DNA of 64,000 nt, from contig JBDOQK010000008.1 of assembly GCA_040437565.1 (NCBI GenBank), positions 62,001 through 126,000 on the forward strand, given 5' to 3'. This document shows positions 1 through 64,000 of this stretch, one piece after another (position 1 is the stretch's first letter; each line of letters opens with the position of its first letter). The stretch is from Albugo candida. Its lineage: Eukaryota. A program made the translations under genes and the position numbers. The notes below the pieces were generated by a model that was not told the DNA's origin, did not search any database, and saw only the letters and a program-made list of their open reading frames with translations.

Positions 1-239
1 ATGAAAGATGGCGATAGGAGCGTCCGAGATCGCTGAGAAAGTCTGCTTCGATTGATAGTGATTTGCATGCGCGACCACTCACTGCGACAGTGCAATTACA
101 TCAATGCTGTGTAATGACATTAAGATTAGGGATTGCAATAAGGAAATAACTTGAATTTTCCTGTGTGGTGTATCTTCTTCGACTTGCTTCAAAAATAAAT
201 ATCTTATTTTCGCATCACACTTAACCTCTCGTGAGCTTA

Positions 240-1250
240 ATGATGAAGAACGATGAGAATTCCGTATCGTCAACATGTCTTTTGTTAAGGTCCGGTTACG
301 ACTTGCAGACATCAATTCCAATTGTTTTGACAAGCTCCCATTTGAAGCGTGTGCATACTAAGACTCAGTATCTGATCCAAGTTTCTTACATTTTTCATAA
401 TAAAGTTCAATGGACTGTGTACCGACGATTCAAGGAATTTCAGGAGTTATTTGTTACGCTTCGAAATGCATTGAATCAACGGGAAGTGTGTTGTTCTTGC
501 TTGAGCGCGATGCAAGCATATTCCTTTGGTCAGGTTTTTTCCAAGCGAGCTCGTCTTCTACGCTCATTCTCAATCGGTGCAAATAAACAGAGTGATAAGC
601 GAAGAGTTCAGCTGCAAGAATTCTTATATTTTATCGTAACACAGGCAAAACGCTGTCAACAAGATACAATGAGTAGTGGAAAGTGCGTAATTCGTCCATT
701 GTTGAACCAGTTTTTGATGCTAAATACGATGTTATACACAGTTGCGAGCTCCATCGACTCGGCGGTATTGGATTCTCACCTCATTACGTCCACATCGCCG
801 TCGAAAGATGGGAATCGCATGTTGACGTTATATGGAACAATGTGTGAAAGTGTGACGCAAGTATTGGACCCTTCAGAAGAGAGTGACTCGATCTGGTCGA
901 CAGAACAGAAGGAGGTGTCTCATCCTTTAAGAACAAGCTCGGTGCCGTTGCTATTAGCGTATCGAGCGGAAAGATCACCTCTGATACATCGTCGTGATTC
1001 ATTTAGTTCAATTCAAACGAAGAAGTACCAGTCAGATCGCGTAGAGCAATTTGAAAAACTCACAGAGCTCCCAAACAGGCTGAAGCCATTGACGAAAAAA
1101 ACGAGTGGAGCAGCTTTTTGTTCTCGACGAAAAATGAATAAGACTTTTGATACCATATCTAATGAGCACTCATCATTCAAAGAAAATGCGGCTACCATAC
1201 GCCTCTTTCAGTCGCATTCGCTGATAGAATTGCCAACGATTAATGAATAA
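240..1250 (+). CDS. PX (Phox homology) domain protein
   Basis: Single ORF from ATG 240. It has the PX-like pattern 'KTQYLIQV...WTVYRRFKEFQELFVTL...DKRRVQLQEFL...LLNQFLML' and a low-complexity C-terminus. Confidence 0.75.
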   Translation: MMKNDENSVSSTCLLLRSGYDLQTSIPIVLTSSHLKRVHTKTQYLIQVSYIFHNKVQWTVYRRFKEFQELFVTLRNALNQREVCCSCLSAMQAYSFGQVFSKRARLLRSFSIGANKQSDKRRVQLQEFLYFIVTQAKRCQQDTMSSGKCVIRPLLNQFLMLNTMLYTVASSIDSAVLDSHLITSTSPSKDGNRMLTLYGTMCESVTQVLDPSEESDSIWSTEQKEVSHPLRTSSVPLLLAYRAERSPLIHRRDSFSSIQTKKYQSDRVEQFEKLTELPNRLKPLTKKTSGAAFCSRRKMNKTFDTISNEHSSFKENAATIRLFQSHSLIELPTINE

Positions 1251-1304
1251 TACAATTCAAAAATTCGCCTTGAATCGATCAGACTACCCGTGCATGTAGA
1301 AGCA

Positions 1305-3558
1305 CTATCGCATTTCAATAACGCCGTTACCATGTTGTGAGGCACCACTTGAGTTCTTTTCTGAAGGCTGAGAAACTACTGGGTTCTGCTCTGCTTTCTC
1401 CTTTTCCTGTATCAATCAATATGCACAATCAAGCTCAGTACACGTTGAAGAAATGATGGACCAACCGCAATATCGTCCATGATGATCATACACTCCAAAA
1501 TGGCACGAGCGTGTAGTAAGGAATTGTCCCACAGATTGAACAGATGCAATAGAAACGGATATCGCAGACCATTCTCCACCAGCCTGTATACAAATTAGTC
1601 CGAGACAAATTCAGTCTAAAGCATCTAGCACCTACCAAGTAGCATTTTCTTTGGCAAACAAGCGACAAGCTGAAGCGACCATAAAATCCGCCAAAATACT
1701 ACATATCAGATTCTCATCAAGTTGCGAGCTATACTCAGTCCGATCATCTGGACGATACCGATATTTCTTCAAATGGCGATTCCATCGTTTCATGAATTCT
1801 TTTTCTTCCAAAGAGACATCCTCAAATTCATCTAGCAACTACAAGAACGACATGTAAGAACCAGACTTCAAAGCATGATGCGCCTCACCTTCTCGCTCTG
1901 CGTAATGATCCAAGACTCATCAATGTCTTCATCGCTATCGTAGTCTTTCTCATGATCCAGTACAACTGCACCAGTACGAGAATGAAAGTATTGTCGCTTT
2001 TGTAGTTGCTCGTGAAATTCACTTGTCTGTTCTTGTTTCTTGTAATCTTCCAGTTCTTCCAACATGTGAGATTGTTGCGGAAGGAGGCACTCTATCGACT
2101 GTTCTGTGGATCCAAATCGTTTATATCGATCCGGTGCAATATAGGTGTAATAGATTTCGAATGGATTAACTCTATCATCGCCGTCGGACTTTGTCTGCAG
2201 TTTTTCAGGCTGCTGGAAATGAAAATCCTGGCGCTTGACATGGATATGAGGCGTCAAATCGTGCCCAATCTATGCAGATGATCCTAGTATGATAAAGATA
2301 GACCCGCCTTTCATAGTCTGCTTACTTCGAGAATGAATTGCAAGCGGTCATGGGAACACGCTAGATGCGTCAGGAGTCCGCGTAAGCTTGCTGCGAACAT
2401 GTTGCACCATGGACACACAAGATCAGTGCGGAATTCATTCTTCCGGCGTAGGTTTTTATCAAACAGATAATGAAACCACACCTAATTTGTAATCAGCTCA
2501 ACGACTTCAGCTTATTTCAAGGTGACGTACAGATTCATTCACTTTTTGTTCAACTGGTTTTTTCCGCGACTGTATCTCTGTAAATGTATCGTCGGCATTC
2601 CACAGCTTTTCTTTCTGACGCAGTAACTTCGACAGCTTTTTGATTTTATTCACTTTATCCACCGCCTCCCACAGTATTAGAAATTTGCATTTTACCACTA
2701 ATGAATCTGATGTACATACGGAGGGTTAGAAAGAGGCCCCATGCTGATCATATGCGTACTATTGGTAGACGTAGTCATCGACTTCAGATTTACTGCAACG
2801 TTGCTTCGTCGGGGATGGCGAGGATCCAGAACAACTCGACCAGCACATAAAACACGGTTCTGGTCTATATTGTACGAATCGATCTTATCTTCCTTTACCA
2901 TGCTGGTCGTAGAAGGACGTGTAAAGACCAGCGTATTCGCTTTTTTGTCAGATATCGGACAAAGTTCGATCAATTGAATAACCAGTACAAGTATCTGATT
3001 GCGAGCAGCCTTTCGTACGATTTTGGATGGTAGCGAAATACCGCAATTCACTGGCACTAAAATGAGAGATAGTAGCAACTCGTTATTTCAGAGTATTTGC
3101 CTCGTACCTGGAAACGTGCAAGTTGCCAGAATTTCTACACTTTCGATTGATTGATCATTCAGATTCGTTGAGTACATAACAAGTCTCAAGCCGACTTTTT
3201 TGAATTCTTTTCGGAGGAAATGCAGTGTGGAAGTGCTAATTTCTAGCTTCCACGATTGTAACGTTGCTCCTGGGTAGAGCAACTCATCTCCATATACATC
3301 TATGATTTTAGCGGTCTTTTGCTTCATGGCTTGTGCCCAACGGTATTGCAGCGTTCGTGATAGAAACAGCGGTGACTGGATGTGTTTTACCTCAAGCCAT
3401 TTATACAAAGCGGTCACACCGTGATACGCTGCAATGAATTCATTCTCTATTTTTTCTTCGACGCTGTTGTACTTCTTTTGCTCGTCATGTGCCGATGTCG
3501 CAAACTCATTAAGAGTCCGTTTCGACTCGAAAGCGCCTCGCTTGCGCTTCGAACTCAT
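1305..3558 (-). CDS. SUZ12: Polycomb PRC2 subunit SUZ12/EMF2-like (C2H2 zinc finger + VEFS box), multi-exon
   Basis: N-terminal 'PLFLSRTLQY'. The zinc-finger exon at ~2330-2425 reads 'CPWCNMFAASLRGLLTHLACSHDRLQF'. The VEFS box reads 'RQYFHSRTG...DSDEDIDESW...LDEFEDVSLEEKEFMKRWN...FLLHLFNLWDNSLL'. The 3' end is approximate. Confidence 0.9.
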
Positions 3559-3695
3559 TACGGTCAAATAGTGGTCACTATCCGTCAAATTAGGACCAGT
3601 CTTTCAACAAGTTAAAGCAATTTCGAACACGGATCGATTGCTTGCTTTCTAGAAAGTGGCTGCATGACATCAGTATGACAAAGTAGAAACATTCT

Positions 3696-5445
3696 TTACT
3701 CAGGTTTACTCTTCCAAATGAAAGTTTGTCTTCTTCCCGCGAGTGCCTTCGTTATCTTGAAAGAATTGGAGTTCATCTTTAAAGGGTAAAAAGTAGCGTG
3801 AACACAATCACATTTCTGTTTAAAACACAATTGTGGAGAAATTCCGAATCCCCATAACCAAAGCTCTCCCTTGGAAGACAGTGCAAGAGAATGTCGATCT
3901 CCAGCATCAACAAATTCGATCCTTTCGCCTTTTAATTCGCGCACAACTTTAGGCTCGAAACTATCCCAGGCATCGTAGTGCCCTATGACGAATTATAAGC
4001 AAACGCTGTATTTCTGATACAACAAGCTACCAAGCTGCCCATAAGCTCCGCATCCCCAAGACCAAACATTCGACATCTCTATAAAGTGGAGAGTTAAACG
4101 AGGGCATTGAGAAGTTCACGTACCTGAACGAGCGAGGCTATGTGCTCCTCCAGCACTGATATTAATAATTTTCTACCGGGAAGAAACTTTCATTATTTCC
4201 GTCCCTCATATATCGAATTCCCTACTTTGTCGACGAATGTTTCGATAACTGTCGGGTGTAAGCGGTCCTTCTCATCCTCGTGTCCAAGACGACTACGATA
4301 GCCAATAGTATCATCAATGACCGTGCACCTCCATACTCACAGTCAACCTACCCGTTCTTACCACATCCCCATGAATATACTTGAGAAATAGAGTTTGCTC
4401 CGGCTACGATCGCGAGAGAATGGAAGTCTCCAGCAGCGATCTCAATGACTCCAGTCAATGCAGGAATACGCATTGGTGTGCATTGATCCTGCAATGTTCC
4501 TTTGCAGTGTTTGTGACGAAGATACCCAATACGTATCACTGCTTGACGTACCGATTCCGCATTGACCATGCAAATTAGCTCCAAAACCATACACCGTACC
4601 AGTATCAGTGAGCACAAGCACATGCTCAAATCCCGCGGTCATTTTACAAATCCGAATCGCGTCAGGAAAAATGACAGGCTGAGGAGTAGTCAATGACTTG
4701 GCTGCTCCATTTCCTAAGCCTAACACGCCACGATTGCCTCGACCCCAAGAGTATACTACCGAGTAATATGTTGTAATGTGATAAGGCGGTCGTGAGTTAC
4801 GCACATTCATAAACGGGATCCTCCGCTTTGTCTATCGCTGTAGTAGGCTGAGAAATGCCGCAACTTGTATTTCTGTGCCTCGACTTGGCCGAACTATCTG
4901 CCAAAACTGTTAAGTGAATAAAGAAACCGCATTGTTAAACCTTACCGACAAGTGCGAAGGATGCGAATGCTGAGGTGCAAATTGATGCGGATGGAGATGC
5001 CGAACTAATGTGCCGTACAGCCAACAAGTTTGCTTGATTCTCTGCCTTAGAGCATCCAGTAGATTCACATTTGATATCTCCACTCGAAAATACGTCGCCT
5101 GAAGCTGTACGACCATTTCTATTGCGTCATCGTTTGGCATGTTGAATGTCTTACTCACCGCTAAGCGTCAGAAGATGATGTCTCCCACAAGCGGCCTGCA
5201 GGCAAATATAAAAAGTGGAACTCCGCTCCACGCATTCATCATACAGTGGAGTATGTGCCGATGTCAAACTCGATGCATTTGTGGCAATAACTGTCTGCAT
5301 TGGCGGTCACATGAAGACTTTCAGATGGTGCTGGTGCATGCTCATTCGCTATCTGTATGGAAATGAGCAATCAACCACAAAGTCTAAATTGATGTTTACA
5401 GACAGATTTGCATTGTAAGCCGCATTTCATTTTCGTGGAGGGCAT
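3696..5445 (-). CDS. RCC1-repeat beta-propeller protein, multi-exon
   Basis: Repeated RCC1 motifs: 'AACGRHHLLTLS/ASGDVFSSG', 'VYSWGRGNRGVLGLG', 'TAGFEHVLVLTDTGTVYGFGANLHGQCG', 'AAGDFHSLA', 'DAGDRHSLALSSKGELWLWG'. The start codon is uncertain. Confidence 0.8.
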
Positions 5446-5739
5446 TGGATTTCTTATTGTTTTCAAATTTGATTCAATTCGGAGTCGTTGTCGAACACTG
5501 TCATTCACGTTTTCGAGTCTTTGCATTGCATTGCCTCTGTTTGAACCTCTCGCTATGGTCATAAAGAACGGCGTCTTTGGGTAATGAAATGATTTCGCGG
5601 AATGGATTCGACAGAGATGCAGTCTATTTATATTTATATTTCAATGTGCTGCGAGTTTATCAGTTGCATTATGAAGCCTTCCATCAACGAATTGACAAAG
5701 ACAATATGTTTCATTCGAATAAAAAAAAAACTGGAAGTC

Positions 5740-7210
5740 ATGAAACTCACCTTTGACGACGTATCGGCTTTGGAAGACGCCATTGGGGTTTACAAAGGTG
5801 TCTCAAGTGCCATGTCTTCTCATTAGAGCTAAAACATCCTCGCTGTAGTAAAGCTTCCGGTGGGCATTACATCTCCGCCACCGAATGAAAAGATCGCTTT
5901 CATCCATGAGCACCTCCACGCGTGCTACACACTACCTTTAACGTATGAGAAGTACCTTTTTATCCTTCAGACGTTTACAAAGAACGTCGGCTCTGAAAGA
6001 GCATTCCTATTCCTTCCCCGATGCCTTTTTGTCGCCGTACGTACCAATACAGTAATGATTTGCTTCATTGCTTCATTAGTTGAGAGCTTTTGTGTGGTGA
6101 TAGCTCGCACCCAACCGGAGCGGAGAGATTAATGGGTTTTCGGTGCTTTCAGCTGTTCATCAGCAAAATCGATCACTCTATCTTTTGCAATGGCTTTATG
6201 AACTGACCTCCGACCGCATCGACTGGATTCCGACACAATTTTTGATTGATGGAATTCAGTGCAGAATACAGACTTCTCGAGGGACACATTTGAGCGTTCT
6301 TGAGGAGTTGGATGATGATTTCCATCCGTTTTATATACTTATCTCCACACGTATGCTTCTCCTTCGTTATGTATTAAAACTCGGGTCGCAATCAGAATGC
6401 GCTCAGCGGGAGTTGGGAATACTTATTGACGATCTGATCAAGTGTCAACTATTGCATGAGCTTATCATGATCACGGAAGTATCGCTTTCTCCATTTTACA
6501 GCTTGCAGGAGAATGCTTTCCATCCGCTTCGAATTCGCGGAATACATCGACAGTATTTGCAGCTTGACAAAGATAAGAATGGAATGCTTTCAGAGACCGA
6601 AATACTTTGTGGATACGGAAAATGCAAAGCCTTTCAGCCGGATCATGTGTATGATTTGACGCCAGTGTTTGTCCATCAGTTATTCGAGGAGTCCAGGACG
6701 TTTCCACCTAACAACGAAATGGATTACAAGACATATATCGACTTTACGATTTACATGATGGACGATACGTCATTGTCATCATTAAGGGTACACTCTGCTT
6801 TTTATTGAAAACGTTGCGTCTGAGCGGAAATGGTTCAGTTCTTTTGGACGGTCTTGGACGTACACAAACAAGGCTTTCTATGCTTTGAAACTATTGATCT
6901 ATTTCTCCGAGACATTGTCGAGAAGAGTATTTGTGAGGATCGCGATGAGCATGAAGAGGGTCAGGAGGGACACAAGGATCGTAACAAAAGTATACAACAG
7001 TTGCGTGTAAGTATCGAGGGATTGTGTTTCACCGTTCCATTACGATTAATTGAAGCATTTTAGATGCAGGTTTTTGACGCAGTGAATCCGGTGAAGAAAG
7101 ATCGTATTACTTGGCAAGACCTAAAGAGATCCAAATTGGGACCCTTAGTCGTACGAGTACTTGTGGATTATCGGTCGTATCGGTCGTTTATTGAACGCTC
7201 GAGCTTCTGA
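5740..7210 (+). CDS. PP2A regulatory subunit B'' gamma-like (PPP2R3C/FASS/TON2 family), EF-hand, multi-exon
   Basis: 'QYLQLDKDKNGMLSETEI', 'MDYKTYIDF', 'FFWTVLDVHKQGFL', and a last exon 'VFDAVNPVKKDRITWQDLKRSKLG...VLVDY' ending TGA at 7208-7210. Confidence 0.8.
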
Positions 7211-7225
7211 AGAAAACGAGCGTTG

Positions 7226-8407
7226 TAGCGTCCTCGCATCTCATTCCGTGTAGCTATCGGCTCTGCGCTCGGGTAGCGGTGCCATTGACATGGCTTTTTA
7301 TTGTGAGCTTCGAGAGCCATTTCCATTTTGGGTTGCATCTTCTCGAGGAGATGGATCGTTAACCGTGAAATTCCGGGGTCAGACTCATATCTTACGAGAA
7401 GTAAAAGTTCGGCAGTGGTGTCGTCATATACAATTCGATATATTCACGTGAAGTATTGGCTTAAAATATGAGAACGTTTATGGTGACCCAATATCAATCG
7501 CTTTGAAGAGCTAAGCATCCATTGTTGTTTCGTCCTATCGTTTTATGCTCGTTGTCGTCTAAAGCGCTATTTGCATCAAGATTATACTTTGCTAGCGCCA
7601 AGCCGCAAGATACGGTCCATGCGGAACATATGGTTGAACTTTACATGAAGGCTTTTGATGAAGGCTTGAAAGTTCATGAATCCGCAGTAAGAAGCTGTTG
7701 CTCGAATTGCCGAGGGTGTACTAAGCCTTTAAACCGCATCCTGACCCGATATCGAAGGATCTCACGNNNNNNNNNNNNNNNNNNNNNNNNNNNNNNNNNN
7801 NNNNNNNNNNNNNNNNNNNNNNNNNNNNNNNNNNNNNNNNNNNNNNNNNNNNNNNNNNNNNNNNNNTAGCGTCCTCGCATCTCATTCCGTGTAGCTATCG
7901 GCTCTGCGCTCGGGTAGCGGTGCCATTGACATGGCTTTTTATTGTGAGCTTCGAGAGCCATTTCCATTTTGGGTTGCATCTTCTCGAGGAGATGGATCGT
8001 TAACCGTGAAATTCCGGGGTCAGACTCATATCTTACGAGAAGTAAAAGTTCGGCAGTGGTGTCGTCATATACAATTCGATATATTCACGTGAAGTATTGG
8101 CTTAAAATATGAGAACGTTTATGGTGACCCAATATCAATCGCTTTGAAGAGCTAAGCATCCATTGTTGTTTCGTCCTATCGTTTTATGCTCGTTGTCGTC
8201 TAAAGCGCTATTTGCATCAAGATTATACTTTGCTAGCGCCAAGCCGCAAGATACGGTCCATGCGGAACATATGGTTGAACTTTACATGAAGGCTTTTGAT
8301 GAAGGCTTGAAAGTTCATGAATCCGCAGTAAGAAGCTGTTGCTCGAATTGCCGAGGGTGTACTAAGCCTTTAAACCGCATCCTGACCCGATATCGAAGGA
8401 TCTCACG
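7226..8407. repeat. 541-bp direct duplication flanking a 100-N gap (7226-7766 = 7867-8407), probable assembly overlap artefact
   Basis: The copies appear identical and abut the gap. The duplicated ORFs at 7522 and 8163 are offset by 641. Confidence 0.85.
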
Positions 8408-8474
8408 TCATCAGCCCACGCAGATGCCTTTATCAGCAAAATTGGCGTCGGCCAAAAGTGAGATTTCCTTGTAG
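8163..8474 (+). CDS. Possible small hypothetical protein (needs an upstream ATG exon)
   Basis: 103-aa open frame with a basic, hydroxylated N-terminus and a CCxxCxxC stretch. It converges on the next gene. The ORF begins at TTG and no family was recognised. Confidence 0.25.
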   Translation: MLFRPIVLCSLSSKALFASRLYFASAKPQDTVHAEHMVELYMKAFDEGLKVHESAVRSCCSNCRGCTKPLNRILTRYRRISRHQPTQMPLSAKLASAKSEISL

Positions 8475-8510
8475 TTTGAGGAGTGGAGTCAATCTTCTTT
8501 ATTCTGAGTA

Positions 8511-9385
8511 CTACATTGCATGCCTCGGGTCAGGCAGTTTGCCTCTGAACTCCATTTGAAAGTCTTGCGCCTGGTAGCGGTACAATCAACAGATTGAGTT
8601 CGTGTATATAACTAATTCGTCAAAAGTTTAGGAATAGAACCTTTACAGCATTGGGGACGCGAGACGGATCATACGTCTCCTTCTAAGTTCTACACTGATG
8701 ATATATCATCTCCCCGTAATGCGAATTCGGTATTGGAATCACAAAATACGAAACGAAAAGCACTGTTGTTTTGGTATCGTATCGTACAAAAGTGCCAACG
8801 ACATTCTTATAGACATGGTCGCAGTTCCTGCGCAATTTCACTAGCAAGCGTAGCGTTGAAGGGATGGTAATGACTTACAAAAAAGTCCCCGCAAGCGGTT
8901 CCCAGCAATAAGTGAGGCTTTGAGTGACGATTGAATCGATTTCTGATAGAAGACTCGACTCTATTCGAGAAAGGAAACGTTCACACGCGACGTAGCCATT
9001 AGTAAAGAGTGAGATCTCTTCATTCGTACACGCATGGTCGTTTTGAACAAGCCATTCTATCAGACAGATAATGAGACGGAATAGCGTGCTCCACATCACT
9101 CCAAGCTGATGACTATTCTTCAAGCTTGGCTTCATACAGCGCCACATTGACGCTGACGAGAACACTTTCATCTCAGTCACATTCTCACTGATGACCACAC
9201 CACCAAATCGAGTAGACACCTCTGCAGCTTCAATAGATAACATTAGGCGGTAACGCACAAATCTCTCACTGTATGTGCATCTCATTAAGGCTGTTCTTAA
9301 ACTCAGCGGTATACCTCGACCTAAAGACTGTGAGCATTCTCTCCAGGTATGCTACCAAGGTCTCGACATTGCAATACGCGTCCAT
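8511..9385 (-). CDS. Hypothetical protein, multi-exon
   Basis: ATG 9385 'MDAYCNVETLVAYLERML...' is followed by a GT-AG intron and the open exon at 8875-9225 ('EVSTRFGG...WEPLAGTF'). The junction phase and 3' exons are tentative and no family was recognised. Confidence 0.4.
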
Positions 9386-9846
9386 TCACTCTATTTCAGG
9401 AGCAGCTTTGCAATAGTCCGTCTAATATGAGCACACATGAAGGTATGACACCTATTTCCTACTTGGCCAGTCGATAATCTATAGCTCCACAAACACCAGA
9501 GAGACCAAATGCATTTAGAGATATAATGACACCGTTGCAACCGCTATCCATCACGCAATACTGGATGCCTGATCATTTATGCAAAGTGGGTGGACGCCTT
9601 CGTACTTGAGTTTCGTCTCACACTTTTACATCGTACATTTAGGTCTGTTACGATTGCGCGACTTCTTTCACGCTATTTCGAAGACGACATCATTGTCGTC
9701 TATGCGGACAAATATTTTGCTACGAATGCAGCGATCACTTTGTCGATCCCGTTCCACACGGTTTTACCCCCGAAAGCGGCCTCATTCGAATTTGTAACTT
9801 TTGTTTTCGGTACATTCACGCGAAAAATACGACAAATGTATCGGAT

Positions 9847-12800
9847 ATGAATTCTGTTGATGAAAAAGCAAAAATGTCAATCGCTGAAGATCCTCACGAA
9901 AGCTCAGAAGTCTCTCGGTCTGGAATGGAAGAAGCGACGAGAAAGTCGTGTGTGGTACAGGCAGTTGATTCTGATTCAGCAATGTATCCTCGGCTTCCTT
10001 CCCCGTTTTCCGAATTCGACGATACAACACAAGAAGATGTCACAGGGATTGATATGTCGCAACAGAATGAGATATTTCCCGTTATTCCACACATTGATCG
10101 AGCTGAAGCCGCGAGTGCATCACCTTTCTCGAGTCGCTCGGAGCCACGTAGACGAGATGTGATTCGTCGCAAGAATAGACGAAGATCAAGCACAGAGCTT
10201 TTGCATGCATTAGAACGGAATAGCTCGATTATGGCCGAGGATACTGGCGTATCTTCCCCCAAAATGTCAAAACTGCGGGCTGAAAAATTACAAAGTGAAA
10301 AACTGAAATTGTTCAATGCGCATATGGTACGTTATATCACACAAAACTCTGACGATATGTTGCTCATTACCTCGTGATCCATAGCATTACGCGCACAGAC
10401 GCATTCGTGTGTATTTGGAATCTCTTTTTGATGCTTCGGACCGCGCTCTGTTGGATACTAATCAAGTTCAGAACTCGGAGGCTGTGACTATCCTCTCCGA
10501 AGCAACCTTTTTCACATTGAATCACATTCTCGAAAGTCTCAAACACCGCAATATAAATGGCTTCAATTATGAAAACCTGGTCAAGGTAAAATGCATTCCG
10601 TCAACCACAAGTGAGATCCACTCGAAATTCAGTTGGCGTGCGAATAATCACAGTCTTCAGTGGTACGCTGGAACAGTGTGTAGGAAGCATTTGTGCCACA
10701 AACAAATGGCACGCGAAATGCAAAATCCACGCGTTTTACTTTTGGCTGGAGGGATCAGTTACGATCGGACATTCAGTACTGGACGATTGACGTCTTTAGA
10801 TACTTTGCTGGAGCAAGAGCGTAGTTATATGAGCATATTAGTCGGAAAAATCTCTGCGCTGCAGCCCGATTTGATATTTGTGGGAAGAACTGTATCTCGC
10901 GTTGCACAGGAAATGCTACGCGAACGCGGCATTTCAGTCGTTCTCAATGTGAAGCGCTCGACACTTGAGCGTATTGCACGACACACTGGCGCCAAAGTGT
11001 TATCATCGACCGATCACGTAGACCAAGCAGATCCAAATCACGTAATTGGAACATGCAACAGCTTTGTCGCGAGGACGGTGACACCGAGCGCGAGTGCGAC
11101 ATCGAAAATTTCTCCCGAGAATGGAGGTATCAATGCCCAGCGACCGCGAGTCGAGACATATCTTTACTTAGATGGCTGTCACCCTCACGATGGGTGCACA
11201 ATCACAATCTCGGGGCCGGAACGCAACATGTTGGAAATGCTCAAACGATCTTTGTACCACATCCTGCGCATCGCGTATGAGATTCTGCTTGACGCTAAAA
11301 TATCATCCGATTTGTGTATACATCCTCAGTTTCTGGAGCATGTTGGCGTATCTGGACGAAATGGACAATTGATTACGTGCACGTGCTGCCATCTTCGCGT
11401 GAATGATGACGGAAGCGGTAAGCAGCCAAAGTATGTGCAATGTATGTTTGCGAGAGAGTTAGAGCTACAAATCGAACAAGCTGGTGATATGGCGCTGGGG
11501 AACTTTATCTTGCAGGAAATCAATGGCCTGGACAAGAAATGCCCGGTACATTTGCGTCTCGTATTTCGAACTGTATTGTATTGATACTGAGCGCTGATTG
11601 TAGAACAACAAGTGTGCGTACTCAATGGCTGACCATATAAAAAGCTTCACGGCGGGATCGCGCACTCTTGTCGTCTCGTTCGAACAAGTTCCAGATGCCA
11701 ATGCGTCGAGTCTACCGTCTTCAGAACTCGTTACGATGGAATCGAGTCGACAAGAAAGTGGAGAACCCAACTTGTCCAAGCAAGAGATCGATTCGAATGT
11801 ACCGCTGGTGTCATTTTGGAGATGGTGTCAGCAATGTGACACTTTGGTAACTCCAGTCACGCTCTTGACTAGCGCGTTTTTGTACAAATATTCGCTGGCT
11901 CGTTTTCTGCTGATTTGTTTCATGGACCAAAGCGAGTATAAAGTTTGGATTTCCGATCAGCTGGAGTATACGCAGTGTCCGCACACTTGTGAGCAGCATG
12001 TCATGTTCTTCAGCACAGGACGATGGGTACTGCGTTGGGATGTATGGCGTCGGGAATTACTCGAGCTCGGTGGAGTATGCAATCGGTCTATTGTCGAGCA
12101 GAGACGTTTTGACACTGACAATATGACTTGGAAGATGAAGAGGATATATAACAGCATGACTGAGCAACGTCAAAAGCTTGAGTTGGCTCTTACAGAATTG
12201 GAAATTGAAATGAAAAGCAAAGTGAGACATCTTTGCGACTTTATCGACTCACTGAGCGAGAATGAAGCAATTCGGGCTCAATGTTTGCTTGAAGTGGTCT
12301 GCATGCAAAAGACCATTCATATGAATCAGTTGTTGTTTCGGTACAGAATTGATAGCATTTTTTGTGAAGAAGAAGTACTTTCGTGGCCGCTTCTTCGACG
12401 TCTGCGGAAGGCATATAATACCGTCAAAGTGGACATGTACAAGAGCGCATGTAGACAATGTTACGCCTTTGTGCAACTTCAAAAAATGATCAAGTATCAT
12501 ATCTCGGCACTTTGTACCTCCAGCTCTTTTTCTTCATCGTCACTTCCAGCAAAATTTGGTGTTTTCCTTCAGCTGATGCAATCACAAGCGCATATCCTTC
12601 GTTCTCCGCTGGTATCTCCACGAACTCGGTCGGAAAAATGCAATGTGACAGCTGCCTCTGTTGACGAGCTGTTGGATGAATCGAGCATCTTACCGCTTGC
12701 GCAATCTGAGCATATGTTGCATATTGTCGATGCAGAGTCGGACGACAAGGAGCGTCCGCTAATGGTCGAAAATACGCAGTCCACTGAGATTTTGTATGAG

Positions 12801-14397
12801 GAATTTGAGCTCACAACACTGACGCCATCGACTGTCAAGTTGGAAGTGGCTGCTACTCAAAGCATAAAGGTTCGTGCTACATCGTTTATAATCCTTCTGC
12901 TCAAAGTAATGACCACTTTTAGACCACTGCTGGCTGGCGTCTACGAGGACTGGACATGCATCGTATCATTGGAGACTACGAAATTGACAAAGATCTCCAT
13001 ATTGATTTACCAGGCATGCTACTTGATGGCCATACAAGTTTACTTCTTCAAAACCAACCAGCTGAGTATATATTTGTGAATGAGAGCATTCCAATCACAT
13101 TTGTGGCTCTGATGCTGTCGTCCAAATCGTACGAAGAAGCGCTGGATGGATGGAAGTTATCAATACACCACGAGAATACGGTCAATTTCGTAGAAAATGC
13201 GGCTGATGAAGATGCAAGTAGTATCTCATCGAATTGGATTCAGTCGGCTTTTGCATCCAGCAAAGCTGCAAATGTGTTTCGCTACGTCACGGAGGAGACG
13301 CCGATGCATTCTCATGTAATGGAGTACATACTTCCTCCTCAGCAGGTTTATTCTTCATCTTCATCGGCTTGGGAGTTCTCTTGTACGGCATACTTTCCCC
13401 TTCAGGTGAGCGCTAAAGCAAATCCTTTGAATGGCTTAATGTCAAAGAGTATTGCCCGTATAGTTTCAAATATTGCGAGATCTCATGTGTGGAAGCCATG
13501 AAGACTTTGTGTACTCTTTAGCTCACGTGGATGAATGGGACACAAGCGGTGGAAAGTCTGGGGCTTCTTTCTTCCGTTCAATGGATCATCGATATGTCGT
13601 TAAACATATCACAGCGACAGAGTTTCAGGTACGATCGAAATTATCTCATTGTCGTTTTCTAATGTCAATTTGTACCATAGAGTTTCTTGGAGGTTGCTCC
13701 TTTGTATTTCGGCTATTTTGGCACATTGTATTGCGAGCAGAAAAGCAGTTTTCTCGCTAAAATCTTGGGACTTTATCATACCGCAATTGTGAACAAAGTA
13801 GCGGGGAGTCGACTGATACAGCATATTATTGTCATGGAGAATGTGATTGATGACGACACAATCACTCGGCTGTACGATTTGAAAGGCAGCACGAGAAATC
13901 GTTACAGCGTCAAATGCGATAAAACATTGGATTCCTTCACAGTATTGTTGGAAAGCGGCGAAATGTCTTTGACATCCGATCTGCAAGTACTCTCAGCGCA
14001 TCACTCAGTCTTAATGGACGGCAATCTTTCCGAGTACACTGGCGGCCATCCGCTCGGAATGATACAAAAAGACTATGAGATATGGTGGCAATCCGTGCAA
14101 AGCGATGTTCAATTTCTTTCTTCTGTGAATGTAGTGGATTATTCTATGCTACTGGGCTTCTCCGCATGCGGGAAAAACGCGCAAACATGCCGAATTGTTG
14201 TGGGTATCATCGACTATTTACGTCAATTTGATTTGATGAAAAGAATGGAAAGTGTTGGGAAATCAGTAAGCATGATAACTGGACAATCGTCTCCAACTAT
14301 CATAGAACCAACACAGTACGCAAAGCGATTTTTAGAGGCAATGCAGCGATATGTAATGCCTGTTCCGTTGCATGCATTTAGGAGTCAGGAGGAATAA
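9847..14397 (+). CDS. FAB1: 1-phosphatidylinositol-3-phosphate 5-kinase, FAB1/PIKfyve-like, multi-exon
   Basis: Cpn60/TCP1-like domain 'NPRVLLLAGGISY...SLDTLLEQERSY...VSRVAQEML...LNVKRSTLERIARHTG', a Cys-rich CCR region 'WRWCQQC...CPH', and a PIPK domain 'GGKSGASF', 'MENV', 'YDLKGS', 'DYSML', 'GIIDYLRQF'. Confidence 0.9.
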
Positions 14398-14464
14398 ACG
14401 AACTAATAATCGTATCTATTGCATACCGAACCGAACGTAAGGAGTAATTCCTAAAACGACACGC

Positions 14465-15783
14465 ATGGCTGGATTTTTGGATTTGGATGTCAATCGAGCC
14501 AACTATCGCGCTTGTGTGCAGTATCAGTCGACTGAAGCATTATATGGTCTTGCGTGGTCCAACAGGCCCAATGACTTGAGACTAGCTGTCTCCACATTTG
14601 CCCAGGGAGTTTACGAGAACAAGCTCAAGGTGAGATTCTCACAGCGCTCTTTGAAGTAAAGCGCTTGAATTATATGAAGGTCCTGCAACCGAATGAGACG
14701 AAGATGATTCAAGTTTGTGAAGTGGATCATCCGTACCCTCCAACTAAAGTGATGTGGTCACCACATCATTTCCAAAATACTGTGCCTACAGATCACATCG
14801 CTACAAGCGCAGACTACTTGCGTCTTTGGAGTGTTACGGATGGAGGGATCGCTCTGCGTGCCGTCGTATACACTGTAAGATTTCTTGTATTGTACCCTTT
14901 CGATTTGATTGTGATAATTCTGTAGAAATCAGAATACGCGACATGCGCGCCTTTGACTTCGCTTGATTGGAATCAGGCGCAACCGGAGATGATAGGGACA
15001 TCCAGTGTCGATACGACATGTACCATTTGGGATCTTAATGTAGGTAAATTGATACTTCATCAGCTTCATAAAGCGTTTGTTAATGTCATTCGAGATCATA
15101 GAATATCACCGCTCCGAAGCAGCAAATTATAGCGCATGATGATGAAGTGTACGACATGGCTTTTTCGAATAATCCACACATGTTTGGCTCAGTTGGAGCT
15201 GATGCATCGCTTCGATTGTTTGATCTTAGGTGAGTCATTGACCTTGTTTTAAATGTGGATCAAGATTTATTCCAAGTGTATATGTAGAGCACTAGAGACT
15301 AGTTCGATCCTCTACGAGTCTCGTGATCGAAAGTCCTTACTCCGAATCGCATGGAATCAGCTCGATGCCCAGTACGTAGCAGCGATTCTCGAAGAAAGCT
15401 CCCATGTTGTTGTGCTCGATCTACGCAATACATCTTGTCCAGTATTTGAGTTGAGTCAGCATAGTAATTTCGTAAATTCCATCGCCTGGTCGACACATTC
15501 TCGTCATCATCTGACAAGCGCGGGGGAAGATTGCCTTGCAATAATATATGATCTCTCGGGCTCATCTTGTTCAAGTGGGGATGTTTCACTCTCCAACAGC
15601 TATGGTAGTAAAAGCGATGTGAAGTATTCTACTCAGATTGAAGACTCCAACGTTTCAGGAGCGATCCCCACATCTGTCCTATTCCGCACGCAAAGTCCGA
15701 TCAATCAGATACGTTGGAGTTCGGGACGGCCAAATTGCGTCAGTATCGCCGAGGATCATCAAGTCTACGCCATAGAATTATAG
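14465..15783 (+). CDS. DCAF7: WD40 protein, DCAF7/AN11/TTG1 family, multi-exon
   Basis: '[11 protein letters not shown]', '[10 protein letters not shown]', '[10 protein letters not shown]...[13 protein letters not shown]', '[14 protein letters not shown]', 'LLRIAWN'. Confidence 0.85.
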
Positions 15784-16070
15784 TTCCCCGACAAACTCAT
15801 CATTCCGTGCGATACAATATGAAGCGTGGCGCAGCGACAAATCAAAGGTGAAATTGTCTAAGAAGTGTTATATATAGACCATTTTCGAGTATGGCAGTGG
15901 TCAGTGACGCAGTGTGAGCACTCTACATTAATTTAGTGGTACCGAAAGGGATATTGGATGTTTGTTGGAAGCTGTAGGAGCAATAGCAAAATACTATAAG
16001 GTCATACATCGCTTGCATGTTGAGCAATCGGCTTCCAACAAGTATCATGCTAGAACGGCACTTAAGCGAA

Positions 16071-16418
16071 GATAAAAGGTACTAAACACTTTCACCCATG
16101 AAAAATGGCTCAAAGTCGTCGAGAGCAACTTGAACAATGGCGGCGTGAACGCGAGCGTATGCAACTAGAACGACGAGAAAATATCGCTANNNNNNNNNNN
16201 NNNNNNNNNNNNNNNNNNNNNNNNNNNNNNNNNNNNNNNNNNNNNNNNNNNNNNNNNNNNNNNNNNNNNNNNNNNNNNNNNNNNNNNNNGATAAAAGGTA
16301 CTAAATACTTTCACGAAATTACATCCATGAAAAATGGCTCAAAGTCGTCGAGAGCAACTTGAACAATGGCGGCGTGAACGCGAGCGTATGCAACTAGAAC
16401 GACGAGAAAATATCGCTA
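16071..16418. repeat. Near-identical duplication flanking a 100-N gap (16071-16189 vs 16290-16418), probably two haplotypes
   Basis: The copies differ by one C/T substitution and a 10-nt insertion (GAAATTACAT) just before the kinase start codon. Confidence 0.75.
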
Positions 16419-18252
16419 CAATAAGCTCCGCAAAAGCTTCCTTTTCTTTTGTGACACGCCGTGTACCAATCCAGGTGACTCCTTCTCAGAAAAATGACCC
16501 CCCTGGTCGGAGTGTACATCGTAAAGGTCTACGGACAAATCATCATCGGATGTAAAGTGTGTTGGTTATCCAGCCTTTTTTCATTCGGTTCTTGGGTGAA
16601 TTAGCTAATCAAATGTATGTAGATCATCAGAGACAAATGAACTGTCTGATAGCAATAGGAGCGCTTTATCCGATGCGTCGATAAAGAAGAGGCGAAAGAG
16701 TTTCTTGTCGCCGATACAAGACAATATAGCACTTGCTGGTGGAGCCAAACGCGTTCTGACACCGTCAGGGGATGACACAGCCTCCACTAATGTGATAGAT
16801 GGCGAAGAAATAAGCGAGCGAGTTGTGGCCGATATGCCAGATGATCGTCTTATAAATGGAGAGAATCTGATTGGGCAAGAGGATAAGATACGTGAATTTG
16901 AGGAAAGAGATGTCTCGGCTGATAAGAGTTTGGAAAGTGTCTCAATCACACGTTTACGGGAGTTTCGTGAAAGTAGAGAGAGTTACAACAGTGATAGACT
17001 CAGTGAAAGGCGATTTTCATCGTTTGGATCGATACACAAGTCCGAGGGACCACTACGTGTTGTCAGCAGCATCGACCAAGTTGATGAAGAAGACGACGAA
17101 GATGATGAAGACGATGAAACGGGATTTATCGCAGCGATGGAGGAGTTTGAGGAAATGTTACCACCAACGAGTAGGTCCTCGATCCTTGATCATAGTGATA
17201 TAACCGACACTGAAACCAATTCTTTCCGAATTACACCAATGTCCTCGTTCTCATCGATTGAGAAAACCCTTACTGAATATCGAAGACGATCATCTATAGA
17301 TTCTCATCAAAAGCAGCACACTCCTCAGCGCGACTGGTGTTTGGATGACTGGACTATAACAAAAAGTATTGGTAAAGGCAAGTTTGGAAATGTTTATTTG
17401 GCGAAGCAAAAGTTTAGTAACGCGACAGTAGCGCTGAAGGTTCTCTTTAAATCGATGCTCATCAAAGACGGCGGAGGCGGTATCTGCAATTTGAAGCGGG
17501 AAGTCGAAATCCAGTCACGTTTGCAGCATCCCAACATTCTTAAACTGTATGGGTACTTTCAAAACGAGACTCATGTTCACTTGATCCTTGAACATGCTCA
17601 AGGAGGCGACTTTTACAAACATCTGAGGAAGCATGGGTATTTTGACGAGGCTCAAGCTGCTTCATACATTTATCAAGTTATAGACGCTTTGGAATATTGT
17701 CATCAGTGCAACGTCATTCATCGCGATATCAAGCCTGAGAATTTGTTACTCGATCCAAAGAACCGTATCAAGCTGGCTGATTTTGGGTGGTCGGTGATAG
17801 CAATGGCACCGTACCAAACCCGGCACACATTTTGTGGCACGCCATATTATATGAGTCCGGAGATTGTTGATGGGAAACCTTATGACCATCGTGTAGACTT
17901 GTGGAGTATTGGTGTGCTGACATATGAGCTTTTGATTGGCAAGACCCCTTTTGAGAATAAAAACCACATGGAGATGTATGAGGATATCAAAAGTGCGAAA
18001 TTCACTTTTACAAATGGACCGAAAGAGCCAAAGCCCAACAAGGCCATGGAAGGGAATTCACTGATCGACTCGACGGACGATCCATTTTGCTCAGGAGAGG
18101 ACAACCACAAACATGAGATTGCAATATCAGCTGAAGCAAAAGACTTTATTCGTTCATTTCTTCAGACAGATCCAATGAGTCGGATGGCATTGACCGATGC
18201 GAAGAAGCACCCGTGGATGGTGATTCAGCATCTTAACTCTGATCGTCGCTGA
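16334..18252 (+). CDS. Aurora-family Ser/Thr kinase with long acidic N-terminus (one intron at ~16552-16622)
   Basis: 'DDWTITKSIGKGKFGNVYLAK', 'ALKVLFK', 'KREVEIQSRLQHPNILKLYGYF', 'HRDIKPENLL', 'ADFGWSV', 'RHTFCGTP', and C-terminal 'RMALTDAKKHPW'. Confidence 0.85.
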
Positions 18253-18747
18253 TTAGTTGCACTGTTAGTGTGTACCATATTCCAATTTCAACAACGTTAA
18301 CATCAATACGAATTGGGTTCAATCTTACAGGCATTCGGTAGCACTATGTTCAGAGTACAAGCATGTATGCGTTACGTGATGTCATCGAGGTTCAAATTCT
18401 TCCACAAGAGCCTTCAATTTGATTTCCTGACACCAGAAGGATCACNNNNNNNNNNNNNNNNNNNNNNNNNNNNNNNNNNNNNNNNNNNNNNNNNNNNNNN
18501 NNNNNNNNNNNNNNNNNNNNNNNNNNNNNNNNNNNNNNNNNNNNNCGTCGCTGATTAGTTGCACTGTTAGTGTGTACCATATTCCAATTTCAACAACGTT
18601 AACATCAATACGAATTGGGTTCAATCTTACAGGCATTCGGTAGCACTATGTTCAGAGTACAAGCATGTATGCGTTACGTGATGTCATCGAGGTTCAAATT
18701 CTTCCACAAGAGCCTTCAATTTGATTTCCTGACACCAGAAGGATCAC
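18244..18747. repeat. 202-bp direct duplication flanking a 100-N gap (18244-18445 = 18546-18747), assembly artefact
   Basis: The copies appear identical and abut the gap. Confidence 0.85.
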
Positions 18748-18983
18748 ATCGAAAGTGATGGTCACATTTGTAAAAGTCATTGGAAGGAACGTTACATGCA
18801 TTATTCTCTATATAACAAGATATATAACTCGCTAGAATCTGAGTTAGCAACAGCAAATCTTAAATTAGACTTGATCGTGAAGCGCATTTCGGGCTGTGTC
18901 GCAAAAAAGTGGTAGAAGGGAAGTGAAGTACACGGTGTATACGTTCACTTGGCCAATTGCATGCTTGTATAGCACACCCATAA

Positions 18984-21670
18984 ATGGTCGCCTTGCCTGC
19001 AGTTACGATTCATGCAAACGCAAGTGGCAGTTCTTCAACCGAAGATATCAAGAACCGTGACTCGCATTATTCAAACATCACGTGTGTCGAATCTACACAC
19101 AAGTCAGACTCGTTGTTATGTCAAGTAGAACCGAATGCACCATCTGTAGTTGCTGAAAATGGTCGCGATATAAAAACGGAAAGATCACAGAGGGAAGAGG
19201 AGTTTAGAATGCAGTCAATAGATTTTCGAGAAATGGAAACGGTAGAGATACAGATGAACGGACTTTGCGCAAATAAAATAAACTTACGAGCATCACCCGA
19301 ACGTAAGAATATGTACGCTCATGATTCGCTTAATTCCGAAAATGCAAGGTGGAAAGGTATGCCTTACAGTAAACTCGAGGATACAGAGCAGTCCGAGGCG
19401 GAAGAAAATAATTGGGAGTGTGGAGAGTCGATACAGCGGGAGTTTGTCGCTCCAAAGTTGAATATTGGAAAAGTGTGTGCGACCGAAGAGACTGGAGAAA
19501 GTATTACCGATCGGACACAAAAGGAATGCAGCAAGGGCGCTATTTCAGGTGAGGAACAAGATTGCTTGGAGCTCAAAAGCCATCAAAATGAGAAAAATTG
19601 GGGCTTGGAACAGGGAAATGAGTTTTTTCGGACAGAAAAATGCGCGGAAGAATACAACTCCTCCGACTCCGAGAGCGGTTGCTGGACGTCAGACCCAAAA
19701 GCTTTCATCGCTGATATGAACAGCAAAGTGCGTGACAACAGATCTGCATTGGATACTGTGCAGCCGTTAGCATCAAATCGGGATCGTTCAAGCGTTAAAG
19801 CGGACAAGTTAGGCATGACGGTGACGAATAAATATATCCGGAAGGCGCCAAGAACGAAAGCTCGAGGTCGAAGATTCACAGCTGTGAGTCGTAAACGAAA
19901 ACTTTTGCATCGGTCTGAAAGCTTCGATCGTATAGAACAACCACCTCGTCCGGATGTCCGCGTCAACGATAGAGAAGATAATCAGGCAGATTTGAAAGAT
20001 ACAGAAGGAGTCAATACCGCTGCTTTGACGGCTGGTTCACCTATCACGAAAACAGCAACGGGTCTGCATCCCATCACGAAAGGAAAAGAAACATGGTCAT
20101 GGGACAACTTTACAGAATTATTCGATCCGCTCACGAAGGAATCAATCGATTATTTGGCTCAAAGTCGATGTAAATGTGCAGACGCTGTGCGCATATACCA
20201 CAAGCTTTACCCTCAAAGAATTTTAAGGACGGATGAAGATTCAATTTGTAGGCAAATTCTCGCAACACACGTCTCCAATCGCCAGGATCGGATGAGTAAT
20301 CATCGTATCAGTGTCAGAGGCAGACACTATCATGATATTTGGGACGAAGAGGATTTTTTATCGCGACAGCAAAAACTTCAAGAGCAAGTTGGACCAAAAC
20401 AAACAATCCCATTCAGTAAGGAACATGTTCTCTCATCGAATCGGCTATTGGTACATGGATACAATGATGAGTGCTTTCGCACATACATTGCGCAATTAGA
20501 ATCAGCTGTTGGGAAGGGCAATGTCACAAACAGCTCGCATGCGCCTCCGATCAATGTGCAAAGTTGGCACGCAGCTGCGTCCGGAAAAGTCAGACTCCAA
20601 ACTCAAATTGTATGTATCTTCATTTTGATGCTACTGCAGCCTGAGTCGACTGAACTTTCTCATGATTACAGTATCCTTATGACGTCGTGCATCCAGCAGC
20701 CGTAAATATATGTCACAAATCGTACCATTCACGAGATGCTCCTATTCAGACCTCAAAGACAAGCCCCGATCGTCGGAGAAAGAAACCGTTTCCAGATACA
20801 ACCATAGAGGCGCAGCGAGCTGAAGAGCTCAAACTAAGCGCACAGGCGTCCGTATGCGACGATACAGAGTCGACGGAGTCTGAATTCCCCGAAGAAGATG
20901 AGCTTTTCAGAGGTTTGTATGCATCTCAATGCAAATTGATGTCGCTTTCGATGGTGAATTGGCGGAAGACAACGCGATTATTGGAACGATGTGCATCTCA
21001 TCGTAAATGCCAATCAATTTTGGATCAAGCCGAGCTTTCTAAACGGCAACTGGAAGCTCTTTATTTGCATCTATATCCTCCGAAATCCGAGAAATTAGAC
21101 AATCATAGTTTGGATGCAATTGCCTCTGCACAATCTTTAGAGATACAAAAGATCCGATCACGTCGAAGCGATTTATCAGAGCATTCCGTCGTGGATGTCA
21201 TCCGTTATGTATTGAAAACAACTCAGTGTAAAGGAATCGAAGCTATCGCGGTCGAAGGATCGATCCTCTTTGCGATGCGTGTGCAAATTGGAGACGAAGT
21301 CGATGTGATCGATCAACACGGCCGATGGAACCAAGGAACTGTCCTGGATAGTCATGAGACTGGCAATATCGCATTACGTCACTTGAAATTCCGGCTTTCT
21401 TGTTGGGGCGATTGCTACGCTGAATGGATTATGGCTACGGATGCTCGTATTCTGCCGCGAGGAATAGCGACCGTAAATGAGAATTTCCCGATTTGTTCAA
21501 TTCCCGGGAGTCACACAATCACACTTACTCTGCAGCACGCCATCGCATTGGAGAAATCTTTTAAAAAAAGAAATGCATTGAGCTCTGCCGCAATGAATCG
21601 ACTAAAAGAATCGATATTCCCAGAGTTGCCCATTTCAAGTAAGCCCAAACGAAAGAAGAAATGCAAGTGA
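18984..21670 (+). CDS. ADA3/NGG1-like protein with C-terminal Tudor/chromo-barrel-like domain (intron 20610-20671)
   Basis: A GT-AG intron joins the two long ORFs in frame. ADA3-like motifs are 'WDNFTELFDPLTKESIDYL', 'GRHYHDIWDEED' and 'EDELFRGLYASQCKL'. The barrel reads 'IGDEVDVIDQHGRWNQGTVL...FRLSCWGDCYAEWI'. Confidence 0.55.
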
Positions 21671-21833
21671 CATTGGAATGTATCAATCCGATCATCATGG
21701 AAACTCGCCCGATTCAGAAATTGCGGCTAGTACATACGCTCCAAAAGTATCATTATTTAGCAATCACATTGGTCATGGAGCCGAAAATCAATTCGATCGA
21801 AATGTACTTTCAACGCAAACGGAGCGAAATCGG

Positions 21834-22952
21834 TCAAATTTTGCAATTTTCAGCATTCTCAACAACTTGTGCTCCATGTTTTTTTGTGAGTCTTTCGGTC
21901 AGCATATCTCGAAATTGACTCATAATGGCGTGCTCCCTTTGCTGTTTTTCTTCAAAATTGATCAATGCAAGTGCCCGCTTCTCTTCAGCGGTATACACTT
22001 GATTTTCTTTACGTATTCGAACCGCATTCATTTTCTTATGCCGACTTCCGCTCATGACGTATCCCAAATCCTCCAATTGTTCAATTTCCTGTCCGTTCCA
22101 TCCGACTTCTCCACGTCGTGGAATTCGCATATTCTTTTGCACAAATTGGGCGATAGCAGCGCCTTCACCCGGTAAAAGCGCTTTGCCATAGCTTAAAGAG
22201 TTACTGGATGATTCATTGCTTTCTTGCAGAGGTTGTGGACCAATGACTTGATGCTCCTCTTCTTTTTCTCGGGCGTTTTGAGCGGATTTATTCAATTCCG
22301 CCTCCTCAAATCCATCGACCTCTGGTGATTCGTTGCCGGATTCGTTGATATCAGAGGAGCTCGGGGAACGACGTTCGATTTTTCGCTTTTTCTTACTTGT
22401 TTTCTTTTTCTCTTTTTTTCGTTTCGATTTGCGTTTGCTTTCTCGAACGCTTTTCTTCGTTTTGCGTTTCGTATTCGCATTCGATTTACTTTCCCTTACA
22501 ATTTTGTGCAAATTCTTTCTTTCTTTTTTGTGTTTGTATTCGTCTGTGGACGTGATGGAAGATGCCGAAGTGAGGGACACAGAGCGTCGTTTTCTCGGTA
22601 ATGAGCTATGTTTCCCGCTATTTTGCCATTTAGATGGCGAGGGACTTGGAATTGTGCTCCATATGCTAAACTGCAAGGAGTCGCGTTTTCGTTTTCTTTC
22701 CTCAAAGAGCTCTGTATCGTTCCAATCTTTTCCATGTTGTCGTTTGGTGTATTGAGTAGAGTTCGGGCGATGACGGCTCCTACTTGGGGAAGCAGTCGGT
22801 GATTTCCTCCTCCTGATGGGTGAATTCGGTCGTGATCGACTGCGCGAACGTCTCCGTCGTCTATAGCTTTTACGATCTCTGCTTCTGCTTCTGCTGTGGC
22901 ATCGCGGACGACTGGATGATCTCATTAAGTTCGAGAAATAGCGTGAAATCAT
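21834..22952 (-). CDS. NKAP: NF-kappa-B-activating protein NKAP (spliceosome-associated, RS-rich + DUF926)
   Basis: RS/K-rich N-terminus and conserved 'YGKALLPGEGAAIAQFVQKNMRIPRRGEVG...GYVMSGSRHKKMNAVRIRKENQVYTAEEKRAL'. Confidence 0.92.
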   Translation of the reverse strand: MISRYFSNLMRSSSRPRCHSRSRSRDRKSYRRRRRSRSRSRPNSPIRRRKSPTASPSRSRHRPNSTQYTKRQHGKDWNDTELFEERKRKRDSLQFSIWSTIPSPSPSKWQNSGKHSSLPRKRRSVSLTSASSITSTDEYKHKKERKNLHKIVRESKSNANTKRKTKKSVRESKRKSKRKKEKKKTSKKKRKIERRSPSSSDINESGNESPEVDGFEEAELNKSAQNAREKEEEHQVIGPQPLQESNESSSNSLSYGKALLPGEGAAIAQFVQKNMRIPRRGEVGWNGQEIEQLEDLGYVMSGSRHKKMNAVRIRKENQVYTAEEKRALALINFEEKQQREHAIMSQFRDMLTERLTKKHGAQVVENAENCKI

Positions 22953-23302
22953 TTTTTCAAAGCTGAAACAAAGCCTTTTTCTGACTCAGTTGATTAGAAA
23001 CGGAAATGGGTAGCGCGTACATCGTAAAGGACGATAGAATAATTGTTTAAGGGTACGTAAGTGCCTATCGGTACCAGAGACATAAGCGTTGAGCCGTCTG
23101 AAAATGATTTTAAGAAGAAGGTATTTGATTCAACTGCTTCACAATTTGCGTAGCTGTTTGCGTACTGTCCTGTTTTTCTATTGCAGTTATTTCACAGTTC
23201 ATATGCAAAGGAACTGATCCTATCTCATAAATGACGCGTACGCACGCGCTTGATACTTTTTCCATCTAATTATGTAATAAATCATCATTTTACTATCATC
23301 AG

Positions 23303-26069
23303 ATGACATTTGTCGATGGACATACTTCTGAGCTCTCTGACGGATTAATAATACAAAAGTATCTGAAGGGAGCACACGACCACTTTTGCTTCGATGTGAA
23401 TCATTTCAGTCCCGAAAATGAATTCAAGGGAACGCATTTATTGAAAGAATGGCATTCGTATCATTCTATGGAGAAGATTTATGGCGATCTCAAACGCCTA
23501 CAAAGTATTTTAGAGACTCAGGTCGTCATTTCTTGAACGAAATGCAGTCAATAAGAGAACTCACTGCTATCCTTAACAGCTCGTGTCAATCATCAATCAA
23601 GATTACAGCGAGTTTCTTCATCTTTCTTTGCAGTTGAAAGGCATCGATGAGGCTGTCACCTCATTACAACAACCGCTTTCGTGCATTTTGGAACGTGTAT
23701 ACTCTGTGCAGGAAAACATGGTACACTTTCCACTGTCTGTCGGATTCAATGAGACTGAAGTACTGTTACTGAGCAGCAGGAATTAAAACAACAAATCGTA
23801 GCGAAAGCAGAGAAGCTACAGATCACAAAGAAAGAAGAAGAAGAACTTGTTCTCAGTGTAAAGTACGCAAAGTCCACGTCAATTATTCCTTCAAATCTCA
23901 CATCACGCTTCACCTCAGAATCTCTGCGAAGCTTTCGTTGATTGAGGATTTACTAGAAACCGAGCAAATTTCGGAGGTACAGGCTCAAGACTCTGGCGGA
24001 GATGGTGAAGAATCAGGATACATTGGTGACATTCGGGCAGTCACTCGATGCAATAATGACTCGAATCAAGTGTGTGCTCGTTTAGAACGTGTCGCCGGCA
24101 TCCTCGTCGATGTGGAACATGATATGTCGTTCGGGAAAGCCATTCAAGCAATACAGGTGCATGCGCAATTCAAATTTGCTTCCATTTCGTCAATTTAGTT
24201 TCTATAGCGTGAAGGTACTCGACACTATGCGCTTGAGAGAGCTCTTTATGAGCGTCTCGAGACCGAACTTGTTACGGAAATCTCTCCTGATTCGTTCTAT
24301 CAACACAATCAAACACTCGATCCCCAACGCCTTGGGTGCCTTTTACGTGCGTATGCCATTCTCCAAAACACTCGCATTGCCGAAGAAACAATAGCGACAT
24401 TGGTAGTGAAGCCTGTGGTCGAAGATTTATGCTCTCGTGGAAGAAAACACGACTTGGAGGAAGTGTACAATCAGATTCTGGGGTTCATTACGAGGAAATT
24501 TGGATCTCTGTTGACATTACCCGTGTGTCAAGCCCGTGACCGAAACTCGGTGGATCTGATGGGGAATGTGATCTGGAAGACGATATATCAGACGCTGAAA
24601 AGTAAATTTGGCGATATCTTCGAGTCTACTGAACCGGGCTGTTTTCATCGTAATTACGTTGTCTCGATGACGCTATGGGCTCAGTTGGAAGCGCTCATTG
24701 AGAACGATTGTGCTCGATGGCGATTTCGAACGAGTGAGTGCTCTGTCGAATTCAAAGAGAGGTGGAAGATCGATACGTATTTTCAGGTTCGAAGTCATTG
24801 GCAGCGTTTATGATGGAAGCTGAGTTTATATGCAAACAGATGCGACGACAAGAATTCTCAGAGCGGCTGGAACGAAAAATGGAGTCAAATCACACTACTG
24901 CGAAGACTGGAGACGAGAATTTCTATTTCACAATATGTGATCAGTTGTGGATGTCTGTGGAAGCCTGCTGGAGTGAAAATGTGTTTCTATCAGCTCTCAG
25001 TATACAATTTTTGCAGCTCACAATCGAATTGATCCAATCTTTCACTCTTAAATGGAGCTCTTATGTCGACCACGCAATTGCTCAAATATCTGCAAAAACA
25101 AAAGTTTTTTCAGCACCGTTATCATCGGAGAGTGACATTTTTCACGCAGCCAGCGATTTCCACCTTTTGCGTCAGCGGGTACGCTTTCAGCCAATCTCTC
25201 ATTCCAGGATGGCGAATGAGATCCGATCTTATAGATTCAATGTGGCCTCGTTCCGCTTATTCTTTCCAGACTGAAGACCGTAGGAGTCGACTCTGACACA
25301 CTTGAGCAATTAATCGAAGAGGTAAGAGCATCACTGAATCATCGAAACCATCCATTGACTCATGGAATGTAGCCGCTTGATACTCTATCGGGCATGGAGC
25401 GAATGTGCTGGTCAGCAGCGGCCATTGTCGTGGCAGATGACTGCAAAAAGATTCTTCCGGCCATTCGGTAGCTCGTTGCACGCTCTGACTTTCCACGCGA
25501 TCTGTTGCTACTTTTTGTCCGCTGTAGAAGTGTCAAAGGACAGTATCAGATGACAAATAGAGCCTCACCAACGGCTCCATCCATTTATGTGTCGAGTATC
25601 ATTCGGTATGTTCAAATTGGATTCCTTCTGACTTTTTTTGATCCTATTTCTAGTCCTTTGAACGACTTTATGGCACAATGGGGCACTCATTTCCATACAA
25701 ACAATGCCAAAAAGGAATTTTTCGCGTCTGTCTTACGACCTGTTTGTCAAACGTTTGACATTTTGGCCGTACAAGTGATCCAATCTGCTGCTGAATTGGA
25801 GAGATCGCTAAAGCATCGAAAAGCGCAGCGTCAGGGAGGAAGGGAAGGGACTGAATCGTTGAAGCTTTCAGATACGGAAAAAATGCAGCGACAGCTCATT
25901 TTAGACCTTGAGGCGTTAAAGAGGTGAGCGGAGAAGACTTTGAGCCGATTCTGTAACTCTGAGCGATTTACCACGCTGTAGTGAAGCTGAAGCGCTATCG
26001 TTCGATCTGTGCGATGTCGACACCTTTCAACACGCATTGGAGCACCTGAAGGCGGAGGAATTACGATAG
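23303..26069 (+). CDS. COG2: Conserved oligomeric Golgi complex subunit 2, multi-exon
   Basis: 'FCFDVNHF', 'LVSIINQDYSEFLHLSLQLKG', 'FKERWKIDTYFQ', 'YQMTNRASPTAPSIYVSSI', 'SDTEKMQRQLILD'. The last exon ends TAG at 26067-26069. Confidence 0.85.
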
Positions 26070-26237
26070 AAATAAAATGAATTTGCTATCCATCATTTTG
26101 CATCAAAACAGCTCACTGAAATGTCATTTGTCGATATCTTTTACGCGATCTTATACGCACCTTTCCGATTGGATATAAATCACGAGATCATTGGATCTTC
26201 AAAAGTCGCAAACTTCAAATTTGATCGTTTACTTTCG

Positions 26238-26863
26238 ATGGAGTCTGTGCGTGCATTTGAATGCGTCGAGGCGAAGATCGACTCTTCTCTGGGTAGGATA
26301 TCGCTACCGCCATCATTTCAATCTCTTTACGGTTTATTTGTGAAGATGATTTGATCAAAAGCCGCAAAATGCAACTCACGAAAAAAACTCGCCAAATGAA
26401 ACGATCGACAAAGGTACAGCATGCAATTCTCAGTCAAAATCCACAAACTCACTCTCATATGCATCAGATCAAAAGAGTGAAAAAAATAACGCAATTGCGG
26501 GGCTCAAAAATCTCACAATCGCAACGAAACGTACGACATTTGTAATTCATAATTCCGTCACTTTTACCTCTGCTGTAGCCGATGCAAAAGTCCAAGTCCA
26601 CGCGATCTCTCATGCGCCCCAACACGTCGCAGATGTCTCCAAAGTCAAAGGCAGGTGCACGCAATGTTCGTGTGGGACGCCCTCTGAGGAAAATCGCACT
26701 GAGAAAGCCGCGAAAAAAACAAAGCAGCAAACTCTCTTTGATGAAAAGTAAAAAAGTGGGAAAGAAAAATGGCAAAAAAGTCATATTCCAAGTGCGGAAT
26801 GTGTGTCCAAATACAACGCGTTCCAAAAGAGGAAAAGCGATTCAAAGTGCGCACACGCGCTAA
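26238..26863 (+). CDS. Small basic protein with N-terminal UAP56-binding motif (UIF/FYTTD1-like mRNA export adaptor), four exons
   Basis: Splicing out intron 26293-26345 gives 'EAKIDSSLDDLIKSRK', matching the REF-N/UBM consensus KIDMSLDDIIK. Two more GT-AG introns join the K/R-rich ORFs. No RRM is visible. Confidence 0.65.
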
Positions 26864-26989
26864 GAGCGAATTCCGTCAGATTTTGAGCATAGGATGACGC
26901 AATGTAACGGAGAATGAATAGTCTCAAGCCATTCCAATGGATCTGCGAGCTCTGATTTCTCATTTCGATAGAAATATTGTGCTTTGCAA

Positions 26990-29900
26990 TTACGTCACGA
27001 GTTTGGCGAGGCTGTTGAGTGGATAGATCTTGATATCGGCGTCTCCGTCGACTTTGACGATACCATCAGCGCCGTCGGTCCCAATGAGCGATCCAGTTTG
27101 ACCGGCTTCTTCACCGCTGAGAATGATGACAGTGTCTTGCTTCTCGGGAAGCACAGGCTGAACACGTTCGACGCTATAAGTGTGCATATTCCCATCGATT
27201 TCAATGACCAAAGTGTCTGCATGCACACTTGCGATGACACCGATACTCACACTCGTTTCGCTGATAGCGACACTCACTTCGACGCCTTTCATCTTCCAAG
27301 TCACTTCATTACTTATCGGATTGAGAATATCGTGTGCTTCTCGCGTGTGTGGCTGAGGCACAGGCATTCCACCGACTCCATTGGCCATGAGACCGGAACT
27401 CACACCGGGTGTCGCGACCAAATCCGAGCTCGCGAGTCCATTCATCGGCGTACGATACAAGCCAGGGGTCGTGGGATTATGCTGATACCCAGGTGTCGCT
27501 AGACTTGGCGTTGTTGGATTCAATCCAATTCCAGGCGTAGCGACTCCAAATCCAGGCGTTCTAGGCTCACTTCCCATCATCTCACGACCATGGGCTGGTG
27601 TAGCTGAGAGATGCGCTGGAGTCGTTGGATGAAGTCCTGGAGTTGTTGGATTGAGTCCTGGTGTGGTGGGATGTGATCCCATCATAAACGCAGGTGTTCG
27701 TGGTAGTAAGCCTGGAGTTGTGGGATTCAATCCCGGCGTCGTTGGGTTCCCCGTCGGTGTGAATGGCGCAGATTCACGAGTCGGTGACTTGGTACCCATA
27801 GGCTGAATCGAATGATGACCAAATGAACGAGAGGCTAGTCCTTCGTGCATGGTGCCAACCGGTTCCAATGGTGCACCAAAGCTCGTGGCGTGTGTGATAT
27901 CTTCTTCATGATTCAGTTGTGTCTCCAACAACGCGTCATCATTCGCGATATTCCACGCATCACTTGCCCGAGCAGCTTGTGGAGTGCCGAGACTACGATG
28001 TAATGGAGTGGCCATCGGCGTCATCGCACTTCCATGAAGCGGTGTCTGAGAAGGCAGTGGTGTAGCTCCTGCCATTGGAGTGTCAATACGGCGAGGTTTG
28101 TCTTGCAATTGTCCCTGTCGAGTGCCGGCCAACACGACTTCCTGTCGATCGACGTCCACAGTGGTTGCTTTGCAATGAATTTCCACCTTCACTTTCTGCT
28201 CCGACTCATCGACAACGATACCAATGTATCCTTTCCATCGTCCTTTTTTCATCTTGACCGTCTTGCCGATCATTTCATGCTCTCGTGCATTCCTCCGATC
28301 ATTTCGTGGAGGTCTCGCGCCATTCATTCGCGGCAGTGTCGAGTTTTGAATCATATTGGAACGGGCTTTGCTTCCTGAAAGTATGACTTGATGTGCTCGA
28401 GCCACAAACATGCCAGCATTCGTCATGACGCGATTATTGTGAAGGAAAAGAAAACACCGATGTATATGTTTGACAGTTCCTGCATGGCCGGCATGATCCC
28501 CTTCCAAGACATTGACCATTTCACCCACACTGACGTAATTGTGCTTTTGATCCAATGCAGCTGCACGAGAAGAAGGAAGTTTGCGTTGTATCTCTTGATC
28601 AGAGACCTGGCACACTTGGTCGCCTTGTGTGAATACTTTGAACCCATCTCTGCCAACATGAGTCACTACGCCGACATCTCCTTGTGCCAGCTACATTACA
28701 GTGTCAGAAAGCCCGATACAACGCAATGGATCACTTACAGCAACGAGGTCGTACAACTCGATGCCTTTGAGTGAATCCAGTCCATGAGATATCTCTGCTG
28801 ATTCCTGCAAGTCTTGCACCCGAACTTGAATCTCTTTAGCCATACTATCGACCAACACAATTGCCACAGGTGCTCCATCACTGTCATCGACCGCGACAAC
28901 GGTTCCCGTCTCACCAGAATACATTCCAGAAACGACTTTGATATGATCGCCGACTTTGACGTATTTTATGAGCTGTCTGACTTGAAAGTCCAAAATGGTG
29001 TCTTTGATCTCCTCATGCAGCGGCATCACACGAACGATATCGTTGGCAGTGTTTGTGCTCACAACAATTCCCATAAGGTTGACGAGATCGCCTTCTACTA
29101 CGCGAACTGTATCGCCTTTTGCAAGCTCCACTTTATTTTTCCAATCTCCTGTTTCCATTGACGCTAAAAGCTCCTGATTTCCATCATCCTCACGTTCCGC
29201 GACGGCTGCAAACTTGTTGATTTCATCGAGACGAGGATTCACTTCATCTGTTTGCAGCATCATATTGATATTCACTTCCTTGACCAGAAACCCATCTTGA
29301 TAGTAATCATTGTAAAAAAAGTCCATCATTTCGCCTGTCGGAATACATCGACGTCAGTGTTCTGCATATTGTGAGAGGAATTGTACCTGTCGCTGGATAT
29401 CGCCGACGTACGATGTCTCCATGTACCATATTGCTATGAAGCAGTTTTTGTGGAGGTCGTTGTCCCTTTTTATACTTTTGAGCCTCTCCGCCCGAAAGAA
29501 CCGATGGATCGTGTCTTGGAACCATTTTGATAATGGCCTACGAAGCAGACGTGAGACCTCATCCCTCAGAAATCCTTTGATGTACCCGAGCTCCATTATC
29601 CACAATTTCCAGCACTTTACAGAGATCGCCTTTGAAGACACCCGCTCTTTTGATTCGAGCCCAAGCGCCCACCGCCAGCGGTTTTCGTTTCTTTTGCACA
29701 TTGAGGACAGAAGTCATTTCTTGAACTGGCACTAATTTCATTGTATGTTGTGAGATATCGCGTAAGCCATTGACCGCATCTTTCGCGTGTGGTTCTCTCT
29801 CTGCTTCCACATATATGAAGCCCTTAGAGCTTGAGGCGATGACAGATTTGATTGACAGCGGTTGGCCTTGCCTTGCGAGATCGAGGAATTTGTTCATCAG

Positions 29901-30489
29901 AGAGATGACGAGATGTTGCTCGCGACCGGGCTGCGTCATTAAATGTCATGACGCGATGAGGCTATTAATATGAAAAGCACAATACCTTGCATTTAAAGAC
30001 CCACATACGAGGATCTTGGATGGACGGAAGAAGCGATTGCTGTGCGACTTCGCTTTGCATTGCATCGACACCCTCATCGACCTCATCGTAGTGTTTTTGA
30101 CTTCGCTGGTGTCTCTTCTTGATACTGCTCACAATTGCCTCTGCACTTTGCTCATCATCTTCTTCGTAATCCATTCTCCGTCTCGGTTCGTACTGATATG
30201 ATTGATTGGCGACTTCTGCTTCTTCTGCAAGAGCACGTTCCGAACCATAGATATCGTCATCTACCATTTCATCTTCCTCCTCGTCTTCATCGACATCTGC
30301 TTCGTCCTCGATGAAATTGTAAATAGCCTTCTTTTTCTTCTTTGATTTTGACTTGATTTCTCGTCCTTTTCGTTTTTTTAAGTTTTTTTCTTCTTCTTCA
30401 TCGGCTTCTTCTTCTTCTTCTGGTATTTCATCCTCAGAGACGTCTTCATCCTCCGAGTAATTCGGCCGTTCTTCGTCGCTCGACGACAT
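26990..30489 (-). CDS. SPT5: Transcription elongation factor SPT5, multi-exon
   Basis: Acidic N-terminus, 'QQSLLPSIQDPRMW', NGN domain 'KGFIYVEAE', several KOW motifs, TP-rich C-terminal repeats and a C-terminal KOW pair. Confidence 0.95.
27445..27765 (-). repeat. SPT5 C-terminal repeat region, units of about (N/H)PTTPGL
   Basis: Translated 'NPTTPGLNPTTPGLLPRTP...HPTTPGLNPTTPGLHPTTPAH...NPTTPSL...NPTTPGLYRTP'. Confidence 0.85.
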
Positions 30490-30825
30490 GCTTTGAGGCG
30501 TTATGGACCGCACGCCGGTTTTTATATCCGTTATGTTTTGAAAGATTGCGGTTATTCATTCACATCTGTTAAGTGGTATTTACTCGATCGTGTGATTCGC
30601 ATGCGACCCGCTATACAGAACCAAAATGACCAAATTCTTACGTTTGACAGCGTTTTTTTCCAAGAAATCTCTCTATTAGCACGAGTTTTACATTTCATGA
30701 GCTTCAGCGAACACTCGTCTCTCTGTAAAACCTTTTTTATTGCGTTTTAACCATAAAATAATCCGAAAATGACATTCATTTCTCACAATTCCAACAGTAT
30801 GTATCAATAAAGTTTGGCTAAGGGA

Positions 30826-32458
30826 ATGCATGAAGCCTCAACTTTGGGAACTTTACGCCAATGTGCCGTCAAAACCGCACTTAACAAATTGCTTCCGTCG
30901 AGCGGCTTCGTACGCGACGCGCGAAATAGATCTTCCAACGCCGTACGATGTTCCATTTTGTATCGAGACAGCCACAATTTCTCATGCTTTCTGAGTAGCA
31001 ATGTGAATGGAAGAGGGATTCCACCGGCTATTCGAGCGTGTCTGCTTGGCGAAGGAACTCTTGTGCATCAATATATCGATAGTCTCAAGCTGATGATGTC
31101 GGAATCGAGATGGCTTGCCAGTGGTCCAAAAGCTGTGATGCACGTCACAAAGGGATGCAAGGTCGGAGAAGGAAGCCAGTCGTTTGACCATATTCAGTTC
31201 ATCAAAGGTCAATTGGATCGGACTCATGAACAACACGTGCGCCAATACTTTTGCCAATTGGATAAGTTCTAAACTTTCTGTTTTGTAGCTTTTGGGTGGA
31301 CATTTGGAAGGCGAAACAGCCATGTTTTCCGTATGGTCGTTAAAGCATCAGCAAATGCGTGCGTCAATTCTGCAAAATGGAGCGTCATGTTATCATTCGT
31401 GCAACGAAGCGTTGGCTGTCGGGTGTTTGGATGGTACCGTGAAAATCTGGGATTTCGCGACGATGGGCGGCTGGCGAGAAAGCACGATTCAAGAGCAGTG
31501 TTTACCGTCGCCGCTTACACCCACAAGCACCGTGTCGCATCGATCAAGCTTGGCTATTGTTCCATTCATTCGCGCTCGATCACGAGAAAAAGTAGTTCAA
31601 GTGTTTTTGGAAAGTGGAGGGTACTTGAATCTTGCAACTGCGACGGATAAAGGCGATGCACATGTTTGGGACGTCACCAAAGGCGAGATTCTTGCCTCTA
31701 TTCCTGCCGCTAGGATTCATAAATCAGCATTACAACGTGCTCGACGAGATGCCAATTCACACGCATATGTGACGACGTTGATGCTGTCCAGAAGCACATT
31801 GATATGCGGCACGTCGTGTGGCTTTATTCGGATATTTGATTTGCGAAGTGGGAAGCTTACACATCGACTCGCAGGACATCCCGGTATGTCTCCATTCATC
31901 TGATACCATTGGATCCTTACGGGTTTCTTTCTTATAATACAGATGCGGTGTCACAAATCGATTCCAGAGGTCGAGTGCTTTGGTCAGGTGGTAAAGACGG
32001 GTCTGTTCGATGGTGGGGCGGAAAGACTGCTAAAGTGTTGAAGAAGTCGCTTATTTGTGACGGCCATGTTTCGGTCTTGAAGATGGACGATGAAGTTGTG
32101 GTTGCAGGGTATAGTCGTCAAGGGATGGAAGCATGGGATGTTCGGACCCAACAACCGCTTTGTACTTTCAGTAATGCCGAGTTTGGAGGCGTACAAGCGC
32201 TCCAGTATGATAAACGAAAAATCGTTGCCGTTTCCACGACCGGAAAGGTAAGCTGGAATGTGAGTCGAAGAAATCGACATTTTGACAAGCCTTCACACTT
32301 GGTAGGCAGCATTGTGGAGATGGTATTCGCCACATCCATTTCTGTCATTCAGTCCTCCAGAACCGTCATCGGAATTCGCATCAATCTGCTACGATCCTCA
32401 CCAGTTGGTTCTAGGAACAAAATGTGGCAAGCTTGTACACTTTGCGACGTCCATATAG
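30826..32458 (+). CDS. WD40-repeat protein (F-box/WD-like propeller), multi-exon
   Basis: WD repeats 'LAVGCLDGTVKIWD', 'ATDKGDAHVWD', 'GTSCGFIRIFDLRSGKLTHRLAGH', 'WSGGKDGSVRWW', 'MEAWDVR'. The N-terminal exon is less certain. Confidence 0.7.
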
Positions 32459-32514
32459 CCTTGGACCTTGGTATCCAACGATGGATATAGAGATCAAAGA
32501 TCCAATTAGAGTGC

Positions 32515-33124
32515 TCAAAAGTTCTCATTGCAAAATGTCGATTTCTCCAAAGCCTCAAAGCCAATATGGAGTGTATATTTTCCATCTCGTCGTTTTCGAA
32601 GTTGTACGGGGAAACACTCTGCTGTCAGGTCGACTCCAATCATACATTTCCCTGTTTCCAACGCAAATGGCCAATGATGACGAGGACAGGAGATGCAGAG
32701 AACGCCATTGATTTCCTCAATATCACCCAAATGCAGTGGCGCTTTTTGATGAGGACACGCATTCCGTATACAGTATACTTTTCCGTCATATTTGATGATA
32801 CCGACTTGAACATCATTCACAGTCACACACTTACCTGTATAAACGTATATATGCAATGCATTAATAGTATCATAAAGTAAATATTTTGAAATATGACGAA
32901 CCGATGCGTTGAGATTGTGAAGTTGCTTTGATTCGCTTGGTGCCGGTGACGCCGAATTCGTATTGTGGCATGCAATGACTTGCTTCTGTTATATCTGTCA
33001 AATAGGCTCGTTTCGCTTAAATCGAGTGAATACACTGACTATTATGGAATTTACCTTGTACAGTCAGACCAGAATCAAACCATAATGTAGCTGCAGGCTC
33101 TGTTCCCTCGGGTTCATTGTTCAT
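32515..33124 (-). CDS. Soluble Rieske [2Fe-2S] domain protein (RFESD-like), three exons
   Basis: Ligand motifs 'NACPHQKAPL' and 'CPRHHWPFALETG', plus 'GDIEEINGVLCI'. ATG at 33124. Confidence 0.85.
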
Positions 33125-33271
33125 TCTTTGAGCGCATGCGGAATTGCTGATACATGCTCAGCCAATCAGCATACTCAACTGTTAGTGTTTTAACCAATCG
33201 CGCATATAATACAGGAACATAATCGCACTCTGATTGGCTGTATTCAATCAATCAAATACAAGAACATTTGC
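33125..33271. promoter_or_regulatory. 147-bp bidirectional promoter with three CCAAT boxes
   Basis: AGCCAATCAG (33160), AACCAATCG (33192) and inverted CTGATTGGCT (33230) lie between divergent ATGs. Confidence 0.65.
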
Positions 33272-34321
33272 ATGTCAGCTAAGGCAAAATCCGATTGGAG
33301 ATGGAATTTCTGGAACCCTGTAGATCGCGATTGGGACCGTACTTTACTCATACGAGCAAATGAGCAACTATGTAACTATACGCTACCTGAAAGCGCAATG
33401 CGAATCCCTTTTATCATTCATCAAATTTGGCTCGGTCCGCACCCGATTCCTGCGTTCTGTCTGCAACAAATGAAGACATGGCAGCAAATACATCCAAAAT
33501 GGGACTATGTGAGAATACACGCATGTTATTCCTCCGTCTGACCTCTGAATATGCATATTAGAAACTGTGGACGGACAATGAACTTTCAACGCTAAAGCTC
33601 CGAAATGAAGTGAGTCAATTTCTCCTATTCACACTGTACTGAATACATCTCAAATGCGAAGAATCGCTTCAATTTGGCAGCGAACTTTGGCGAGAAAAGT
33701 GATATCTTGCGATATGAAATCCTACTGCAATTTGGCGGGCTTTATGTGGATGTGGATTTCAAATGTCTTAAATCATTCGAAAGTTTGTGCAAAGTGAGAA
33801 GTATTCATTCACATTATCCATTCGTTGATCTCACTCGCGTTGAGACTTTCTCATTCGTCACAGGAATTTCAAACACGAGTGTCTTTGAATTGAACAATGG
33901 GCTTCTCGCATGCACACAGCATCACCCAATCATGAGAGAATTAGTCGACACTCTCGCAACACAAAACCCGGCGATGGCACTGACAGACGCGCGAATACTC
34001 GGCAATATCGCAGACTTCACGACAGGAAAGTTTTTTATGCGTCAATCCACTGAATTCATGCAGACAATCAGCCAAACTGGTCCGGGTTTTTTAACAAAAA
34101 CATTCATGCGAGCAATTGGATGGAAAAGCGGCAATAAAATCATTCCTGGGTTTCTTCCCCGTTCAGAATCAGACAATGTCATCGCATTACCATCCGAATA
34201 TTTCTATCCCATTCCAAACCATCTTTCTCATCAAAAGATGCTCGATTTCAAATTACCTGTAGAAGCTATGGCTGTGCACTACTGGTCAAGAACATGGCAG
34301 ACAAATAGCTTGAGAGGATAA
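33272..34321 (+). CDS. GT32-family glycosyltransferase (DXD; OCH1/SUR1-like), multi-exon
   Basis: 'IPFIIHQIWLG', 'HPKWDY/KLWTD', 'KSDILRYEILLQFGGLYVDVD', 'TGPGFLT', 'VHYWSRTW'. Confidence 0.88.
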
Positions 34322-34366
34322 ATGCCAACAATTTCAGCATTTTGATTCAAGTGAAAGTGAGGAAAA

Positions 34367-34846
34367 TCATGCAGAAGTCACACTCTCCCATGAATTTGAT
34401 TCGTACAGACCAATCATGACGCCATCTGGACTTCGAACTGCGGCAATCTGACACGAAATTACGTGAAGATAAAAGCAATGTCTACAGGCTTCATACCTTT
34501 CCATGCGCTGGGTACTTGATGGGTCCATCCAATGTCGCTCCCAGCGTCAAAAGACGTGGTATCAAGTCGTCCATATTCTCAATATTGAAATTCAGGAAAG
34601 GGGAGTATCCCGTGCTGCAAACAGCCTCACTGCAATCACATAATTCTCAGTTGACATAAGCGGATGATTAGTACCATTGAGACCTTACTTTTGCGCAGCT
34701 TTAATACAGAGCGGTATACCGGATTTTGTATCAAATTCCGCAAAGCTCTCGGTCGATTTGATCAGTGATAGCCTCAATCCAGACTGAAAGAATTCCGTCG
34801 ATCGCGTGAGATCGCGGCTTAGAATCAATAGCTGTCGTAACTGCAT
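34367..34846 (-). CDS. VOC/glyoxalase-bleomycin-resistance family protein, three exons
   Basis: Spliced product 'MQLRQLLILSRDLTRSTEFFQSGL...CSTGYSPFLNFNIENMDDLIPRLLTLGATLDGPIKYPAHGKIAAVRSPDGVMIGLYE'. Confidence 0.8.
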
Positions 34847-34919
34847 CACCGTGTAGCCCGTATCATATGATACATTGTCAGTACACATATCCTCTATCCT
34901 TTGATCCGAATACACCTTA

Positions 34920-35159
34920 ATGATGTACGAATGCGACGGCATTTCCATCTGTTATGGATGCCCTTGCGGTGAGATGGTCCCGCTTCCATTGCTTTTCTAC
35001 AGCACACTATGCCATAAACTTGTCTGTAGAAAGCCTTGCTGCAGCGTACAGGAGTTTGAAGCTTATTATTGCGCCAATTTACTGATAAATTTCCCATCTA
35101 AAGAAGCCAATATGTATCAGAATCGATCGAGTCGGAGCTTCGCGTGCGCAACTTGTACC
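34920..35159 (+). CDS. DCTN4: Dynactin p62 subunit, 5' fragment truncated by gap
   Basis: 'YGCPCG...LFYSTLCHKLVC...CSVQEFEAYYCANLLINFPSKEANMYQNRSSRSFACATC' matches the Cys-rich N-terminus of p62. Confidence 0.75.
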
Positions 35160-35259
35160 NNNNNNNNNNNNNNNNNNNNNNNNNNNNNNNNNNNNNNNNN
35201 NNNNNNNNNNNNNNNNNNNNNNNNNNNNNNNNNNNNNNNNNNNNNNNNNNNNNNNNNNN

Positions 35260-36843
35260 TGACACGAGCGATTTCTTGCTGAAGAGATCTAAATTGAGGA
35301 CACTGGAGGCTACGAGCGAGCTTTAGACGTCATCATATGACACGATCGTCTCCACCTCTGAAGGATCGGTTGTAATAGCTTGGGAGGAGATTTCAACGTG
35401 CGATATTTCTCTTCGATGCAAAAAGCGATCGCTGGGAGACATTCCAATATTCGCTTTAATTCAATAATGTTGATTATCGCCATGCGAGAAACGCGAGGAG
35501 TAATGGCTTTTGGAATAAAGACAAGTTGTCCCTGACGTTGACGATAAAGAATATCAGTATTCACAAGCCAGTATTCCGTGCATACAAGAAGACGATCCAG
35601 ATGCGTGAAGTTGCAGAGTTGATCCATCACATCAAAAAACCATCCAGGATGCTCCAGGAATAATGTCACGACTTCTTGTCGAGAAATACTATCGGACGGA
35701 TAGCATCAATGCGAGTCGTATTTGTTCATCCACATTCCCTTACATCGTATTCAAATGACATGGAGGCTGTAGGATCTACAAAATGCTTGAAAAATGACTG
35801 ATTCTGTATAATGGGATATGCTGACCGTCGATCTCAAAAGCCGATTCCCAGCAGTGGTTTTGGTGTTGTTCAGTATTCCTAATAGCGACTACGATCTCTT
35901 GTGTAGAGATACAAAGAGGATCCGATGGAATTGTACTGACTTGCTTCTTGGAGTTGCCGCGAGTGCACTCTAATAGCTCCAGGGATTTTATGGTGGAATA
36001 GTCCATCAATAGCCTATTCAATGCGGCATTCACAACAACCTATTCGAGGATTAGTCTTTGCATATGTGATTTCGTATTCCATACTTTGATCGATCGTTCT
36101 GCGAGATAGACCCCCTGTACAAACTCAATGTATCGAAATAAGCACGCAACAGCTGCCATCAAAACGTAATCCTTTGCATGAGACAGATTTGAGCCTTGTA
36201 AATGTCACTCATTCCATCGAATAACGCACCCGCGTGATGTTGAGATCACTACAATGTGTCATAACTCGCTTCAAATCTTCTCCTCCCTTTGTCTGACTGG
36301 TTGTATTGTATGCACGATGAGTTTTGGATCTTTTCGACCGATCACTTACTCGAAATATTTCCGTGCGAGCGGAATTATTTTGCACATTGTGTTTGCCAAA
36401 CGATTTGCAATTTCTCCATTCACTCGTTGCTTTTGTAGTGTTTCCACAACAAGGATTTCTTTCGGCTACAAGTTCCCCACATATTAGCAAAAGATCTCTC
36501 CTCGAATCCCCATACTTGCAATGCCTCCAGCAGCGAAATGCTTTCCACATAATGAGCCGAATCGATGATGTTCCATAATAAAAGCTCATGAGGTGACGAT
36601 AGATCGATCATCGCGATCCCTAACGCTCTAAAAGTAATTCTTTTTGCCCATGAGTATCTGGAACGTACCTAATTCTCTGGATCGATTTTCGGAGATGGCT
36701 GCAATGAGAACTGTGTCATTGGCATTTTCGGTATTAATCTCAAGTGCTGTCTTGCAGGTTTTCTTCATCCCACTGGCGGAATTGGGTGATTTGACGTCGC
36801 TTTTTTGCGGACATATTTCCATTTGGTGGGTTTCTCGCTGCAT
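35260..36843 (-). CDS. MSH4: Meiotic MutS homolog 4, 5' part truncated by gap, multi-exon
   Basis: 'AISENRSREL/GIAMIDLSSPHELLLWNIIDSAHYVESISLL', 'DYVLMAAVACLFRYIEFVQGVYLAERSIK', 'MDYSTIKSLELL', 'SLLGILNNTKTTAGNRLLRST', 'RQEVVTLFLE...LDRLL'. Confidence 0.82.
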
Positions 36844-37081
36844 TGTGCAACTTCAAGTCTTTGGTTGATTTTGTTATTTACGATAGTAGAGCGTGTAATT
36901 GTGTTATTTATATGAGATTGTTCGCTCGATCTGTTTGACAACAAGTTCAAATGTGTAAACGGAAAAACAAAGAACCAAAAGAACAGTACTTACTGTCGAC
37001 ATTTACGAATATCTTGCGTAAAGGCTTCGCGTTCTCAGCATTCGCTTACATTATATCTCAGCCTGTGAGTAGACGCTGGAG

Positions 37082-37257
37082 TTTGTGCATTGAGCTGAGT
37101 GCTAGTGCTTCCTGTATTCCGAACTGAAATGGATAATCTGATCGATATGTAAATCACAATACTTATGATCACAGATTTGTGTGAATTAACATGCTGATCA
37201 GAATATCCATTTCAGTGCTGAATACGCACGGATCATGTGCTCAAGCAATGCAACAGA
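37082..37257 (+). ncRNA. Long imperfect fold-back, candidate microRNA/hairpin-RNA precursor
   Basis: Perfect 13-bp stem 37123-37135/37204-37216 followed by 7 bp 37137-37143/37196-37202. The stem extends both ways with several G:U pairs that form only on the + strand. It is intergenic. Confidence 0.5.
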
Positions 37258-37691
37258 ATGAGAGCATGTGCCGCCTTTCAATCGCAAGATTATTGACGTG
37301 TATGCTTCAACAAATCGTTTACTACTTTTCCATTTACCCTTTGCTGCGATAGAAAGCCTAATTCGATTATCAAAAAGGGTAGTACTATAACACTTTGGCC
37401 AAACCGGCTACTTGCATCCATCCGCATAGCTAAGAAACTTCGTTCGTCATACGACAGCGATGCTTGGGCCGTAGTAATTGCCTCAAATCACCGCACCCAG
37501 TCCCGCGAATCTGCATCAACTATTTTGCAATACCTATCATTTACGATTATATCGTTATTCTCTCTCTCAGATGAATCGGAAATAACTGTCCGATACGAAC
37601 AGCGACTAAAAATATGTTTTCGCATCTCATAACACATTTTCCACCCTCTTGCCAGCTACTTTTTACACATTCGATCGTAATCAGTAAATCG

Positions 37692-38845
37692 ATGGCGTCA
37701 TTTTTCGCTGGTAAATCACTCGTTTCAGACAAAGGCAGCTTTCTTCGACCGGACAGTATATTTCGTCGGTGGATTGAGCCAGTTTCCAACCCGAATGCCG
37801 TGTTTCCCGCAGGTACGTTTCTTACAAAAGAATCGAGGCCCTGCCTCACTGTCATATTACAGCAAAAGATCGGTACCATCTGTACATTTCGTACGCCTGT
37901 CCTTGGGCAACACGCTGTCTTGCAACTTTGTATCTTAAGAAATTGGACGAATTCATCGGGGTATCCGTAGTACATCCCGTGTTTCAGCGTACCCGACCGA
38001 ATGATCCTCAGGATAAACACGCTGGATGGGCGTTTGTTGATCCAAAGAAGACGCCAACCTTACCGGGTCCTACCGGGTTGGGATCTTACTCATCAGAAGG
38101 AGCGACTTTAGATACAATCAACCATTGTAACTTTGTCCGCGATCTGTACGAGATGTGCTACAAAGGCGAAGTACGATACACTGTGCCAATTTTGTGGGAT
38201 AAAAAGACGAAAACTATCATCAACAATGAATCGGCTGACATTGTGCGCATGTTTAATTCCGCTTTTGACTCTTTCGTGCTATCACCGACCATCGATCTAT
38301 ACCCAAACAAGCTCCAGAATCAAATCGATGAGATTAATGCGTGGGTGTATGATGGTATCAATAACGGAGTCTACAAATGTGGTTTTGCTCAATCTCAGCA
38401 AGCGTACGATGAAGCGGTCGAAACTCTTTTTGCATCTTTGGATAAAGCTGAAGACATCCTCACCTCTCAGCGATATCTTTGTGGAAGGTGCTTCACAGAG
38501 GCAGATTTGAGGCTGTTTATGACTCTGGTACGTTTCGACGAGGTGTATGTGGTGCATTTCAAAACGAATAAGAAGATGATTGAAGACTACCCCAACTTAC
38601 GAAATGTAAGAATCCTCCTGATCGCTAAAGCGCTTTGTGAACTGACTCTGACTCGTTTTCAGTATCTTCGTGAGATTTATCAGATGCCAGAAGTCAAGAA
38701 AGCGATCAATATGCAGCATATCAAGCTTCATTACTATGCATCTCATACTCACATCAATACATTTGGTATCGTCCCAATCGGACCAAATTACGACTACAAC
38801 ACAAAACATGATCGAAACAGGCTCAGCGCTGCCCCTACGAAGTAA
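37692..38845 (+). CDS. Glutathionyl-hydroquinone reductase (ECM4/YqjG, GST Xi/omega-like), three exons
   Basis: 'GSFLRPDSIFRRWI', 'RYHLYISYACPWATR', 'YTVPILWDKKTKTIINNESADIVRMFN', 'INNGVYKCGFA', 'LVRFDEVY', 'HIKLHYY'. An upstream in-frame ATG at 37614 is also possible. Confidence 0.92.
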
Positions 38846-38980
38846 ATTTTGTGCTTTTAAACGCAGATAGTTCTATAAGCATAATAGCAAACACCAGATA
38901 TTTCTACGCTGAAACGACTTGGATTCTGTAGTCCCTGACGAGGTGACCGTGCCCACTTCCTTGAACGACCGGTCATTCTC

Positions 38981-40467
38981 ATGGCGTCCAAGTTTGCAAA
39001 GACGCTGCAGATTCCAAGTGAGTTCCCGGAGACAATGCGAGAATTTGCACGCGAGGTTTTACGTCAACAGGGAAAAGTAGAGACACGCGAAGCCATTATA
39101 CATTTTGGAGTTTCGTACTTTCAGAGTCGAATCGAGAAACGCGCAAAGGACACGGAAGAGCCAATTCCAACAGATGCTTCCGTAGCTGCTTATATGAAAC
39201 ATTCTGACGAGCGCATTTACGAGATTTTAAGAGAAATCGTACAAAAGGCGATACAACAAAACAACAACAACGCGCGCGTTCCGTATGATCTCCTGAAGGA
39301 AGTGATGTGTCAGATAAAAGAGATCTTAAATCTGTCTCCCATTGAGCTGAATGCGTTTTACGCTCAAGTGGCGGAAGATGAGGATGCGACCGTCGATCTC
39401 TCAGGTGATATTTTTGAGGATACTCTTACTGTGAAAGACTCATGAATTTGTGTTTGAGCAGAGATTCTTCCTCTCACATTCAAAGCAGCCAAATATTTGC
39501 GAAGTAGCAAAAACGAAAGGGAGTTGAGAGCTCAGAATCTTGAGAAGAAGTACCAATTACAAGATATGATGCTTCACGGAATGTTTCACGACGAGATGGA
39601 TAGTATTCTCCGAGATATTCTCCATCGAAATGAAGTGGTAAAAGCTGGAGTGTTGGGTCGAAAGCACTTGAAAGCGTGTCTGAGGGATGAGGATCTAGGC
39701 TTCTCCACCGCGGAAGTGAATGTTCTGATGGCTGAAGCAACAAATGACGTCAGTGATGACATGTCTGATTTCATTTCGATTTGTTACACAAAGCTCCGAG
39801 ACGTATTTTTGCATGGTATTATCGAATTTCCGAGTCAACGAGAAGCAGTATCAGACTCTTTATACAATGCATTCATCAACGTTGACGAAGACGGATCAGG
39901 TTTTCTGCCGACCTTTGAGCTCGTGAAAGCGTCTCGAGATGCTGATGTGGGCCTTACAAAAGTACAAATTGTCGTTTTAATGGCCGAAGCTGAAGAGAAT
40001 TCGCAGGGTCTCGTAAATTTTGAGAAATATGCGACTCGGGCCGCTTTGATGGGAGTCTTCTTCATAAGTTTCGAATATCAGCAGCAATTAGCCCAGTTTT
40101 CTCGAAAATTTCGTGCCACCAGCGCTTACTATCGAGTTTTCGACTTGGATCAGCCCGCATTTGAGGTATACTTATTTTTCGAAGTAAACTCATACAGCGT
40201 TTGATCGTTCCCTTGTCTTAGGATACTCTTTCAACGGCACTGGAAACCACAGACGCAGATCAACGTGGTGTCTTGGATCGTGATGAAATTGTGGAAGTAA
40301 TTCAAAGCTCATTTGGTGACATAACCATACGACAAATGCGATGTCTATTGGCATTTGCCGTTAGGAGTTCAAACAGTTTGGAATATGAATACCATTCAAT
40401 CATTCGAAACGCATTCCAAGCACTTCAGCGGCTTCAAGAGTATGACTCCATGATCGCAGAGATGTAG
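38981..40467 (+). CDS. RIIa dimerization/docking domain + EF-hand protein (radial spoke RSP7-like), three exons
   Basis: RIIa motif 'LQIPSEFPETMREFAREVLRQQ...IIHFGVSYF'. EF-hands include 'DEDGSGFLPTFE' and 'DADQRGVLDRDE'. Confidence 0.72.
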
Positions 40468-40539
40468 CTTACGTTTTAGAAAGCCTCCCAACAACTGATA
40501 AAACGATAATTTCATACAGACATTTTATGATCTCACACA

Positions 40540-41726
40540 CTATTTTTGATACTCCCAAACTTCTGTCAGAAGCATCACAACATCGCTTAAACGCGTTGGA
40601 TGAGGTAAATCAAAGGTACGTTGTACGTTGTATAGCTCACTGAGAATTTCGTGTCGTGGAAGCGAGTATCTTAAGCTTGATCTAGAAGCTCACACAGAGA
40701 TCCTTAGCATTGAATCTTGTGGGCTTAATTTGTACCTTTGTTGTGTCTCTATTAGCCAAGACGATCGTAAAGTTCGCCATCGTGTCAAGCCGACATTTAG
40801 AAATGGTCCATTGCGTCCTTGTGGCCACCTTATATCAGTACAAGCATATAATTAGGTTCTATGCACACCAAATTAAGATTGCGCGAACCATGGATCAGCT
40901 ACAATGTCATGGAAATAAGATTCATAGAGACATTGCAATGAGTCTTACGTACTGTCACTCGTGCATGCGGCTACGGTGAATTGATGAAGATGCTGCGTTA
41001 GCCAGCCCAGTAGATACGCATAACATTGTGTAACTGCGTCTTCATTTGTGATATCAGAGAAAGCAAAATCACGTGTTTGATTCTTCATAACTCGCAGTAA
41101 CACTAAAGCTTTTTCAGCATCGTTCAAACCGTCATCTTCTTTTGTTTTCTCATTCAGCTTGCATATACTTTCAAACTCCATTACAATATATGGAAACGTT
41201 AAGTACGATGAGAAAGAATGCAACGTGTATCTACCTGCGCGGTGTGGCAAAATGAGCTCTTCTCGCCCACAACGATGAGAGTCGGTAACTTCGGTGTCCA
41301 CGTGGTTGCGGAGCGCAAACCGATTGGGCTTATTGCGACGATACAGTCGAATTGATTACACACGTCATTCAGATCGAAGACTGCATCAGCTCCTTCTTCG
41401 AATCCGATTGCTGCAAGGCGCTGTATATCATGAGATACGCGTAACCATTCCGCAACACGACCCATCTTTTCTCTGTTTCGGCAATCCTCTACGTCTTGAT
41501 CCGATATTTTCATTCTGACGATAATCACTTTGTACGCTTGCTCTGCTAATTTGTCCGCAAATGTAATGGCGGAATGGCAAAAAATGTTCTCCTCGGCAGA
41601 ATGAACAAGAATAACTCCCGTGACAACTCTACCAGCATGAGATGCAGGCTGCACCAAGTAAGCCGTCTCTGTACATGTGTCCAACAGCGGTATTTGAATC
41701 ACATAACCAGCTCCAGGAAGGATCAT
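40540..41726 (-). CDS. Dienelactone-hydrolase-like alpha/beta fold fused to a Gag1-like clamp (DUF4050) domain, multi-exon
   Basis: DLH-like 'AYLVQP...GVILVHSA...FADKLAEQAYKVI...LAAIGFEEGA...PTLIVVGEK'. The downstream exons (40828-40736, 40681-40540) read 'PFLNVGLTRWRTLRSSWL...FDLPHPTRLSDVVMLLTEVWE'. Confidence 0.65.
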
Positions 41727-41921
41727 CGCGATCCGAAAATTACNNNNNNNNNNNNNNNNNNNNNNNNNNNNNNNNNNNNNNNNNNNNNNNNNNNNNNNNN
41801 NNNNNNNNNNNNNNNNNNNNNNNNNNNNNNNNNNNNNNNNNNNCGAAAATTACATAAATCTAGGAAAGCAAGTATTTATTTCAGGATCTGATGTCATGCT
41901 GACTTGGAATCTATCAGCATC

Positions 41922-43675
41922 TTAAAAAAAAGCGTCATCGTCTTCTCGTTTCGGTACATTCCGATCAGTTGGTCGGTTATGATTAGAGCTCGGCATCGTA
42001 CGATATATTGCTGCAGAGATATCCGCGTTCGAATTGCTATTTCTCGCATTAGAGACTGGAACAACTTTGCTGGACGAAGGGCCTCCAATGTCGATTTCCT
42101 CCCATTTATTGGCGAGTTTGAGTTGTATTTCTTCTTCATCTGAATCTTCCGTGTTCCATGCAGATATCGGCGTCACAGACTGTTAGAAGAAAAGCGTTAC
42201 ATGCTGCCACATAGCCTTTATGAGAAAAAGAAAAGACTTACCAGGTCCACGTACTCACTTGAGTTCTCATTACTTCTAGACTTGAGAAGATATATGATGC
42301 CAGAAATGGTAATGAGAGCGCCCAAAGTGAACATATACAGGGAAGTCTTGGTCATGCTAACGTATTCGGCAAAGTACATGATCCCACCCAAGACGCTCAT
42401 GAGGATCCAAAAGCTCTGATATACTGGAACTACTACTAATGCATCGAAACGTGCCAACCCACCATTTAGGAAAAACACTTGGAAAACTAAGCAAATGATC
42501 AAGCCGCAAAGGATTAAGTATGGTGCCACATTAGTGAAAACTGCGGCACCGTCAGCGCCCCAAATCGCGCTTTTCAGCAGTTCCACAGTTGATTTTGCAA
42601 GTAAGACAGACTGACCTCCAAATGTACCAGCGATTCCTCCGTAGCACACAATGTGATAAATGCCATTTTCAAAGTTGTGAGTTTTCTCAATGTATTTCGT
42701 CAACCCGAAAAGCGCAGCGAGGAAAACAAATACGAAGAACATGTACGCATACATGGCATGTTGCTGATATAAATCAATAAGATCCTGCAATTCGTATTCC
42801 GGCGTGCTATGACCGGCAAAAATGACCGTCAAAATGACTCCAATAAATATAATTACTGTTGCGATAACACTTTGCTTTGTCACTTTTTCATTATGAAAGA
42901 ATGGAGCAATCATCATGTTCCACACAAGTGATAATGCCGCCAATGGAGCAAGAAGCGTCTGTGGAGCCATTCCAAAAGCCACAAAATCCAAGATGGAGCC
43001 CAGACATACCAACGAGAATCCAAGTAGCCACAATGGTTGCTGAAATGAGTTTCGTTTCAATCCAGAGGCTTCGTTTCGCGTCATTGACAGTTTCTGCAAG
43101 TTGATACCGATAGAATTGAAGATGGAGAAAATAAAAGCGATCAAGAATCCCGCGACCCACATTCCCATTGACGGTCCTTTATAATTTATTTTAAAACAGG
43201 CTTCCTTCGTTTCTATCTCGTACGGTGAAAACTGGTGGCAGACTTGTTCCAATTCGGGGCAAGTTGACAATGCCGCCTCGCTACAGGAAGACTGACAGAG
43301 CCGTTTGGATGTTCGACCAATTTCACAGACGGGAAATGTCACTGCGCAATGTATATTCTTCAGTACTTGACCACAAATGCTGCTCGTATTGTCCAAATTC
43401 ATACTATCGAGAAGCGTGGATAGCTCTTGGTCATTGAGATTGACGTATTTGGGAAGCCTTCGAAGTTGCGATTCATTTCGATTGATGTAGAGATTGTAAC
43501 CCGTTTCAGCAGCTTGATCCTGTGAATCCCAGTCATCTTTGGTCGCACACACTCCGTACGAAATATGACTGCAAAATGGTAAATCGGCTGGTGTTCCGCA
43601 TGTATTGGGACATTCGAATGCGATGGTAAGTAGTGAGTTAGAGCCAATGTACACTAAAAATGACAAATATCTCAT
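41922..43675 (-). CDS. NIPA-family Mg2+ transporter with N-terminal extracellular cysteine-rich (Frizzled/Mid1-like) domain
   Basis: NIPA motifs 'FNSIGINLQKLS', 'PLWLLGF', 'DFVAFGMAPQTLLAPLAALSLVWN', 'FLNGGLARFDALVVVPVYQ', 'GGIMYFAEY'. A 12-Cys N-terminal domain is in the same exon. The last exon is ~41922-42180. Confidence 0.85.
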
Positions 43676-44207
43676 CGTATTGCGTCCCGCGTCGCGATGC
43701 TTTAGAGAAGAGACTTCAACTTATTTATTCATCGGTTTCATCGAAAGAACGCATTGGAGATAATAATAGTTTAGTTCTCGTATCTTAAAGTACGATTTTG
43801 TATCGAAAGAAGCGCTATTTTGTGTTGTATTGCGCGTGGCGTTCGCGAACAAGTGTTTATTTTATTCGTAGCAGTCAGCGCCAGGATCTTGCATCGCGAG
43901 CGGGCAGTCGAGACGATTCCAAACCGGATTCTTTGAAATAGAAGATTGAGATTGTGTCTTTTTATCCCTTTGGCAGCTGTTTAGATACAAATTGAATCTT
44001 TGCGAATTTTTTAATCAAGAGACTACCGTAATTCGCATTATAAGAAAGCTGTGATTATTCGATTTATCTTGAAGCAAGAACGCCGACAGAATATGTTGGC
44101 GTAATTCTCTGTTTCTATAACATCATTGAATATATCGGAGGAATGAACTGTTCTGCAAAACATTTTTCTCAGAAGATATAGACCCCGAAAGAGAGACAAA
44201 CGAACAA

Positions 44208-45798
44208 ATGGGAGCAACTTCCAGCACGCAGAAGCTCACCGTGGATTGTATCATCTTAATGGAGCAACTTGAACCAAGCCAGATCGAGAAAAAACAAAAA
44301 ATAAATATGCGTATCAGTATCGAGAGACAATTGAGACGAAAGTGGCCAACGTGTAAGGTTGTGGCGTTTGGATCCTCCGCAAGGTTTGTCGATTCATTAT
44401 CATGAATGATGATCACCCACGGAAGGATGCATGTGTAGTGGCTTTGGATTCGGTGGTAGCGATTTGGATTTGGCGATATTTTTCGAGGATGTGAACTTGC
44501 AGCAGTATCATCAGCTCACACAAGTAGAAAAGAGCGCAATCTTGACTCAGGCTGCAGCAAGTATTGACCGAGATTTTGAGATACAAGAGTATGTTCCTAG
44601 TGCACGAGTGCCCATACTTAAACTATGGAATGCTAGATATCAGGTAGGGTTTTTTGGTCGTATTCTAGTTGTGCAATCTGACGATATACTTATGCAATAG
44701 ATCGCTTGCGACCTTTGTGTTGGGGGAGTCCATATTTTACTCAACACTGCAATGATGCGGTATTATGGGGAGCTAGATCGACGTGTGCGTCCACTCGCTT
44801 TTGCTGTCAAGTACTGGGCCAAAAGTCGTGGGATCAATGACTCTAGTAATGGTACTTTAAGCTCTTACGGTAAGACGGTACCAGTTGCTCGATGGCAAGA
44901 CTTGTACCATTTACGTGATAATCATTGTACAGGGTATTGTTTGCTTGTGATATTTTATCTGCAATCTCGTTTCGGTCCAACAATGATGCCCTGCAGTAAA
45001 AGTGTGTTTGGAGATGCATTAACAACATTTGACGATTTCGTGGCTTTACCAGAAAAATTAGAAAACTTGCCATTAAATGAAAGCATCTTTGATCGTAGCA
45101 CAGCGCTTCATATCGACTCGGTTGGCTCACTGCTCCAAGGCTTTTTCAGCTTTTACGCATCCGAATTTGACATGGAAAAAAGTGTGGTAAGCGTACGGGA
45201 AGGGATAAAAACCTGCAAAGAAGCGAGGTGGGAGTATCAAGTCCCATGGAGAATCAGTATTGAAGATCCTTTCGAATCAGCTCATGACGTTGCCCGTGTC
45301 ATCTTCAGTCGACGAGGTCAAGAAGTTATCATGCAAGAATTCAGGCGCGCGAACGAGCTTTTGAAACTAGGCCATCGTCTTTGCGCAATCTATGATGTAG
45401 AAATGAGCTCATGGCAAGCTAGATCAAGCTGCTACATTTGCAACGGATCGGATCACACGGCTCGACAGTGTGCCTTACGAACGGGACGTTTGGACATCGG
45501 ACTGTCGTGCTGGTACTGTGGGGAGGCAGGTCACATGAAAGCTTCATGTCCTCATTTTCAATTTCTTTACATCCCAAAAGAATGTGTGCATGTGAATAAA
45601 ATCACAAGAATCAATGCGGCTTCTTTCGGCTCACTTTGGAGATCATCCTCACTGAGAAGCGATTCTCCAACACACTCTGTACGTAAGAAAAAAAAGTATC
45701 GTCATAACACGACAATGACTGCAAAGAGCCGTCGGGAAAACAATACAATACAGTGGAAACAATTGCCATGTCTTTCGTCAATGACAAAGCTCGGTTGA
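44208..45798 (+). CDS. Terminal uridylyltransferase / non-canonical poly(A) polymerase (Cid1/TUT4-7-like) with two CCHC zinc knuckles
   Basis: 'FGSSA/SGFGFGGSDLD', 'ARVPILK', 'VKYWAKSRGINDSSNGTLSSY', 'ISIEDPFESAHDVAR', and knuckles 'CYICNGSDHTARQC' and 'CWYCGEAGHMKASC'. The start is uncertain. Confidence 0.87.
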
Positions 45799-46014
45799 AG
45801 TTTCCGTAGNNNNNNNNNNNNNNNNNNNNNNNNNNNNNNNNNNNNNNNNNNNNNNNNNNNNNNNNNNNNNNNNNNNNNNNNNNNNNNNNNNNNNNNNNNN
45901 NNNNNNNNNGACAAAGCTCGGTTGAAGTTTCCGTAGGATTGTTATCAGTTAGGACAGCAATGTAACGAATGATATGAAATGTTATAACATTGTTCGATTG
46001 GCAAGCACGCTGTC

Positions 46015-47055
46015 ATGTCTGTACGCCGTAATGTCCGTCTTCGTCGCGAATATTTATATCGCAAGGGTTTAGAGGGCAAAGAGAAAGTACTTTACGAGCA
46101 TAAACAGAAACTGAAAGAAGCGATACGGAGTACACTACTTCTGTTTCCTTACTTTCATCATATGCTCAGTTTTTCTGATTCTCTGATTCTATAGGTGGTC
46201 GATCCATTCCAACCGAATTGAGGAATGTCGAGCAAAATTTACGACAGGAAATGGAGTTTGACGACGAAAAACATGAGAAACCAGTTGATACAATTGACGA
46301 CGAGTACAGAAACGCAGGAATATTCGATCCCAAGATCGCGATCACAACGTCACGGGATCCAAGCTCTCGACTCAAACAATTCGCCCAAGAGCTTCGCGTC
46401 ATCATTCCAAATGCCGTTCGATTGAACCGTGGAGCTCACACAATCATAAATGTGCGTACATTGTGTCCGTATTGAAAGATCTATCCGCCAAATAACAATC
46501 CAATTCTTCAGCTCGTAGAAAGCGCTCGTAGTAATGAATTCTCAGATCTGATTCTGGTCACGGAAACTCGTGGCGAACCCGATGGATTAGTCGTTTGCCA
46601 CCTTCCATTCGGTCCAACAGCCTATTTCTCCTTGAGCAATACGGTCTTACGGCATGACATTGAAGATCGTGCCACCATTTCTGAAGCGTACCCCCATCTG
46701 ATTCTGAATCAGTTTGAAACTGCACTGGTACGTCACATTTGTCATTCCTATGCTCTTCCTCACGTGCGATTTCCTTCAGGGTCGTCGAGTAGCCAGTATT
46801 TTAAAGCATTTATTCCCTGTCCCCAAGACCGATTCCAAAAGAGTTATCACATTCGCAAATGACCACGACTTTATCTCCTTTCGTCACCACACATTCCGAA
46901 AGCAGGGCAAGCAAGTGGAGCTCTCTGAATGTGGCCCTCGATTTGAATTGCAATTGTACCAGATCAAATTGGGAACGTGCGACCAAAAAGAAGCCGAAAA
47001 CGAATGGGTCTTACGGCCGTACATGAATTCTGCCAAAAATCGAAACCATTTATAA
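46015..47055 (+). CDS. IMP4: U3 snoRNP protein IMP4 (Brix domain), multi-exon
   Basis: 'RRNVRLRREYLYRK', 'DPKIAITTSRDPSSRLKQFAQEL', 'GEPDGLVVCHLPFGPTAYF', 'ECGPRFEL', 'EWVLRPYMN'. Confidence 0.95.
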
Positions 47056-47096
47056 CATTTCAATAGACTTTTCTCCATCAAGCCCCGTTACTTCTG

Positions 47097-50000
47097 TTAC
47101 AGCATCACATTGATATCGGCTTGGAGAAATGAGTCACCGGGTATCCTCGCCAGAATCCTACTAAATGGATCCACTGGAGGAGCGTACATCTCAAAGGTGA
47201 TGGAAGCGCTTGTGATGTTACTGAGATCCAATCTGAAGAATGTCCAACATCCGACTTCCTCCTCCTTACTCACCGTATTCTGATGACGAAGTTCCATTAC
47301 CGCAAAAGTGCCTACAAAGCCACAATGAAAAACAGCTTCTCCTTATCGAAAAATCACCCATACCTTGCATCAAATGCTCCAGTGGATGCTGGAGGTACCA
47401 TGTGTTTCCAAACCACCAGTAATTCGTCCCAGATTGGATCAACGACCTCGGAGTATGCTGAGGCTTTTCGACAATGCTTCCTCTGAAATCGACCGTATAC
47501 AAGCAAAAGTGTGGAGTTTCCATGAGCGGGCCTGTAGCGACTGCCACTGCACCAAGGAACACACCAATGTACGTGCTGTCAGGCAAATGGAAGGGACACC
47601 TTAGCAATGGCTCGTGTTCAGTCGGAGAGGTCGAATGAAGCTGTAGTAATTCTCTCATTTCATCGTCTTGTGTGAGGTCGCATGGACTTTGCCCATTCAA
47701 ATTCTTCACATCCAATGCCGCCCCTTTTTTGATCAACGTCTCCACCAAATCGTATCGATACAGCGACACCGCGTAATGGAGTGCGGTATCGCCATTCCCA
47801 TCGACAGCATTTATGTCCGCCCCCGCCTCAATGAGCCACACACAAACTTTGACAGCTTCAAATCCTTCATCGTCCTCGTTCTGAACCGCACAATGAAGAC
47901 TGATGAGTCCTGAGCCATTGGTCGTATTCACAAAATCTCGGCGCGAGCACCCATCAATACCAATCATATTCGCATTTGGCGGCACATTCGTAATGACTCG
48001 AACGCCTTTTACTTTGCGTATAGCCGCCATCCATTCCAGCACAATGCTATCGTTATCGGCGACAAAAGAGATCACACCTTCGGGGTTTCGAGAGCTCAGA
48101 AGCCTCGGCGATTGGATCTCAAATCCATACGCCACATGCGATAATCGTTTGATGGCTGTGTCACACAAATCGACGATTTTCAAAGGGATTTTATCCTTTG
48201 CAGTTTTGTAGAATGAGAGACACACTTGATCCACGACCACATACCGTTTGGTCGCCCATCGATTCCCACTGGCTTTGCGTAAATATCCTTCTTTGTACAC
48301 TTGTAGCACTATCGTATGCTGGGAAGAGAATGACGTGAGACGCTGGAGGTTCCCAGTTGGTGTCGATGAAATCAGCATTCGACGAGTCCGGCGTTTTGTT
48401 GGAGCGTTCTCGCCATTCTTGGAAGCAATGGGCGATGATAATTCAGGACCTGACAGATGTCGGTGGTACATTCGCGATTTCACGTCCACGGGATCGTCAA
48501 TTGTCTCCTCTGTTGTCGCACTGCTTCCCCGCAGATCGTATTCCGAAAGCCCGCTACTCGAGGAATTTGGACTGGAAATCCGATTTGCAGCCATCGCAAG
48601 AAGCTGAATCATATCCATATGCGCTAATTGGCAAGCGTAATGCAGCGGTGTGTTCCCCAAAGCGTCCTTACTGTGCACCAAATTCTCCATATTCGAGTTC
48701 TCTTCCAAGACAAATCGCGCCAAATTCTGATCGCCATTTCGAGCGGCGATATGGACCAGCGACATCATTTGCTGGTTGCGTATGCGCAGTATATTGGGAA
48801 GATCTCGCGCGATGGCTTGGACCTGAGCAGTATCGTACTCGATGGCAGCGTGAAATAGGCTTTGGGTCTTTTTTTTAAGGCGAAATCGCGTCAGGTAGCC
48901 GGCGATTACACTCACGAGAACTTGAAGAGCTTTACGACGCTGAGTCGCGCAACGTCTGCCAATTGTACGACGAGCGAGGGTTTGGATAAGAATGATTCGA
49001 TGGCGAGTACGATGATATCGGTGACGTTCCAATGAGCCTCGAAGGAACGCTTGCATCAAAGTCGCCTTTGCTCGGCATTTTAGAAATGCCCGTCGTGCGA
49101 GGTACTTTCGAGTCCATTTCTGAATGTTCACAGCCATTTCTTTCGCCTTTAGAAATTGGTTTCGCTTCATCATACGTCGAGTATGAGATTGCAGACGACA
49201 AATGCTCCATATCGTCTGTTTGTACAGCGCGCGTTGGACAAATCGGTGCCAAAGTGCTTGGAATCGAATAAAGCCACGCCTTTGAATGCGATATTTTGCG
49301 CGGATACTTTTCATCCGTACGATCGACTGACACAATACGACGCGATGATACTCCTTCCGATACGTTTGTTTCGCGGCCAGCATCCGGAAAATCGCTTGGA
49401 CTCGTATGGCCATTCGTTTCTCACGTAGAAAGCGCCGACGAACGAGGCCTCGGCGGATCATAGACTGAGACTTGATCGTAGCATTTCTTCCCTTTACGTA
49501 CTCCGTCCGGACTTTATAGGCTCGTATGCACGCTTGGATCCTTGTGACTTGCCGTATCGTACGCTTGTATCGATTTCGAGCAAGAAACCCTCGTGCAAGA
49601 CTTGCTATTTGGACTTGAGCGAGATTCTGCTTGAGTGCGCGCATCCTGGCGCTTTTTCCGTATTTGAGTCGAGCAAGAAAACCTCTTCCAGCCGCATGTA
49701 AGCAGAGAGCAGAACGTTTCTTCGACAGATACGTTGCTCGAGCTTGGAACCCTTTGTAGCGGGATGCGATACGACAGGCTGCATCGCGTTGGTCTCGATA
49801 CAGTCGATATTGATGCCACATTCGTGCGGCGCTGGCGATCGCTGTTGCTGCTTTTTTCTGTCTCCGAAAAGCTTTGCGGGCTAAATGCATTCGGAATACT
49901 GACCCAACTTTTGTGCTTGCATTTGGAAGGTTTCGGAGGTACCACGCATATCGTCTAGCTATTCGTCCACGCACACGACTCTGAACGATGATAACACGCT

Positions 50001-52824
50001 TCCGAATGCTTTGGTATCGCCGATTTTGCAAGAAGGCTCGAGCCAGAGCGTTCAGTCGAGTGACACATCGACAAAGTCGTAAGAAATTTCTTCTCGCCAA
50101 ACTCATTCGAAGCATTGCCTGCGTCCAAACGATTAGCGCATACATCTTCCGATATCTTATCCGTTGCCGAATTCCACGCTCGTACTTTTGTATCGTCGTC
50201 GCTGCATTTTCTTTGAGTGTTCGAACACGTTGATCCAATAATCGAAGTTGTCCATCGCGAAGAAATACCTTTCGATGTCCTAATTGCCAATTTTCACGCT
50301 GTAAATGCCACAGAATTCTCTCACAAAGATCCTTATCGCTGCATAAACAGCTTTGCTGGCCAAAACGACCCGTTCGTGTGAGGATCTCATAAGTCGAGTA
50401 AAACTCACGAAATAAACGCCGGACGGGGTACCCAGACCTTCGAATATGAACAGTTTCCATGACACCGAGGTAGATAAGCTGATCCAGGATCAAATTCGCA
50501 TTCCATCCCTGTGGGAACCGTAGATTGTTGGGCTTGACACATCGAATGTATGACGGGGCTGTGGCTCTGAGTTCCTGCATAAGATGAGCCATTTGATCGC
50601 GAAATTTCCGTCCGACTGTCATTGTTCCCATCATTTTATTTGAGCATTTTCGAGGTCTTCGCATTCCATGCGCATTACCGGAATTACGCGAGTGTCCCGA
50701 TTGTGATGCGATAATTGGATTTTTGCTCAAATTAACTGGAAACAATTCACGTAGAAATTCAAGTTTGGAGTTGTGGACGAGAGATATGAGATCATGATGG
50801 AGCGAGTCGTCATTCTTCTCCAAAAAGCCCGTGATCGAGTATGTCACTTTGCCAGCATAGTGCTCAATGATGAATTGATCGTTTGCAAAACGCGGTTTAG
50901 AGTAATACGAGCCAGAGTGATTCAGATGCGTCTGATGAAGCTTTTTGATGAAATTCTCGTCGCTAGCACGTCGACCGAGTAACGCTTGTTCGTCCAAAAG
51001 AGGAAGAATACCGATAGGTTTCTTATCGATCAATTCCAAACACGGCGTGTTGTCTTTGAATTCGAGTCGCGAGAAATCGATTCCTTCGTCCACGTAAACT
51101 TGCTGCTCATATACAAAGACGTGCTGGTTGAATTGCTGTTGGAGCATTTCGTTAGCATAATTGATACAAAGCTGTTCAAAAGAATTCGATTGTAGAATTT
51201 CAAAACCGAAAATATCTAAAATCCCAATGAATTTCTGATTATTTGATAATGCTACATGCTCCTCTTCAGACGTCATCGTTTGTAGCTTGGATCCATTCGT
51301 CTCCAGAAAAGCATTCGCTTGACTTGCCAGATCCTTGGTCGACTTGTTTATTTGGACCACAAGCCAGTCAAATAGCTTACTGAATACATCTTTAGCGAGT
51401 CCATTCCGGGATTTCGCAGCTTCTATTGCATTAAGTGAGATTTCAGCCACACTTCCACGAGCTCCAGCCGACATTGTTCGTTTTGTGAGAGCAAAATCCA
51501 GCTCGGACGGCTTAACTTGCAAGATTCCAGCCAGCTCTGCTACTTGCATAGGATCCTGGCAATACGCTTCAAATTTGGCGTTTTCTTTGAACGAAATGTT
51601 GCCGAGTTTGAGTACGACCGCTACCAGCGTGAAAATGGAAAAGTACGTTTCTTTCGAAATTCCAATGGTTTCCATGGCTTCTGTGACATACTTGAATTCT
51701 TTTTTGTCGTTGATTTCAGGACACTGTATACATTTTCCTTGATTCAGATAGCAGTAGTCATTGGCTGGTAGTAAACAGAGCTTTTCCTTGTCTGGAGGCG
51801 AAAGACCGGCACATAACTGATAGAAAATGTGATAATTGCGTTCAGATTCAGCACAACCGACGATTCTGGACTTTTCGAGTAGAAAGTGGGAAGTGGTCGC
51901 ACCGCTGATGGTACCATCAGAGTGGTAGAAAATCTTGATGAATTTCCCAAAACGTGAACTATTGTCGTTACGTATTGTTTTTGCATTGCCAAATGCCTCT
52001 AGAATGGGATTACTGTGCAGTACACACTGCTCCACACTTGACGTGCTCTTGTATTTTGTATTATAGTTTTTATTGGATGAAACGGTATTCCTCAAGACTG
52101 TGTTGAGTTCATTGAGGGTCGATGGATTTTCGGACTGTAAAATTGAAGATTCGAGATACGATTCACGTTTCCCATGTTCGCTTATGTTTGCCAAATACTA
52201 TACAAAAAATTAAAAAGTCGGAACGTGTAGCGTATAGTGACCTAATATACCTGCATGATATATTTCGACGCTTCAGTCTTACCGGCTCCAGACTCTCCGG
52301 AGATCAAAATTGATTGGCATTTTCCCTGTGCACAAAGCGCATGATACGCGTTATGTGCGGTCGTGTATACGTGAGGAATTGGGTGTTTAGCTCTCTCTAA
52401 GGGATCCACATCTTGGATATTGTATAGCATCGGAATGGTTTTGTAAGGATTAATGGAAATAAGGATATCGCCCGTAAATGTCTACAGAATCGGATTGAGC
52501 AAAGTTGTAAACAGGTGGTCTTCAAAAAAAGTAAATACGTGCATAGATCTTATCAGATAGATAGCGACGACGAAGCAGATCGAGAAGTGGAGCTTGATGC
52601 AAATTATCCATTTCAGATAAGTTACTGAGATCCAGTCCGTGTGTTGGATCGTAAGGATGTACTTGATCGCTGGTAAGCGTTTGTTCTTCATCTGTTCCTG
52701 AGACTACTACATGAAGGGTAGTACCTTCATCTTCTACGATTGTGCCTAATTGCCATACACTACGAGGATCTGGACACCAGACTCGCTCTCCTTCTTTTCG
52801 TATGGACCGTTTCGAAGCATCCAT
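47097..52824 (-). CDS. Heterokont-type myosin: motor + many IQ motifs + ankyrin-PH-ankyrin + AIDA-like C2 tail, multi-exon
   Basis: Motor motifs 'GESGAGKT', 'LEAFGNAKTIRNDNSSRFGK', 'LDIFGFE', 'YIRCVKPN'. A long IQ-like array follows, then ankyrin 'GNTPLHYAC' and 'GDTALHYAV', and PH 'KEGYLRKASGNRWATKRYVVV...EWMAAIR'. Confidence 0.92.
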
Positions 52825-53254
52825 CAGACTGGTCAAAATCACTTTTTTGGTGATAAGAAAAGACTAATTGACGGTAATTAACAGGGAGTTACCATCCAAA
52901 TAAATCAAGTGTGTCGGCATAAATTAAAACGCTTCTAAACACTGAACTGTAGAGATTTGTAATTGTTTCAGCTATCAATGCGTTCCACCATAACCGTGCG
53001 ACCGAATTTATAACATCTAAGTTTCCATCAACGTACATCTTCAGCGTTCATTTATAGAGTTCTTTCATGTACTTGATTTTGCAATGCGACAGTTGCCAAA
53101 AGTCATCGCTACAGTCATTGGTGAAGTCGACTTCCAGTTATCTGGTATCCAAAACATTTGGCTGTGCAGTTGGCGACGGTTGGCAAAGATCATTTAGATT
53201 CATTTCTATACACTGACGCCTGCATTGAATATCGTGCCTCTGAACCAATACGTT

Positions 53255-53271
53255 ACTCATTTCCAATTTTT
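53255..53271 (+). promoter_or_regulatory. Oomycete INR-FPR core promoter element of GST copy 1 (equivalents at 55042, 58002, 59432, 61812)
   Basis: ACTCATTTCCAATTTTT. The other copies read GCTCATTTTTGAACTTT, TCTCACTTCCAATCTTT, ACTCATTTTATAATTTT and CTCATAATCAATCT. All start about 25 nt before the ATG and resemble the consensus YCAYTYYNNAWTTY. Confidence 0.65.
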
Positions 53272-53278
53272 ACTAAAG

Positions 53279-53878
53279 ATGCCACCGTCTCTAAAATTGG
53301 TATACTTTGACCTCAAAGGACGTGCTGAGTTAGCTCGCCTTTGCTTTGCTTACGGGAAGATCCCGTTTGAAGATAAGCGACTAAGTAAAGAAGAATTTGG
53401 TGCTGTAAAACCAAAACTACCGCTCGGTCAAGTTCCAGTGCTACATATCAATGAAGTTGTCTACCCGGAAAGCGCTGCGATTGCCCGTTATGCTGCACAA
53501 TTATCGGGACTTTATCCTACTGAACCACAAGAAATAATTAAAGTGGAAGCGGTTATTGGCTCCTTTCAGGAACTCTTGGCACCGGTAACGCAAATTCGAT
53601 ACTTCAATCTAGAAGAATCAGATAAAGCTGCAAAAACGAAACAAGTGTTGGAAGTTCTTTTACCCAAGATTTTCTCATGGTGTCAAAGTATTTCAGGCGA
53701 AAAATACATTTTGGGTAATAAGATTTCTCTCGCGGATGTTGCGATTTTCGATATGGTGGAAAACTTTTTAAGTGGAGTTTCGGGTTTTGATGCATCAAAA
53801 TATGCAAAGATTGAGGGTATCAAAAATCACGTTAAAGCTGAGCCGACGATCGCGGCCTATCTGAGTAAACAAAGTTGA
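53279..53878 (+). CDS. Glutathione S-transferase (sigma-like), array copy 1
   Basis: Intronless 199 aa with 'LVYFDLKGRAELARL', 'PLGQVPVL', 'ESAAIARY', 'ISLADVAIF'. Confidence 0.93.
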   Translation: MPPSLKLVYFDLKGRAELARLCFAYGKIPFEDKRLSKEEFGAVKPKLPLGQVPVLHINEVVYPESAAIARYAAQLSGLYPTEPQEIIKVEAVIGSFQELLAPVTQIRYFNLEESDKAAKTKQVLEVLLPKIFSWCQSISGEKYILGNKISLADVAIFDMVENFLSGVSGFDASKYAKIEGIKNHVKAEPTIAAYLSKQS

Positions 53879-55066
53879 ATCAGGGCATGGCTATCATTGT
53901 CTTTTAAACGTATATTGTGTAGTCAAATATCGACTTAGCCTCAGCAGCGAACACGTTACGCCTTGTCGACGTCTGGTTAATTTTTTAGTACTACTCGATC
54001 GCGTTTGAGACTTTTCGCAACAGTATTTCTGTAATATTAATACTGCAGGATGCTTTCGTCCGCTGCTGCGATGCTCCACAAATATGTCCTGACTAGGATG
54101 CACGACTTGACCACTTGTAAGCTCAGGCTGAGGCGACTAAGCTTACAGTGGCAATGACGTGCGTGGTAAGTACCATTTGCGATCAATCCAAGCAATGTAG
54201 CTCATTATACGACAACTTGCGTCAATATGATGCGACTATTGTGCGCATTATAGACCACATGCTATGCACATCAATTTCTGTGTGGAATGAGATAGATGCC
54301 CGACTGAGCCTACAGCTTTAACTGTTACTTTATCAACTTGCTACAGTTGAAAATGTGTTGAGCGTCATCACACCCTTGATGGTGACCGTGTTCTTTGTAA
54401 TATAGAGCTAACAGTTAACTAAGCAAGCAATCTTGTAATATCCGGTTCTATCCCGATAGCGCAAGTGTTTTGGAAGGAAAATAAACGAAATCGATTCGTA
54501 AAGTGCACATTTCTTTGGCACATGATTATAGTTGAATTGGTGTTGATTCTTACATAATAGCGGGGTGCCTATGCAATTAAATTTCGAATCGAGTTAAAGA
54601 AGACATGCACCACAAGTACAGTTGAATTTGAGCCAGATGTAGATTTTATTTCAAAATCAGCCATCTCAAGTGACGTCCCGACATTCTGCGGGAGTTGAAC
54701 CTCGTAACAAATTTATCTTAGATCGTATTCTACAATAAAAATGCTTTTCACAGATGATTATTATCATTACACTTTATTACATGATAAGCGCACGTAAACA
54801 AGCGATGCGCGTACGTTAGTACATTCTTCCAATCATAATATAGTGAACCTTAGCTACTTGCGCGTAACCCCAAATTCCACGATATGCTGATTATGCAAAA
54901 ATATATCGAAAGAATCAGAAAATGTACCCAATCTAGTAAATTTGAAAGAAATCCTTCTTGATTCCTATTGGATTATGAAATACTCAACATTTATTTGTGT
55001 AAACTTTCCAGATCTTTTGCAATTTAAACTATTTCTCCAGAGCTCATTTTTGAACTTTTCGTCAAG

Positions 55067-55672
55067 ATGTCACCACAACCCAAAATCAAACTAGTTTACT
55101 TCAATATCGAAGGGCGTGGTGAAATTATCCGCCTTTGCTTTGCACATGGTAAAGTGCCTTTTGAAGACAAACGATTAAGCGGTGAAGAATTTGGCGCATT
55201 AAAACCATCACTCCCACTGGGCCAAGTTCCTGTGCTGCACGTCGATGATACTGTTTATTCGCAAAGCATGGCCATGGCCCGCTATGCTGCCAGCCTATCG
55301 GGCATCTATCCAAAGGATGCGTCGAAAGTCCTTCGAGTAGAATCAGTACTTGGATGTTACGATGAGATGGTAAGCGCCATTGTAGAGATTTTATTTCTCA
55401 TTCCAGATGAAGCAACCAAAGCAGCAAAGACGAAGGAAATGGCAGAGAAAAAAACACCCCTGGTACTTTCTTATATACAGAGTTTGGTGATTGGAAAATT
55501 TGTTTTGGGTGATGAGATCTCGATAGCGGATATAGCGATACTCTGCGTGGTGGATTATTACTTACTTGCAATTAAGGGGTTTGATATATCCAAATACCCA
55601 AAGATCGCGAGTGTCATAAGTAACGTCAAAGCCGAACCAAGTATTGCTGAATATCTTAGCAGAAAAGGCTGA
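55067..55672 (+). CDS. Glutathione S-transferase (sigma-like), array copy 2
   Basis: 'LVYFNIEGRGEIIRL', 'PLGQVPVL', 'QSMAMARY'. Confidence 0.93.
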   Translation: MSPQPKIKLVYFNIEGRGEIIRLCFAHGKVPFEDKRLSGEEFGALKPSLPLGQVPVLHVDDTVYSQSMAMARYAASLSGIYPKDASKVLRVESVLGCYDEMVSAIVEILFLIPDEATKAAKTKEMAEKKTPLVLSYIQSLVIGKFVLGDEISIADIAILCVVDYYLLAIKGFDISKYPKIASVISNVKAEPSIAEYLSRKG

Positions 55673-58026
55673 TTGTAGTCTTAGGTTACTAAGGTTAATA
55701 CAACTTTCTCAGTCATTCTCAGTAACATTTATCGTTTTGCTTCTACATTTGTTACTCATAAGATTTTAGTATGATGACTAGTACGCTATCTCTGTCTATT
55801 GTGTCCGCCACGTAAAACGTAACACAGGTAACAGAATCAAAGTTGGTCCTGAGAGAGATTTTTCGCACCACGACAATGGAGTAACTCCCTGTTAGCATGC
55901 TTAATACCAAGTTTAGCCGTATTTCATAAACTTGTTACATTATATCGAGTAATAGCCACAATGCATTTAATTCGGTTCCATGAATTTCTTATACAAGTGG
56001 TACTCCTATGATGATGCTATTATCACTATACCCGGCAATGCTATTAGAGTCATGCAATAAAACATACATGCGTACAAGCAATGCGTCCGAACCGACTGGT
56101 ATCAATTCACAAGGATTTCTGAATGCTGTGGCGTGTCATGTTGTGCTCCACATTCTTTGAGGTATACATTCAGCAAATAATGTATTGCTGATGGATGGTC
56201 TTCGTTAAACCGACACATCATTGTTCAGACAATATGAGAAAAACGTCAAAAGAGAACCTATATAATGATGCATTCTTGTTCTAGTGCTTCGTAGCTAAAG
56301 TAAGAGTATCCACACGTCACAATGAACCTTGGAGGGTTATGATCTTTGATTACTCGTCGAAACAGGGTAATATGAATTCTGCACATCTTTGAGCGCGCAT
56401 ATCACAAGTTGAGTGCCTAAGAATACGAACAGTAGTAGAATTTTCGGCCACTAGAACGTTACGGAAGTTCTGCCTCGAGACTCGATGTAAAGTTGCCTCG
56501 AACAACATGAACATTTCCATCTCAATGCCTTTGCGTCTTCGGCATCAGAGCAAGGTGAATTGCAACGAGCACACGGCTTGATACTCAACGATTAAAGCCT
56601 TGTAATAAGCTGGCTATCTACCAGTACATTATGAGATAATAGTGCCTCAAGTCTAGAGAGCTTTTGTTTTGATTGAACGCAGGAACTATATGAACATGTA
56701 CTTTTCTACAAGATCTGATTTGTGACAGCGATAATTCGGCTTCGAGAATATGAGTACCTATGTGTATGAGATGAACACACTAACTGATGCAGTCTGTATG
56801 CAAGTTTTGCAAATCTGTGATCAGGTTATCGAAAAACATTCCGTTGTACAGAGGTTCCACTCCTCTCAATCTAAATTTTTCTCAAAACGCTTTCAAGCTT
56901 CTTACAAGAAGTCACCATATAATTTTCAAGTTCAATTCGATCTTCAAGTCCTTTGCCGAAGTTATCTTCCAGAGCTTTCCATGCGGTTGAAGACTCTAAG
57001 TGTCGTTACGAATTGACATATACCAATGCAGATAGTGAAAAGAAAGCAGCAATATCAGATACGTTGGTGATACATAGAGCGCTCGCTTTAGAGTCTGCTA
57101 AGTGGTAAAAAGGTTTTGGTTGAAAAGTTTTCGATTACAGAAATTCGTTATGTCATGATTAGATACTTGGTATCAATCAAAGAAGGTGATGTATCCAGAC
57201 ATCGCAACACTCACTCAAAAACAAGCGCGTTTGATCATGACTGGAGAAGAAACACTTTCTTGCAGTGTCTGCAACGTAGTAGACGAAATGCATTTACATA
57301 CCCTACATCGACGACCGTTGCTTAAACGGTATTGACTGCGGTTCTGCAACTAGAAATGGGATGGATCCAATTATACTTCTCGATCTATCATGATATAGAA
57401 CAAGATTCCGCCTCGATAATTCATATTCTATCAAGCCTGCGCTTCTGTGTAAGGAAGTTCGTGAGAAACTGAGCCTGCACAAAACCGCGCTCTGCTTCAA
57501 TGATGCATTTTACGGTGTTTCCTCAACCAGATCAATATTATAGGATTAGTAATTGCAATTCCTTGTACATCTTAGGCGATCATGACTGACATCCTCTTCT
57601 ACGAAGCTTTGTTGAAGTTTAGGGCTATACGTATGTCGTGAAATAAGTAGATTTTGCGTCTTTATGTCTGAAATAGATCTTCTCTACAGAGTCATTAGAA
57701 ACCGCAATAATAGTGTATAAGAAACGGGTAGCCCAAAGCCCACAATTACCGAATTCGAGCTGACTGCGTCTTCAAGTCTGCAAACATTTTGGCAAATCAG
57801 GCGGGATATACCGCCAAAACCGATCCATTTTTCTTGAAGTTATGTTTCAGAAAATGAGAGCGTGGCTGAACGCTTTCGTTTCGACGTGTATCACATTCTT
57901 CCACAATACAATCGATTACGCAAATACTGATCACAATAATCAACCGGTTGAAGTAAGAAAGCATTCTAGATTTTTAGCGGTTCAAATGCTTTCAAAACCG
58001 CTCTCACTTCCAATCTTTCCTTCAAA

Positions 58027-58626
58027 ATGACTCCATCGCTCAAATTAGTTTACTTCAACCTCAAAGGCCGTGCAGAAATCATTCGACTCTGTTTTGCGTC
58101 TGGGAAAGTGCCTTTTGAAGACAAGCGAATCACCCAAGAAGAATTTGCCGCTTTGAAGCCAACACTTCCGTTTGGTCAACTTCCTGTACTGCATGTCAAT
58201 AACTTTGTTTATCCTCAAAGCATGGCAATCGTTCGCTGTGCTTCCACCTTGGCTGGAATATATCCTACTGATGCTTTCCATCTTATCAAAGTAGAGTTGA
58301 TTCTTGGTTGTTATGATGAGCTTGTGGCACCTATTGTGGAGATTATGCATTCCATTCCGGATGAAGCAGCCAAGGCAGCAAAGATCAAAGAGTTGCTAGA
58401 GGATACATGTCCCAAGATTTTTGGGTATATCCAGACTTTGATAAGCGGAAGGTTTGTATTGGGTGACACGATTTCAACTGCAGATGTTGCAATTCTCAGC
58501 ATGTTGGATCACTATTTGGTTGAGATAAAAGAGTTTGACGCTTCCAAGTACCCGGAAATACAAAGTGTCGCTGAAAATACTAAAGCCTACCCAAACATTG
58601 CTGAGTATTTGAGCAAGAACCGTTGA
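58027..58626 (+). CDS. Glutathione S-transferase (sigma-like), array copy 3
   Basis: 'LVYFNLKGRAEIIRL', 'PFGQLPVL', 'QSMAIVR'. Confidence 0.93.
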   Translation: MTPSLKLVYFNLKGRAEIIRLCFASGKVPFEDKRITQEEFAALKPTLPFGQLPVLHVNNFVYPQSMAIVRCASTLAGIYPTDAFHLIKVELILGCYDELVAPIVEIMHSIPDEAAKAAKIKELLEDTCPKIFGYIQTLISGRFVLGDTISTADVAILSMLDHYLVEIKEFDASKYPEIQSVAENTKAYPNIAEYLSKNR

Positions 58627-59456
58627 TTGCGGGGCAGAATGAAAGTTACATGGATTTGTAGTGTTTTAATAAAAATTTTGTTGTAAATCAACTTGCACCT
58701 CTCTTCAGCTGCGTAATCATAATTTCCATTATATACGTATATGAACGTACATTGCATTATCGGCTTCAAAATTCGGCAAGGTGTCACAATGACATAACAT
58801 TTACTTAATTTTGAGGAGGAAGTTCTTAGCGTAAGACAAATGTAAGCTATTTTCCCACGAGATTCTCACATGTGAGATATCATCAAGTAGCACAAAAGTA
58901 ATCTATATAGTACGGGGATTTACTTCTAGTATAGGCGCCTGTGCATGGCATACCAATAAGCATACAGAGACTTGCTTGTACGAAATATGCTCTTCGTTCA
59001 TTCATAGTATATACTGACAGATTGTTATCCCAGTGAAATCACCATCTTGAAGCAGTTCAAGTGCGACTCATCCTGAGGAGAGAAACGGGTAGAACGGGTA
59101 GACTTATCCTTTTAATGCAAAATCTTGTACATGATACAGCTACACACTTAATTCTTAGGGAGCTTTGCTTCAAAAATAATCAAAAGTCCGGCGGCAGTGG
59201 TTTTTTACCAACAGAACTGAAAAATATACTGTAATATGATTTGACTTAGCTGAGTAGCAATGGTGGACGTGTTTACGACATCGCACGAAACAATTGTTTA
59301 CGCACACACTTAATGAGATATATTCTCATCCATCAGAGGTACGTACTACATATGCATTTCTGAACGCAGTAATCAGACACTATCAGAGGGTAATCGTTCT
59401 ATAATATAGGATACAAAAATGCTTTCATCACACTCATTTTATAATTTTCTTTCAAG

Positions 59457-60056
59457 ATGGCACCATCGATCAAGCTAGTATACTTTGACAGAGAAGCCCG
59501 TGCAGAAATCATCCGAATATGCTTCGCGTTTGGTAAAGTGCCTTTTGAAGACAAACGGATTAGTAAAGAAGAATTTGCCGCTATGAAACCAACACTCCCA
59601 CTCGAACAAGTTCCTGTGCTGCACGTCGACGGTTTTATCTACTCGCAAACGATGGCGATGGTTCGCTACGCTTCCGCTTTGTCTGGAATCTATCCGATGG
59701 AGGCGCCACATGTTCTTAAAGTAGAATCGATTCTTGGTTGTTACGATGAGCTTGGAATGCACATTGTCCAGATTCTGCATTTCATTCCGGATGAAGCAGC
59801 CAAGGCAGCAAAGACAAAAGAACTAGTCGAGCATACGTGTCCTAAAGTGCTTGGGTATGTCCAGAATCTGATAAGCGGCAAATTTGTTCTGGATGGTAAA
59901 TTTTCAATCGCCGATGTGGCGATTTTCAGCATAGTGGATCACTATCTGTTTGCAATGAAAGGATTTAATGTGTCCAAATACCCAAAGATACTATCTGTCG
60001 TTGAGAATGTTAAAGCCGAACCGAACATTGCTGCGTATCTGAGCAAGAAGGTCTGA
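59457..60056 (+). CDS. Glutathione S-transferase (sigma-like), array copy 4
   Basis: 'LVYFDREARAEIIRI', 'PLEQVPVL', 'QTMAMVRY'. Confidence 0.93.
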   Translation: MAPSIKLVYFDREARAEIIRICFAFGKVPFEDKRISKEEFAAMKPTLPLEQVPVLHVDGFIYSQTMAMVRYASALSGIYPMEAPHVLKVESILGCYDELGMHIVQILHFIPDEAAKAAKTKELVEHTCPKVLGYVQNLISGKFVLDGKFSIADVAIFSIVDHYLFAMKGFNVSKYPKILSVVENVKAEPNIAAYLSKKV

Positions 60057-61585
60057 TTGTCGTGCTAGGGTAAACACGAATTTGCTTTAATAATAATGAA
60101 ATTCTCATTAAAATCAACTTGCATCTCATTCTTGATCTCTTGTCTATCTATGGGGCTACATTGCGTTACGCCAATACGCTCTTGCTTCCTTGTTCAGCAA
60201 GTACGACAGACTAGCACTTTTGAATCAATGGACAGCTGATCGAACGCGAATACAATATAATGGAAGACTGTCTACGAACAATGACTGATACATTACTCAT
60301 TCGAGATGGTAGTGCTTATGACCGACATGATCACACGAACTGGGATACCAGAAAGAGTTGAGAACAGTCAAGTATATTTTTCACTAAGACATTATGTACG
60401 TGGCTTTTGGAAACGAGCGAGAGTACACTAGCGAAGCTTTTATTTCACACGCTAGAAGTTGCCGCACTCGCACGTAGCATAATCACAACGAGAGTTGCTT
60501 ACCGTAAATGTTCAGACTGGTAAAGGTTAATGCAGCAATGCGACAGCTTANNNNNNNNNNNNNNNNNNNNNNNNNNNNNNNNNNNNNNNNNNNNNNNNNN
60601 NNNNNNNNNNNNNNNNNNNNNNNNNNNNNNNNNNNNNNNNNNNNNNNNNNGTGCTGCACGTCGACGGTTTTATCTACTCGCAAACGATGGCGATGGTTCG
60701 CTACGCTTCCGCTTTGTCTGGAATCTATCCGATGGAGGCGCCACATGTTCTTAAAGTAGAATCGATTCTTGGTTGTTACGATGAGCTTGGAATGCACATT
60801 GTCCAGATTCTGCATTTCATTCCGGATGAAGCAGCCAAGGCAGCAAAGACAAAAGAACTAGTCGAGCATACGTGTCCTAAAGTGCTTGGGTATGTCCAGA
60901 ATCTGATAAGCGGCAAATTTGTTCTGGATGGTAAATTTTCAATCGCCGATGTGGCGATTTTCAGCATAGTGGATCACTATCTGTTTGCAATGAAAGGATT
61001 TAATGTGTCCAAATACCCAAAGATACTATCTGTCGTTGAGAATGTTAAAGCCGAACCGAACATTGCTGCGTATCTGAGCAAGAAGGTCTGATTGTCGTGC
61101 TAGGGTAAACACGAATTTGCTTTAATAATAATGAAATTCTCATTAAAATCAACTTGCATCTCATTCTTGATCTCTTGTCTATCTATGGGGCTACATTGCG
61201 TTACGCCAATACGCTCTTGCTTCCTTGTTCAGCAAGTACGACAGACTAGCACTTTTGAATCAATGGACAGCTGATCGAACGCGAATACAATATAATGGAA
61301 GACTGTCTACGAACAATGACTGATACATTACTCATTCGAGATGGTAGTGCTTATGACCGACATGATCACACGAACTGGGATACCAGAAAGAGTTGAGAAC
61401 AGTCAAGTATATTTTTCACTAAGACATTATGTACGTGGCTTTTGGAAACGAGCGAGAGTACACTAGCGAAGCTTTTATTTCACACGCTAGAAGTTGCCGC
61501 ACTCGCACGTAGCATAATCACAACGAGAGTTGCTTACCGTAAATGTTCAGACTGGTAAAGGTTAATGCAGCAATGCGACAGCTTA
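59616..61585. repeat. 935-bp direct duplication flanking a 100-N gap (59616-60550 = 60651-61585), creating a partial sixth GST, probable artefact
   Basis: The copies appear identical, including the non-coding flank. The ORF ends at 60056 and 61091 are offset by 1035. Confidence 0.8.
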
Positions 61586-61834
61586 TAACACCAAATCATG
61601 GAATTCGAATTCGTATCTTTGCTTTTTCAAGCATTTTGACCAATTGGAGTGGATATCATGCGTATTTTCACGACGCTTCTACAAATTTATGGAAGATGCA
61701 TTCTCATAAACCAGCGACATGTTGAGGGTACGTGCTGCCCATGCACTGGTAAAAATACTAATCACGTGGTTCTAGACAGTTACGCTAGACAATTTTGAAT
61801 GCTTTCGTGACCTCATAATCAATCTCCCTTCAAG

Positions 61835-62434
61835 ATGGCACCATCGCATCAATTAATTTACTTTGATCTCCCGGGCCGAGCCGAAATTGTTCGCGTCAGC
61901 TTTGCGTGTGGTAAAGTGCCTTTCGAGGATAAACGTATCTCCAAAGAAGAATTCGCCGCTCTTAAACCAACACTTCCGCTCGGACAAGTTCCTGTCTTAA
62001 AGGTCGATGGAGTTATATATTCTCAGACTATGGCTATGGTCCGCTATGCTTCGATCCTTTCGGGAATCTACCCAACTGATGCGTTGCAAGTTTTGAAGGC
62101 TGAATCGGTAATCGGATGCTACGACGAGCTTGCAGGACCAATTGTGGAAATCATGCATCTTATTAAAGATGAAGGCATTAAAGCAGCAAAGACGAAAGAT
62201 TTAGTGGAGAAGCAATGCCCCAAGATTATCGGGTATATCCAAAATATGGTGAGTGGCAAGTTCTTCTTGGGTGATAAGATTTCGATCGCAGATGTGGCGA
62301 TTTTCAGTATGATTGATGACTATTTGGCTGCAATCAAAGAATTTGACGTTTCCAAATATCCAAAGATACAAAGTATCGTCGAAAATGTCAAAGCTGAACC
62401 GAACGTTGCCGAATATCTTAGTAAAAGAGGTTGA
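61835..62434 (+). CDS. Glutathione S-transferase (sigma-like), array copy 5
   Basis: 'LIYFDLPGRAEIVRV', 'PLGQVPVL', 'QTMAMVRY'. Confidence 0.93.
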   Translation: MAPSHQLIYFDLPGRAEIVRVSFACGKVPFEDKRISKEEFAALKPTLPLGQVPVLKVDGVIYSQTMAMVRYASILSGIYPTDALQVLKAESVIGCYDELAGPIVEIMHLIKDEGIKAAKTKDLVEKQCPKIIGYIQNMVSGKFFLGDKISIADVAIFSMIDDYLAAIKEFDVSKYPKIQSIVENVKAEPNVAEYLSKRG

Positions 62435-62687
62435 TTGTAGTGTGAGGGAAGCATACCTCGATAACGTTCAGAGTTGAGTTCTTGACACAGATAAGAGAAT
62501 AACGTAAACACATCCTTTTTCTGTTCCGATTGGGTGCATACAACCGTGGTTATCACGTGAAGCAATGTGTCATACAACATTTTACCACACTAAGCTTATC
62601 TACTAGTCGGGGTGAAGGCTGCAGTATAAAAAACAGGAGGCTCTCACTGTTCATGTTTATTATGTGAGCTGTTGCACATACGTCTTG

Positions 62688-64000
62688 CTACCGGTAGAAA
62701 ATCTGAGCCATTTGTGACGTGTTCAACATACTCGTCAAAGTGGACGTAACCGGACTCAAAGAGGCGCCACCCTCGTGTCGTTGACAGGTTCCGTTTCCTC
62801 TTTTCTGTTGAGTGCCCAAAACTGATTTACAAGAGTATTGTTTCGGTAAGAGTGAAAAACGAGATACTGGTTCTGCGATGTGCACCACAGGCCGAAGATC
62901 TTGTGTCTCAGTTACGATTGGTTTCCCCTCTATAGCACCACATGTCATCAAAATAAATTGCGTCTGAATTAGAAGCCTCCTACCAGTTTCACTATTATTG
63001 TTTCCATTTGAAAGTGAGTACAATAACATCCGACATGTGCGGTACCGACAAACCACATTTTCAATTAGCTGCGGGCCCAACAATTCCCAATCCACAGGAT
63101 CCACGAACGTTTGCATACGCGCTACTAGTCGCCTCAACTGAAATAGCTCGGAGGCGCAATTATCTTCCTTTACGTCATCGCACCATCCAAATCGGGTGAA
63201 GTCCGAGTGCCCCAAAGATGCCCGAATAAAATACATATCAAATAAAAGCTGCAAGACGCAACTTTCACCGAAATTCAAAGAGGAATGATGTTTTCGCGCA
63301 TCTTCTAGCTTGGAAATAGCTTCTTCATATACTTTGGCAATCGTAATCGTCACTTGTTCTGCGAAAACAGCATGAAGCGTGTTATTCATTACATCAGTAT
63401 GAACAGAAAGCCGGTCTGAATCGACAATTCGTTGGGCTTGATCCAGTGCAGAGCAACATTTGAACAAGAAACTGGAGACATGCGGTGTCTCGGCCCATGG
63501 AAGCCATACTTTCTCATCAAATGCATTAGTCTTCTCATCATCGGTATGCTTTTCATCAAACGAGCGCTCTTGATCTGATTCTGAGTCCACTTCCGTGTGG
63601 ATTGTGTGTTCTATCCATCCGTCATGAGTCTTTATCCACTCCTGATTTACACATAATGAGAGATTCGTACGGACGAGTGGCGCTAGACTTACAACCTCAT
63701 TTGAAAGACCATACAACTCGCTTTGCAGTCGATCAACCAGCCCATTTATATGTGTATTGATGAAAGTCGTCGCCCATCGTTCGCAGTACCGCCGACCAAA
63801 CTGCTGAAAAATAGTTGCAACAGTTCTGATTCTATATGCTTTTTCCGAGTGCATGGCGACGAGCAGCTGGAACGAATCCCTCGCAATTGCACCGTCATGT
63901 CCAATTTCACCCAGGTTGTGCCAACAGTTTTCCGTATCTATTCGCAAGTCCTGTTGGGCGACAGGTGAGAGGAATCAGTCGCAAAATTCAGATATGATGG
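62688..64000 (-). CDS. COG1: Conserved oligomeric Golgi complex subunit 1, 3' part (runs off window)
   Basis: 'KVWLPWAETPHVSSFLFKCCSAL', 'LQLLFDMYFI', 'VDPVDWELLGPQLIENV', 'IAEPVSRFSLLP' match the COG1 C-terminal pattern. The exact stop is uncertain. Confidence 0.75.

Follow-up and report, generated by a model that had tools for sequence, protein, structure and literature searches.

The gap between two divergent genes of Albugo candida holds a long fold-back, and the question it raises is whether this is the precursor of a small RNA or something else. The organism is an obligate biotroph, a plant parasite of the white-rust type, which reproduces both clonally and sexually. Within the window analysed here, which is the whole stretch of 64,000 nucleotides, the fold-back lies between a MutS-family gene on the minus strand and a GST-fold gene on the plus strand, placed head-to-head. 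The initial annotation described it as an intergenic, pre-miRNA-like hairpin of about 175 nt and proposed a miRNA or hairpin-RNA locus. The hairpin is real and smaller than that annotation gave, and it is probably functional. We see an even chance that it is a Dicer-processed hairpin-RNA or MIRNA-like locus, that is, a single-copy non-coding hairpin under purifying selection and a predicted substrate of a Dicer-like enzyme; a precise miRNA takes about half of that chance, and heterogeneous 21-nt siRNAs take the remainder. The basis of this reading is the stem, its rarity and copy number, the pattern of lost pairs in comparison with a dead duplicate, an RNA contig that spans it, and the occurrence of Piwi and RNase III genes in the genome.

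The only part of the hairpin that exceeds chance is a core fold-back of 112 bases (37114-37225), in which the segments 37123-35 and 37204-16 are exact reverse complements, as the annotation had stated. The 176-nt region folds at -67.5 kcal/mol on the plus strand (z -6.6), an energy matched by 0/200 shuffles, and the minus strand is also far past chance (-58.4, z -5.6, again 0/200). For the core the energies are -44.5 on the plus strand against -41.7 on the minus strand, with an AMFE of -39.7 kcal/mol per 100 nt, a GC content of 33%, and 2 G:U against 1 A.C as pairing oddities. The larger extent does not hold: when the core is kept fixed and the flanks are shuffled, 41 of 200 shuffles fold equally well (z -0.8), and the outer pairs have a probability of about 0.25 in a 337-nt context, where they are a minor form. 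An extended 310-nt fold of the plus strand was rejected as not significant (7/120 against shuffled flanks, z -1.4; outer layer 11/120), and 21 of the 73 outer pairs of this fold do not form in the duplicate. Assignment to the plus strand had been argued from G:U pairs. All six named pairs are indeed G/T oppositions, and the count is 7/67 on the plus strand versus 1/60 on the minus strand (two-sided binomial p about 0.07, by hand arithmetic), but the minus strand folds too, and the bias does not fix the strand because 5 of the 7 pairs fall outside the core. As regards the MIRNA structural criteria quoted in PMC9757828, there is a single stem, and its duplex region is free of secondary stems and large loops. 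The 21/21 duplex proposed for 37123-43/37198-218 does have correct 2-nt 3' overhangs, 18 Watson-Crick pairs and one A.A, which is a weak criterion, since a 21-nt duplex with 2-nt overhangs can be drawn in many registers of a 45-bp stem.

Table. Features of the hairpin gap and of the two genes beside it (window positions).
Feature	Position	Strand	Remarks
MutS-family gene, 5' coding exons	36350..36843	-	in-frame ATGs at 36843 and 36822; 'MSH4' is the label of the initial annotation
5' leader intron of MutS-family gene, 63 nt, GT-AG	36931..36993	-	spliced joint in run X1 and splice ends
Initiator-like motif CATTTACGAWTAT, copy 1	37000..37012	+	candidate start of a plus-strand hairpin transcript
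Left flank	37050..37113		conserved like the core (6/64 differences); pairing not significant
Core stem, left arm	37114..37158		inverted repeat; joined to the right arm by 38 Watson-Crick and 2 G:U pairs
Terminal loop, 21 nt	37159..37179		fold; 4/21 sites differ from the dead duplicate, about the neutral rate
Core stem, right arm	37180..37225		inverted repeat; one polymorphic site, 37217, unpaired
Right half of the initially annotated outer stem	37226..37257		pairing at chance level; 5/32 differences from the duplicate
Initiator-like motif CATTTACGAWTAT, copy 2	37538..37550	+	candidate start of the GST mRNA
GST-fold gene, 348 aa, two introns	37692..38845	+	'glutathionyl-hydroquinone reductase' is the label of the initial annotation

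An ungapped inverted-repeat scan was run over 494,000 bases, comprising the 64-kb window, a further 400 kb of contig C8 and 30 kb of contig C76. The hairpin, with a score of 23.5, was the sole match at a score of at least 15, and in three shuffled sets the number of matches was 1, 0 and 1, the highest score being 16. A search of the 36.6-Mb assembly (7503 contigs), which passes over very common words, returned two loci only, the second of them on contig C76, and no third homologue of either arm. Rfam gave 5 weak matches, all far under their gathering scores (the best at 29.2 bits versus 76); no tRNA was found at the hairpin and no long ORF over it, and a phage collection gave no match.

The second locus belongs to a gene block of about 7 kb that is duplicated at 82-83% identity (window 32170-39327 versus C76:2760-12721, aligning to window 32170-35159 and 35450-39327). 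Four genes or gene parts were examined in the C76 copy; in these coding stretches the frameshifting indels number 8, 1, 5 and 3 (17 altogether) and the stops 2, 1, 2 and 2 (7 altogether), and the window counterparts are open. The duplicate is therefore dead, pseudogenised in all four stretches, and its broken genes make it a neutral control. A loose end in sequencing run X11 matches C76 sequence, so the duplicate is not peculiar to the present assembly.

Measured against this control, the hairpin has changed about as little as amino acid-determining positions. The differences from the C76 copy amount to 177/1433 at 0-fold sites (12.4%), 59/313 at 4-fold sites (18.8%) and 62/317 in introns (19.6%). 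The 176-nt hairpin differs at 20/176 positions (11.4%), compared with 132/680 (19.4%) in the gap outside it (p=0.015) and with the 0-fold sites (p=0.81), and 9.6% of all 176-nt windows of the duplicated block are conserved at least as much. In the core arms there are 8/91 differences, versus 141/744 in the remainder of the gap (p=0.014, with boundaries picked after the data were seen). Six of the eight arm differences are at paired sites (37132, 37138, 37140, 37189, 37223 and 37225), and at each of them the window has a Watson-Crick pair where the duplicate has a wobble or mismatch; the opposite pattern occurs at no position. The imperfections of the window's own stem are non-Watson-Crick in the duplicate as well. 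It follows from these shared imperfections and the absence of a reverse case that the stem predates the duplication and that every pair has been kept in the window lineage from then on. Under neutral decay that lineage would be expected to have lost 5.3-7.4 pairs, which gives P(0) = 0.005-0.0006, or P = 0.03-0.005 if one loss is permitted; the structure is defined on the copy chosen for its good folding, and a simple polarity test for 0/6 yields only p=0.016-0.069. The duplicate core folds at -25.9 (plus) and -33.1 (minus), inside simulated neutral decay (-28.4 +/- 7.4). Retention of pairs in the window and their loss in the duplicate point to purifying selection as the probable cause, as judged from this comparison with the dead duplicate and one other haplotype.

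Several observations bear on what exactly would be constrained. Conservation of the unpaired left flank equals that of the stem. What is constrained may therefore be promoter sequence, and the flank could be either that or a side hairpin. Paired and unpaired sites of the 337-nt fold differ equally (26/187 versus 12/98), and compensatory double changes between window and duplicate number 0 in 67 pairs. A second haplotype, seen in runs X1 and X11, has one core difference, at an unpaired base; the core thus has one polymorphic site in 112, against 10 in 466 on its right but also only 1 in 270 on its left, a weak contrast. Orthologues were sought in metagenomes with the neighbouring 154-aa protein (0/264 candidates) and through GST loci, among which 80 distant ones of 451 were kept (at most 63% identical), with 0/80 matching the gap by blastn.

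The gap is transcribed, at least in part. A run search over 11 runs turned up none recorded as an RNA source of the sequence, a result that weighs neither way. Among four runs compared, run X1 has 7 spliced joints and hence contains mRNA, runs X9 and X11 have none, and run X3, which reads through two introns, is probably DNA. The leader intron lies upstream of the MutS start codon, and the transcript of that gene thus begins to the right of 36994. The description 'intergenic' is not confirmed, since the spliced 5' leader of the left gene takes up some of the gap. A single X1 contig spans 36994-37809 without a break and so crosses the hairpin; such contigs are strandless, may derive partly from DNA and are no proof of a single transcript. 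A leader holding the hairpin would contain 11 upstream ATGs on the plus strand or up to 7 on the minus strand, and with several in either one, the carrier RNA is likely to be non-coding or silent and unlikely to be an efficiently translated mRNA. One upstream ATG of the MutS-family gene is at 37002 on the minus strand. As for start sites, the motif CATTTACGAWTAT has 2 copies in 928,060 bases searched, both inside the hairpin gap, and a perfect match to the initiator consensus YCAYTYY (PMC3599244) at 37261 on the minus strand is a candidate start of a minus-strand precursor. From the consensus, hand arithmetic gives a chance rate of about one such match per kb per strand. A local initiator-FPR spacing was sought in 928 kb and gave no clear signal.

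This minus-strand leader is the setting of a different explanation, in which the stem and the upstream ATGs of a long MutS-family (MSH4) 5' leader act in cis to block translation, with no diffusible small RNA. We consider it rather unlikely, even if it predicts the same constraint pattern and the minus-strand fold reaches z -5.6. The leader begins to the right of 36994, no farther than about 120 nt from the core, and if it began at the initiator at 37261 it would include the stem together with 7 upstream ATGs. That start site is only a candidate, however, with an initiator of this kind expected about once per kb per strand, and the plus strand folds better at every tested length.

The function might also be exercised by DNA, with the RNA fold incidental: an inverted duplication of the core promoter serving the two divergent genes, or a cruciform. 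Each arm has a perfect CCATTTC initiator directed outward, at 37132 (minus) toward MSH4 and at 37207 (plus) toward GST, the genes on either side of the element lie head-to-head, and conservation extends into the unpaired flank. Yet the palindrome makes both initiators a single observation, no FPR follows either of them, arms of 45 bp far exceed a factor site, and the RNA contig spans the stretch between both initiators, all of which leaves this explanation improbable in our opinion.

To about the same low degree we credit a functionless inverted repeat produced by replication template switching and undecayed by luck or by arm-to-arm repair. Template switching is reportedly able to create and maintain hairpins (PMC10710096; 10.1101/2021.04.15.439925), the lack of a third arm homologue fits a local origin, and the constraint statistics are post hoc. 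Against this, the duplication, whose neutral sites have by now diverged by about 19%, is younger than the stem and its imperfections. Had the repeat survived by luck, many part-decayed repeats with scores of 15-21 would be expected, and there are none in the 494 kb; arm-to-arm repair predicts double changes, and 0 are seen.

A combination of cis and trans effects, with the stem in the spliced MSH4 leader cropped by a Dicer-like enzyme that destroys the mRNA in cis outside meiosis and frees a small RNA, has in our view a slim chance. If true, Dicer cropping of the MSH4 leader would be an RNAi-based gating of a meiotic gene. That the hairpin is left over from a MITE or some other non-autonomous DNA transposon, for which one could cite a MITE-sized inverted repeat in a non-coding gap, is very improbable, and the annotation's own argument against a MITE is upheld, because the sole other copy found in the 36.6 Mb, by a search that skips very common words, sits in a pseudogenised, 82%-identical segmental duplicate with broken genes, the best pairing is internal, and neither many dispersed copies nor terminal inverted repeats with a flanking direct repeat as target-site duplication at three candidate end points were found.

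Returning to the Dicer-processed hairpin, a Pol II transcript crossing the gap would fold into the 45-bp stem in vivo, a Dicer-like enzyme would then free an RNA of about 21 nt, and Argonaute would turn this RNA, from whichever strand it might derive, on a putative target transcript. The machinery presumed by the annotation is present in the genome as 4 Piwi and 4 RNase III domain matches, two of the latter lying in tandem within one 1218-aa frame (domain matches only). The proposal of a miRNA or hairpin-RNA locus is supported in part, by the signs of constraint on the stem, the RNA-contig cover, the Piwi and RNase III genes and the case against a MITE. Neither its strand argument from G:U pairs nor the extent of 175 nt finds support.

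Target prediction, suggested in the annotation as a follow-up, gave no target above chance. A genome-wide search with one 21-mer returned one non-self site with 3 mismatches, and 0 for the reversed control. This site (C22:179856-179876; L011:1501-1521) is on the sense strand of a leucine-rich-repeat gene, which we take to be LRRC6-like. A plant-style scan with all arm 21-mers covered about 0.5 of 36.6 Mb. Here a minus-strand arm 21-mer gives the site a score of 3.0 and shuffled arms reach 3.5, and the site was rejected as chance.

The locus most likely works like an oomycete hairpin-RNA or milRNA locus and is a candidate member of that known class. Very few oomycete miRNAs are well supported, and one family came out of the founding study (PMC3804510). 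Like the Phytophthora MIR8788 loci described there (136-140 nt), the hairpin is an oomycete fold-back of similar size, with arms more conserved than the loop and low copy number; of the two, it is MIR8788 only for which miR and miR* have been sequenced, a strand bias and cleavage of an AAAP target have been observed and orthologues are known from three species (PMC3804510). Membership of the MIR8788 family was rejected in a by-eye comparison, the GC-rich probe in PMC3804510 being unlike arms of 33% GC. Phytophthora inverted repeats, as that source presents them, give mainly 21-nt RNAs, from heterogeneous to precise, and pin-IR2758 and other hairpin-siRNA loci are likewise inverted repeats proposed to be diced to RNAs of about 21 nt; pin-IR2758 is 714 nt long and heterogeneous, whereas a 45-bp stem between two divergent genes is found here (PMC3804510). 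There is also a likeness to the species-specific milRNAs of Phytophthora, Pythium and Lagenidium, with precursors that are mostly intergenic and mostly confined to one species. Those milRNAs were called from sRNA-seq, while the present hairpin is known from sequence and an RNA contig, and the name Albugo does not occur in the main text of that paper (PMC10080066). No published work on Albugo small RNAs was found in the open-access literature, most subscription papers being outside the scope of the search. We think that a constrained, RNA-covered, single-copy stem is a concrete small-RNA candidate in the Albugo lineage.

The dead duplicate block can serve again as a neutral reference when constrained non-coding DNA is sought in this genome. 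It also bears on the neighbouring genes. The MutS_V domain was confirmed only in the continuation of the C76 duplicate, the matching window part falling at an assembly gap. The N gap at window 35160-35259 probably conceals about 3 kb of sequence, with the MutS-family gene's MutS ATPase part among it; this part was found in the C76 copy at 6572-9751 and nowhere else. At the 3' end of the GST gene (window 38640-38815) there are only 3-4% differences from the dead duplicate, far under the block average, and gene conversion is a possible cause.

Follow-up and report, generated by a model that had tools for sequence, protein, structure and literature searches.

Our analysis of a 64,000-nucleotide stretch of Albugo candida DNA (the window; positions 62,001 to 126,000 of contig JBDOQK010000008.1) concerns a two-exon gene that runs from 43675 to 41922 on the minus strand, and whose 563-amino-acid product carries a Frizzled-type cysteine-rich domain (CRD) in front of a membrane carrier of the NIPA family. 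The product has the same length as its Albugo laibachii ortholog, P0002. The features of the gene are as follows (the basis of each is in parentheses):

42242..43675, minus strand: exon 1, with leader, CRD, linker, whole NIPA domain and YxxL motif, residues 1-478 (translation, contig alignment)
43619..43675, minus strand: probable signal peptide, residues 1-19, marginal in Albugo candida (hydropathy)
43196..43612, minus strand: 12-cysteine Frizzled-type CRD, residues 22-160, nearest to the MuSK/ROR2 CRDs, with two N-glycosylation sequons (profile, model, fold search)
43157..43195, minus strand: linker from C160 to W173 of TM1, with conserved Y165-x-G167-P168 (alignment of 61)
42275..43156, minus strand: NIPA (SLC57, DMT fold) domain, nine membrane helices (profile, NIPA2 mapping, model)
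42794..42811, minus strand: outer 4-5 loop motif H-x-[ST]-P-x-Y, residues 289-294, at the place of the NIPA2 acidic staple (alignment)
42242..42253, minus strand: YxxL sorting-type motif, Y475-L478, in the cytosolic tail (subfamily comparison)
42180..42241, minus strand: 62-nt GT..AG intron, containing the stop earlier taken as the gene end (translation, contigs)
41922..42179, minus strand: exon 2, with an acidic cluster, low-complexity tail, acidic di-hydrophobic C-terminus and stop (ortholog comparison, contigs)

The frame 43675-42221 (minus strand) encodes the hydrophobic leader, the 12 cysteines (residues 22-160; 43612-43196) and the NIPA domain (residues 174-467), and its translation places no intron between the CRD and NIPA parts. 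The initial annotation had described one uninterrupted exon ending at 42218. This is right for the leader, CRD and NIPA domain but not for the gene as a whole, whose second exon it overlooked; the stop it used lies inside the 62-nt intron, which rules out a gene end at 42218, and the true stop is at 41922. Four sequencing runs were compared (X1, X4, X5 and X7; X1 and X4 come from one study, and that the runs are RNA is the tool's guess, which no record states). The X1 and X4 contigs omit exactly the 62 intron bases (42241-42180), and a single 2040-nt X1 contig spans CRD, NIPA domain and tail; no splice joint was seen at the intron in the X7 contigs, and the X5 contigs are pieces from elsewhere in the gene. 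Seven coding positions differ between the X1/X4 contigs and the gene; six of these differences are silent, and the remaining one falls in the tail. The single frame, the spliced contigs (one of them across all parts) and the full-length homologues rule out a gene-model artefact as the origin of the fusion, as the initial annotation had maintained, and the CRD-NIPA fusion is genuine. A run of N at about 41744-41843 of the window, about 80 bases beyond the stop codon, leaves the coding sequence untouched. The neighbouring genes look unrelated to it; they are a glutathione S-transferase (38153-38845, plus strand), an EF-hand protein (39566-40204, plus), a frame without clear family (41199-41726, minus), and a Cid1-type nucleotidyltransferase with zinc knuckles (44752-45798, plus). 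One long exon of the window (47266-51675, minus) encodes a myosin head with IQ repeats, together with ankyrin repeats, an Aida-type C2 domain and a PH domain.

A whole-protein homologue search gave 131 matches, of which the best 120 were used; 61 homologues with a near-complete N-terminus, drawn from the matches listed, were aligned. All twelve cysteines noted originally are real features of the family, since each is kept in 58-61 of these 61 full-length homologues. The Frizzled-type assignment, for which a Foldseek comparison had been suggested, is supported by the fold: when the CRD model (pLDDT 94) was compared with 48,161 chains, ranks 1-11 were all Fz-family CRDs. The best match was MuSK (Z 9.1, rmsd 3.1, 108 aligned residues), with a second MuSK entry at Z 7.7, Nrk at rank 3 and ROR2 at Z 7.6; the tool warns that Z values of 7-8 can be common, and the case is made by a top block drawn from one family together with the cysteine pattern. 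Frizzled and Smoothened follow at Z 5.0-6.1. Foldseek with the CRD listed 35 rows, all of them Fz-family and none reaching E 0.001; with the full-length model it returned solely meaningless ABC-transporter rows (TM about 0.13). By sequence, the CRD scores 23.4 bits (E 9e-5) against PF01392 (Fz), below the curated cut-off of 32.1 bits, and 26 of 27 CRDs of family members match Fz at E up to 1 (best E 8e-8). All 45 matches of the CRD profile in the PDB are Fz-family. In the ESM Atlas the CRD leads, at under 0.9, to Fz clusters, and the whole protein to a mostly oomycete NIPA cluster of 104 members. With the CRD as its single query sequence HMMER found six proteins, and a CRD-profile search of longer proteins gave four, each a NIPA fusion; the sensitivity of both is too low to rule out other architectures.

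The initial annotation had also likened the domain to Mid1/NALF, and this part must be given up. None of the 27 CRDs matches the Mid1 family (PF12929) at E up to 1, FAM155A reaches only Z 3.6 (rank 24) against 9.1 for MuSK, and the genome has a separate Mid1-family gene (L015:1453-2136, minus strand; PF12929 51.2 bits against a cut-off of 28.6, and 12.7 bits with the CRD profile), so membership of the CRD in Mid1/NALF is ruled out. A 659-bp contig (L014, G000:C1671) that matches the N-terminal part of Mid1 has 35% GC, against 41-43% at two other measured loci, and may be a fungal contaminant of the assembly. A free-standing, secreted-type Fz protein (L013:1168-1917, plus strand) scores 34.2 bits with the CRD profile and is, among the loci examined, the nearest non-fused relative by cysteine pattern (hhalign 88.8%, E 2.5e-6); it is a possible source of the CRD of the fusion.

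From the model we infer that C26, C35, C101, C110, C117, C127, C131, C139, C146 and C160 are the ten Fz cysteines, and the strand positions in the model suggest that C22-C43 forms an extra disulfide beyond the Fz set. The rest of the domain is loosely held. Inserts of 23-61 residues occur between C43 and C101, the C139-C146 segment ranges from 6 to 28 residues, and conserved non-cysteine positions are few, W49, D53 and F/Y60 of the first helix among them; median identity between homologues is 31% for the CRD versus 50% for the carrier. Palmitoleate and cholesterol are bound by the CRDs of Fz and Smoothened, and the Drosophila Nrk CRD buries a fatty acid, while the available text of PMC11219042 reports the MuSK and ROR2 CRDs as lacking a lipid groove. 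A Frizzled-type fold therefore does not by itself imply lipid binding, and the idea of lipid sensing is weakened, the nearest folds being those of MuSK and ROR2, reported as groove-less.

The membrane part is a complete NIPA domain, as first proposed: the match to PF05653 covers profile positions 4-293 of 295 (E 5.5e-36, 124.7 bits versus a cut-off of 26.2), and the profile match to human NIPA2 has E 7e-31. The model of the full-length protein (pLDDT 88, pTM 0.80) has nine membrane helices whose best fold matches are DMT carriers (Z 8-10), and its pTM hints at a defined placement of the CRD. Human NIPA2, a dimer, carries Mg2+ and nucleotides passively and is stated to prefer nucleotides; its E70 is a ligand of site 1 (Mg2+/adenine), and E70A cripples the protein (PMC13500462). 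The cavity was mapped on 117 aligned NIPA domains, namely the 120 listed minus seven that were too short or had no anchor motif, plus four frames from this genome; 92 of these rows have a CRD (proteins with partial N-termini included) and 25 do not. The equivalents of NIPA2 S192, K197, Q232, Y252, F268 and E270 are kept in 89-92 of the 92 CRD rows. Taken as a set, the NIPA2-type Mg2+/nucleotide site (E70, N73, G89, S92, Q232, Y252, Y253 and F256) is not conserved: E70 is Ser and N73 is Asp in 92/92, G89 is Ala in 85/92, Y253 is Gln and F256 is Trp in 90/92, and S92 appears as S/T. The cavity of the Albugo protein is lined by S227, D230, S356, K361, Q399, Y419, Q420 and W423, of which D230 is a negatively charged residue at the place of NIPA2 site 2. 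Site 1 is thus not conserved here, and the acidic group has shifted one turn, to site 2. Most CRD-less relatives share the cavity changes, S227/D230 included, which rules out this swap as a hallmark of the fusion; the changes mark the subfamily instead. The strict conservation of the cavity argues for an active carrier with a shifted cargo, and by analogy with NIPA2 a nucleotide, Mg-nucleotide or related metabolite is more likely than free Mg2+. The initial annotation spoke of a divalent-cation transporter; NIPA family membership stands, and Mg2+ as cargo is weakened by the nucleotide preference of NIPA2 (PMC13500462) and by the Ser at E70. We would thus class the protein as a NIPA family member by sequence and fold that departs from the NIPA2 site, with a CRD of Frizzled fold.

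The leader was correctly recognised at the outset, although it is marginal in the Albugo candida protein (8-residue hydropathy 2.07); scored by simple hydropathy without a shuffled control, it reaches 2.0 or more in 51 of the 57 homologues with a leader, the other four of the 61 being too short for scoring. The linker is unusually regular, with 13 residues from C160 to W173 in 60/61 homologues (14 in one), and Y165 and G167 each kept in 60/61. Predicted inside loops have mean K/R counts of 4.6, 3.2, 3.5, 0.8 and 5.0 and outside loops 0.9, 0, 0.9, 2.3 and 0.8. N-glycosylation sequons occur in the CRD of 56/61 homologues, yet also in the tails of 34/61, which makes them a weak marker of topology. 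The N-terminus of NIPA2 is outside (PMC13500462), and this topology, the leader, the positive-inside bias and six likely disulfides together indicate that the CRD lies outside the cell or in a lumen, in keeping with the extracellular placement predicted earlier.

In the tail, the YxxL motif is present in 27/29 members of the subfamily of this gene and in 0/21 of a paralogous subfamily; downstream of it, members of the former have an acidic cluster and often an acidic di-hydrophobic end. YxxL and acidic-cluster motifs in tails are marks of cycling through Golgi and endosomes. Both CRD-NIPA subfamilies occur in oomycetes, and the second CRD-NIPA gene of this genome (L010, G000:C62:70319-73729) belongs to the paralogous one; it has several introns, even inside the CRD, and its tail lacks YxxL and has a KRRSITF motif. 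Of the roughly eight NIPA-type genes in the genome, two carry a CRD, one is joined to phospholipase D and the others are plain. The phospholipase D fusion (L005:1144-3900, plus strand) has a NIPA domain and two phospholipase D domains, corresponds to the TM-PLD of PMC3056787, and lacks the S/D pair in its cavity. Two identical 125-amino-acid first-exon frames of a plain NIPA gene (L006 and L007, G000:C48:165291-167321), about 1.7 kb apart, reflect a recent duplication or an assembly error.

The initial annotation had suggested a survey of stramenopiles, and among the matches listed the same architecture is indeed present in oomycetes, Triparma and labyrinthulids: those named as full-length come from Albugo, Pythium, Phytophthora, downy mildews, Saprolegniales, Triparma and Mucochytrium, and the Hondaea match is partial. 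There is no sign that the fusion acts in virulence or as an effector, as free-living relatives carry it too. NIPA-domain trees, in which the outgroup is distant and the root unsure, need five changes of CRD label; their starred branches force four under LG (46 rows) and three under a mixture model (38 rows). A single clade of CRD-bearing rows is rejected (p-AU 5.6e-55), which rules out a single origin without loss. Four CRD-less proteins (P0045, P0047, P0049 and P0051) nest among CRD proteins with support of 100/99; in one frame they have a leader, a short cysteine-free acidic stretch and TM1, they keep the cavity, and they are the clearest case of CRD loss. The CRD-less P0108 group, on a long branch and with a changed TM2, is sister to the Triparma branch (100/98) and represents a second loss. 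For the third case, the CRD-less labyrinthulid group, support for nesting falls from 97/93 to 81/90 under the mixture model. With NIPAs that lack a CRD placed within the family on two or three occasions, the CRD looks accessory. The simplest reading of these trees is that an early stramenopile gained the CRD once and that it was lost repeatedly afterwards, and the fixed length of the linker also favours one origin.

In NIPA2 a hinged lid, made of the tops of TM1, TM2 and TM3, is stapled by E133-E135 of the 4-5 loop together with K197, and E134A impairs transport (PMC13500462). In the ungapped register of our profile alignment E134 aligns with T291, and this position is S/T, followed by Pro, in 92/92 CRD rows; it is Glu in 7/7 rows of the CRD-less labyrinthulid group and in two of the four genes of this genome without a CRD. 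Of the CRD rows, 91/92 have the loop motif H-x-[ST]-P-x-Y/F, versus 6/25 CRD-less rows, and four of these six are probable N-truncated gene calls, whose removal leaves 2/21. The pairwise alignment opens a gap and pairs NIPA2 E133 and E135 with E293 and E295, two glutamates that are kept, so the register is ambiguous; P0120, read by eye outside the alignment, agrees with the ungapped one. On average the loop still has 2.5 acidic residues. Since support for nesting of the Glu-bearing group falls to 81/90 under the mixture model, a single evolutionary event may lie behind the Glu/CRD contrast. P0045, P0047, P0049 and P0051 (4/4) keep T-P; therefore the loop motif does not strictly require a CRD. 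As a substitute staple, CRD residue E118 (kept in 60/61) is unsupported, Smoothened and the free Fz protein L013 being acidic after that cysteine as well.

The reading we prefer, with a confidence slightly short of even, is that the CRD acts as an outer cap, fixed to the lid helix, and adjusts the outer gate of a carrier that passively moves nucleotides or related solutes. With its signal peptide the protein would have the CRD either outside the cell or on the lumenal side of an organelle, and the short fixed linker would fasten the CRD to the upper end of TM1 in a passive carrier of NIPA fold that is probably dimeric. There, on the outer face, the CRD would assume or tune the stapling of the TM1-3 lid, and the stapling it sets would govern how easily the outer gate opens; it would be a regulator that the transport path does not need, and the tail suggests cycling via the Golgi or endosomes. 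The gene, its splicing, the conservation, the fold class, the residue changes and the losses rest on direct observation; topology, docking on the lid, dimer, cargo, location and any gating are parts of this picture that we infer. It draws on a linker held at 13 residues in 60/61 despite a median CRD identity of 31%, on the hint of a defined CRD position in the pTM of 0.80, on S/T at the E134-aligned position in CRD rows and Glu in the CRD-less labyrinthulid group and two of four plain genes of this genome, on the loop motif in 91/92 rows with a CRD and 2/21 without (fragments set aside), and on the lid, staple, N-out topology and nucleotide preference of NIPA2 (PMC13500462). A working carrier is to be expected because the six cavity equivalents, from S192 to E270, are kept in 89-92/92, and the nested CRD-less proteins that keep the cavity point to a non-essential regulator. 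Against such a cap stand the ambiguous loop register, the acidic residues still in the loop, the T-P of four CRD-less proteins and the 81/90 nesting, and its nucleotide cargo would be taken over from human NIPA2, a distant protein whose E70, which binds adenine, is absent here.

Several of the same observations could be read otherwise. A CRD that serves in folding, sorting or partner binding (across the dimer, for example, or to another surface protein) and does not act on the gate would explain why it is more variable than the carrier (31% versus 50%) and takes 23-61-residue inserts, and would agree with the groove-less CRD of ROR2, which acts via partners (PMC11219042), with the four proteins that lost the CRD yet kept leader and cavity, and with the different tail motifs of the two subfamilies. 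We think this rather unlikely, though a serious contender: a module for sorting or binding alone would have no need of a linker whose length is fixed (60/61), and the outer loop motif decays in most CRD-less rows. It is plainly less probable that the protein is a ligand-gated carrier or transceptor whose CRD signals to the lid on binding a peptide, small molecule, lipid or sterol. Such a role fits the lipid ligands of Fz and Smoothened and the buried fatty acid of Nrk (rank 3), attachment to the lid helix, and the conserved W49, D53 and F/Y60, but MuSK and ROR2 chains, reported as groove-less in the available text of PMC11219042, make up three of the four top matches by structure, the C139-C146 length varies from 6 to 28, and few non-cysteine positions are conserved. 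A bolder form, in which an ancient stramenopile Fz-type domain binds an outside lipid or peptide, replaces the acidic staple and opens or locks the lid of a nucleotide carrier, is a little more doubtful still; if true, it would be a Frizzled/Smoothened-like sensor coupled to transport instead of to a seven-helix receptor. The form given by the initial annotation, in which a Mid1/NALF-like subunit built into a Mg2+ transporter would sense divalent cations or gate their passage, now seems quite improbable. NIPA2 does transport Mg2+ (PMC13500462), D230 supplies a negative charge at its site 2, and the CRD and the genome's Mid1-like protein (12.7 bits) have an N-terminal motif in common; but the lack of any Mid1 match among the CRDs (0/27), the rank of FAM155A (24, Z 3.6), the genome's own Mid1 gene, the higher score of the free Fz protein (34.2 bits) and the Ser that replaces site-1 ligand E70 in 92/92 all tell against it.

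The architecture is already visible in databases, where orthologues carry the automatic name 'FZ domain-containing protein'. The surveys of Pei and Grishin from 2012 and of Seidl from 2011 may list it. We found no published work on a Frizzled-CRD and NIPA fusion in oomycetes in a literature search, the PMC2705460 supplements and 12 of the 26 supplementary files of PMC3681718. In its available text PMC3056787 names three Phytophthora DUF803 proteins merely as TM-PLD relatives, and that of PMC13022745 gives a NIPA phylogeny without stramenopiles and states that the regulation of NIPA carriers is not known. The question of NIPA cargo has recently been reopened by the NIPA2 structures, and the present family, with its changed cavity and its natural pairs with and without an outer domain (P0045, P0047, P0049 and P0051 are natural CRD-deletion variants), makes regulation and cargo testable. 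A Frizzled-type CRD on a transporter, far from animals, also bears on the roles of CRDs beyond Wnt and Hedgehog signalling.

Compared with known systems, the Albugo protein is like human NIPA2/SLC57A2 (PDB 9Z6N, 9Z7R, 9Z7S and 9Z7T; PMC13500462) in its NIPA domain of nine helices with the N-terminus out, and keeps S192, K197, Q232, Y252, F268, E270 and the G69 hinge. It differs in having a CRD where NIPA2 has no ectodomain, in the changes E70 to S, N73 to D, G89 to A, Y253 to Q, F256 to W and F28 to I/L, in the replacement of hinge glycines 25/26 and 67, and probably in the exchange of the acidic patch for S/T-P. The oomycete TM-PLD (DUF803/NIPA plus phospholipase D; PMC3056787) is another NIPA-domain fusion from these organisms, but there the added domain is a C-terminal enzyme and not an outer CRD; P0022 most likely received its label 'Pi-TM-PLD' by transfer via the common DUF803 domain. 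The same architecture, at 36-64% identity among the matches listed, is found in the 'FZ domain-containing' orthologues of Phytophthora, Saprolegnia, Aphanomyces, Triparma and Mucochytrium. Mid1/NALF is likewise a CRD that caps a membrane protein, as a separate subunit of four-domain channels. Mid1/NALF (FAM155A) is a distant CRD relative with a similar N-terminal LPFC..Y....D..A motif, but its family does not match our CRD, its Z is 3.6, and Mid1 is encoded elsewhere in the genome (L015). The CRDs of MuSK and ROR2/Nrk (9LGG, 3HKL, 9FSE and 7ME4) have the same fold (Z 7.6-9.1, rmsd 3.1-3.9 over 106-111 residues) and C3-C7 core cysteine spacing; theirs stand in receptor kinases beside Ig or Kringle domains, whereas the Albugo CRD has two extra cysteines, is 14-18% identical to them and is directly joined to a multi-pass carrier. 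In overall plan the protein resembles Frizzled and Smoothened, with a signal peptide, CRD, short linker, multi-pass membrane domain and cytosolic tail, although its fold scores with them are lower (Z 5.0-6.1) and a DMT carrier stands where they have a seven-helix receptor.
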